64,000 nt of DNA, taken from NCBI RefSeq assembly GCF_036588685.1, contig NC_086373.1, positions 47,492,001 to 47,556,000 on the forward strand. Direction: 5' to 3'. Numbering within the stretch: position 1 is the first letter of the stretch; each line of letters begins with the position of its first letter. The notes beneath the pieces were generated by a model. That model did no database searches. It was not told the DNA's origin and saw nothing but the letters and a program-made list of their open reading frames with translations. A program made the position numbers and the translations under genes. The stretch comes from Mytilus trossulus (taxonomy: Eukaryota). Positions 1 to 64,000 of this stretch are shown here, piece by piece.

Positions 1-480
1 CCGATTCATATGAAAATAATAAGCGGTCGTCAGGAAGAGGCGCACAGTAAGTTTCCATAGGAATGCCGACAATTTGTTGGAAAAGTCTACCTCAAAACTC
101 AACAAATATGTTGTCGATAAGAAACTCCAGCATACTGACCACTTGTACTTCTGTGTAGCATGTTTTATCTTTTTGTTTGGCACTATTAACGAAATATGCC
201 TTATGATATCCCAAAGTAATAAATTTATAACGTATGCTACCATTTTTTTTTTTGAAAGGCATTGTGGATTATTTCTTTTAGGCGATTTTTCAATTTCACA
301 TGGGCTATGGTGGTATACAGGGTTGAAAAATCAAAAGTTTTGATAAAACTAATTTCAGAGAAAGACCGAATTGTTTAGAAGTTCTTTAGAATTTTTAAGA
401 ATCCACATTTGCGCGAGTAAACAGTTTCACAGTATTTCTGAAGACCCTCTTTAACTGCGGTCATAATTTTAGTCAATCTA
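1..480 (-). mobile_element. Degenerate Penelope-like element (PLE) reverse transcriptase fragment
   Basis: Manual minus-strand translation across frameshifts gives TAVKEGLQKYCETVYSR..MWILKNSKELL..IKTFDFSTLYTTIAH..MLEFLIDNIFVEF*GRLFQQIVGIPMETYCAP..LFSYE. These match the PLE RT motifs FDFSTLYT and QQ.vGIPMG.NCAP. Stops and frameshifts are present, and the fragment runs off the window start. Confidence 0.9.
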
Positions 481-589
481 ATGGACAATTTCTACCTCAG
501 GCATAGTATTTGGCAAAACTTTTAGGAATTTCGGTTCTCAATGCTCTTCAACTTCGTACTTTATTTGGCCTATTTAACTTTTTTTATTC

Positions 590-645
590 GAGCGTCACTG
601 ATGAGTCTTTTGTAGACGAAACGCGCGTCTGGCGTATATACAAAA
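590..645 (+). ncRNA. Type I hammerhead ribozyme, copy 1
   Basis: CTGATGA at 598-604; stem II GTCT/AGAC (605-608/614-617); GAAA at 618-621; stem III CGC/GCG (622-624/632-634); GUA triplet with predicted cleavage after 636. Stem I is weak or not obvious. Confidence 0.8.
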
Positions 646-953
646 TTTAGTCCTGGTATCTATGATGAGTTTAATTACTACCACTGGGTCGATGCCCATG
701 CTGGTGGAGATTTATTTCCCCGAGGGTATCACTAGCCCAGTAGTCAGCACTTTTGTGCTGACATGAATTGTCATTGATATGGTTATATTTATAAATTTAC
801 TGTTTACAAATTTTTGAATTTTTTTAAATACTAATGCTTTTCTACCTCAGGCATAGATTACCTTAGCTGTATTTGGCAAAACTTTTAGGAACTTTGGTCC
901 CCAATGCTCTTCAATTTCGTACTTTATTAGGCCTTTTTAACTTTTTTGGATTC

Positions 954-1009
954 GAGCGTCACTGATGAGTCCTTTTTAGACGAAACGCGCGTCTGGCGTA
1001 TATACTAAA
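954..1009 (+). ncRNA. Type I hammerhead ribozyme, copy 2
   Basis: CTGATGA at 962-968; stem II GTC/GAC (969-971/979-981); GAAA at 982-985; stem III CGC/GCG (986-988/996-998); GUA triplet with predicted cleavage after 1000. Confidence 0.8.
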
Positions 1010-1135
1010 TTTAGTCCTTGTATCTATGATGAGTTTATTGATACACCTCATGTCTAAAAAATTGTTAAAATTATAAATCATACCAGTGCATGCTTGTTTA
1101 GATATAATGAAAAAAAGTATTTTGTTATTTTTTAG

Positions 1136-1465
1136 GTTATATATATCATGGCAGGAATAGGATACAGACCAAACTTTTTTGAAAAATACTTCCGCATTGT
1201 TGAAAAGGTTGCATTGCATGGAAATCCGATCATCGACTCGTTCCCTACAGATCACAAAGACATAAAAATCACTTTACCTGCACATGTGGAAGCAATGAAG
1301 GTAAATGGGTTAGTTTCCGAAAACGCGTCCGATGGTGAGGTTTTTGCAAGTATTGCGACTTTAAAATTAGCATCAATGTATCTGAGGCGGGGAGTTCAGG
1401 AATCAGCTGTAAAAAGAACAAGAAAGCCAAAAAAATATAGTCAGCGAATTGCCTATGACTTCTGA
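1136..1465 (+). CDS. Probable terminal coding exon of an unidentified gene whose upstream exons lie outside the window
   Basis: Polypyrimidine tract and TAG acceptor ending at 1135; phase-0 open frame VIYIMAGIGYRPNFF...RIAYDF* (109 aa plus stop) with protein-like composition; AATAAA signals at about 1533, 1543 and 1702. Family not recognised. Confidence 0.6.
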   Translation, partial: VIYIMAGIGYRPNFFEKYFRIVEKVALHGNPIIDSFPTDHKDIKITLPAHVEAMKVNGLVSENASDGEVFASIATLKLASMYLRRGVQESAVKRTRKPKKYSQRIAYDF

Positions 1466-3366
1466 AGTTGGTGATGGATGCAAAGATTTGGAAATATTGT
1501 TAGTCGCAAGAAAGGGTTTTATAGGGAAATGCAATAAAAGTAAATAAATCTAAATTTATTTCAGTGGAGACATTTGTATGAAAAACGTTTTTTGTCTGAC
1601 TAGTTTATTTAGTGATTCATAGACATGTGATGGTATGTCAATGTATTTAGAAGTGTATCATGTAGCGTGTTTATCTATTGTCTTAAAAAATCATTATACC
1701 AAATAAAATTATTAGAATTAGCTATCAAAGTCCTTATATTTGAATGAAGTAACATTCATTTTTAGTGGAAAATTGTTTTAACGTTAATTAAGCTATAATT
1801 AAAAAATGTTTGCTAAACCCTCTCTGTGATTAATGTAAGATAACTCTGGTCAATTTTCCCAATCACTCTTTCATTAGGGGGAGATAAAATATTTCGATGA
1901 TGGAAGTATTCAACGACCTTGACTGGATATACATACCTCATTGTTCATTTATAGTCTTTTAAAAAAAAAATTCTTTATGTTGGTATAGATTAATTTTATA
2001 CATTACAAAACAAATAAATGAAATTATATATATTTTTTTTATAAACCAATAAAGAACACTAAGATGTAGTACATTTATAAATTTTGGAGCAATTTAAAGC
2101 TCAATAAAATAGACATAAAGACCAGTTCAAGGTAGACAATCAACATTGACTTTTTTGGAATTGAACATAGTACAAAGGAATGCAACTCTTGCATACAAAA
2201 GATACATCAAAAGAATTATTAAACACGAATTCGTGCGCCACCTTCAATAACGATTCTAAACTATCATTATGACCAACAGTTGTAAATCTATAGAATAGTG
2301 ACAGCTAATGAATGCTAACCCACAGTGAAATACATTTGTTAGAATTTTTTAAAACCTACTCGTAAAAATGCACAAACTACTTGATTTCCATAGATCAAAA
2401 TTAACATGTTTACACATTGATAAAATATGGTGGTTAAACATTATAAATCTATAACAGTATGAGATTCAATATGACCTCGTATACTAGCATCAACTTACCC
2501 AAATATATATGTATAAAAAGCCAAATCATTTTGTATTTGTTTACATTAAAATCCATCTTGGAAATTTTAAAACTTATCACAAATCCCGGTTAAGATTTGA
2601 CTAAATACCAACATCCAGATATGTTCAGGTAAATATGCTAGTGTATTTCATCATTCATTGTGTATTTTGTTTTGTAAATATAGTTCACTAGATTTGGCGA
2701 TAAAAAGTTTTAATTGTTTCTTATTTTACAATTTAAGTAGTATTCTTTACCAAAACACATCATCATCATCATTCAAAACAAATTGCACTTATTTGACTGG
2801 ATGGTTCCTATGCTCCATGTTTATACTCAGTGGGGAGTATTCTTAGTAGTCGAACTGCTGTCAACACCGAGGTTGTGATTTGGAAACTCGCATGTGACAG
2901 GTGATCTAGACTCCAATCTTAATTTACTGGGAGTGTCTGTTTTTCTACCGAAGGTTATGTGTTTTTATTCAAAAGGTCAAACACATCAAACGGATGGAAA
3001 ACAACTTGCATATTCCTGACTTGATATAGGCATTTTCTTATACAGAAAATTTTGAATAACCTTGTTTTAAAACTAGCTTAACCTTTCACTTTTATGACTG
3101 TAGAAGACCAATCCATTATATTGACCATGATGTGTGAACACAATAAACAGACATAAAAGGTAAATGATGTGTGAACACAATAAACAGACATAATTTGATA
3201 AAAGGTATAAATAACAAATAAGGGGTACAGCAGTCAACATTGTGTTATAATCTTCATCCATGTAAAGCACTGACAAGTGATCTGATGGTAGATACCATCG
3301 GATTAACAATCTACCAACATAAGTAATGAAACGTTGGTGATTCATTTACAAACTGATAAACGTTTT

Positions 3367-4047
3367 TGCGACAGCGGCATAGTTTCACATCAATACCATC
3401 AAGAACAAATATAATTCCTTACATCTCTCAACCCAAACATTGCTATTTTTTTCTTTAAATTGTTAACCCCAGAATTCCAGTCACGTGTATCGTGCAATTA
3501 TATATCACATATATAAACATGGTGGTGTTATTGGTTGCAAACCAAGGAAATCGCAAAAAGATAAATCACATTCAAATACTAGTAGATATCTTCAGGCCAA
3601 ATTAATCAATAAAATATACTGCAAACCTGTGTCGAAATGATATCTATGATATAACTAACCAAGACTTGGTGGATTTTATTCATCGCTAATAAATATTTTT
3701 ACATGCTTACTTTTGTGTTCATAAAGAATTTTATATCGAAATGTCAAGGCATATAAGGGTAAAAAAACTAGTTACCAGAAAACGGTGTGTTTAATGTTAC
3801 TCGCAAAAATTTAATGATCTAATTCGGAATCTAATTGTGCGACAGCGGCATAGTTTCACATCAATATCGTCAAGAACAAATATAATTCCTTACATCTCTC
3901 AACCCAAACATTTCCTTGGTTTGCAACCAATAACACCACCATGTTTATATATAATTGCACGATACACGTGACTGGAATTCTGGGGTTAACAATTTAAAGA
4001 AAAAAAAGCAATGTTTGGGTTGAGAGATGTAAGGAATTATATTTGTT
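3367..4047. repeat. Local direct plus inverted duplication
   Basis: 3838-3912 is a direct copy of about 3367-3441; 3911-4047 is an inverted copy of about 3404-3550. Confidence 0.85.
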
Positions 4048-4170
4048 TGGTCAATAACAAGTTAACAAAACTTTATAAGTCTACATCTTTTTACTGATGG
4101 TCTTATATATACGTAGTATTTTCTTGACACTTAAACGGCTACAATCTATAACTGATGTACACGTCTATTT

Positions 4171-7323
<3,153 letters not shown>

Positions 7324-7649
7324 TCTTGGTATACTGTGTAACAATATAAAATCGAACTTTATGTATTTCATAAAATATCAGTAATGAAACTTGGGTGTTG
7401 ATTTGCAATTTTTACAAGAATTGTATGTTCTGCATTTATCAAGACAATACGATTGAGGTCACTGAAACAGGTATTATAAAAAAAAAGTGTATTCTGAATT
7501 ATAATAACAATCCCATCATATTTTTCTAACTATCCTTCACTAATATAATACAAGTCCTTGATTTCAACATGGACATTATTTTTATTGTCAACCTAATCAT
7601 TTAAAATTACTTCCAACATCAGTTACCAGTATTAGGGTTAATTCGGGTT

Positions 7650-10410
7650 TTGTGAAAACTTTCGAAAGCCCTACAAGAACTAGAAAATCGCTTTATAAAA
7701 TCAAAATGCCAAAATATTCAATGGAGGTGACTTAAACTTAATGACATCAACTTGGAGACAGGAAGAACAGACCCTGGAGGAAGAAACAAATAGCAAAGCA
7801 ACATCTCTATAAACACACGGACCAACTTTAACATGGGACAAATCAACAAATTACCCACACGAAATATATATAAGATCTCTTGATAACGTCACTTCCAACA
7901 CATGGTAAAAACCACCACATGTCCACCCGTTGGGAAAAGTTACCAAGACATACTATCAGTATCAAATTAAAAAACACCGAAAATTACAAGTATTAAAAAG
8001 CTGAGTAGTAGATCAGCCGCATCCAACTATAAAAACAAATGGGAAGGAATCACACAGGATCTGACATCACTGAGAAACAAATTTATGTTAAAATTCGAAT
8101 CAGTTAGAAATAAACACTCAGTAGAGAAAACTAGACACAGTTTAAATAGGCCATTGAAACACCACGACGCACCATGCATGACAACGGAGATCAAAGGACT
8201 CATCAGGAAAAGCCACACTTGTACAAGAAAAGCAAAAAATGCAAAAAACATCACACGAAGAGGCTTCAAAGACAGCACAAGCTAGATACGATACAAACTA
8301 CACAAAATCTACTTGGACTCGCTAAATGAAACGTTAGACTTGAAAAAAGACACCAATATGATTTGAAAATATATAAAAAAGAAACAGGACTCAATGGAAA
8401 TTGGTGCTCAACGAAGTATCAGCGGAAAAGGCACAGAGAGGGCTCGAATGCTGATTAACAGTTAACATAGAATTAACAACGTTAAAACAAAACATATATC
8501 AATTTGAGGAAACTCGCCATTTATACCAATGACGTCAAAATTTGTGAAAAAGAAGAAGATAATGTACTTGCTTAATCGACTTAATCCGGGTAAACAACCG
8601 GACCTGATAAAATTTCACTAACACTACTTATTGAAACAGTTAAAATCATTGCACCAATACTTATAAGAATTTATCAACAGTCACTTACTAGTAACAAAGG
8701 CCAAATCCCACAGGACTAGAAAAATGCCAAATTTGTTCCAGTATTTAAAAAACGAAATCGTTCAAACCCATCTTACTGTAGGTCAGTGTCATTAACATCA
8801 GTGTCATCAAAAGTTTTAGAACACATACTAGTAGCATAAAATATGAATTATTTAGACGATCAAATTATCCTCAATAAAAAAAAACATAGGTTTAGAGCAA
8901 AAAGGTAATGCAAAAGCCCACTCCGGATGACCATCGACGACATCAACAAATGGATAAACGACAATATCCAAATCGACATAGCAATCCTAGACTAAGCAAA
9001 AGCCTTCGCCAAAGTTGCTCACAAAAGGCTATCAGAGAAAATACAATATTATGGCATTGGCGAAACAACCAGAATATGGATGAACACATTCCGCAGTTAC
9101 AGAACCCAAAAGGTAGTTTTAGAGTTTTAGATGGGGAATCTTCCATGTGTTCCTTTGTTAAAAAAAAAAGGCAACAGTAGTATACCGCTGTTCGAGATTC
9201 ATAAATCGATTGAGAAAAAAAAAACAAATGCGGGTTACAAACTAAAACTGAGGGAAACACATCAAACATATGAGAACTACGACACAACAGAAAAACAACA
9301 ACACTAAAATGTAACACACACAGAAACAAACCATAATATAACAATGGCCATTTTCCTCACTTGGTACAGGACATTTAAGAGGGAAAATGATGGGTTGAAC
9401 CTTTTTTTGTGGCTAGCCAAACCTCCCGCTTGTATGGCAATTTTGTACAGTACAAATAAATGCACGAACATTCAGGACAGAGAAAAATGCAAATAAACAA
9501 TGCAATATAGTACATATCGGCAACGAAACAACAGAAACACTGAAGTGAAAAAAAAAAAAACGACAATGTAATCGGGGGTTCCCCGGGGAACAGTACTTGA
9601 ATCCGCATTATTGCTTGTGTTCACCAATAACATCAGTTACTACAAGAAGATCTTGACACACTTGTAAATTGGTCCAGTACATGGGAAATGGAATTAAACG
9701 TTTCCAATGGCACAATAATGCAACCCACACACAAAAGATCAAAGACAGAACTCCCTTAAAAAATGAGAGGCAAAACTCTTGAAAACGTTAGCTATCAACC
9801 ATAGCAACAATCTGAAGTGCATTTTGCAGATTGACCAAACTTACAAAAATTCATCAAAATTGAATAACTGCTTTAGAATTTGAAATCCTTATACAAACAG
9901 ACAAACATCAATAAATTAGAATATGTCAAAAAGAACGCAGCAAGATCTGTTCTCAATAAACCACATAATTACAAAAACACAGACGGCACAACAGAAATTG
10001 TAAATAAAAATATTGGAAAACGTAAGATCAGAAGTCATAAAACTTTGCTCAGTGCTTAGATCACTTAAATCATGCTTTAAACATAAAATACAACATTTTG
10101 CCGTGATTGGTTGATTTTTGGAGTACGAGTACAAAAAACTGACTCGAAACATCAGACATTATCCTCATATATAAGGCAGTCCACCACAACGATCGCCGTG
10201 CCTATTCAACATCACCCTTCTATAGCAGAAATAAAATCAACTTGTTACAGCCATGAAAGGAAATAACAGACAATTGGGACAAACGTAAATGCGTACATAT
10301 ACTCGTTCTTTCCTCGTTCAATCAATTTATGGGACTAACTACCCCAACCTGTGATAGACATCCCTAAATTAGACGCATTTAATGTGGCGGTCAAGGGAGT
10401 ATTCTAAATT
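7650..10410 (+). mobile_element. Decayed CR1/L2-group LINE (endonuclease-RT remnant), copy 1
   Basis: Broken-frame translations GPDKIS..IAPILIRIYQQSL..GQIPQD*KNA.FVPVFKK.NRSNPS.CRSVSLTSVSSKVLEHI, IAILD*AKAF, GVPRGTVL, LLQEDLDTLVNWSSTWEMELN and YSFFPRSINLWD*LP. Many stops; the YADD/FADD region is deleted. Confidence 0.88.
9159..9565. mobile_element. Short interspersed repeat inserted into the LINE RT (also at about 14270-14677)
   Basis: Interrupts the RT frame. Shares the core CTTGGTACAGG.CATTT..AAAATG.TGG.TT.AACCT with copies at about 2970-3075 and 17515-17700. Confidence 0.6.
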
Positions 10411-11853
10411 TCAAATTATTGTCTAGTGTAAATACGATTAATCTTTTATTTAAATTAAGGCACTGGTATACGCGTATGTAAATAGTCCTTCGTGGAATTT
10501 CTGCTTGCGGATGTAACTAATAAGTAACCTAATTGAAGTACAAGTTGAACTGTTCTTATATCAAATTTCTGAGTATACTTTTGACGGACGTGTTTCAAAA
10601 AAGACACTATTTTGGGTTATTAGTGTGTATAGTTGGATTGCAGTCGCATTAACATACACTCATATCTCATTTTATTTACTTCAACCAAATGCAATTTGGT
10701 GACAGTCCATCCTTGAATATTCATAGGGGAGACAACTGATAAAAGATTTCGATCCTGAATGACACTGAATGACAGCTAGCGCATGAAAATTAAATAGCCT
10801 GGCATATTTTAAACACAAAATTACATATCGTTCTATACTGCATTAACAGAACGCTGTGACCTATTTTCAGTTTCTTTTTCTGTTTATTTATTTGTAATAT
10901 TTCACGATAAAAGCAGAGTTTACCCGAGAAATACTTTTGTGTAGGTACATTGATGTCAGTGGTTTATATAATTATCTACGGAAACATTTAGGCGTCATTG
11001 AACAAAATTGTAGAATCTAGTTGTTTTGATCTTGTATATCTCAAACAGCTGTTTCATTATGTAGACGAAGATTTGGACCCCGATCCCTAATCCTGAAAAA
11101 CAGTTAAATATGTTGAGTAAATAATAAAGTGTATGAAAATTTTGCTGCTTTTAAAATGCTTTAAGTATTTAAACTTCAATATTTGTTCATTTTTTACAAA
11201 AACAAAAACATGTATATGGATGCAAGCTATATGATGATTGGAAAACAAGAAACTAATTAATTAAGGGATTTTCAATCAATTTTATTTTTTATTTTTTTGG
11301 GGGGGTGGAGGGGGAGGATGAAAAATCGTGTCTGCATCTTTTTTTACTTGTTATCTCTGTCCTGTCTTACTATTTTTCAGTCTATTTCAGTCCTGTCATT
11401 TTTTTATTAGTTTATCTCGATTTATTTTTTTAAATTGTCATCCTTCCTTTTTTTGGCAAAGCTGCTTATCCTGCCTATCCTAAAGAAAAACAACCCAACG
11501 GACACAGTCAATCAATGGTTCACTTAATTCATTTTTTAAATTTACCAAAATAATACAAAAAACATGTTCCGAAATGGTCTGCCAGCAAAAAACTCAAATA
11601 GCATCTCTCAAAGTGGGTAAAGCATTTTTTAAACCTAATATGAAATAGCAGTCATTTATCTTTGATTACAATTTCCAGGGAATTAATGACTAATATGCTC
11701 TTTGTTTGGGGTATTACAGTAACAAGTTGTGTCCCTCCAGAAATAAACCCTTTCCTTGTTCAACTAGGGATACCCACTTTCTATGTCAATATTTAATTCT
11801 TTTTTATCCTTAAACTCTTTTGATTATATTATGTCGACACAAACTTTGAGTTA

Positions 11854-12435
<582 letters not shown>

Positions 12436-12760
12436 TCTTGGTATACTGTGTAACAATATAAAATCGAACTTTATGTATTTCATAAAATATCAGTAATGAA
12501 ACTTGGGTGTTGATTTGCAATTTTTACAAGAATTGTATGTTCTGCATTTATCAAGACAATATGATTGAGGTCACTGAAACATGTATTATAAAAAAAAGTG
12601 TATTCTGAATTATAATAACAATCCCATCATATTTTTCTAACTATCCTTCACTAATATAATACAAGTCCTTGATTTCAACATGGACATTATTTTTATTGTC
12701 AACCTAATCATTTAAAATTACTTCCAACATCAGTTACCAGTATTAGGGTTAATTCGGGTT

Positions 12761-15522
12761 TTGTGAAAACTTTCGAAAGCCCTACAAGAACTAGAAAATC
12801 GCTTTATAAAATCAAAATGCCAAAATATTCAATGGAGGTGACTTAAACTTAATGACATCAACTTGGAGACAGGAAGAACAGACCCTGGAGGAAGAAACAA
12901 ATAGCAAAGCAACATCTCTATAAACACACGGACCAACTTTAACATGGGACAAATCAACAAATTACCCACACGAAATATATATAAGATCTCTTGATAACGT
13001 CACTTCCAACACATGGTAAAAACCACCACATGTCCACCCGTTGGGAAAAGTTACCAAGACATACTATCAGTATCAAATTAAAAAACACCGAAAATTACAA
13101 GTATTAAAAAGCTGAGTAGTAGATCAGCCGCATCCAACTATAAAAACAAATGGGAAGGAATCACACAGGATCTGACATCACTGAGAAACAAATTTATGTT
13201 AAAATTCGAATCAGTTAGAAATAAACACTCAGTAGAGAAAACTAGACACAGTTTAAATAGGCCATTGAAACACCACGACGCACCATGCATGACAACGGAG
13301 ATCAAAGGACTCATCAGGAAAAGCCACACTTGTACAAGAAAAGCAAAAAATGCAAAAAACATCACACGAAGAGGCTTCAAAGACAGCACAAGCTAGATAC
13401 GATACAAACTACACAAAATCTACTTGGACTCGCTAAATGAAACGTTAGACTTGAAAAAAGACACCAATATGATTTGAAAATATATAAAAAAGAAACAGGA
13501 CTCAATGGAAATTGGTGCTCAACGAAGTATCAGCGGAAAAGGCACAGAGAGGGCTCGAATGCTGATTAACAGTTAACATAGAATTAACAACGTTAAAACA
13601 AAACATATATCAATTTGAGGAAACTCGCCATTTATACCAATGACGTCAAAATTTGTGAAAAAGAAGAAGATAATGTACTTGCTTAATCGACTTAATCCGG
13701 GTAAACAACCGGACCTGATAAAATTTCACTAACACTACTTATTGAAACAGTTAAAATCATTGCACCAATACTTATAAGAATTTATCAACAGTCACTTACT
13801 AGTAACAAAGGCCAAATCCCACAGGACTAGAAAAATGCCAAATTTGTTCCAGTATTTAAAAAACGAAATCGTTCAAACCCATCTTACTGTAGGTCAGTGT
13901 CATTAACATCAGTGTCATCAAAAGTTTTAGAACACATACTAGTAGCATAAAATATGAATTATTTAGACGATCAAATTATCCTCAATAAAAAAAAACATAG
14001 GTTTAGAGCAAAAAGGTAATGCAAAAGCCCACTCCGGATGACCATCGACGACATCAACAAATGGATAAACGACAATATCCAAATCGACATAGCAATCCTA
14101 GACTAAGCAAAAGCCTTCGCCAAAGTTGCTCACAAAAGGCTATCAGAGAAAATACAATATTATGGCATTGGCGAAACAACCAGAATATGGATGAACACAT
14201 TCCGCAGTTACAGAACCCAAAAGGTAGTTTTAGAGTTTTAGATGGGGAATCTTCCATGTGTTCCTTTGTTAAAAAAAAAAGGCAACAGTAGTATACCGCT
14301 GTTCGAGATTCATAAATCGATTGAGAAAAAAAAAACAAATGCGGGTTACAAACTAAAACTGAGGGAAACACATCAAACATATGAGAACTACGACACAACA
14401 GAAAAACAACAACACTAAAATGTAACACACACAGAAACAAACCATAATATAACAATGGCCATTTTCCTCACTTGGTACAGGACATTTAAGAGGGAAAATG
14501 ATGGGTTGAACCTTTTTTTGTGGCTAGCCAAACCTCCCGCTTGTATGGCAATTTTGTACAGTACAAATAAATGCACGAACATTCAGGACAGAGAAAAATG
14601 CAAATAAACAATGCAATATAGTACATATCGGCAACGAAACAACAGAAACACTGAAGTGAAAAAAAAAAAAAACGACAATGTAATCGGGGGTTCCCCGGGG
14701 AACAGTACTTGAATCCGCATTATTGCTTGTGTTCACCAATAACATCAGTTACTACAAGAAGATCTTGACACACTTGTAAATTGGTCCAGTACATGGGAAA
14801 TGGAATTAAACGTTTCCAATGGCACAATAATGCAACCCACACACAAAAGATCAAAGACAGAACTCCCTTAAAAAATGAGAGGCAAAACTCTTGAAAACGT
14901 TAGCTATCAACCATAGCAACAATCTGAAGTGCATTTTGCAGATTGACCAAACTTACAAAAATTCATCAAAATTGAATAACTGCTTTAGAATTTGAAATCC
15001 TTATACAAACAGACAAACATCAATAAATTAGAATATGTCAAAAAGAACGCAGCAAGATCTGTTCTCAATAAACCACATAATTACAAAAACACAGACGGCA
15101 CAACAGAAATTGTAAATAAAAATATTGGAAAACGTAAGATCAGAAGTCATAAAACTTTGCTCAGTGCTTAGATCACTTAAATCATGCTTTAAACATAAAA
15201 TACAACATTTTGCCGTGATTGGTTGATTTTTGGAGTACGAGTACAAAAAACTGACTCGAAACATCAGACATTATCCTCATATATAAGGCAGTCCACCACA
15301 ACGATCGCCGTGCCTATTCAACATCACCCTTCTATAGCAGAAATAAAATCAACTTGTTACAGCCATGAAAGGAAATAACAGACAATTGGGACAAACGTAA
15401 ATGCGTACATATACTCGTTCTTTCCTCGTTCAATCAATTTATGGGACTAACTACCCCAACCTGTGATAGACATCCCTAAATTAGACGCATTTAATGTGGC
15501 GGTCAAGGGAGTATTCTAAATT
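12761..15522 (+). mobile_element. Decayed CR1/L2-group LINE, copy 2 (part of the tandem duplication)
   Basis: Sequence essentially identical to 7650-10410. Confidence 0.88.
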
Positions 15523-17514
15523 TCAAATTATTGTCTAGTGTAAATACGATTAATCTTTTATTTAAATTAAGGCACTGGTATACGCGTATGTAAATAGTCC
15601 TTCGTGGAATTTCTGCTTGCGGATGTAACTAATAAGTAACCTAATTGAAGTACAAGTTGAACTGTTCTTATATCAAATTTCTGAGTATACTTTTGACGGA
15701 CGTGTTTCAAAAAAGACACTATTTTGGGTTATTAGTGTGTATAGTTGGATTGCAGTCGCATTAACATACACTCATATCTCATTTTATTTACTTCAACCAA
15801 ATGCAATTTGGTGACAGTCCATCCTTGAATATTCATAGGGGAGACAACTGATAAAAGATTTCGATCCTGAATGACACTGAATGACAGCTAGCGCATGAAA
15901 ATTAAATAGCCTGGCATATTTTAAACACAAAATTACATATCGTTCTATACTGCATTAACAGAACGCTGTGACCTATTTTCAGTTTCTTTTTCTGTTTATT
16001 TATTTGTAATATTTCACGATAAAAGCAGAGTTTACCCGAGAAATACTTTTGTGTAGGTACATTGATGTCAGTGGTTTATATAATTATCTACGGAAACATT
16101 TAGGCGTCATTGAACAAAATTGTAGAATCTAGTTGTTTTGATCTTGTATATCTCAAACAGCTGTTTCATTATGTAGACGAAGATTTGGACCCCGATCCCT
16201 AATCCTGAAAAACAGTTAAATATGTTGAGTAAATAATAAAGTGTATGAAAATTTTGCTGCTTTTAAAATGCTTTAAGTATTTAAACTTCAATATTTGTTC
16301 ATTTTTTACAAAAACAAAAACATGTATATGGATGCAAGCTATATGATGATTGGAAAACAAGAAACTAATTAATTAAGGGATTTTCAATCTAATTTTATTT
16401 TTTATTTTTTTGGGGGGGTGGAGGGGGAGGATGAAAAATCGTGTCTGCATCTTTTTTTACTTGTAATCTCTGTCCTGTCTTATTATTTTTCAGTCTATTT
16501 CAGTCCTGTCATTATTTTATTAGTTTATCTCGATTTTTTTTTTTAAATTGTCATCCTTCCTTTTTTTGGCAAAGCTGCTTATCCTGCCTTTTTTTTTTTA
16601 CTCAAAAATCTTATCCGGCATTTAATTAATTTCTTCCCTACCCCTAAAAATCGAATGGTAGCTGGCGTTTTTTTGTTATTATTTTTTATTTATTTTTTTA
16701 AATTTTGAAACTTTTTATATTGGCTGGGAAATGAGGAATGCTATTAAACACAATTTTTTATCTTACTTGTATGCATAACAATTATTATAAAATTGATACC
16801 ATACCTCCTGAGTTGCATCTGAACTCACAGTAATGCATTTGCTTCAAGTTGACAACTTCAATAAATATGGAGATAAAGGACAGGAAATACATGTTGTTCT
16901 GTTGCTACTTTGTTGATTTGATAACTGCATGTAGTGTTTTTTTTTAATTAGTTTTTGTACACAATTACTTTTTAGTAATGTGACTTGGCTTTTATTGTTT
17001 CTTTCCATTAATACATACATACTGTTTTGAGCATTAAAGTCATAATAAACGAGTGACCAGTGAAAAATAATGTTATTCCACTTCTTGAACCAATGCATAC
17101 AAACATCATAAGCTTACTCTTCTGTGCACGATTTAATCATTTTTTTTGCATAAATTTCGTATAATCGTCAATTTTTTTTTCAATTGGTCAGTGTTGTGAA
17201 AATATGGCAGGTAATTGAAGTTCGTGTTTTGAAGCCGAAGTTTAACGATTGTCACCTGTTTGTCAACAATCAACAAGCATGGATATAGAGCACTTGTTTA
17301 ACATGTACATTCAGATAATAGTTTATTTCAAGGACATCCATGCGTATTGCGTTCACCGGATTTTTACGAGAGGGGTCACACGGAGGTAATTTTGAATATG
17401 GAAATATGTTGGAGAATTGCCTCCTGGAAGAAACAATGAAAATAAAAAAATTAAAGAATTTTCTTTAGAATAAAGTATATGTACATAAGTTTTATAATGA
17501 AAACTATCCATTGA

Positions 17515-17700
17515 GTTATAAAATCATAAAGTCACAAAAATACTGAACTCAGAGGAAAATCAAATCGGAAAGTCCCTACTCACATGGCAAAATCAAATGA
17601 CAAAACACATCAAAAACGAATGGACAACAACTGTCATATTCCTGACTTGGTACAGGCATTTTCAAATGTAGAAAATGGTGGATTAAACCTGGTTTTAAAT
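17515..17700. mobile_element. Short interspersed repeat, CCTGACTTGGTACAGG core family
   Basis: Similar to 2970-3075 (AAACACATCAA..GGA..ACAAC...ATATTCCTGACTTG.TA.AGGCATTTTC). Confidence 0.6.
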
Positions 17701-19285
17701 GTTTTCTTATAAAATGTCATTATGTTCTTGTCATGTGAATAAGTTTTACTAAATAAATCTTATATCAAAGAGAGATAAATCAGTGATATGCAATTGAAAT
17801 ACTAATCACAACTTAGATTATATCCCTTTCATATATCATCTAATGATCTTTTCATTTATTAGTGTTTAACAAAACATTCACTCCTAAAAAAACAAAATTA
17901 AATGTCATTTACAGGATTAAATGCAAGTTTAAACATTGGAAGAGCCTATGTCGACCTATTACTCATAAACTAATTATGATGGCTTGCATAATTTTTTCTT
18001 GCTTTTTGAAATAAGCATCCCTTAGAAATAGGTGCGTAATCATTCAAACCTTCCCAAGAATATTTTTTACACAAGTCAAAATATTTTGTATTAATATGCA
18101 CTTCCCATCAACAATTAAACAAACAATCACTACAACACTAGCAAACATTTAGGTTCCTATTGCATATAGCGAAAAAAGATATTGTGTAATAGCATTAACT
18201 AATGAACAGACATCTTGCTAGTATGATAAAACTAAAGGGAGTATGTCAACAAGAGTGAAGTTACAATTGAGTGGCACTCTATACTTTACATCTAGTAAGC
18301 AGACTTCACATCAGGTCTGAAGAGCAGGATGTTCTCATGTTGATCAGTGTGCATCTTCAACAATTCATCTTTTTAGAATCTAAAGAAATATTGGTGATTT
18401 CATTTATACACCAAAAAGAAAATGACGTCACAAATAATGACAAATTATTAGTTGATATTTAATGGTTTAGGACATTATTAGCCAATTCTAATGTTTTAGT
18501 ACATACACATTTGAAAACACTACCTAAAATGCAAATTATATTCTTAAACAGTGAATTGCCCTCACCAACATTATCTTAACATAGCTAATGTTTTTTGCTG
18601 TTTAAATGCTAAATATGGGTAAAATATTCATCATTTAAGACAAAATAAGGAGGTGACTGACACATTTTTCTATGTATCTTATTCGAAAATATTGTGTCTT
18701 GTTCAGTTTCTTGCTGATCATTTTTCAGCCTTCTTTACTTATTTTTAGATCTTGTCTTTCTGATAATTTTTGCTATCAAAGTTTCTCTCCATCATCTTTT
18801 TTTATATATTTTTTTTTAGTTAAGAAGTTGAAGTAATTTTTGTCCATGTTTGCACATGTTTTTAAAAAATTGTCATTTAGGCCAATAACTCTTAATATAA
18901 GGAGTCTACTAACGTTATTGTCCATGTTTACTTATTTGTAGATCCTAGCTATCTTGCTGATCATTTTCTGCCTTCTTTTTAAGATCATGCCTTGCTGATT
19001 AATTTTGCTATTAGAATTTCTCTCTCTATCAATTATCATTTTCAAGATAAGAAGGCAAAAATTAAAAAAAATTATAAACAAAATTATCATTCAAGGGCAA
19101 TAACTCCTATAAGTAGTCGACTCACTTTTGACCATGTTTAATATATGCAGATCCCATCTTGCCGATTATTTCTATTAAAGTTTCTCTAAATGAATGATAG
19201 TTTTTCAAGATAAAAATTTCAATGTGATTTACATCAAAATTTGAGGCTAGTATACAAAAGTTTTTAATTTTGGGTCAGGCTTTCC

Positions 19286-19476
19286 ATTTTTGACCTTGAT
19301 TTCTCGCCATAAATATGCAAAAAATTATTGCCATTGGATGTTAGCAAGCTGAAATGAATGAATCATTGCCATTGGATGTTAGCAAGCTGAAATGAATGAA
19401 TCATTCATTTCAGCTTGCTAACATCCAATGGCAATAATTTTTTGCATATTTATGGCGAGAAATCAAGGTCAAAAAT
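19286..19476. repeat. Long perfect palindrome with an internal 38-bp tandem duplication
   Basis: ATTTTTGACCTTGATTTCTCGCCATAAATATGC...GCATATTTATGGCGAGAAATCAAGGTCAAAAAT; the segment ATTGCCATTGGATGTTAGCAAGCTGAAATGAATGAATC occurs twice on the left arm. Confidence 0.9.
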
Positions 19477-20054
19477 TATTCTAGCATATGATGAATTCAT
19501 TTTGGTAAATTCTCAATTCAATTCAGCATATATGCTCTATTTATTTGAACATATACCGAATTTTAAGCATAAACATAAATATAAATGTTTTCACAGAATC
19601 AACTTGAAGGTTATAAATATCTACATAATATTTCAATTTTCCCTAGTCAAGGCACACATGTACTGAGTGTAAGTCCAAATGTCAAACCTTATGATACAAA
19701 TGTATGAAATGTCTTTCCTTGATTTTAAGGGGCATAACTATTGAATGGTATATTAGACAACTTCGGGTCATGTTTTTGCAAATTTCAAATATAAAATCAA
19801 GTTTCTTTTGTATTTTATACAGGTTATTCTGTTACAGAATAAACAAGTATGGTGTAAAAACAGTATGAACATTGCACTATGTGTAGTTTCTTTCTACACT
19901 GTCATAAACTAAAAAGTCAATCCTGGAATCACTTACAACAAAGTATGTGTATATAATCTAAAGCCAGAAATAAAGAATATAATAGACATCCTCATAAACA
20001 GGTCACTTAAAATATCTAGACCTTTAAAAATCATATGTCATCTTCTTAGACCAC

Positions 20055-21822
20055 TTATTTGTTGATTTGACAAATATTATTTAAGCGTATAAATGCTTTT
20101 ATCAGTATGTCTCTGTCCACTTTCCGTAAGAAATCTTTGGGTTCTGAATAATATATTGTAGCTTCTGTTTGTTGTCTGAAAGTTTTGGACTTTGTCTTTA
20201 ATTCACTTAAATGGCTGCTAGTTATTTTCAACAGTGTAAATATAACCTAAAAATAGACATAAGTTTATTACAAAGAATTTAAAAGTTGGTTTGAGTAACT
20301 TATGTGTGTTAAACATAACAACACTACATTTATACATGTGCATAATTTAGTGTATGTTGTATAGAAGTATAATGGTTATCTAATCATCTGCAATCGTCAT
20401 TAAAAATAAATAAAATTCCATTTCATCAGAATATAAAATCAAAGAGCTGAAAGCTCTGAAGAAAAATGACGCCACTGTCTCTAATATTGGGATAGTTTTT
20501 ATGCAAGTCTTGATTTTCACATACATGTACCGTAATTAGTTTAACAATGCAACATGTATCGTGAGCATATAATTGATATTCGTATATGTGTGTATGTGTG
20601 AAGTGAAGGTGACAACTGGCTGGTTTTTTAAGACAAATGAATAGGTCAAGATAAGCTGAATTGTACAAATAAATACCGTAGAAAGGCTTGTATATTTCTC
20701 ACTAGTACATAGTCTGAATCTGGGTCCCTTCGCTTCCATTCACGTTTGCGCCCACTCATTTTCACCCCTTTCACTTTCACACCCTACATGTTCGCACCCA
20801 ATCTTAATTGGTTTTGTGTTTAATAACTCTGTAAGCAAGTGTTTTCTTATAAGTATAATTGTTGTCATTGTCTCAAAATAAAGTGAGACAGCAATAATTT
20901 TTTTTGTGTTGAATAAATCTTAATCATGTTTTGGATAAGGTATTGCTTAAAATAATAATAATCCTTTCTAAATAAAGTGGTATTTTGTCAACGTTTTATT
21001 TTGTGTTGAATAACTCTTAATCATGTTTTGGTTAGTGTATTGCTATAACTTGTTTCATTGACTTGTTTTCAAAATGAAGTGAGATTCTGACTATGTTTGT
21101 TTCTGCGTGTTGAATAAATTTTATCATGTTTTGGTTATATTAGTGGATTGCTATATTTTGGTTTCTATGTTTTATTGTTTCGTTGTTTCAGATCAATGGG
21201 ACCAAGCTGTTAAAAACAATTATCTTTTGTGATTTTTCCTTTAAAATCTTCAATGTTTTACTCATAGCAAGCTATAAATACATTCAGTATTTACACCAAA
21301 GCAATTTAAAACAACAACCATGATTTTCCAATTATTCAACTTGAATTTGAATTAAAATTGGGCGCGAATGAGTAGAGTGTGAATGTGCGAACGTGTAGGG
21401 TGCGAAAATGTATTGGGCACAAACAGACCTGATACCACACAGTCTGAACTCCCTTCTCCCACAAAATATTAAGTAAATAATCTTTTTTTTACTGCTATCA
21501 AAGGTCTAATGAAACTCAGATAGTTTCAAACATTTGTCAAAGAATTCTAGTCAAACTGGCACCTAGTTAAATTGGCACCTGGACAAATCAGCACCTGGTT
21601 AAAATCGACACCTGATATAGTCAATTCGTCACCCATGTTAAATATATATTTTTAACAGTATTTTAAGCAATATGGTAAAAAATAAGAAAGGGGTTGCCAG
21701 AATTTTTTTCAGTATTTAAGCAAAAAGAGTTAAATACTAACTTTCACATTTTTGGGTGTTCATGTACATTTTGTATATATTTATTTTTCTCAACTAATGA
21801 CTTTTTTGGTGTATTTTTAATG

Positions 21823-21853
<31 letters not shown>

Positions 21854-24800
21854 TAGTCCAAATAATTATTACGTCTGGCAAGGCTTTTTAAATTTTATTC
21901 TGGAACACCTTCCTATGACCGAAAAGGCTATGTTAATTTTTTTTCTGGGACGCCTTCCTACGAACGTCGTAGGAAGGCGTCCCAGAAAAATAATAAAATA
22001 GCCTTGCCAGACGTCATAATTATTTGGACTTATACATGAGATATTGTGTATTTTTCTGCATTATTTTAACCAGTTGAACATTTTACAGGATTGTTGGTTT
22101 AATGCTGTTTAAACTTTACTGAAAAACAAACACCTTAAATTTGCTAATTATTTGGCATGCAAGTTTGATTTATTGAAAGGGACTCATAGTTTTCCATTTT
22201 ATTTTAATAATTGACTTGTTTTTACAATTACACAAATTGTCTAATTGTTAAAACAACAGCTTTGGTAAGGGCTTCGTTGTTTACCTTTACACACTACATA
22301 TTCACTTTCGTTTCGTGGTTTACCAAAATACACAACAACATATTCACTATGTACTTGGTAACAGTAATTAATTAATTGAATAGAAAATATTATAACAAAT
22401 ATTATTGGATGCCGAATTGACGTCGAATAGGTGCTGATTTGACTAGATGCCAATTTAACCAGGTGCCGACTTGACTTGCACGTTTCAATTCCTCTGCGAT
22501 CGTTTGCAGTATTTTCTTGAGAAAACCTATTTTCCATCATCAAAGAGAACAAGGATTTGTATAGAAATACAAATCCTTGAAGAGAAGAAGAAACTGCTTT
22601 AAAATGATTCTGGAACGCTTCATGATTGTTAAAATAAGTTTAATTCACTCAAAAACAATTTTAAAACTTGCGATTAAACAGGAAGTTTCCAAAGCACGTG
22701 TAAAAGAAGAAATTAACCGGTGAGAGTGGAAATCCGTATATGACAGATATCCCTATAGTACGACTTTGAAAGTAAAACAGTTCAATCCTTTTCTAAAACA
22801 ATCTTTAATATACCTATCACATTAATGTTTGAAGGGTCTTAAGCTTATTCAAACCATATATTAAGTCGGTATGAAACACCAAAACGGAATGAACAATAAC
22901 CGATTACGTTTTGTAGTTTACAAATTCTAAAACTGGTTCCCGTCAAACTACAACACTTTGTTCGAGTGTAGTGTAATACAAGCAAAAACCAGTGTAAACT
23001 GGGTCCTGGCTGATTTAATACTACACAATGATGCATAATGATAACACAAGCAGATTCCAGTTTGTATGGAAAATAGGAAATACGAAACCAAGCGCGGTAG
23101 GCAGAGAAATGTAATGAAGTTCAGGTCGGCAGTTATGGAACAATGACTGCGTCATTTTCCAAAAAAACAATTGATAATTTCCTTTTTTAAATATCAAAAT
23201 GAAAAATTTGCATTTAAACACACTGTCAGCTGTTTAGGGTAACTGAAGTGAAATAGCTCGAGAGAATTTTTTTTACGTAACTGGAAGCAGTTAAAGGTTT
23301 CAATGAACAAGTAAAACTTTAATACTGTAATATATATATTACTGTTAACCAACTTATTTTCGCGGATACATTTTGTACTTTATTTCGCGTTTTGTTCTTT
23401 CTGATCCATTTCGTGGCAATTTAATTTCCCAATTCTAAAATTGTCTCAATGAATATAGATAAGGAAAAAACAAAGTTTTACATACTCGGGCCGATTTATA
23501 TTTGCTTTATTTTTCTACTCGCAAAAGTTAGTTGGTTTACAGTATTAAATTTTTTCTTTCTTCTAAAATTCAAATATAATCTAAGTATAGCATAAAAACT
23601 AATTTATACTCTTTAAATGTACTAAAAATTACCGTAAGAAAACCAAATAGCAAATACATGTATGTATTTTGATTGATTGACATAATAATATCTAGCAGAA
23701 GAAATATAATATATTTGGTAATTAACCTGTTAATAGATACCATAATCTGCAGTGACCTCATTGGCAAGCATACCGCATCTTATTGACATGCTGTGTCATA
23801 CGGTTATTTAGGATATTTGGCTGAAGTTATGATTTACAGATTATTAATAGCTATTAAATTTGAGAGGAAGTTCCTGAGCTACAATCTTATGGAAGTGCAA
23901 TAGCCCTTAGATGAGATGTAGCTTAGTAACTTACACCGATTATTAATGGTTTTTCAAACTAAGAGTATCACTATTTCGTCTATGCAATTTCAAAGACAAG
24001 GCTCATAGACTTATGCTGTCATATATTCTCTTTAAAAATAAAAAAATAAAAAACTAGCCATACCTCTGTTCCAATGCATATAATCCCTGGTAGGTACTTC
24101 AATATTCTCCCTTTGCTTAAAATACTGCCATAACTGTGTTCATTAATTAGCAGTTCACCACCATGTCGTCCCAGGATATTTCCATGAACTTTTTCAAATA
24201 TAGTTGATTCATGACTAACTTCAGATTGACTGTCATTTGAATGTTGTACATCTTTTGTTGGTGCTGTATTTGTCCATTTCTCTTGACTTAACTTTATCTG
24301 CTTCTCCTTTTGCACCTATGAAAGAAAGTGCATGCACATAGCTTTACCTTCAGACATGATAAAATTTTGACATGATAAAATTTTGAATATAGTTTCAAAG
24401 GGAATTCTTTGTCATTTTTGACAAATACTGTAAATTCAGAAATTATTGTGTGCATTTATTATTGTTATTTTGTCAAATTAGACTAAAATGAAATTTTTAT
24501 TTTTGTGATATTGAGAAAATCCTGTTTAATTCCATAATGTGTGTTGGAATTATTGCGATATAACCCTGTCGCATTTATCGCAATAATAATAACATCACAA
24601 TAATAATAACATCGCAATAATTATGGAATTTGCAGTACTCAAAATGTGTCAAAAGTATTTAATCATTTTTAATGTAGCAATTTTGTGTCACCTTTGGGTA
24701 TTTATAATAAGTTAACATGTTAATGAATGCACGCTATTACTGATTGTTACGACCTTGAAAGTATTGCGAGATGAAACCTTGGTACTGTGAACATGGTGAA

Positions 24801-27800
24801 GATTTAAAGACTTTTAGAAAAATGGCACTGGTATTAAAAGATGTCAGGGGATACTTATGACAACCGTTTTATGTATAGCATAAACTACATGTGGAATTAA
24901 CAGGCAATTTATAGTCAATGGTTTCTTAATAATTTTCCAAATAAACATGCAGATACTACTATCTGGATATCTTTCACAGCCAGTAAATCTTACTCTTATA
25001 AATACAGAATACAAAGATTTTTTTCTGGAGGAAAATATAATTACAGACAACACGGTCCCAGGATTAGGTGCCTACTTAATACAGATCTAGATTAATCCTG
25101 TCCCGAGTCAGGAATCTGAGGTTCAGTAGTTGTTGTTTGTTGATCAGTGTGGTTCATAAGTGTTTCTGGTTTCTTGTTTTTATATAGATTAGACTGTTGG
25201 TTTTCCCTTTTGAATGGTTTCACACTAGTCATTTTTAGGGCCCTTTATAGCCAAGGCTTCATGTTGAAGACCATACTTTGATCTATAATGGTTTACTTTT
25301 ACAAATTGTGACTTGGATAGAGAGTTGTCTCATTGGCACTCATACAACATCTTCTTATATCTAACCCAGACACATCATGTATGTATGTGTCTGTCCCAAG
25401 TCAAGAGCCTGTAATTCAGTGGTTGTTGTTCGATGCTATGTTACTTATTTGTTTTCCATTCATTCATTTTTACATAAATAAGCTTGTTAGTTTTCTTGTA
25501 TGAACTTTTTTACATTTGTCATTTTGGGGCCTTTCATAGCTGACTAGAGGGTATAGGCTTTGCTCATTTCTTCTTTTCATTTGGTCTCTTGTGAAGGCCT
25601 GTCTCATTGGCTATCATACCACATCTTCTTTTCATATTAAACTGTAACTATTTGGTATGGAATAAGGCATTAACCTGTGCAACTGACACTAAACATGCTG
25701 CTTCTTCTGCAAATGGAATAAGTCTATTCTTCCATGGAATAAGAACCACATGTGGTGATGAAGTCACTGGTACATTTCGAATTATCTTTTTACTTTTAAA
25801 AGCTGATCCTGGTCTATAAAAAAAAGAAATATTCTGATATAGAAATAATTGACATAGACGGATCCAGAGGGGGGGGGGGGGGGGGGGGGGGAATTTGGTT
25901 GATTATATAGGGAATCACTGGAAAGCATAAATGGAGCGGGCTGCCCCCCCTCCCCACCTTTTAAGTCAGTCAGCGGGTCCCCCCGCCCCCCTTAAGAAAA
26001 GTTCTTGATCCGCAACAATAAAGTATAGCTTGCATCAATTATTTTGATTCGTATAAGTGTAGTGCATTTGTGTAGGCTCTTCCATGAAACTCCCTTTTTA
26101 GATCACCAGGCCAAATAGGAAAAGAGCATATAAAAATAGAACAAGCAAAGCTTTAATAAAAGAATTTAAACAAAATTTGAATGGAGTCTGAATTAACGCC
26201 ATGCTTTATTATGTTATAAGCAAAGCTTAAATGTAGCCCCTTTCATCCTTTGGTAATATATTATATACATTGTATATATTTTCATGTATCTATATCTATA
26301 TATACTACATATAAGGATTGAATAAATTGTAAATGAATGTGAAAAAAAAGAAAATACAATTGCTTTTAGCACATTCATGGTAAAAAAAAATATAGATCTG
26401 TTTCCCGCCTCAATACCTAGTACATGTACCATAAATTTTTATGCCTTCATGTATTTAAACACTTTTTATGAATATTTTTTGTTTAAATACCATTTAACAT
26501 GTAAGAATTCAGACTTTTTTTTTATGAAGCACTGGTAATGACCAAACAAAATGCCAAAAAAGCCATCTCTCCACCACAGAACAAATGATGCAGAAGATTT
26601 GCAACTTTTATATGTTGTTTTAGTTTAGGGTGTTATTGATCATGTTGATCATGAGGTCTCTATGCATTACTTACACAGGCAAAATATGACACATGTTTGA
26701 AAATGCTTCCAAAATATTCACAAACATATCTACAGGAACTTCATTTTCTGCCAAACCATTGAGAAATGCAACCTGGCAAGATATCATCAGCTGTACTTTA
26801 ACAAGGAAGTCCTCAGCTCTTTGTACGGAAGTACTGCTGCAAAATAAACAAAAGGTTTCAATCACTTTGTGAAATTTTAAAGTTTTCCTAGAAAAAAATT
26901 GTTGTCATTTGTTAAGTTTCTTTTATTACCTATTCTGACATACATGTAGGACTCCGACTTCTTTTAAACCAATGTTACTATGCATATTACTGTGTGTTTG
27001 TTTTTCTACATTTGCTAGAGGTATAGGGGAGCGTTGAGATATCAAAATACATGTTCAACCCAGCCGCATTTTTGAGCCTGTCCCGACTCCCAAGTCAGGA
27101 GCTTCTGGCTTTTCTTAGTTTTGTATGATTTTTAATTATAGTTCATTTATCTATTTCTGAGATTAGAATGACATCCATTATCGTTGAACTAGAACACATT
27201 TTTGTTTAGGAGCCAGCTGAAGCACGTGTCTGGGTGTGGCAGGGGCGGATCCAGCCATTTTAAAAAGGGGGGTTCCCAACCCAGGATGAGGGGGTTCCAA
27301 CCATATGTCCCCATTCAAATGCATTGATATGCCAAAAAATGGGGGGCTCCAACCCCCTTGACCCCCCCCCCTGGATCCGCCAATGTGTGGGATTTTCTCA
27401 CTGTATTAAAGACCCATTGGTGGCCATGGGCTGTTTTCTGCTCTTTGGTCAGGTTATTGACTCTTTGACACAATCCCCATTTCCTTTCTCAATTTTATCA
27501 AAAACATCACTGATGTATTATTGGCTTGCAAGGTCAATCATTTAACTCATTTGAATCTGTATAACAGGAACTTCAATTTCACCCTTAACTCCTTAACTAT
27601 GTTAACTGGGATAGGTTGCACATGAGCAAAATAACTTTAGGTATTACATTTTACATGCACATAAACAGGAAAAAAATGTCAATATTGAAAATTAAAACAA
27701 CGCAGCCAATTAGTGGGAAGAACCCTTTCATTGACTCATTCTGCTAGTAAAAAATATTTTAATACAGATAAAACAATCATTTACATATTTTTTAAATCTA

Positions 27801-28978
27801 TAATGACTTGAAATCAATGATGTAGAAAAATTGTCATAAATTTGTATGTACAGTTATATGTATTTGATTGCATGTGTTTTTACATATAAAAATATGTGCA
27901 AGATCATTTGTCTTGTTTGTATTTTTGTAAAAACACAAAAAAGACAAAAACAAGTTTGATTCTTTCTATCAATAGCAAATTCAGGAAAAGGATTAGCACA
28001 GGCCCAGTATAGCCAATGCTCATAAATTTTGGTTGGGCCCCTCAAACTTATATGAAAATGCCCATAGAGCTTATCTTAATTTTCATATTGTGGCAGGTTG
28101 GTCCCCTAGTCAGAAAAGGTTAGTCTTATTCCCTGCAAAAAGACTGCAAATGATAGCAGACAAGTTTTATTGTTTTGAAAGGCATCTACATGTATCTATA
28201 TCTTTCTTTACATGTATATGATTAATATTCATTGGCGGATCCAGAGGGGGATTCTGTAGGGTTGGAACCACTGTTAGGCACTTGTTTCTATCAATAGGAA
28301 GGTTGATTATCCATATAAATAGAAATGGATAGGTGACCTTCCTATGGATAGAAACAAGTGCCTGTGGTTGGAACCCCCTTTATTTTTGGACGATCAATGC
28401 ATTTGAATGGGGACATATGGTTGGACCCCCCCCCCTTTTCTATCCTGGGTTGGCAACCCCCTTTTTAAAAATGGCTGGATCCGCCCCTGTAATTGTAAAA
28501 GTATGTGAATAATAATAAACCTTAAATTTTCAATATCATTCTCCAGATCTGGAAAAAATATGTCTCCATCAGCATTTTGAACAATATCTGCTTCATCTTC
28601 CATAACTTCAGCTATAGAAGAATTAAATGTTATATGTTCCTGCAATCTTTCCATATCAAACTTTTGATCGTCGGTCAATGGTCCAAAAATATCAATGTCT
28701 TCATAAATCATGTTCAATATGTCCATAGGTGATGGATGGTAGACTTCATTATAAGATATGCCCAACGATTTCAAAAAATCAACATCCCAATCAGAGGTGG
28801 AGGGTGACAGTGAATGCATTGTTTTGTTCGAAGAGTCTGATTCACTCGATCTTGCTGAACGTACACGTCTTTTAGTCCTACGTTTACGTTTTGATGCGCT
28901 CTCTAGTTGTGTTAGGAAGTAAGACGAGTCTGACTCACTTATTGAAACTGATATGTCTGAGCTAGCTTCAGCTTGCAT
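20055..28978 (-). CDS. Uncharacterised 400-aa protein, 5 coding exons; Ser-rich/basic N-terminus and possible degenerate PD-(D/E)xK-fold C-terminal domain
   Basis: Exons 28978-28521, 26836-26675, 25813-25675, 24315-24064 and 20246-20055. All introns are GT-AG with compatible phases (2,2,0,0), giving 1203 nt with no internal stop, ending ..ATIYYSEPKDFLRKVDRDILIKAFIRLNNICQINK*. The fold assignment is inference. Confidence 0.85.
20720..21436. mobile_element. MITE/foldback remnant with subterminal TTCGCACCC-like repeats in inverted orientation
   Basis: Left-end repeats TTCACCC/TTCGCACCC and right-end repeats GGGTGCGAA/GGGCGCGAA around an AT-rich interior. Confidence 0.6.
21545..22485. mobile_element. 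MITE/foldback element with 15-bp subterminal tandem repeats
   Basis: (AGTCAAA.TGGCACCT)n-like repeats at the left and the reverse complement (AGGTGCC.ATTTGACT)n at the right. Confidence 0.7.
21855..22030. mobile_element. Nested palindromic MITE next to a (TA)n microsatellite
   Basis: AGTCCAAATAATTA..ACGTCTGGCAAGGCT / AGCCTTGCCAGACGT..TAATTATTTGGACT, with a central hairpin TCTGGGACGCCTTCCTACGA..TCGTAGGAAGGCGTCCCAGA. Confidence 0.75.
23340..23544. mobile_element. TA-flanked MITE
   Basis: TIRs TACTGTTAACCAACT / AGTTGGTTTACAGTA. Confidence 0.65.
24426..24637. mobile_element. TA-flanked MITE (related TACTGTAAA termini)
   Basis: TIRs TACTGTAAATTCAGAAATTATTG / CAATAATTATGGAATTTGCAGTA. Confidence 0.6.
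25095..25640. mobile_element. Two adjacent SINE-like interspersed repeats
   Basis: Both start CTGTCCC.AGTCA.GA..CTG...TTCAGT.GTTGTT and end GTCTCATTGGC..TCATAC.ACATCTTCTT. A reverse copy of the end is at about 63690-63712. Confidence 0.55.
27240..27385. mobile_element. GC-rich MITE of about 145 bp (GGCGGATCCAG family); other copies at about 25857-26013, 28230-28489 and 57237-57388
   Basis: TIRs CAGGGGCGGATCCAG / CTGGATCCGCCAATG; 5-bp direct repeat TGTGG on both flanks of this copy. Confidence 0.8.
28269..28366. mobile_element. Small hairpin MITE with 8-bp TSD nested in the GC-rich MITE
   Basis: AGGCACTTGTTTCTATC..GATAGAAACAAGTGCCTGTG; GTTGGAAC is duplicated at 28261-28268 and 28367-28374. 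Confidence 0.75.
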
Positions 28979-30037
28979 GTTGAGCAGAAAATGTAAGTAG
29001 AGAAAAAGACAAATTTACAATAAAATGACAAACGATCTAGCGAACATCGTGTATAAAAAAAAATAGTATAAAGAAAGAAGGGGAAATTAGGGAAGGGGAA
29101 AGGAACAATGAAAACGTTGACATATTTATCGTTCAATTTAGTGCTCCTACTAAAGGAGGGAGATACGGAACATACATACAATACCAAAGATAAAAATCCT
29201 TGCTGTAACCATGGCTGTAACTAACCGTCCTATACATTTCTAGGAATATGATTGCATGGTTAAAAGCGACCTCGTGGCCTGAGACCGTGTATATATTGTA
29301 TATTAGGTTAGTAGGGAAGCACAATTAACGGACTCGTGTTCACGGGTTGTGGAAGTGCTCATTCGTGCCTGAAAATTATTATTACATGTATATGTTTTTT
29401 AAAGAGGGGGTACGATCGCACCCGACGCACCCAGTCCCCCCCCCCCCCCCCCCCCCCCCCGCACCCCTTTTCCGACGGCCTTGGACTGACAGTCACTGAC
29501 TCAAGTTGTCTCCAAAAAAAACCTATATATGCCTTTACCTGTCATACCAAGGATTTTTATAGTAGCTTACTATACAAATCATTGGTCATACCTAAAATAT
29601 AACGCAAGTACCTTTAAGTTGAAGTTTAACTCGCATTTTGAAAAAAAAATCACTCTGTAGCGATAATTCCTTCATATCATTTCGATTTCTCGGTTGTCAA
29701 CCCCTTTAAAACTTGTTATGCCATAAATCTAAAAAAAAAAAAATCTACACAATGATGTATAACACGCCTACCTTGTTGTCGGAATCATTCGTAGCAGTCC
29801 TACCCAAGTATATCCGCTTGGACCGTAATTATTTTGTCTACCTTAAAAAAAAATGTATGCTAATACAATTAGATTGTATCAGTATATATCTTTATTCTGA
29901 CAAACCTTCGTAAATACAATGGTATAAAGAAGTTACATGTAATAAATAACACAGTTATAAATTAGAGAAAACATAATATGTACACATTTACAAATACATG
30001 TATAAGTTGAGTTTAGCCAGGAGAACACACACATGAA

Positions 30038-33000
30038 TCAATATGCCTTATAAATGTACATAGCTTTTTTAAATATGATTGTTTTTTTCATATTCATTAT
30101 TTCCTTAAATTTAATTATATTTGGATAATCAATATACTTTTTAGCGATATACTTTTGTCTTTCTATAGCCATAAATTTACACTTCATTACATAGTGGAAT
30201 TCATCTCCAAGATCTTTTAAGTCACATAGTTCGCATATTCTTTTATCTCTCTGAATTTTTTTCCATCTTCCACTTTCTATAGGTAATCTGTGGTTAATGA
30301 GTCTAAATTGACACAAAGTATAAATATCACGGGGTTCCAAAATGTCTAAATACTTTTCGAATCCGAAAAGTTCCTTAAAAAGGCGATAATTTAATGTTTT
30401 TGAGCTCGTTTGAATATCTGAGTACCATGTTTGTTTAAATTGATCTTGGAGAGATGTTCTTACAACAGTCTTTAACCAAATTTCATTTACACAAGTTTGA
30501 GATTACCATACATTAGATAAACCAGTTTCATTAAGGATAAATTCTATACATTTCATCCATGCAATAAAATTTAACATTATTTCCATGATATAAACTAAAC
30601 ATTAATTCAGCCATTAATACAGTATCGTCTGCGTAAAGAATTTCAAACAGTTTAACATATATATCTAGTTCGTCTTCTAGGGCATCTGATATAGTTTTTA
30701 AGCCTATCAAATTCCCTTTACAAAAGAAATCTTCCAAATCGTTCAAAAAAAGCGAAAAAAGAAAAGGGGATAAATTCTCCCCTTGGCGTAGACCAATGTT
30801 ACTTGGAAAATAATCAGATTTTTCACCATTGTATGACAGGCATGATTTTATATCAGCGTACATGTTATGAATAATCTTATACATATAACCATTAATATTA
30901 TTTACTAACATCTTATACCATAAAGCATCTCTAGTCACTGTGTCAAATGCTTTCTCAAAATCGACAAAAGCACAGAACATTTTTTTCTTTTTTAATTTCA
31001 AAATTTCAAAAAAGAGTGTAATGTAAAGATACAATCACAAGTTGAGTAACCATTTCGAAATCCACACTGATTTTCATTGAGTAGTAAAACTTCATCAGAG
31101 AATTTTGCAAGTCTATTACTTAAAATAGCTGTAAATAATTTACCCATACAACTTACAATAGTAATGGGTCTATAGTTTTTAGGATCAAACTTATTGCCTT
31201 TGTTTTTATAAAATGGCTTGATCGTTCCAATCACCCAAGATACTGGTACTATTCCAGTTCTAAAAATCAGGTTAAACAATGCAGCATAAACATCAATAAA
31301 AAAATCACCAGAAGTCTTAATATATTCGTTAATAATCATATCATCACCACAAGCTTTGTTATTTTTTAAATTCTTAATACATTTTAATATTTCTTCTTTC
31401 GTAATTGGACTATTCAAATTATCATTCAGTTCACTCATCAAATTTGTATCATTTGTTGGCAAGTCAATTGGATCTGAGTTACCTGAGTTTAGCTCTTTGA
31501 AAAAGTTGAGTAAATCCTCAAAATCAATATTCGGTTGTTTTGAATGTTCGCGTTGGTTCAAAATTTTCCAATACTCTTTGGTGTTTTGAGATCTAAGATT
31601 TTTTAATTTTCGAGCCATATCTTTTTTATGTTTTTTAATAGCCTTGTCCATGACCTTTTTATATCTTTTCTCAGATTCTTTGACTTTATTAGATAATAAA
31701 GGCGAAGGCCTCGCCTTAAGCTTGCGCTTAAATTTCCTATAATTCTGTCTCTCAAATTTACACTCAATGTTAAACCAAGGTTTATCTCCCTTGATTTTGT
31801 ATGCTCGTTTTTTCGGCTTGTCTGATCTTGTTCCTAAAGTTTCCCTTGCGGATTCTATAAGAATTAATCCGATCTCATCCACAAAAGAGTTTATCATGTC
31901 ATCATTAATACTTTCCAAATTAACATTTACTTAATCATGTAATAAACTGTCTAGTTTTTCAAAATTTAAATTCTCTCTAAATTCAGGTTTTCTTTTCGTG
32001 ATCCAATTTATTAACTTTTTTATTTGGTTGGCTAGTAAAATTATTCTGTTCAATGCTTTCTTTTACAGATTGATTACAATTCAAACATATAAACAATGGA
32101 CAATGTACATCTGAATACAAATGCGAAAATTCTAAAACGTCCAAACTAATAATGTTTTTAATAAAATTAACATTACATAAGCAGTAGTCTACTACACTTG
32201 CATTTCTACAGGTAAATTTTCCAGCTATATCAGTAGCTAGTCTTCCATTCATAATAAATAAACTGTTACATTTACATAACTCAAGTAATTGATTACCGTA
32301 ACGGTTTTTTCCTTTGTCCATACTATTACGATCTATAGGTATATTAAAAAGGTTAAGGTTACATACATCATTAACAGATACACATTCTAACTCATCACTT
32401 TTGTCATTTTCGTCAATAAAAATATAATCTTTCTCACTGGCCGTGCGGGCGTTAAAATCCCCGACCATAAATATATTGTCATATTTGGATGAGAGTTCTA
32501 GGTACTTGCTTTCAATTTCACCGAAAGCATCAGGTGACGAATAATCAGTGTATTCTGGTGGTATGTACACAACACCGAGAATAACAACCCCATCTTTGAA
32601 TAATCTTGAAATCTTACACCACAGAACAAATTTACTATTTGTCTCAATTACTTGAATACAGTCAGAAATATTTTCCCTAAACCCGAGTACAATACCACCG
32701 GATTTCACTCTAGATATCTTACGTCTATTTTTTGCTTTTATCTTATATCCCGGTATACAAATTTCATCCATATCGTCAGTTTTGGACTCAACAAAGCATA
32801 AAATTTCATGTTTTTGTAATAAAGTTTCGAATTCTGGGTATTGTAACTTATGTTTTAATCCACAACAATTAATGTAAATGAGATTTATGTTTTGAATATT
32901 TGTAGCTTTTGCCTGAGACTGATATAAAGATTCACTGCTAGGAGCATTTTGATTCTCATCATCTAAAATATTTGCATTTTCAATCTCAACATTTACATCA

Positions 33001-33272
33001 AATATCATATTAATCTGATCATATATTTCATCAGTACATGTATTACCCCCTACAGGTATATTACTAGGTGTTATATCTATTGTATTATAATCATTAGTAC
33101 ATAAGTTTATAACATTATATTGTTGCCCACTAAATATATTACAATCAGTCACACCATTTATTAGATTACTGTTTTCAATATGAACATCATTGGCACTTAT
33201 ATTTACATTGTCAATTTCTCTACATTTAACACCAGATTCATGACTTGAGTTCAGAGTGTTTAGGTGGTGCAC
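30038..33272 (-). pseudogene. Retrotransposon ORF2 (endonuclease-reverse transcriptase), frameshifted and internally deleted
   Basis: EN motifs NCCGL, ESK, GDFNAR, VDY, SDVHCP (31983-33272); RT motifs NYRPIT, NQCGFR, FVDFEKAFD, GLRQGENLSP, YADD (30608-31918); C-x2-C..EFH..C knuckle (30038-30340). Split into four ORFs. Confidence 0.92.
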
Positions 33273-33284
33273 TCCTTGGCGCTC

Positions 33285-34304
33285 CTACCATCTTGAAGGG
33301 GTTGAGCTCGTGCGAGGCCGTTTTGTGGATCTGCGATCTCCTTGTGAGTTTGGCGTCGAGTGTTCGTTTCCAGGTGTGGCATCGTTACGTTCTTCTGGGT
33401 GTACTTGGCGATCAAATGTGTCGATGTCATCATGTATCTCGTACAGTTCATTGTCGATATAGAGTCGGTCGCGAACAAGTTTCACATTTCTTCTATTGTA
33501 CTTTGCTTCCTTCATGATTGGATACAATTTTTTCCTTCTGTCTTCTATTTCTTTCGGAAACTGCTGTTTGATACCATACCTAGTATTGTGTAACCTGTAA
33601 GCATTTTCTAGTACATACTGCAAATCGGCTTGATATAGAAATCGTGTGACGATTGGGTTCATACCACGCTGACTTCGTCCAAAACGATGGACATTACCAA
33701 ATTCAATTTGGTAATCAATACCAATTTCAGTATGGAGGAAACCTCGGAGAAGTTCTTCAGTGTTTTCATCTCTTATCCCATAAAGACCAGTAAAGATGAG
33801 ATTGTTCTTCATAGACCGACAAGATAAGTCAAGCACTCTTTCCTTGAGATTCTCTAGTTCATCTTGGCAGTTACATTCAGTGGAAGTTCTACCTTGTGAC
33901 TTTATTTCAGAAATGTCTTTGGAAACCTTATTTATGCTTGATTTGGTTTTGTCAATTTCACTGGAATTCTTGTCATTGAGGCTCTTGTTTTTATCACATT
34001 GAGATTTTAGATTATCGAATAAATTTCCTACTCCTTGTATGTTGTTTTCAAGTTCGGTTATTTTGCCTTGGCATGTTTGTAAGCCTTTTTCGTTTGTAAT
34101 AACTCTACTTGTCAGAGATGTAATAATATTTTTTATTTCTCCAAATTTGTCAATGCCTTTTTCGACCGACTGTAATCTTTTATCAATGCTTGATACTAGG
34201 TTTATAAAAGTGTTTAAAAGTAGGGGTACGCTTTGGTTCTCCCCATTTTCTTCTACAATCTTTCTACTCTCCTCCAAGAGCTGACGTGTTTCACTAAGTG
34301 ACAT
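33285..34304 (-). CDS. Retrotransposon ORF1p (coiled coil + RRM + CTD, L1/Tnp_22-like)
   Basis: Uninterrupted frame (open from 34406; likely start MSLSET at 34304), long heptad region, then RSMKNNLIFTGL, HRFG and QQFPKEIEDRRKKL motifs. Confidence 0.85.
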   Translation of the reverse strand: MSLSETRQLLEESRKIVEENGENQSVPLLLNTFINLVSSIDKRLQSVEKGIDKFGEIKNIITSLTSRVITNEKGLQTCQGKITELENNIQGVGNLFDNLKSQCDKNKSLNDKNSSEIDKTKSSINKVSKDISEIKSQGRTSTECNCQDELENLKERVLDLSCRSMKNNLIFTGLYGIRDENTEELLRGFLHTEIGIDYQIEFGNVHRFGRSQRGMNPIVTRFLYQADLQYVLENAYRLHNTRYGIKQQFPKEIEDRRKKLYPIMKEAKYNRRNVKLVRDRLYIDNELYEIHDDIDTFDRQVHPEERNDATPGNEHSTPNSQGDRRSTKRPRTSSTPSRW

Positions 34305-34719
34305 TATGTATATGGGTTTTAGAATTATAGATGAACGTATGGTCAAGTGGTCAACAAGGTCCAAAGTCCAAAGTCCAATTTCGATGACCGATTGTAACAC
34401 CTCCATTACGTTAAGGGGACATCACTCCTTCAGTCTTCAGAAATATGTTATTTTTATTTCAATTCTGTGTAGTTTAAAATCTGTTTAGTTCCAGACTGAC
34501 TTTCTTTAAGTTCTTATAAGCTTGTGGATTCTAATAACATTCGCCATCGTCTTTTTCTCAGAATTACTTCCATAACCTAGAATTAAGAGTCGCTTTTATA
34601 AAATTCAAAGAAAGAATAGACTGTGTAAACTGTGTCTCTTGAAAGAAAATAAAACACTCTCGGTTTGAACCGTTACTAAAAGAGATGCGATAGAAACCAA
34701 AATGACTCTCAAACTCATT

Positions 34720-35075
34720 CAATCGAAAACAACCCGACGCCGGCAAAGGAATGGCAAACAACACTAAACAAAAACGATTGAAGGACAAACAACGGTTTAC
34801 AAATCACGATAGAGGAAAGACTGAGCAGTTCGAATCCTAATTCTAAATAGTGTCCGTAAAGTATTCGGAGAGATGATTTGAACTTCACCACTTGAAACTT
34901 CTGGTTTAATAGCTTCCTAATAAACAGCAACCCTCTAAAAAGGTTATATGGATTCGAAATGCAAGATCTAGAATATCATAGCAACTGCGAAATATATACT
35001 CCACATGCAGGTGCTGTTGGAAAGTTGCTAAAAAGAAATGGAAAGTTCACGATTTGGAAGCTGACAATCTTTGTC
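34720..35075 (-). mobile_element. Penelope-like RT C-terminal remnant
   Basis: Translation SFQIVNFPFLFSNFPTAPACGVYISQLL*YSRSC..RGLLFIRKLLNQKFQVVKFKSSLRILYG matches the PLE thumb-region motif VNFPFL.SNIP..PAYGVYISQLIRY. Confidence 0.8.
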
Positions 35076-36294
35076 AATTTCTATAGATGCAAGTCTAAAA
35101 TATGAAACACATTTAACTGTATCTGTTGTATACTTTATTTCAATTTCGATGTAAAATCAACAAAAATCTTCTTTAAAATCTGTTGGAAAATGTTTAATCT
35201 ACCGAACATGTCTCAGAAAAGGAGAAGAAGTGCTAAAATCTACTACCATTGAACATGTAAAAATCATTTACTCCTTTTTTAACTGTGATTAGAACTCGAT
35301 ATATTCTCAATAATTGAAATGCTATTTCTTTGTTATATTTTGATTGTATTCTTTGTCACTAATAACCGTTTGTGTATACTAGCAAAAATAAAGTATCATT
35401 ATCATCTTGCTTTGAGTTGGAATGTTCCTCGTATTAGATCTAACTTTTTGTTGAGATGTCTTTGTCTGTTGTTGTTTTTTTTGTTTTTTTTCTTATCATT
35501 ACAAGTGTTTGGTGTACATGAAATTTGTAAATCAGGCCGTTGCTTTATAGATCCTAAACTTCGATTTTTCCTTTTTCTTTGCAGACGTTTGTCAAAACGT
35601 TGTTTTGGTTGTCTCTGCTTGGTCGTATTTTCACCCAAAAATGTATTGCGCGAATATTTTGCATGACTATAGTTTGTGTTAAATTTAGTAATTCACTGTT
35701 TTGGTGTTGCTTTGTATAATCTGTCGACCCTTTCACATGCACTTAATGAAACATGTAGTGGATTGTAGGATTTTCTCCTCTAACAAATCCAACATACTCC
35801 AAACAAGAAGTTGTAAGTCTTGATAACTATAATTTCATCTCGATTCATATTAGTCGACACATTAGTCAGCGTTTCGTGGTCAGACTCATTTGGTCAGACT
35901 GCAAGTTGTAGAAAGTTCTTGAAAGCTTATCATAGCGTATATAATAACTTATCATTAAACCCCAACGTATGCACCATCTCTATATGTATTCGGTCAAACC
36001 CTAAAACTTATAATCTTTGATTTGTAGTAAATATGGGAAACTTTTACCACAAATTTTCAGCTCGGTTCAGAAATGAAACTCGACTTGCTAAATTTTTTTC
36101 CAGATGGGAGTGACACTACTACATATTATTTTCAAAACTTCAAAATAAAAGGATTTCCTACCTCAGAAATAGAATAACCTTTATTGTACATTTGCGTCCT
36201 TCGACATCATAACAATTGTTTCGCTATTTTGCCTTTTGATCTTTTTTTTATTCGATCGTCATTGATTAGTCTTTTGTTGACGAAACGCTCTTTT

Positions 36295-37570
36295 TACGGG
36301 GCGCCGAATGGGACTCGTGTGGTTTTGTACAAAATTCAATTCTGTCATAACAAAATCATTTTTGTCTTACAAAACTTTGTGCTACAGACTTGTTTTGTGA
36401 GAACTTCAATTTTGTGATGACAAAATTCATTTGTGTAGACAAAATTCATTTTTGTAGACAAAATTCATATTTGTCATGACAAAAGTCAATTTTGTCTAAA
36501 AGGTATGCAAATTGCATACAAAATTGACTTTTGTTACCTGATATGGAAATTAAATCACAAAAGTCAATTGTGTGAGGTAAGATTCAATTTTGTGAGACAA
36601 AATTAACTTTTGTGAGACAAAATTGACTTTTGTGAGACAAAATTCAATTTTGCGAGACAAAATTCAATTTTGTCAATTTTGTTGAGACAAAAGTCAATTT
36701 GTTAATTTTGTTGAGACAAAAGTCAATTTTGTCAATTTTGTTGAGACAAAAGTCAATTTTGTTAATTTTGTTGAGACAAAAGTCAATTTTGTAAATTTTG
36801 TTGAGACAAAAATCAATTTTGTCAATTTTGTTGAGACAAAAATCAATTTTGTCAATTTTGTTGAGACAAAAGTCAATTTTGTTAATTTTGTTGAGACAAA
36901 AGTCAATTTTGTCAATTTTGTTGAGACAAAAGTCAATTTTGTCAATTTTGTTGAGACAAAAGTCAATTTTGTCAATTTTGTTGAGACAAAAGTCAATTTT
37001 GTGACGACAAAATTCATTTTTGTGACGACAAAATTCAATTTTGTAACAACAAAATTGACTTTTGTGAGACAAAATTGACAAAATTGACTTTTGTGAGACA
37101 AAATTGACTTTTGTTGAGACAAAAATCAATTTTGTCTCACAAAAGTCAATTTTGTCAATTTTGTTGAGACAAAAGTCAATTTTGTCAATTTTGTCTCACA
37201 AAAGTCGATTTTGTCTCACAAAAGTCGATTTTGTCTCACAAAAGTGGATTTTGTGTAACAAAAGTCGATTTTGTATGCAAATTAGTTCACAGAAACCAAA
37301 CTAAACTAATTTGAATACAAAATTGACTTTTGTCTCCCAATTTTCAAATTAGGTAACAAAAGTCAAGTCTGTGTAACAAAAATGAATTTTGTCATGACAA
37401 AAGTGACTTTTGTCCGCTGATAGATAATTTTGTATGACAAAATTTTAAATTTGTAGTATGATACAAATTTTGTTAAACTGAACTCATTTTTGTTAAACAA
37501 AAGTCACTTTTGTCCGTACAAAATTGAATTTTGAGTACAAAACCACAAGAGTCCCATTCGGCGCCCCGTA
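36295..37570. mobile_element. Foldback-type non-autonomous DNA transposon with 36-bp TIRs, 5-bp TSD and an internal minisatellite
   Basis: TIRs TACGGGGCGCCGAATGGGACTCGTGTGGTTTTGTAC / GTACAAAACCACAAGAGTCCCATTCGGCGCCCCGTA; CTTTT is duplicated at 36290-36294 and 37571-37575. Confidence 0.9.
36580..37275. repeat. Minisatellite array (30-bp unit CAATTTTGTCAATTTTGTTGAGACAAAAGT and 20-bp variants)
   Basis: About ten consecutive 30-bp units at 36665-36980, flanked by 20-bp variants whose orientation flips near 37130. Confidence 0.95.
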
Positions 37571-38109
37571 CTTTTGGCGTATACGATTCTAATCCTGGTA
37601 TCTTCATGACGAATTTATAGTTCTTTAAACTAAGAAAATTCACACATCTTATCTTATAAACTTAACGAATACAGAACGAATAAATAAGCAACAAGTCGAG
37701 CACGGAGACGGGAAAGTACGCGATAAAAGGGTAATTTCACCTCGCTGATCCCATAACTAACAACAGAGACAGTAAAATAAAATATAAGAAACTAAGCATG
37801 AAAAAAGTTCAACGTATATAAAAAACGAATAAGGAATTAATAAATAATAGAGTATCAGTCGAGTGCGGAAACGGGAACGCATGCGTCAACAGGATATGTT
37901 AGCCTCCTTGAACCAATAACTAATGTTCAGCAGTCAAGAAAACAGAAGAAAGCATTTAAACGGATCGATAGCAAACAAGTAATAGCGAATTATAACGGAT
38001 AAGTAGCGAATAAGTAACAGGGTACATTTATGAGTCAAGTTCAGCACAGAGACTGATATATAGGTGCATGGCACCAACGTAAACAAACATCGAAGAACTT
38101 AATTAACAT

Positions 38110-38280
38110 TACCAAAATCGTTATTGTATTGTTGAATGTTCGATGTGCGTTTACGTTTACATGAACAAAATCATCGTTGAATGTTCGATGAGCGTTTTCG
38201 TTTACATGACTGAAATCATTGTTGAATGTTTGATGTGCGTTTACGTTTACATGATCAAAATCATCGTTGAATGTTCGAAT
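38110..38280. repeat. 39-bp tandem repeat (about 4 copies)
   Basis: CGTTTACATGA.CAAAATCATCGTTGAATGTTCGATG.GCGTTT unit; related units recur at 41765-41935. Confidence 0.85.
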
Positions 38281-38599
38281 AATCTGAAATATTTAACCAA
38301 AATTGATTTTTCGGATCGTAAAAAATCACGTACCGCTTTTTGAAGATCGTGAAAAGGATCGTGAAAGATCAGATGCTACGAAGACGTTCAAATTATTCTT
38401 CAATTGAGAAAAATGAGAAGTTGGCCAAGATCCTCAATAAATTTAAGCATTTCAAAGTATTAATATTACAAAGAAATAGCTACGACAATAAGAAAAAACA
38501 GTGGTAAAAAAAAACGCCGAAAAAAGCAATCCTGTGAAGGTGAGCCAATGACACAGATTGAAGATGCAGATAACATTGCAGAAACAACACACAAATCTT

Positions 38600-39310
38600 G
38601 TGAAGATGATGCGGAAATGAATTAGATTGTGAAGTTATTGCCAATTGCAATTAAAGAATAACAAAGTTTGGATTTCTACAGTATCTTTTGATGTTGTTCA
38701 TTCTAATAGCAAATAAGAAATTTGACTTTTCAAATATTTGCTTTTTATTGTTTTGTGACATTTTGAAGTTTTAGAGTACACCACAACAATATCAATGCGA
38801 TATTCCCAAGTAGTTCTGGTACATTCGCAAAATTCTTTTTCGTGGACGTTTCCAAAGGTTTATGTCAGGATATAAAAGCACTGGCCAATCATGTCATACA
38901 ATCAAAGGAATTTATGATCCCGACAACGCTCTTATCAGTTTTGCCGTTTCCAGGCATATTCATATCTAGACTTTTTAAACACTGATCTGAATCTACCCGA
39001 TATTAAAGGACCCGGTAAATTTGATTTCAACGAATCGATCCAATTCTTTTGAACTCACATTTGATGGAAAGAAATTGGCACCAGGTTTGCCAACTGATTC
39101 TGGTGACGTCGATTTTCTTGGATACGAAGAAATACCACTGAAAATTAAACAGGAGCAATTTCAAACCATGTATAAACTGATAATGGATTTATATGATCGT
39201 CTAAAACATTTCGAAGACTCAGTTCTAAGCCAACTAGATAAGAATGAAATTATTACAAGCTTAAGATATGTATCTTTCAATCTCAATCTTGCGACTAAAG
39301 GCATGGAGGT
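38600..39310 (+). pseudogene. Degenerate coding remnant, probably from a large DNA transposon
   Basis: Broken-frame protein-like translation FLLFCDILKF..SMRYSQ..FWYIRKILFRGRFQRFMSGYKSTGQ...FELTFDGKKLAPGLPTDSGDVDFLGYEE. Flanked by inverted clusters of GATCGTGAAAGA motifs (38310-38372 versus 41175-41665). Family not identified. Confidence 0.45.
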
Positions 39311-39415
39311 ATGTCCAAGACACAATGTACTTACGATATCAATCAACGATATCGTATCGATATCAATTTTAATTTAATCACTATACCCTATTCATCTACA
39401 TCTTCAGTTACCATG

Positions 39416-39537
39416 GGTTGAGTTCAATATCGTAGCAGCTATGTAGTGATGCGTAGATTTTGACAATTGAACGTGTAGCTATATGCTACATAGATATTGA
39501 TATCAGCTTCGTAGCTGCTACACTATTGAACTCAACC
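39416..39537. mobile_element. Small palindromic MITE
   Basis: GGTTGAGTTCAATA..GTAGCAGCTA / TAGCTGCTAC..TATTGAACTCAACC. Confidence 0.65.
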
Positions 39538-40325
39538 AGGTTCTTCTCTATGTGTGGATATCGACGATATAGACGATATAGACTAGATATCGACATTCCA
39601 ATTCCCCTCGTCATTTGTTGCTTTGAATCATGTTTGTTAAATGTCTTTAACTAATGTCGATATCGATGATGTCGATCGATATCGACATTTAAATATTCCC
39701 TCGTAATGTGAGAAATTACTTTTGTACTTTCAGTACGTTTCAAACAACCCTTTGATTATGTTGTCGATGTCGTCCATATCCACGATATCGATTCGATATC
39801 AACATTTAAATTTCCCTTGTAATGTGCAGCATCCTTTATTTACTTTGCATAGATTTAAGTTGTTTTCATCGTAAAGTAGAGTATCAACGATATTGACATC
39901 TGGATATGTCTTATTTTGTCATGGATGTTTAAAATAAACATCTATATCGATTCGATATCGTGTCGGCATTGGTGTACGAGATGTTTGTAGAGATCTGTAT
40001 GGCATGAACCATTGACAATCTTAAGCGTATTTGAGACTTCTAATAAAACCCTTAAAGGCCTTAATATTACAGACGTTCAAAAAATATACTATCATAAGTA
40101 AAGCAGACGAGACATTTCAGCTTTTGCGCTCTGGTATTCTCTGGTGCGTAGTATATAGTTATCTCATTGGAAATCAATCCACATCTGCTACGTTGTATAT
40201 AAAGTTACATAGAACTTAAGAAAGTACTGTTGCACAAAATGTTGGTTACCGTTCAATCTCAAATTGTTCATGAAAGATGCTGTTTTTGTTATAAGTTTTT
40301 GGTTGATGGTTAACATTTTGGTTTA

Positions 40326-40906
40326 GGTAGCACTCCACAGTTAGGTGTGTAGTTTCGCATTTTGGCCCCTGTGGATTTTTCAAATATGAGAGCTAGTGTG
40401 CAATAAAATTCATTTTTGGATAGCTGAGTATTAAAATAGCCTTTGTATTAGGTTTATATGAACATCAAGGTTATGTAATGTATGTAATATAGGCTGTTTT
40501 CTGTATGACAGTCCGTATTTGCATGTCCATACCATACATTGGTCCGGCAATTATTGCAATGTTTTTTTCCAACTTTTTATCGCACGAACTTTGTGATTGG
40601 ATTTTACGAAAAATGAGGCGAAAGACACCCAATTTTTATTTGATCATAAGGAAGATTTAAGAAAACAGTTTCTAAAAAAGTATCACTCAAAGGCATTGAA
40701 ATTCTAGTTTGATCCAAATTTTGGGGGGATATATGACATGTTCACCCCCCTTTTTGCAATATTCTATGGTAAATAAATGCAGAATGTTGCCATGGATACA
40801 CATGAAAGGAATTAACTTTCATCCTTTTAACTTTTGAAAATTGAATCTATGGAAGATACTGATTACATACATATGCACATGTACAACACAACTGTGGAGT
40901 GCTACC
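40326..40906. mobile_element. Kolobok-like non-autonomous DNA transposon
   Basis: TIRs GGTAGCACTCCACAGTT / AACTGTGGAGTGCTACC; flanks TTTA (left) and TTAA (right). Purine-purine termini with a TTAA target are characteristic of Kolobok. Confidence 0.7.
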
Positions 40907-42124
40907 TTAAAGTTGCATACCCATTATGGGCTAAACAGTGGCGGTAATTTACTAGAGCGATTCTCAGGGCTGATTTTTCACACTGATTTACACACGTTTC
41001 TAGTTGGGTTTTTTTTAACCTTCGAGGTAAAGTGTTGAATTTTAAAAAAAATAGCTTTAATGTTAATTCTTATCAAAATAGTATCAAAATAGTAACAGGA
41101 TTCAACTAGTTGCAGGTATATCAAATGGTTAAAGAAATATGGATTTCTGATTAGTATTAAGTCTGGTCACGCATTATCTTTCACGATCAAAATAATGCGT
41201 TGCCTGATCTTTGACGATCAAGTTTGATGAAAATTCAACAAAATTCAAAGTTTTCATAAACTAATTAACGCTTTTTAAGAGAAGAGCATACTTTTATTTT
41301 ACTGTACTATCAGATACACCAAAGATTGAATTTCAAATATATCATGATTTATTTAAATATGACCATTATAGGTACAAATAGTGTGTTTTATTAAATTAAT
41401 TCCATAGCCATGCATTGCGCCTAACCCTTATGTGTTTTTTCATAAAGAATTTTCTTTATCTTATTGCACAGTAATGTTGAGGAAGTTGAACCATTTTGAC
41501 AGACATATTTTTTGTTTGGATTTTTTCCGCGTTTTGAAAATTAAGCGATTTTTTCACAGATTCTGAACTAGAATTTACATTAAATGTCTTTCACGATCCG
41601 GTACCAGAGCTGTCACGATCGTCTCGCAATACTTGACCACCGTTAGATATTCTTTCACGATCATTTCTCTCGTTAAGCCGAATGACACCCGTGCAATACA
41701 AACGGTGACCAGCTAATTTCATGTAGACAGTACCGGTTGAATTTAAACGATTTATTGTAATATGTGATGAGCGTTTTCGTTTACATGACCAAAATAATTG
41801 TTGAATGATTTAATCATTCAACAATTATTTTGGTCATGCCCTTTCAGACAAGTAGCACCCTTCTGCCCTGGGATTCAAGCTGGAACACTGACATTGATTG
41901 ATGAGCGTTTTCGTTAACATGACCAAAATAATTGTAGTGCCAAATCTTTTTACTCTTTTATATAAAATACAAACGGTGACCAGATTATTTCATGTAACGG
42001 TTGTATTTTAAACAATCTATGGAATATGTGATTGTCATCAAGTATTTCGTAAATCATAATATTGCCTCAATAGTCTTTAAAAATCGTAAATACTTTTGTT
42101 TCATTGGACTCCTCAAAAATATTA

Positions 42125-42420
42125 TCAGCTCAGTAGTCTGTACTTCAGTGCTTATGTGATTTATAACAAACCATTCTCAAATTAATGGTCTGTTTATGAA
42201 TTTAAAAATCATCAAGAAACTAAGGTTATAACTTCGGATCTTATAACTGCCCGACAAAGTTGACCTTAGATTTGTGTACTTATATTTTCGGTCCTTTTTG
42301 ACAAATTTCTCTTCTTCTGTCTTCTATAGAAGGCTTTAAAATATTAGGCTTTGAATGTACTGATCATCGATGGGGGTAAATCCAGAAAATCGGTTCGGAT
42401 TCATGAAATTTATATTTTTT
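42125..42420 (+). mobile_element. Highly diverged retrozyme-related repeat
   Basis: Collinear similarity to 730-960 (AGC.CAGTAGTC...ACTT, CTGTTTA..AATTT, ACTAA.G.TT, ACCTTAG, TT.GGTCC), followed by a damaged CTGAT..GG-TAAAT-CC-AGAAA core. Confidence 0.5.
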
Positions 42421-45400
42421 TAAATTACAAAACTGGGTTGATAACGTCCACTCCGCTGCTGGTGAACTATGATCATGCAGTCCCCGACATGATTTAGGAA
42501 GCAACCATCTTAATTCAAGGGGGATATGTTTGGGCTTTTTTTTTTTTTTTTTTATCTTAGTCAAATTGGGGATCAGAATGATACCCCCTTTGAAGTTAAA
42601 TTGTCGTTCCTTTACAAAATTTCTTAAAGTGCACATTTCCTTTTTTCAAGAGGAGATTCCATCAAAGACAAAAATCACAATAACTTGACTGAACAAAATG
42701 GGGCTCTATATCCAGGAGGGTCCACCAAGACCATTCTATGTCTAATGTACATTTAGACAGGAGGACTAATCAAGATGATAAATGAAGACACAGAGTAACT
42801 CGATCAAAGCATAAGCGTGGCCAATCATTTGCCATATTGTTGAGAGAAAGTGATGTTTTTTCAGTTAGAGGTCGATATTAGATCTCAGAATTAGAATGTG
42901 TTACTAATTTTCAAAAAAAACATCAAAACCATTAAGCTTACAACTTCAATCATTTTATTAATATTTGTATATTAAATTCAAAAAATACAAATTGAGCTGA
43001 ACATAACATAAATCAATTATACACATATATATATAAGATACACAGTTGCACACTAATTATCAATGGTTTAATGATGATAATCTTATTGCACAGTTGCTTG
43101 CTATATTACGTAACAGCTATGATTTCTATTTATAAAGTTGTTTAAACATAATAATTTTAGAATATTAGATTTCAATATGTTACTGGTCTATTTAAAAAAT
43201 TAGACAGACAGCAACAGATGTTTGACAAAAAAAACCCAGCTGTTATTCAATTGACTTTTTATAAATTAAAATCTAATCTAAGCAACCTGTACAATTGGCA
43301 GTTTCAAATTAGGTACTAATTCAATGTTCTTATAAGTTCAGGATCACAATAGGGGGTTGAATAATTGGTGTCAAAATTTTATAGATAATAAATAATTCTA
43401 AAACTACCCCTTTTGTACTGTCTTTGATATTTTTTGTACAATGGTGCAACAGACTCTGGATGATTAAAATGTTACCCTGTTTTAATATATATGCAAAAAT
43501 TGAAAAATTTACCCTATTTCACTATTTGTTTAAATCTTACAAAAATAGCCCCATGTTTAATTCGTTTAACCAAAAATACAATATAAAACAAGCCAGGAGA
43601 TATAATATACCCTTTCTTGTTTCACCGTTGAGAAATCACAAAAAGTAAAACGCCTCTGATATATTTACATTCTTGTGATTCTCCATGTTTTAAAACATAC
43701 ATCAATCAAATATAAATCTTGCTTTTTAATTACATATCAAAAGAAACCATGGTAATAAAATATTTGTATTTTTATTGCATACCTGCCAACTGTCACTATT
43801 TGCGGGGGATTTCCCCCATGGAGGCTCCCAAATTGAAATTTTGAAAGAGCAATTTTGTCCACAATTTTAAACAAAACAGTTAATTTTACAATGACTCTAG
43901 GCTTATAAAAGCGTGAAGAAGCCAAAAAAATAACATTAAAATGTATTTGAAGGCATCCTTGAAGGGTTTTTTTAGGACTATGACAGCCATCTTGCACGCA
44001 AAACCCACATGGGCATTTTGAAAAGTTTGCAGGTATGTTATTGCTTGATGACACATTTCTCCTATCCTAAATATCAGATTCCTACATGGAGCACCACTTA
44101 CTTTATTATTAACAATGTCATCATTGTAAAAATCGCATATCAAGAATTTCAATTTCATGGTAAGAATTTTTAAGTGAAACATTACAAATGTATCGCTGGT
44201 ATGATAACAAAAACAAGATATGAAAAAATTTCCATTAATATGATTATTGCTGGATAAAAATTTCATTCTTCTAAATTCTTTCTGAAATGTATGAATAAAA
44301 ATGAATCAGCTACACAAAAAGTGCATTTAAATTTTTAAAAAAATAGTTTGGAAATTGTGAGATAATAGATCTGATTGATCATGCATTTTAGCCTTCTAAA
44401 GATGCTGACTTAATCTTGGTAAAACTGTTTTAAATTCTATTTACAATAATTTTTTTTGTTTTTCATATTCAAACAATGTTTTCATCTCTTGAAAAATGGC
44501 ATTAAAATGAAACTTCATTATAATAACTTGAACTTTCATTTTAATATCAAGTCCGGGAAATCTTGTTTTGCCACGAAAAAGTTAAAAAAAAAAAAAATTC
44601 CACACACATTCAAAGCAGAGCACTATGATGCATCTCATAAACAGATGATTGGCAGTGTACACAAATATTTGACAATTTTTTTACAAGTGTACCCTGGATT
44701 TATATCATTTAATAAATATTACAACAACACTACAACACAGAAGGCACCATATCTAAATATTCTCCTAACGTTATTGTCAAAGGATATCACTGTCGTCCAA
44801 CATTATTACATGTTTCTCTATTTACAGATAATGTAGACGCATCCATATATTTTCATGAAATTTATTTTAACAACTGCAATATAAGATTTTGTTCTAATTT
44901 GTTTTCTTTTTAATTAAGTCCAAATACACACTAAAAGTTTAAAATATCCCTAGCTATATATGCATGGCCACAAGAAGGGCTGTAATTGCTGTCAGAATAT
45001 ACTAGGTTAAGGAGATATATGACTAAACTAATACACAAACATTCAAATACTTAATATGGGATTAAGTTCCCCTAGGTTACTGATAAGATGAATGATAAGT
45101 TATAATGTTAATAAAATTAATATGAATTAGGATTTGAACTTCAAATTTTGAAGACAATGAAAAAATTTAATCATAAATACATTCCAGCAAAGAAAACTAT
45201 AAATAAAAACTGGGCATTCAGAAAAAGAGAAATTGAAAGTTACAATAGCAAGTATTGCGACTTTTGTTTTAATTAAGCTAATAAATAAATACTGCAACAC
45301 AAATTGTAAAACAATATAAAAAATCACTATTTTTATTTTGGGTTGTCTCTCTTGGATCACGCTAATAAAGAATAATAACGAAAAATGCATGTACCATACA

Positions 45401-47879
45401 CTCATTCATTTACAGAAAATTAAATTTTACATACGTACATAAGACCATATGCATTAAAAACAACCATGGAAAAATTTCCAATCAGTTTTGGGTTGCTTTA
45501 TAGGCACTGCAGTTTAAAATATCTATTTATTCTAAAATAATACTAAAAATTTACATTATTGATTATTGGGCACTATTCACAATTCAATTAAAAGAATTCC
45601 TTGCTTTCAGTGTAAAACTTATGAATTATATGTCTCAGTGCCAAATTTTCTATACTTCAATCTAAAAATTTGATGCAAAGCATGCATGCCTGAAGTAAAA
45701 CAGAAATTACTTTTTTGAACAAGACTTAGATATTGGAGCTTGTACTGTGACCACATTTATCTCAGACATTTATAAGCATCTTATACGTAGATTCAGTTGG
45801 AATTATGTTCATTTGCATTGTAAAGATTTTTGTCTGTGTCAAAATCAGTATCTGAAAAATTATCATGGAACAGGTTGTTTTTTCTCTTCCACTTATCTTT
45901 CAAATTAATATGTGGTTGTAAATGCATAAAAAATCGGCAGTATTTTCTACTTGATTGTAACCAATTCCAGTGTTTAATTTGGATTCATGGTGGACCAATA
46001 AACTAATAAATTTTACTGAAAGCAAAGCAATTTGTCTAGTCCTGAGTGTGCCATATATAAACTAGTTATTTACAAACTAAAATCATCATGGAATGCAAAT
46101 GAAAAAGGGAATCATAAATGATAAAAATGAAAAACATTCAAATAAATTATCAGCATGCAAGAACTAACTGAATAAAATTAATTCCTTCAGATTCAAATCT
46201 ATGGGGCATACCTACCAACCCCGATAGTCATTCTCACAAAAAAATTTAAGCATTAGATTTTTGCAGAAAAGGGGGAGGGTTATAATTTTGTATTCAACTT
46301 TCACTGTTGACAATATTGTTAGTCTAGCATTTTACTTTTTCTCACTTGAAATCCTGAATCCACCCCTGCATTTATATATTTTTCTATCTATAAACAGACG
46401 GGATGGAAGACTAATCAATCTAAAAACATCTTTTAATTACCGGTATTCATCTACTCATGATCATGTAGGATGGGGAAATCTAATTACCAGTAACCAAAAT
46501 AAAATCGTCTGGAACACATACATAATAATACTTACATACTTTAAGTATACATAAATACACTTATTACCACAGAAGTTGGTTATGTATCATACTATTAAAA
46601 TGAGCCAATTGATGCAAAAATACTAAGTACCTGAAGGTCATAAATAAACAAAATAGATGTTTTACATCAAGAAACAATCTTTGCTGCAAATATTAGTAAA
46701 TAAGAGTATTAATAAATGTAATTAAATATTGCATACTCTTGTACAACAGAGTCATTTAGCTGCGTATATATAAGATGTACTTGTATATCAGAAGTATGTT
46801 AGACAACGAATATTGGCACATTGTCACTGTCAAGTCTTGACTATTAACATAAATATTAGGAGTATATTATATCAAGGATACTAATAAAGTTAATTAGATT
46901 TCATAGGTTTATTAAGATACAGTCTGTATCAATTTTCACGGCTTAATCTTTCTCCAAAACAACTGAGGTAGGATTTTTTTAAATAATGCAATTGATACCA
47001 AAACGAAGAGAACACTATATATCAGTCTACAAAATATTTTCTAAAAATTCAAATATAATAAATTGGTTATTAATTTCAATACTAAATGTGATTAAGAATA
47101 ATGTTGACTCAATGTTCAGTCATAAAAACTTGTTTAAAATAACATTAAAATGATTAAAACATTTTTTGACAATAAATATCAATGTCAAAATCTAACACTT
47201 GTAATAAGCACTTTCTAATATTGTCTAACTTATGTTTCTAATATAACATTCATTTCATACAACAGTTTGCTGTTTAAAAGTTTATGCTTAATAATGATTT
47301 TTTAATTAAAGAGAACTGAAAATAAATTAATCCCCGGTCATAGAATGCTTCATACAGACAAAATTTTCACTTCAACTTTCAGTGAGTAATTGCAGATTTT
47401 TATGCAATGGGAAAATTTCAAAAAGGAGAATACTTTAATTTGTTCCTTATCTCTAGAGTAATTTTTATACTATAGTATCTATAAACTACAGGTTTCGATT
47501 TTTCGTACAAATTGTATAATTCCAAAAACAAACTTTCTTATAAGGGAATTGATATAAGTAATAATTCAGATAAAATATATAATAAATTTACATCTTTTCC
47601 TACAGAACTACCTATAATGGAAGCTCTACGGAATGCATCAACTCATACTTTTAAGCCACATCAATTGCATTTTTAAGTTCTTTGTATTTTTCTAATGGAG
47701 GGAGATTGCACTGTTTTACTTTAAATTTACAAAAACGATTCAAAAATTAAAAATAAAATGGTATTGCTTCACAAAATATTAGAAAAATCAAAAGACTTTT
47801 GCAGGTGACATGTGAAATTTTCTGAAAAATTTAAAACTATGTCACAATCCATGGGCTCTAGACAATAAGGCTATCATTA

Positions 47880-47959
47880 CACAGGCACTTGTCTCAAAAA
47901 AAAAATTCCTTTATACCTTAATGGTATATAGGAATTTTTTTTTGAGACAAGTGCCTGTG
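47880..47959. mobile_element. 80-bp hairpin MITE with 8-bp TSD (P- or hAT-like); further copies at 52196-52273 and a half copy at 52116-52158
   Basis: CACAGGCACTTGTCTC..GAGACAAGTGCCTGTG; TATCATTA is duplicated at 47872-47879 and 47960-47967. Confidence 0.85.
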
Positions 47960-48328
47960 TATCATTACTTATAGATACCTATATAGTAAGTAAATAGATA
48001 TGAACATTTCTGATCCCAGTTTCCTCACTTGCTAGCTTTTCCATGACCTGTACTTTTGTTTTGCAATATTTACATAGTATATCATATAAATATTTATTCA
48101 ACAGGTTGCATAAAACTAATCCCATATACATGTATAAGAATCAATATTTTTTAGTAAAATTACTTTGCAGAAATAAACCTGGCATCTGCATTCTTTTACA
48201 TATTAGGTCATACACTATCTAGAGAGTTTCAGAATAATTACAGTTGGCACAACCAGCCCTTACAAAAAAATAAATAAATTATTTGATTATTATTTGATTA
48301 AGCCTTCAGACCATATGGAATGTTCAGT

Positions 48329-51300
48329 TTAAGACACACATAAAGCACTTAGTAAACCAAGAAATATACTAAACACTGTAAGTTTAGGGATAGTAGCTGT
48401 GCCATTTCGCCCTCCATCATTTGTCTCTTGACTTTTTGTGTCCCCTTTAACAGGCTCCTTTGGCTCTGGTTCTGGTTTCGGTTTGGGTTCTGGTTTTGGT
48501 GCTGAAAAGTTCAGAATATCCTTATTCAATTCCACAGCACAATGATAGATAAAAGTATCCTGTGTAGTTAATATCAAAAGAAAATGGTTTACTTCAAATT
48601 TCCTGTGTAATAACAGGGACTTTCTGTTAGCATGGTTAGTATAGAAATAAAAGTCCTTGGTAATAAACAATACAAATGGTAGCGTAGTATTCAGTTTATA
48701 ATAGCAAAAGAAAATAGTTTAACTTCAAATTTCTTGTGTAATGAAAATCTCAATTGAAATTCCACGGAGTTAATATCAACCTTTTAGTAAACGTGTACTC
48801 GAATTAATATGAAATTCATATATTGATATCCCGAAACCATCCCGAAGCACATGCAAAGGTAAATGGCGAGTTGTACATATAATATGCAAAGGCATCGCAT
48901 CGGAATTGAAACTCTGATATATCCTTTTCTTACATTTTTTTTTTTTTGTATTTTAAATTTCTATATTAAAAGTTCGATACCTGGTGTGGTTAGAAGCTGT
49001 GGTTTTCCCACTTCAACTGTAACAGGCTTAGGGCTTGTTGGAAATTCGTATTTTATGCAATCACTCGGAAGACTGCTAGGACAATCTTCTTTTGGTGCTC
49101 CACCTATATATAGAATCAAATAAACAAGTATTATAAAAGAACACATATTTTATCTATCCAAGATACAAGGGAAATTTGCATATTTTTTCTTAAAATTGTT
49201 CATAAATATCTAGAGAAATGAATTCTTCAGGGTAAATTCCATGTAATTTCGGATATGATAAATATGTCCAAGGGCACAACTAGTTAAAAATATTTGATCA
49301 GCACTTATTTTCGAAATTGTCAAGTTTCAATTTATAAGTTTCATAAAATTGTGGCAAGAACTGTTTTCATGAGAGCGCTAATGATGCAATTTTCTTAAAT
49401 TATTATTTCCACGGGTCATTACTCTTTCAAAAAATAGTTAATCTTCACAGATTTTCGAACTCATCTAAGACATTGATCTCGTCAAAATCTGGCAAGAATT
49501 GTACCCATACTCACAAAGCAATGTTTCATATACTTAATATTTCCAAGAGGCATAACTCTAATCATCACAGATTTTCAAGCACATTCAAGACATCTCTGAT
49601 ATAAACATGCATACAATAAAAGTTTCATAAAAATCTGGCAAGAATTGTTTTCATGAGAGCGCTTATGTGCAATTTTGCACTTCATAAATGTTTCCAAGGT
49701 GCATAACTCTTTTTAAAATAATTGATCGGCACTGATTTTCGAACTCGTTCCAGACATAATGATGACAAAAACCTGATATATAAGTTTTATAAAAACCTGC
49801 CAAGAATTGTACATGTGAGAGCGATAACAAGACCGGGTGGACAGACGGACGGGCGCCCAGTACTTATATGTCTTTTCGCATTTGCGTTGCGCAGCCAGGG
49901 GATAACCATACAGAAAGCTTATCATTAGAATTGAGAATGGAAATGGGAATGTGTCAAAGAGACAATAACCTGAACAAAGAGAAGAAAGTTGACACAAGAA
50001 GGGATATGAGAAATGATAACACTCAGATAACTATGCACACAAGTTCAAAGGACAAAAATGTAAATAATTGTAAATGTCACTTAACAGTCTTCAACAATGA
50101 GCAAAGATACAGTACAACTTGCTGAACTATAGATCCAGGGATGAGAATTGTAAAAAAATATATTGATAAAAGAAAACCAAAGGCAAAAATTCAGAGACAA
50201 GAGCCTTTGGGTTATCATTTATCATCTCCATTCGCAAAAATTTCAGAGGGACAACCCTCACTCCGTGACCAAATGACCTGTGTGCTATCAACTATTGGTC
50301 ATCATACGAACTTTAACAGTGAGCAAAAAAAGTCATGAGCTAATATAAGACAAATATACTAACCACTTGGTCCAATAGGATTCATACCACAAACAAGTGT
50401 CAATTCATATATATCTTGGTATGAGACACCTTCAGGTGCACCATAAGATGGTACTAAATGGTTTCCATCTTCTTGCAGAAAAACAACATAATCGGTGACA
50501 CCTTCTTCTGCCGGTTTTACTTCAAATGAATAACAGTTTGGTCTCACGATACCTGAAAATATAGTTTTCTATCGTGTTAAATAAATGCTTCGCTGGGCGC
50601 AGCTGGATACGACCGCAGAGGTCGGCAGCTCTCAGCAGTTGGGACAAAAATTAACACAATATTCGCGCTTGATAAAGGTCTGAATTTGGATTGAAATTAA
50701 ATATGTGACACATAATAGGTTTCTGACACAGAATAACTGTAGTCAAAGAACTTAGATTTGGTTATATGATTTGAATTTATATTATTTTTTTTGCTTTTGT
50801 GCAATACACTTTCCTATTGCGAATTGACCTTTTGCAAAAAAAAAAAAATTTGAAGAAATTTTCTTTTTAATTTCTGAAATCTGAAATGAGAAAAAATGCC
50901 CATCCGCCAATGTTTTTTTCACTTCCCCCTGTTTCACCGAAAAAAATGTTTTCGCACAAGATATGGTCATAATCTCAATTCAAATTTCCACTGACTGGAG
51001 TTTGCAACCATAATTACTAATTTAAATATATCATTCAAGTCTTAAAAGAGAAAATGACATATATAATATAGCTAAAATTAATATTCCTTTAATAGTAACT
51101 TCTAAAAATAAATTGACAGCTAATCACCTCAAGACAATACAACATTTCTTAATACATAATTTAAAAGCAGTGTAAGGGAGGTACTCAAAACATACACAGC
51201 ATTGTACTTTAAACGTGTTTGGATTAACTCCCTCACCCTTAAAATTGTCCATTAACCAGGAAACCCTTGTTTTTCCCCTTTTATGCTTCTAATTCCTAAA

Positions 51301-54300
51301 CAGTTTGAGCAATACTCCTCCCCCTTTTCAACACCACTACCCCCCAAAGTCAATCCTTACCATCTTTTTTTGGTATGGAAACTTGTGGTATTATTTCAGA
51401 GAGGTTCATACACCGTTCCACACGTTATTGTCTGGAAACTAGAAAAAAATGCTTATTTGGGCCCCTTTTTGGTCCCCAATTCCTACACTGGTAGGACCAT
51501 AACCCCCAAAATCAATCCCAACCTTCCTTTTGTGGTTATTTATGTATAAATTTCATAGATTTCTATTTACTTATACTAAAGTTATTGTCTGGAAACCAAA
51601 TATCTTCGGACGACGACTAAGACGTGATACCAATATACGACCGCAAATTTTTTTCCCGGTCGTATAAAAAGGAGATTTGGTATCATGTGATTGACAAGGA
51701 TGAATATTTCAACAATTATGTCATCATACAACAACAACAACAACAACAACAAATCATATGATGACGACAACAATAAGCAAACCCAAAGTGAACAGAAGGC
51801 TAAAAAGGCCCCGTTATGACAAAATTTATGTAAGTCAAGTAAGCATCTATAAAAAACCAACAACAAAAACTGGGCAACTAGTTGCCAGCTCAGTGACCTG
51901 GTAACCCATATATGTAAATGTTTCATTCATGCTCAATTTAAGTCGATTGTCCATTAAATAATCTTCTTCTGATTTTTTATTTAAATTTGATACATCATCG
52001 GAAAATTTGGTTTCTAAGATTTATGTGCCGGAGCGCTTTTAATTTGTAATGGTGCTGTTTGAACTTGAGACAAACAGCGTTTCACATTATTAAAATTTAT
52101 TTTACAGTATATATGCACAGGCACTTGTCTCAGAAAAAAATTTCCTATATACCTTATTATGTTTACTAATGTAACGTGCAGGTCTGTATACCAGACACAG
52201 GCACTTGTCTCAGAAAAAAATTTCCTATATACCTTATTAAAAAGGAATTTTTTTTCTGAGACAAGTGCCTGTGTATAACATGTATTAATCGACTTTTGAC
52301 GTGTGAACTACAATACCGTAATGTAATCAATAATCAACTAGAGCAGAGTAATAGAATGTTGGTATTAATTAATCAATAATTGAATCATCACTGAATGACT
52401 TTGCATGCCATCATCAACAATATGGCGTTCATGTTTCTTTATGACAACCTATTGATTTACTATAAATAGTCTCTGATGAAAATAGGATGTTACAGGTGAG
52501 AAAGATCCAGACTGAGTAACTAAATTAAAAAAATCTTCACATTTTTAGTCGATATCGACACCTTCTGATGAGGTCACCTTATACGACTGCCATAGGCCAA
52601 GGAGATGGTGTAGCACTAGTTAGGCCTTCTACAGTTCAGTCAACCCAAAGTTCATCCCCATACCGAATAACAAGCCACAATCACGGGATATCAACAACTC
52701 TGTCTCAAAAGATAATCCTCGTGATCGGATTTAAGCTTTTATTTATCATTTTACAAAAACAACTACGACAGATGATAACGAACGACAACCAAGCACTGGA
52801 AAACGAGACTCTCGCTCGGTACAGGCATGCCATCTTCTAAAGTTATTTGATGAATATTTTCTCGTTTATCAATCATACCATATCTCATTTATAACGTTTA
52901 TCATTTTGATAAATCACTTTGGATCACTTTGGAAAACCTCAGAAGTCTTATACAAAATCTCCAATTAATATGATGCTATTGCAATTGACAATGGAACCTA
53001 CATATAAATTGTCTTAGTTGGAACAGTGAGTGACGAATCCCCTAGTTAAGTTCTTGTTCAAGTTTTTATATTTTACTTAAAAAAGATAGGGCCGTATAAT
53101 GGGAGATAAATCTTGAAATCAGTTAAGCGTTCGAAATAGACAGTTTCGCCATTGCTGTTCAAACATTCTTGTGTTACTAAGATGCTTAGAAGAAAGGTGG
53201 AAGGACCTTTTTCGAGACGACGGGATTAGGCAAATATGATTCCTATATTCTTGCGGAAATTCTGGATTGGCGCGGCCTTGTCAAGTGTGGGAATCGAGTA
53301 TTTGCCTCTATCGGACTTGCATGGGAATTGAAGATTTACTTTTCGGGATCCTGGAAAGAATGCCTTAATATTTGCCGAAATTAAGGATGACACCACCTAC
53401 TACTTCGTGTTTGAATTCAACAATTTGAAAATAGGTTGTTATAAAGAAACATGAACGCCATATTGTATTCAAAACACAACATTGATTTTGACGGTTGTGT
53501 TCACCTTGATCTACCTTTTCAAGAACCGCTGGGTTCTAATGATCTTCTTTTCGAATGTTACTGTTGAAAAAAAATACAAAGATTGTGATCTTTCTAAACA
53601 TATTAAACAAATACCAATGGAATCATAGCTAGGTATTCTCCCAACATGTGAAACCTTGATGGGCATATCTGAAAACTGACCAACTGAATGACCCAGTAAA
53701 AAGTTCAAGAACACAACAGAATGGTAACCGTTTTTACAATGGTAACCGTTTTTACTTTTCCCAGAGAGGTGTCTACCGAAAAAGCTTATTTGAAAATATC
53801 ATGTTGGTAGAAACTGATTTTGAGCCCATGCATGTGTTTCGCGAATTATGGCTCATGTACTATTGCAGTTATGTGGAAGAGACGTGTACGTTAATTAAAA
53901 CCTTAATTTTCTGACAATGCATTCTGCAAATTACAATAATTTTTTGTCAGCTCCAGATGTAAAGATGATTATCTATGTATCACGAACTTCTTTTTTCTTT
54001 AAACCTTTATGCAGTTACATGATATTTGTAGAATGGAGAAGATATCATTCATGTCGTGCCTAAAGGCAAAGGAAAAACGCAGTGCACGCCAAAATGCATC
54101 TGTTTCTCATTCAACTAATAACTATCTCTTATCATAACACAGAAAACTAGATATTATTCTGTTATCTGTGGACAATACCTGGCAGAACTGCAATACAAAC
54201 GTGTTAATATTACAACACGGGCGTTGTCCTGTGTCCGTAGCAATCAAATACCACACACATGTCTGTATAGTCATATTTCACGCCTCTATGACTGTATTGT

Positions 54301-56176
54301 TTGATAGCTTGTCTGACCTTTTACGTTTAAAAATTTGTTTGTAATTGAATAATTTCAACATTCTTTGCATTTATATTTGAAACTTGTTCCCAAGCCTCAG
54401 ACGTAATTAAGAGAACTGGTTTTTTTTTTTCAAATACTCTTCGGTGCACTTTGTAGGACGAAACGTATTTACTTATTTCGGGTCCATTTAAATGCCGCTG
54501 ATACAAGTGTATACAGATGCATAAAAATGCATTTATATAAATAGTTTTTAATCTCTGTAGGGAGTCATAAGAGTCAGTCACGAATACTTATGAAACAAGA
54601 AGGTTTCCAGTAGTTTCTTATCTAAATCTGGCAATTAAAATACCGCTATTAAATGTCAAATTACATCAATTCTACGGAATGTATATATATATATTCATAT
54701 ATCTAAATTGATCGGCAAACTCGTTTCTTGTTTTGAGAAATTGATGAAGTTATGCTATATCGGTGGCTGAGTGACATCAGTAAATCAATGGACTGATCTT
54801 TCTTCTGAAGTAACAAAGATGATAAATAGATGTTAGAAATAATAATGTACAGTTTTGTGAACATTCCAAAAATTAGTTTCATTTTCCATCAAAGTCATTA
54901 TACAAGAAGATGAATATTTCGTTACTATGGAGACAAAATATTGTAATACAGTGCAATAAGTATGCAACATCGGCATTTATAGGACGTTATTATATACGCC
55001 AACATGTTGTGAGATATCATCATGGGACAAATAGTTAACTATTGATCATGGCAAGACAAGTCATAAAGTTTTATTGATCTACAGTGAACATTATAGTTAT
55101 AATAGTCATAAATGGTCATTCCTATGAAATATTATTAGCTTTATTACACATCCAACTAAATTATATCTATATATATGCTGCATTACTAAACTGACATTTC
55201 AATTGTCCTTTGTAATCTTACAGAAATTGACTACATCCGCCATTTAGTCTCCCAAATGTCGTATCTTGTGTAAATGAACTGGGGAGATCGTCCGTTCATT
55301 ATACTCAGGCGTTAAAGTCATTTTTATGCAACTGTCGATTTAGATGAATACGAATTAAAATTTCTTGCTTGAATGACGAATTTCAAGAGCACATTGCGAC
55401 TTATTGATTTTCAGGGCCATCTGTCGCCCAAGCTTTATAATAAATTGTCGTTTTCTACACAAAGCAAAGATTGTTTGGTTTTTGTTATTTTCTGATACTT
55501 TTAAGTAGAAAGATATAAGATAAGAAAAGAGATAAAAAATTATCAAGTACAGTTTAAAGTTTATCAGCATGATCAGTAACAATTTAAGTAGTGATAAGAT
55601 ATAAGTCAAACTTGCATGTCACAAGGGTATTATTGTCACCATAATTCACAAATGTCATATTTAATGTCTCTTTTACATGTATCTAATTTCATAAACGACT
55701 GGTCACAAACAAAATTAATTTCACTTTGAACATGTATAAATGTACATATTTATTTATGTGTTGTATCAGCCCTGAGTTTTATCTCGGTGTTAAACTATTA
55801 AATATTGCGTTGAACTGTAAAATCACACGTGCACTAGTACAAACACATTAATTATAATGCATAATTTTAATTTCTTACCTGCGCCGGCAATAATTACTTT
55901 TTCTTTATTTCTTAACATCGCATCTGAGTTGCTTCCTTTGTAAATACATTTAATGTTAAATTCCACACCATATGAAGTTGCAATATTTGGTGTCCTTGGG
56001 TCCGGTGTTATTTTTTTAACTACTTCTCCATATAAAACATATTTAGACCTAGCCACCATTTCCTCTGGTTTGATAGTAATTGAAGGATCTTTAGTTATAC
56101 AACTTTCTGATACTTCCACTAAAATTAGTTGAATTATAAAAAGAACGAAAGTATAAAATCCAAAGTCAGCCATCAT
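48329..56176 (-). CDS. Secreted, probably GPI-anchored 260-aa protein with an N-terminal NtA/TIMP-like OB-fold domain and a Pro/Lys/Glu-rich stalk; 4 coding exons
   Basis: Exons 56176-55879, 50552-50364, 49103-48981 and 48501-48329; all introns GT-AG, phase 1; 783 nt open. Signal peptide ending ..VSES-C; C..EE....S.YVLYGEV..Y.VEF.IKCIYKG pattern; YVVFL strand; PKPEP repeats; small-residue omega region (GG/NG) and hydrophobic C-terminus. Confidence 0.88.
49170..49905. mobile_element. Decayed Helentron/DINE-1-type element with tandem units
   Basis: Repeated AAGTTTCATAAAA..TGGCAAGAA.TGT..CATGAGAGCG units ending in a GGAC/AGAC microsatellite. Confidence 0.5.
50580..51670 (-). mobile_element. Helentron/DINE-1-type non-autonomous element in intron 1
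   Basis: GCTTCGCTGGGCGCAGC hairpin plus ATACGACCGCA at the left; (GAC)n and ATACGACCG....CGGTCGTATAAAAA inverted repeat at the right. Confidence 0.65.
52418..53465. repeat. 36-bp inverted repeat pair enclosing about 1 kb (possible DNA transposon ends)
   Basis: CAATATGGCGTTCATGTTTCTTTATGACAACCTATT versus AATAGGTTGTTATAAAGAAACATGAACGCCATATTG (1 mismatch); no clear TSD. Confidence 0.7.
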
Positions 56177-57429
56177 CGTGTGCGTGTGAAGCGAAACTGA
56201 TGTGGAGTGTAAATTTAGACAAGTGAATGCGGCAGAGACAAGCTATTATTGTACACGGTCTGTCCCCCGGATCGATTTAACTATTATAAATAATAGTAAT
56301 ATGTGCCTTTTGGCAATTGTTATTGAAAAAAATATAATTTATGACAGTATTCCTTACTGCTCTTCACTGATTGATTATAAATGCCATATTTTCACACGTT
56401 ACGGTTGATTGGATTCTATGCTTAATTATATTAAGAAACAGCCAGCTGTCAATGACAAAATACTATTATTGATTTACTACTTGGAATGTTACAGAACAAT
56501 CTGCGCCTACCGGAATTGATAAAAAGCATTAACTTATTTAAATATTTTTAAAAAGGTTTCCCGGATTACAATTTATTATAAGACTTTTTATACACAAAAC
56601 AACTATTTCTCGTAACCGTATCTCTATCATTTAAGTTTAATTTATTCCTGTTTCACATGTCAGTCTTAACAATTTTTACGGAGAGGTATTTGGTTACTGT
56701 AAAAACAAGGACCGTTCAGAATGAAAAATGAATCCGTCTCTCTAATTGTTAATATGACAGAAATATGATCCATATACGTATCAGTTTAAAAATCTGATAA
56801 GAACAGGTAAACTGTCCTTTAAGAAACAATTAAACTTTAATCGGTATATATCACATTGACCCTGTGTGATCCTGTGTGTACGTGTGTTGGCAGCGAATAT
56901 GTTTACTTCATAAGGTGCAAGTGAATTTCAAATAATTTACTATTCTGTTCAACTGAGAACTAGGGTAGAGAAAATAGTCTATGTACTTTAGACTTTAATG
57001 AAGGCTTTCCAGCCAAACATTTATAGACCCATCACACGTTAAACGTCAGCGCAGTGCATGATCGGGGAATCTTTCTTTGGATTATATTTGATTCTAGACA
57101 CTTCTTTACAAAGACTGGCTACCTCTTCTTTGAAGGCGGTAAATTTTGACTGCCACTAGAAAATTCAGATCGGATGAAGCTACGTATTACTCACATCCAA
57201 CACAGTGAAACAGTCCCCAAATTTTAACAAGGGTCACAATAGCGGAATCAGGTGGGGGGGGGGGGGGGGCAGGGGAGTTTGAACCCTCTTTTTTGGACGA
57301 TCAATGCATTTGAATAGGGACAGGTAGTTGGAACCCCCCTTTGTCCTGGGTTAGACCCCACTTTTTAAAATGGCTGGATCCGCCCCTGGGACACAGGTTA
57401 ACTGCCTACTAGTTTGCCATCAGTATCAA

Positions 57430-57870
57430 AAAGAAGGTCGAAATATATAAAAGGGACATCCAGACTCATAAGTCGAAAAAAACTGACAAGTTCAACGACA
57501 TGACTTAACTGAAACATAAATCAAAGACCAAGAGACAAACAATAGTACACAAAACACAACAAAGAAAATAAAGTCTATAGGCAACACACAAAATTGGGTA
57601 TCGCAGGTACTCCGGAAGAGTAAGCAGTTCCTGCTCCACATGTGTAGTACCCGTCTTGTTGATTATGCTGGTACACACCCGGTTATAAGTCTTTTTAGAT
57701 AGGTCACATTCAGGGAAAAGGGGGCAGGATTGTAGCTAATACACTTGGAATATATCTCCTATCATCTGTAAAAATGGATATTCCATAAAGGTCAACCAAC
57801 TCGTGATAGCATCCGTAAAATTCCCGACGGCATGATTTTAACTTTCCCATTTTGAACTCTACCTTGTGAA
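57430..57870 (-). mobile_element. Penelope-like 3' remnant
   Basis: KVEFKMGKLKSCRREFYGCYHELVDLYGISI matches the PLE motif KLKSSLRKFYGRHH.LV..Y; followed by A-rich repeat sequence similar to 34720-34830. Confidence 0.65.
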
Positions 57871-59031
57871 AATTAAAATGTGAATACGAATATTGACCAT
57901 GAGGGATAGTCTTTCGTTTCTTTCTCTTATCTTTGTAACAACAGTGTACACGTTTACACATGAAAAAGTACGATTCGAGAGAAAAACAATCGAATTTCGT
58001 CATTCTTTACGTTTCTTTCTCTTCGTAAACCATTTTATTCCAAACGCGCCTAGTACATTACTTATAGACTTATCAAAGAGCTTCTGGTTTCATTCAAAAG
58101 AAGAAAAACACATTTTCATTTGAATAAGAGAAACACTTTAGTTTACGGCTATGTGTAAATCTGGATTATCTATTATACATGCAATCATCTTAGTATTTAA
58201 ATGCAAAGAATATGAAATGTATATATTTGTATACATACTGAACTTAACACTTTACTTGCCTTGTTGTCAATCTCTCCCTGTCGGAGAAGCAATTACTTGA
58301 AGGTTGGTTTTGTCGGATACACTACTACTTCTACTACAAAAAACATTTTACAACAAAAAAGCATCATATCAGTTTTATTAATGTGGTATGCCTTATACAA
58401 GTCGACCAGACATCATTTGCATCAAATCTGAAGGAATCAACATTCTGTCAGCCATAGATACATTTTTTACTGGAATGGATTATATGGCAATCCCGGGAGC
58501 AATTTGAGTATTGCTTTTATCGTTCATTTTGATCCCATTTACATTACTTTTGCACGAACGAAAAAACAATATCTCAGAGATTGTGAATATTATAAAGTGA
58601 TTAATTAATTATTAATATCACTAATTTAACTGTCATGTTTTAACCATGTAATATAGTTTCACCCGGAAAATTTTAATTCTCTAAAGAATTCACTCGAAAA
58701 GGGGCCACTGGCACAGAACAAATATCGACATTACTATTTTATCAAGGTTCTATATACAGTCTCTGTTGTAAATACTTCAACTTTTGAACTTTAAAATTTT
58801 AGATTATGCAGATTAAAATCTTAGTCACGCGATGCTCTTATTTGGAGTGGCAGAATCTACACTTATAACCTTCGTCATTTTTATTAAATTTTAGAATCTT
58901 ACAAGTTCAAATCGATCATGTCTATAGACCTCTCATTTTGAATATATATCTACGAAGTCTCTGTTGTAAATACTTAGTTGCTTGAACTTTGAAATTTTCA
59001 ATTATGCAAGGCGTTGTTCAAAGCGTGGTTC

Positions 59032-59670
59032 GTTTTTATACGCCCGTCTTTTAGACGGGACGTATTATGGTATACCGTTGTCCGTCCGTCCGTCCGTCCG
59101 TTCGTCTGTCCGTCCGTTCGTCTGTCTGTCCGTCCGGTCCGTCGTCCACACTTCGGACAATAACTCAAAAACACTATCACCAATTTCCATGAAACTTAAG
59201 TGATTTGTTTATATCTATTGACGTAAGCTCCCTTTCGTGTTTTTTTTCAGATGTTAAGTTTTGGATTTATGGGGCTTTATTCATAAAAAGGGGGAATTTT
59301 CAACACTTCGGACAATAACTCAAAAAGACTTTCACCAATGTCCATGAAACTTTGGTGAATTGTTTATATCTATTGATGTAAGCTCCCGTTCTATTTTTAT
59401 AAATTTCAGATTTTAAGTTTTGGATTTATGGGGCTTTATTCATAAAAAAGGGGGATTTTTAACACTTCGGACAATAACTCAAAAAGGCTTTCACCAATGT
59501 CCATGAAACTTTGGTGAAGTGTTTATATCTATTGATGTAAGCTCCCTTTCAATTTTTATAAATTTCAGTTTTTACATTTCCGTGCTTTGAATTTTTATGC
59601 TTAAAAAGGGGGGATTTTCCAATTTGTTAAAAGAGCAACGGGCGTATCATGCGCTAAAGCGCAGCCCTTT
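59032..59670 (+). mobile_element. Helentron/DINE-1-type (HINE) non-autonomous element
   Basis: T-rich start, sub-TIR ATACGCCCGT with adjacent inverted repeat CCCGTC-TTTTA-GACGGG, (GTCC)n microsatellite, three tandem units of about 150 bp, 3' sub-TIR ACGGGCGTAT, and hairpin GCGCT-AA-AGCGC before a T run. Confidence 0.85.
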
Positions 59671-61281
59671 TTTATTCAGTTGTTCAAGGTTGTTTCAGCA
59701 TGGATTTGTATATACAAAAATTGGTTTTAGTAAAACCAAAATAGATTGATATAAATTATTTAACAGCACGACAAACTGATTAAGGGTACATTATATATGT
59801 TAAGTGTCCGAAATATTTATTGATACGTACAATTACTGTGTTCTTATTTAATATTGAGGTATATGATGTTGTTTGTACAATCACACTAAATGATATACTA
59901 AGTATATAATAAATAATAAATTATTTTATTAAAGTGTCTTATATATTTTGATTTTGAAATCATGGCCGCCAAATTAAAATAAGGATTAATTGCTGAGACA
60001 ACTTTACATCCTGTCATCAGAGACAAAATGGTCTGGATAAAAACAAATGTTTAAATTAATGAAATCTGGTGTGCCTGACAATGAGAAATAATCTACAGAG
60101 TTAAGGTGTATTTAAGATAAAGCGGATTGAAGCCTTCAACAATGAACAAAACCAGACCACAACTAAGTATAAGCTATAAAATTCTCCAAAATGATAAAAA
60201 TCTAAATAAATGCAAACGGAACAACCAAAAGCCGGATTTATGAACAAAACGATAAACGATAACACAGACAACAACCAGAGGCCACCACTGTATATAAGGG
60301 GCTCATGACTTTTGTCACATCAGACTGTGCAAGACAATGATGTAATACATACAGCAGATGAACAAACTGTCGACATCAGTTTAAAAAGGCTTGGCTCACC
60401 ATGCAGTGTGCCTAAAAAAATATACATGTACATGTACATGAAGTTGATATTTTGAGATCATTGGTGCAAATATTGCCATTGTATATGGCACTTCGATCTC
60501 GTCCGAAATCCATTAAAATAGAGATAAAATGTAATTGAACTGATATTATTTTATGATCAGCGTGTTCAGGTCATATAGAAAAAAATCTATGGTTTATACA
60601 TTTATTTTCAAATTTGTAATAACATATTGGATTTTTGATTTAATGCCATCAGTTTCCCATGTCGTATTTCAGGCCATGATTGTCTCAGTAATACAGGCAC
60701 AGTGATAACTATATTTTCAATTAATTAAAGGTCATTGTGTGACAAGTTGATGATGATAGGATTGGAATGCTGATATTTCAGTTTGTTTATAATTTATTTG
60801 TCAACAGTTAATTGTTAAGTTAAGGGCGTGGTTCTGTTATATACATTCATATGTTGTGTGGTTTGTTTTCTTGGTTTTCTTTTGATAGATCCTTTTTAAA
60901 GTTGTTTGGTATACATATATATAAATATGAAATCCTGCCAGTTGTGCTATATTGTAGCTTATTACATATTAGTGCGATAAGCATGCAGTGCTAGTGTTTA
61001 TAGTGATACAGTCTTCAAATGTGAAAGTTCATTTAGTTAAATTAATAACTATTTTGTGTTTAATTGGGAGCATATCAGAACATAAACATGTTAAATGCAT
61101 GTAACTGCCAAAATTCCGTTGTTTGTTTGCATTTATATTCAGTCGTAAAGTTTCGTCTGTTGACTTGAATTTCGACTCGATCACAACAAGATTGTTAACA
61201 ATTGCCAATCACGATTGAATGGTATCTTTCAATAATTTAAGCTTCAGAGAGTCTTTCCGCGACTTGACCATAAGTTATAAA

Positions 61282-61567
61282 TAACAAGAATGTGTCCCCA
61301 GTACACGGATGCCCCACTTGCACTATCATTTTCCATGTTCAGTGGACCGTGAAATTGGGGTAAAAACTCTAATTTGGCATTAAAATTAGAAAGATCATGC
61401 ATATCATAGAGAACATGTGTACTAAGTTTCAAGTTGATTGGACTTCAACTTCATCAAAAACTACCGGCTTGACCAAAAACTTTAACCTGAAACGGGACGG
61501 ACGAACGAACGGACACACAGACCAGAAAACATAATGCCCCTCTACTATCGGAGGTGGGGCATAAAAA
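61282..61567 (-). mobile_element. Short HINE-type element
   Basis: AACAAGA start, ATGCCCCAC repeated with inverted GTGGGGCAT at the end, and a (GAAC/GGAC)n microsatellite. Confidence 0.7.
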
Positions 61568-63150
61568 TGATGAATGTAGGGTATCCAATTTCATTTAATG
61601 GCATTTTGGTCAATGTAATTTTTGAAATAGGGAATTATTGCATAAACAGGAAAATCTTTGACACTTTTTTCACAGTTTCAGGAAGATTTTCTGTACTTAT
61701 TTGTCATCTAAAGAGCGTTCACGTTTGTACGACTGTGTCAATGTCTTACTACCCGACTTAGTTATTAGCTCGAAAATAAGAGTTACAAGTGGTTCAGAGC
61801 ACAACCAATGACAACCATTTGACATTTTAGGGGGTCGGGGATGGCCTTTCATAGAAAGAAATCCTTTTTCTGTACTTTTCTCAAAGATGTCGACAGAACC
61901 ACACTACTTAACTTTGATGTTACTTTAAAGACATCTTTGGTATAACAGAAATTAATATATTGCTTGAAAACTAACTAGATATATTAAATAATGGATGTCA
62001 AAAAGAAAGGAAATTCACATCATAAAATGGAGAATTCAACTTATAACACAAACCACAATTCGTCTTTAAATACGGTCAATCTTAGTTGTCTGAATATACG
62101 TTGTATGCATAAAAAAAAATTATGAAGTTCCACTTTCAAAGCATAGGGAAAACAGTAAACATTATTTTAAAATGATAAATTTTATACCATTTGATAGGAA
62201 AACTTTTTGCCAATGTTGTATAATTTATTAATTTAATTTACAATAATAAATGAATTAAATATGATTTTTTTTTAGTAGACATGTATACCTCGTATTTGCT
62301 ATATATTCAACCAGAAGATGACCCAACCAACGTTCAACACGACGAGGACACCAGTAAATTTCAAGATAAAGTGAATTTTATTACACCATTTGAAAGCTAT
62401 CAAAATGGTGCAATCTTTATAATTTGTTAATTTTATATGATATCTTTAGTATAGGCTAAGTATTCGTTTATCTAACTAGTGGTCATAATTCCCCGTAGAC
62501 AATAACGTTAAAAAAAATCAATGATAACTGCTCTCTTTTGCCGGGATAGTTGATAAGGCCATCCAGTTGAGCTGTCCGCAATTCTTGTGTATCATTACTG
62601 CGGATTGACTCAGTTTCATTTTCATCTGCTGCTATGCCAGCTTTATTTTTCAGCTCATCATTGTACACAACTGTTTCGAATCCTGTCGTGATATTGAGTC
62701 AGAGACAATATTTGTGTATAGCGTCCTATTGTTGTTTGCCTCTAATGTTTGGTTTGGTTTACACAGAGACATATTATTTATATACATGTATATATGTCTC
62801 TGGTTTACATAACTAATTTCTATAACCACAATGGTTGTCACATTTATATATTATTTGTTAAGTTAAACAAGTCTAAATCGAAAACTACGTTCAAACCTAT
62901 TATTGCGTTAAGTTAGATATAATTGATATGTTAATCAGGTCAGACCTTTTTTCCGGCAGTAGTGATTTTTCGGTTCTTTTCATGTCCAAATCTTTTAATT
63001 GAAGACAAAAGTTGTTATTTTTTGAAATATTTTTAAGATCTTTAATAGTTTCTGTTTCTTTATTTTTTTGCTGAGACTCAGAACCATTAAAAGGGGGGTC
63101 TTACTTGTTGTCTCATTGTTATTTTGTACTGCCTATTTTTAATCTCCCTT

Positions 63151-63289
63151 CAAGGAATAAAAGACCGCTAAACAGTTACACCAATGATTTGTATAGTAAG
63201 ATCTAACTATACAAATCCAGGATTTGTATAGTTAGATCTTACTATAAAAATCATTTGTCTAACTGTTTAGCGGCCTTTTTAAATTCCTT
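63151..63289. repeat. Near-perfect 139-bp palindrome (hairpin MITE-like)
   Basis: AAGGAAT..GACCGCTAAACAGTTA..TATAGTAAGATCTAACTATACAAATCC-A-GGATTTGTATAGTTAGATCTTACTATA..TAACTGTTTAGCGGCC..ATTCCTT. Confidence 0.8.
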
Positions 63290-64000
63290 TTATAGATTCC
63301 GGAAATAAATTTTAGTTCGCATTTGAGTTGTAATTATAAGATCAGAGCCATTTCCGATTTGAAGCTATTTTGAAGAAAAATATTTTTTTTATGTTTATGT
63401 TGATTTATAAGGATTCTGGAACACTAAAAAATATATATGGATGCAACTGTAGGTATTTCATTATATATTGACCTCATTTCGAGTATTGTCAATTTCGGAG
63501 GCCCAAACAAGCAATGACAAGTGAAAATCTAAGACGAATTTAAATTTGTAAAGAGACTATGAACCAATAAATCATAAATAATTCTGATCCTGATTTTAAG
63601 GTCAAATCATTGGCATGACTTGTAGCATTGTACTTTTTCGTTGCATCCTTGTCTAGAACTAAGTTATTCTATGTCTCTAAGTAGTTAGATATAGGAAGAT
63701 GTGGTATGAGTCAGTGCCATGTACATTGTATTTAATCATGGGCTTGTCTAGCTGCGAAAACGTAGCTCTATTGTCCTTTGAATTTTTTTTTTGCCTGCAA
63801 ATATCAAAATCCTCAAAAGGACCTTAAGAGCTACGTTTACAATCTAGTGCATGTCATGGTACTTTGGTATACTGCTTTGCACACAATAGAATTTCTAGCT
63901 TTTTAGATCAGAAAACTGCTCTGTTGTCTCTAAATATTCACCTGCAGTAAATGAGGGTTTCCACTGATAGTCCTCGTCAATGTTTGGACAAAAAGAATCA

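What the first reader, a model, noticed from the sequence alone, without database searches (positions are those of the whole stretch)
489..1037. Tandem hammerhead ribozymes define a 364-nt retrozyme able to release a circularisable RNA
Seen: two complete hammerhead cores (CTGATGA, stem II, GAAA, stem III, GTA) with predicted cleavage after 636 and 1000, a 364-nt monomer with no coding capacity. Established: tandem type I hammerheads define retrozymes, non-autonomous retroelements that accumulate as small circular RNAs in metazoans including mussels. Inference: this copy has both cores intact and could be active. The ORF track gives no hint of it.
Basis: partly seen in the sequence, partly recalled or inferred. 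Interest (0 to 1): 0.8.

Follow-up and report, generated by a model that had tools for sequence, protein, structure and literature searches.

The report
Old copy of known mussel retrozyme

Summary
Window 489-1037 holds two real type I hammerhead motifs 364 nt apart (592-635 and 956-999). Rfam Hammerhead_1 scores them 32.5 and 32.8 bits, E about 3e-6, just under the curated cut-off of 34.

Helix I is GCGUCA/UGGCGU, with 6 of 6 pairs. Helix III is the palindrome ACGCGCGU. Cleavage follows GUC, after 629 and 993, not after GUA at 636 and 1000. The predicted monomer is 630-993, still 364 nt.

The element belongs to the published Mytilus galloprovincialis retrozyme family (Cervera and de la Pena 2020, PMC7229834). 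Three of the four published primers match exactly and the fourth has one mismatch. The 51-nt ribozyme block equals that of the clone that self-cleaves in vitro, and that clone's marked cut site is GCGCGTC|TGGCGT. The genome holds thousands of copies, and this scan has noted the family many times on other DNA.

Like its relatives, the copy ends at the fixed family 3' end, 44-50 nt past the cut site, and starts at a variable point.

RNA reads cover the family heavily. The downstream flank is silent, the upstream flank carries only low-depth reads that look paralogous, about 1% of reads fit this copy at 99% or better, and its private letters are in the minority. Nothing shows that this copy is active.

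Verdict: already known, low interest.

The parts
489..1037 (+). Whole genomic copy of the retrozyme: 1.5 units, made of a 5'-truncated partial unit, one full unit and a 44-nt 3' tail
   Evidence: BLAST of the monomer against the window: 489-629 = unit positions 210-364 (84.5%, with a 14-nt deletion after 506), 630-993 = 1-364, 994-1037 = 1-44 (95.5%). Direct repeats.
592..635 (+). Hammerhead 1 (type I). Helix I 592-597/630-635; core CUGAUGA 598-604; helix II 605-608/614-617 with loop UUUGU; GAAA 618-621; helix III palindrome 621-628; cleavage 3' of C629
   Evidence: RF00163 32.5 bits, E 3.9e-6. Identical to 38 of 46 family motifs sampled and to the ribozyme block of the published clone Mg353. 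Primers 109D and 109R abut at 629/630 with 0 mismatches.
956..999 (+). Hammerhead 2 (type I). Core intact. Private changes C972 and U976 remove the fourth pair of helix II and alter loop 2. Cleavage 3' of C993
   Evidence: RF00163 32.8 bits, E 3.2e-6. This variant was seen once among 46 sampled motifs. 80-98% of RNA reads carry the family letters at 972 and 976.
630..993 (+). Predicted 364-nt monomer released by double self-cleavage; 36.8% G+C, no ORF
   Evidence: Cut sites. Circular MFE -80.4 kcal/mol, 60% of bases paired, z = -1.9 against 100 dinucleotide shuffles. Primers 110D (0 mismatches) and 110R (1 mismatch) lie inside it.
994..1037 (+). 3' tail ending at the family's fixed 3' terminus (...UAUCUAUGAUGAGUUUA)
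   Evidence: In about 18 of 22 independent insertions the copy ends 44-50 nt after the last cut site, while the 5' start varies from unit position 1 to 321. The tables show the same asymmetry.
1..490 (-). Context, not part of the retrozyme: the inner end of an inverted, 5'-truncated Penelope-like element that abuts the retrozyme's 5' end
   Evidence: About 88-90% identical to more than 2000 first-look candidates. The copy runs from 1252 nt before the window to 490. Other copies continue past the equivalent of 490 into an ORF with a weak RVT_1 match, and a GIY-YIG match lies upstream of it.

Best explanation
Window 489-1037 is one old genomic insertion of the published Mytilus non-LTR retrozyme family, a non-coding, non-autonomous retroelement. 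The predicted pathway is as follows. If the + strand were transcribed, each type I hammerhead would fold into helix I GCGUCA/UGGCGU, a 3-4-bp helix II and a very short palindromic helix III. Each would cut after GUC, at 629|630 and 993|994, and release a 364-nt RNA with 5'-OH and 2',3'-cyclic phosphate ends. According to the 2020 paper, a host tRNA ligase of the RtcB type closes such RNA into a circle. The circle or a multimer is then copied into DNA by a borrowed reverse transcriptase, probably that of a Penelope-like element. That copying would start at a fixed site 44-50 nt downstream of the cut site and stop at a variable point more than one unit later, which gives the 1.5-unit layout seen here.

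Shown here: the motifs, the helix assignment, family membership, copy number, the fixed 3' end with a variable 5' end, and abundant family RNA. Taken from the literature: self-cleavage in vitro, circular RNA in vivo, and ligase-mediated circularisation. Inferred: that this copy's two ribozymes would cut. This particular copy looks like a relic. Its two arms differ by 6-9% plus a 14-nt indel, its nearest relatives are 94% identical, and RNA reads give no sign that the locus is transcribed.
For: - Motifs: Rfam type I hammerhead matches with full-length model alignment and all six helix I pairs.
- Published sequence: supplementary table 2 of PMC7229834 gives clone Mg353 with the cut site marked GCGCGTC|TGGCGT. 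The 51-nt block window 587-637 is identical to it when read.
- Published primers: 109D, 109R and 110D match with 0 mismatches and 110R with 1.
- Published biology: the paper reports about 5000 such hammerheads in repeats of 350-390 bp, kobs about 0.1 per min, and abundant circular RNA in gonad and mantle.
- Copy number: the window's own genome gives 5025 first-look candidates, the best at 94% identity.
- Ends: fixed 3' end and variable 5' end in 22 insertions.
- RNA: depth of hundreds over 470-1072 in three raw-read runs, and zero over 1073-1875. Reads of other expressed families share only the block 590-636, which is exactly the ribozyme from helix I to helix I.
- G+C is 36.8%.
Against: - Both motifs fall just below Rfam's curated cut-off (32.5 and 32.8 against 34 bits; one search finds nothing at gathering).
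- The copies are too alike to give covariation.
- The free-energy minimum recovers helix I but not the whole hammerhead.
- Read ends do not pile up at 629/630 or 993/994 (table 6), so the cut site is not confirmed by RNA here.
- Circularity could not be tested, because the genomic 1.5-mer already contains the junction sequence in linear order.
- No target-site duplication was found.
Confidence: 0.92

Rival explanations
1. One reading: stem III is CGC(GCGUCUG)GCG, cleavage follows GUA at 636 and 1000, and this copy is an active source of circular RNA.
For: The letters CTGATGA, GAAA and GTA are present, and 622-624 can pair with 632-634. The 364-nt spacing is the same under either parse.
Against: - This parse has no helix I: after A597-U637 the next three positions are C/A, U/U and G/A.
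- The covariance model aligns the motif the other way, with a fully paired helix I.
- The published clone marks the cut after GTC, and the published abutting primers meet at 629/630.
- No read ends pile up at 636/637, and the loose ends at 636 are where diverged families stop resembling this copy.
- At this copy's private letters 66-98% of reads carry the family letter, and the downstream flank is silent.
Confidence: 0.03
2. The hammerheads belong to the neighbouring Penelope-like element, as part of its pseudo-LTR, and not to a separate retrozyme.
For: A Penelope-like fragment abuts the element at 489/490. Canonical Penelope-like elements carry hammerheads in their terminal repeats (PMC8557442).
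Against: - Nineteen other copies of that element share nothing with window 491-3000 except chance retrozyme fragments.
- The element continues past the equivalent of 490 into its own ORF, so 490 is a truncation point and not its terminus.
- The element is inverted relative to the hammerheads.
- The 364-nt unit occurs at thousands of loci without it.
- Elements with this domain order (Naiads) are reported to lack canonical hammerheads.
Confidence: 0.03
3. The retrozyme copy and the inverted Penelope-like fragment entered together in one event, with both DNA ends of one staggered break priming reverse transcription on two different RNAs. That would explain why their two variable 5' ends meet head-to-head at 489/490.
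For: - Both elements point their fixed 3' ends outward and meet at truncated 5' ends, with 0-2 nt of overlap.
- No Penelope-like sequence resumes after 1037, so this is not a simple insertion into that element.
- Head-to-head inverted 5'-truncated partners are described as typical of Penelope-like insertions (PMC8557442).
- Both copies are of similar age, about 6-10% from their relatives.
Against: - No target-site duplication flanks the composite; the only shared word is an offset 8-mer in AT-rich sequence.
- None of 20 other retrozyme insertions shows the same abutment.
- Both repeat families are very abundant, so neighbouring insertions followed by a deletion are a sufficient explanation.
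Confidence: 0.12

Closest known systems
Mytilus galloprovincialis non-LTR retrozyme (Cervera and de la Pena, Nucleic Acids Res 2020, PMC7229834; clone 'Rtz Genom mussel Mg353')
   Same: The ribozyme block is identical over 51 nt. The unit is 364 nt, within the published 350-390 bp, and the G+C content is low. All four published primers find their sites. The arrangement is a partial tandem, and the genome holds thousands of copies.
   Different: Nothing of kind. This copy is an older and more diverged member, with a 14-nt deletion in its 5' arm and two private changes in the second ribozyme. No RNA evidence ties it to the expressed pool.
Rfam RF00163 Hammerhead_1 (type I hammerhead of newt satellite 2, Schistosoma Sm-alpha and cave-cricket repeats)
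   Same: Open helix I, conserved core CUGAUGA / GAAA / GUC, and a very short helix III.
   Different: It scores 1.2-1.5 bits under the curated cut-off. The 2020 paper says the mussel ribozymes lack most of the loop 1 - loop 2 contact nucleotides and cleave more slowly (about 0.1 per min).
Plant LTR retrozymes (type III hammerheads, mobilised by Gypsy elements)
   Same: Non-autonomous and non-coding, with two ribozymes bracketing an RNA that is circularised.
   Different: The plant elements have true LTRs, a primer-binding site, a polypurine tract, 4-bp target duplications, type III ribozymes and high G+C. This copy has low G+C (36.8%), type I ribozymes, no 4-bp duplication and only the partial tandem repeat of its own unit as a terminal repeat. 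PBS and PPT were not searched here.
Penelope-like elements and their pseudo-LTRs (PMC8557442; bioRxiv 10.64898/2026.07.22.740005 for vertebrates)
   Same: Partial tandem layout, variable 5' truncation, a short tail beyond a fixed point at one end, and hammerhead motifs.
   Different: This element has no ORF. Similarity between this unit and a Penelope-like terminus was not established here: retrozyme-like pieces in 5 of 30 GIY-YIG loci are compatible with chance.

Membership tests
Hammerhead ribozyme, type I | Conserved core CUGANGA ... GAAA ... UH, with three helices of which helix I is open | tested here: met
   full-length alignment to RF00163. Helix I is 6/6 paired, helix II 3-4 bp, helix III ACGC/GCGU, and the cleavage triplet is GUC. 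Both motifs qualify.
Hammerhead ribozyme, type I | Score at or above Rfam's curated gathering cut-off (34 bits). This is an operational threshold, not a structural feature. | tested here: not met
   One search gives no match at gathering. One search gives 32.5 and 32.8 bits, E about 3e-6 in 751 nt. Other copies in the same genome reach 33-41 bits.
Hammerhead ribozyme, type I | Self-cleavage at the predicted phosphodiester bond | not testable with these tools
   Published for a clone with the identical ribozyme block. Read ends are uninformative.
Metazoan non-LTR retrozyme, Mytilus family (PMC7229834) | Sequence homology to the published element | tested here: met
   Primers 109D, 109R and 110D match with 0 mismatches and 110R with 1. 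The 51-nt block 587-637 is identical to clone Mg353 as printed.
Metazoan non-LTR retrozyme, Mytilus family (PMC7229834) | Short tandem or partial tandem unit of 350-390 bp with one type I hammerhead per unit, low G+C and no ORF | tested here: met
   Unit of 364 nt, G+C 36.8%, no ORF of note.
Metazoan non-LTR retrozyme, Mytilus family (PMC7229834) | Thousands of dispersed copies and arrays in the genome | tested here: met
   5025 to 5843 first-look candidates, with arrays of 2 to more than 10 units.
Metazoan non-LTR retrozyme, Mytilus family (PMC7229834) | Expressed as abundant monomer-length RNA, mostly circular | tested here: inconclusive
   Family-level RNA is abundant in three runs. Circularity cannot be read from short reads on a 1.5-mer. 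The downstream flank is silent, upstream-flank reads look paralogous, and this copy's private letters are in the minority.
Plant LTR retrozyme | Type III hammerheads inside true LTRs, with PBS, PPT and a 4-bp target duplication | tested here: not met
   The ribozymes are type I. There is no 4-bp duplication at the ends. PBS and PPT were not searched specifically.

The most novel reading that the evidence does not exclude
The head-to-head junction at 489/490 between this retrozyme copy and an inverted, 5'-truncated Penelope-like element (GIY-YIG upstream of the reverse transcriptase) may be the scar of a single double-primed insertion. If so, it would be physical evidence that a Penelope-like enzyme copied the retrozyme RNA.
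Probability: 0.12. Interest if true: 0.45.

Novelty: already known. Interest (0 to 1): 0.12.

Why it matters
As it stands it matters little. It is one worn member of a repeat family whose ribozyme, self-cleavage and circular RNAs were published in 2020, and which this scan has already met many times in the same genome.

Two points are useful for annotation. First, Rfam's gathering threshold misses this whole subfamily by about 1.5 bits. Second, reading the motif by eye as CTGATGA...GAAA...GTA puts the cut site 7 nt too far downstream, so any junction or primer design should use GUC|UGGCGU.

The fixed 3' end with a variable 5' end, together with the neighbouring inverted Penelope-like fragment, fits the published idea that Penelope-like elements mobilise retrozymes. 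It does not prove it.

Tried and rejected
- Rfam at the gathering threshold over the whole window gave nothing.
- Free-energy folding of 57-nt and 111-nt segments recovers helix I but not the hammerhead, with z-scores near zero. That was no help for or against.
- Target-site duplications at the ends of this copy and 21 others: none convincing.
- 'Goes back' joints in the RNA reads (for example 897->537 and 876->536) looked at first like circle junctions. They keep the repeat register (897-363=534) and are only hops between the two arms by reads of other family members.
- Read-end pile-ups at either candidate cut site: none reached the tool's listing threshold.
- Similarity between the retrozyme and the ends of Penelope-like elements: retrozyme-like pieces lie near 5 of 30 GIY-YIG loci, but in varied positions and orientations, which is compatible with chance given the abundance of both.
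- Test of whether other retrozyme 5' ends abut inverted Penelope-like fragments: 0 of 20.
- Host-gene context: the 105-aa ORF at 1148-1465 has no Pfam match and zero RNA depth, so an intronic, sense-strand setting is not supported by these data.
- The published clone was compared by eye and by primers only.

Full report
**What is there**

The + strand of window 489-1037 carries a 1.5-unit direct repeat. Positions 579-673 and 943-1037 are 94% alike at a spacing of 364. Positions 506-584 and 869-947 are 91% alike at a spacing of 363. Positions 489-506 and 839-856 are identical. A 14-nt piece present in the second arm is missing after 506 in the first arm.

Each arm holds one hammerhead-like motif. 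A loose core pattern finds exactly these two in the 64-kb window, against 0.22 expected. Rfam finds nothing in the window at its gathering thresholds. With an E-value threshold, Hammerhead_1 (RF00163, type I) matches 592-635 at 32.5 bits (E 3.9e-6) and 956-999 at 32.8 bits (E 3.2e-6), each over the full model, against a cut-off of 34. Nothing of note is coded inside: the only ORF wholly inside is a 46-aa one with a TTG start, and a 98-aa minus-strand ORF (959-1255) overlaps only the 3' end. The observation of two hammerheads 364 nt apart with no coding capacity is therefore confirmed.

**Where it cuts**

The covariance-model alignment reads the motif differently:
- helix I: GCGUCA (592-597) with UGGCGU (630-635), all six positions paired
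- core: CUGAUGA, 598-604
- helix II: GUCU/AGAC, 605-608 with 614-617
- GAAA: 618-621
- helix III: the palindrome ACGCGCGU, 621-628
- cleavage triplet: GUC, with the cut after C629

The second motif has the same layout 364 nt downstream, with the cut after C993.

The published record settles the matter. Supplementary table 2 of Cervera and de la Pena 2020 prints the cloned genomic mussel retrozyme Mg353 with its self-cleavage site marked ...ACGCGCGTC | TGGCGTAT.... Their abutting divergent primers 109R and 109D end and begin at that bond, and they match window 605-629 and 630-655 without a mismatch. The monomer is therefore 630-993, still 364 nt, and the sites 636 and 1000 are wrong by 7 nt.

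**What it is**

It is a member of the Mytilus galloprovincialis non-LTR retrozyme family. Besides 109D and 109R, primer 110D matches 760-787 exactly and 110R matches 720-748 with one mismatch. The 51 nt at window 587-637 are letter-for-letter those of clone Mg353.

The paper reports about 5000 type I hammerheads in the mussel genome within repeats of 350-390 bp. It also reports co-transcriptional self-cleavage at about 0.1 per min, abundant circular RNA in gonad and mantle, and circularisation by an RtcB-type ligase rather than by the ribozyme.

The window's own assembly is 1.30 Gb. It gives 5025 first-look candidates for the 364-nt monomer, the best other copies at 94% identity, both as single insertions and as arrays. 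G+C is 36.8%. The circular fold is moderately more stable than shuffles (-80.4 kcal/mol, z -1.9, 60% paired). Earlier notes of this scan describe the same family many times on other DNA of this genome.

**Anatomy of insertions**

I looked at 22 independent insertions whose ends could be read. The 3' end lies 44-50 nt after the last cut site in about 18 of them (...GAUGAGUUUA, optionally followed by UUUAC). The 5' start ranges over unit positions 1, 6, 37, 53, 58, 104, 112, 139, 149, 184, 190, 210, 223, 233, 272, 304-321. The tables show the same asymmetry in further arrays.

The window copy conforms, with its 5' start at unit position 210 and its 3' end at 44. This is the footprint of reverse transcription that starts at one fixed site and runs for more than one unit on a circular or multimeric template. 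That is the model already proposed in the 2020 paper, and another agent of this scan noted the same footprint (s1-826772). I found no convincing target-site duplications.

**Is this copy active?**

HHR1 equals the majority motif (38 of 46 sampled) and the ribozyme of the tested clone, so it should cut if transcribed. HHR2 keeps the core but has C972 and U976, which remove the fourth pair of helix II and change loop 2. That variant was unique in the sample.

I laid three raw-read RNA runs of the same species label and one contig run on window 1-2000 at 90% likeness. The findings were:
- Depth is in the hundreds over 470-1072 and exactly zero over 1073-1875 in all runs.
- Over 1-469 depth is about 0-12, and at the listed positions nearly all reads carry other letters, so they look like reads from paralogous repeats.
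- Only 43, 48 and 38 of 3336, 4243 and 4845 laid reads are 99% or more alike, and 86-87% of reads run on into unlike sequence.
- At this copy's private letters 66-98% of reads carry the family letter. These positions are 532, 536, 572, 585, 674, 698, 733, 835, 892, 901, 915, 929, 972, 976 and 1019.
- Reads of diverged families share with this copy just the block 590-636, which is the ribozyme from one strand of helix I to the other.
- No read-end pile-ups were listed at 629/630, 636/637, 993/994 or 1000/1001, so the reads do not test the cut site.
- The 'goes back' joints (897->537 and others) keep the repeat register and are not circle junctions.

Circularity cannot be read from short reads here, because the genomic 1.5-mer already contains the junction in linear order. 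Nothing shows that this locus is transcribed. Together with the 6-9% divergence between its arms, that points to a relic.

**Surroundings**

Window 1-490, together with 1252 nt before the window, is an inverted and 5'-truncated copy of an abundant Penelope-like element. Other copies continue beyond the equivalent of 490 into a minus-strand ORF with a weak RVT_1 match, and a GIY-YIG match lies upstream of that. This is the Naiad-like domain order described in PMC8557442.

Its truncated 5' end meets the retrozyme's variable 5' end head-to-head at 489/490, and no Penelope-like sequence resumes after 1037. A single double-primed insertion would explain that layout. However, no duplication flanks the composite, none of 20 other insertions shows the same arrangement, and both repeats are very common. 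I keep co-insertion as the most novel reading that is not excluded, at about 12%.

The idea that Penelope-like elements mobilise retrozymes is itself published. It appears as a hypothesis in PMC7229834, and a 2026 preprint (10.64898/2026.07.22.740005) reports homology to pseudo-LTRs in vertebrates.

The ORF at 1148-1465 has no Pfam match and no RNA. An intronic, sense-strand setting, as another first-stage note suggested, is therefore not supported by these data.

**Verdict**

The motifs are real. The helices and cut sites were misread. The family is already known and experimentally characterised, and this copy is an ordinary, old and apparently silent member. Interest is low.

Noticed in passing
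window 1-490 (continues 1252 nt upstream of the window, genome C1:47490748-47492490): An inverted, 5'-truncated copy of an abundant Penelope-like element (GIY-YIG upstream of the reverse transcriptase, about 90% identical to other copies). Its truncated 5' end meets the retrozyme's 5' end head-to-head at 489/490. There is no clear target duplication around the pair.
   Followed up: partly
window 36160-36288 and 37575-37620: A worn second retrozyme copy whose core is mutated (CATTGATTAG in place of the CACTGATGAG seen in the intact copies). It is split inside helix III by an insert of about 1.29 kb with inverted ends TACGGGGCGCC...GGCGCCCCGTA and CTTTT on both sides. The copy ends at the family's usual 3' end.
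   Followed up: partly
L003/L004 (genome C4:69.43 Mb) and L012 (C8:6.15 Mb): Arrays of at least 5 (C8) and up to about 9 (C4) visible units in which every hammerhead has helix III one CG shorter (GAAACGCGTC instead of GAAACGCGCGTC). This leaves a 6-nt palindrome that cannot close as a hairpin on its own.
   Followed up: no
window 590-636: RNA reads from other, diverged retrozyme families match this copy only across this 47-nt block, which is the hammerhead from helix I to helix I. Loose ends lie on both sides in all runs, so several families with a shared ribozyme are expressed.
   Followed up: partly
window 1877-1943: A short stretch with RNA depth of 24-132 in the raw-read runs (word depth 476 in the contig run), flanked by near-zero depth. 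The reads continue into unlike sequence on both sides, so this is a fragment of some abundant transcript or repeat.
   Followed up: no
window 1148-1465: A 105-aa ATG ORF preceded by a polypyrimidine-AG. It has no Pfam match and zero RNA depth in the four runs laid.
   Followed up: partly
L005 1208-1278 (genome C10:52.89 Mb): An inverted retrozyme fragment (unit positions 53-124, 78% identity) lies 90 nt upstream of a 5.4-unit array. This is a head-to-head layout like that described for Penelope-like elements.
   Followed up: no
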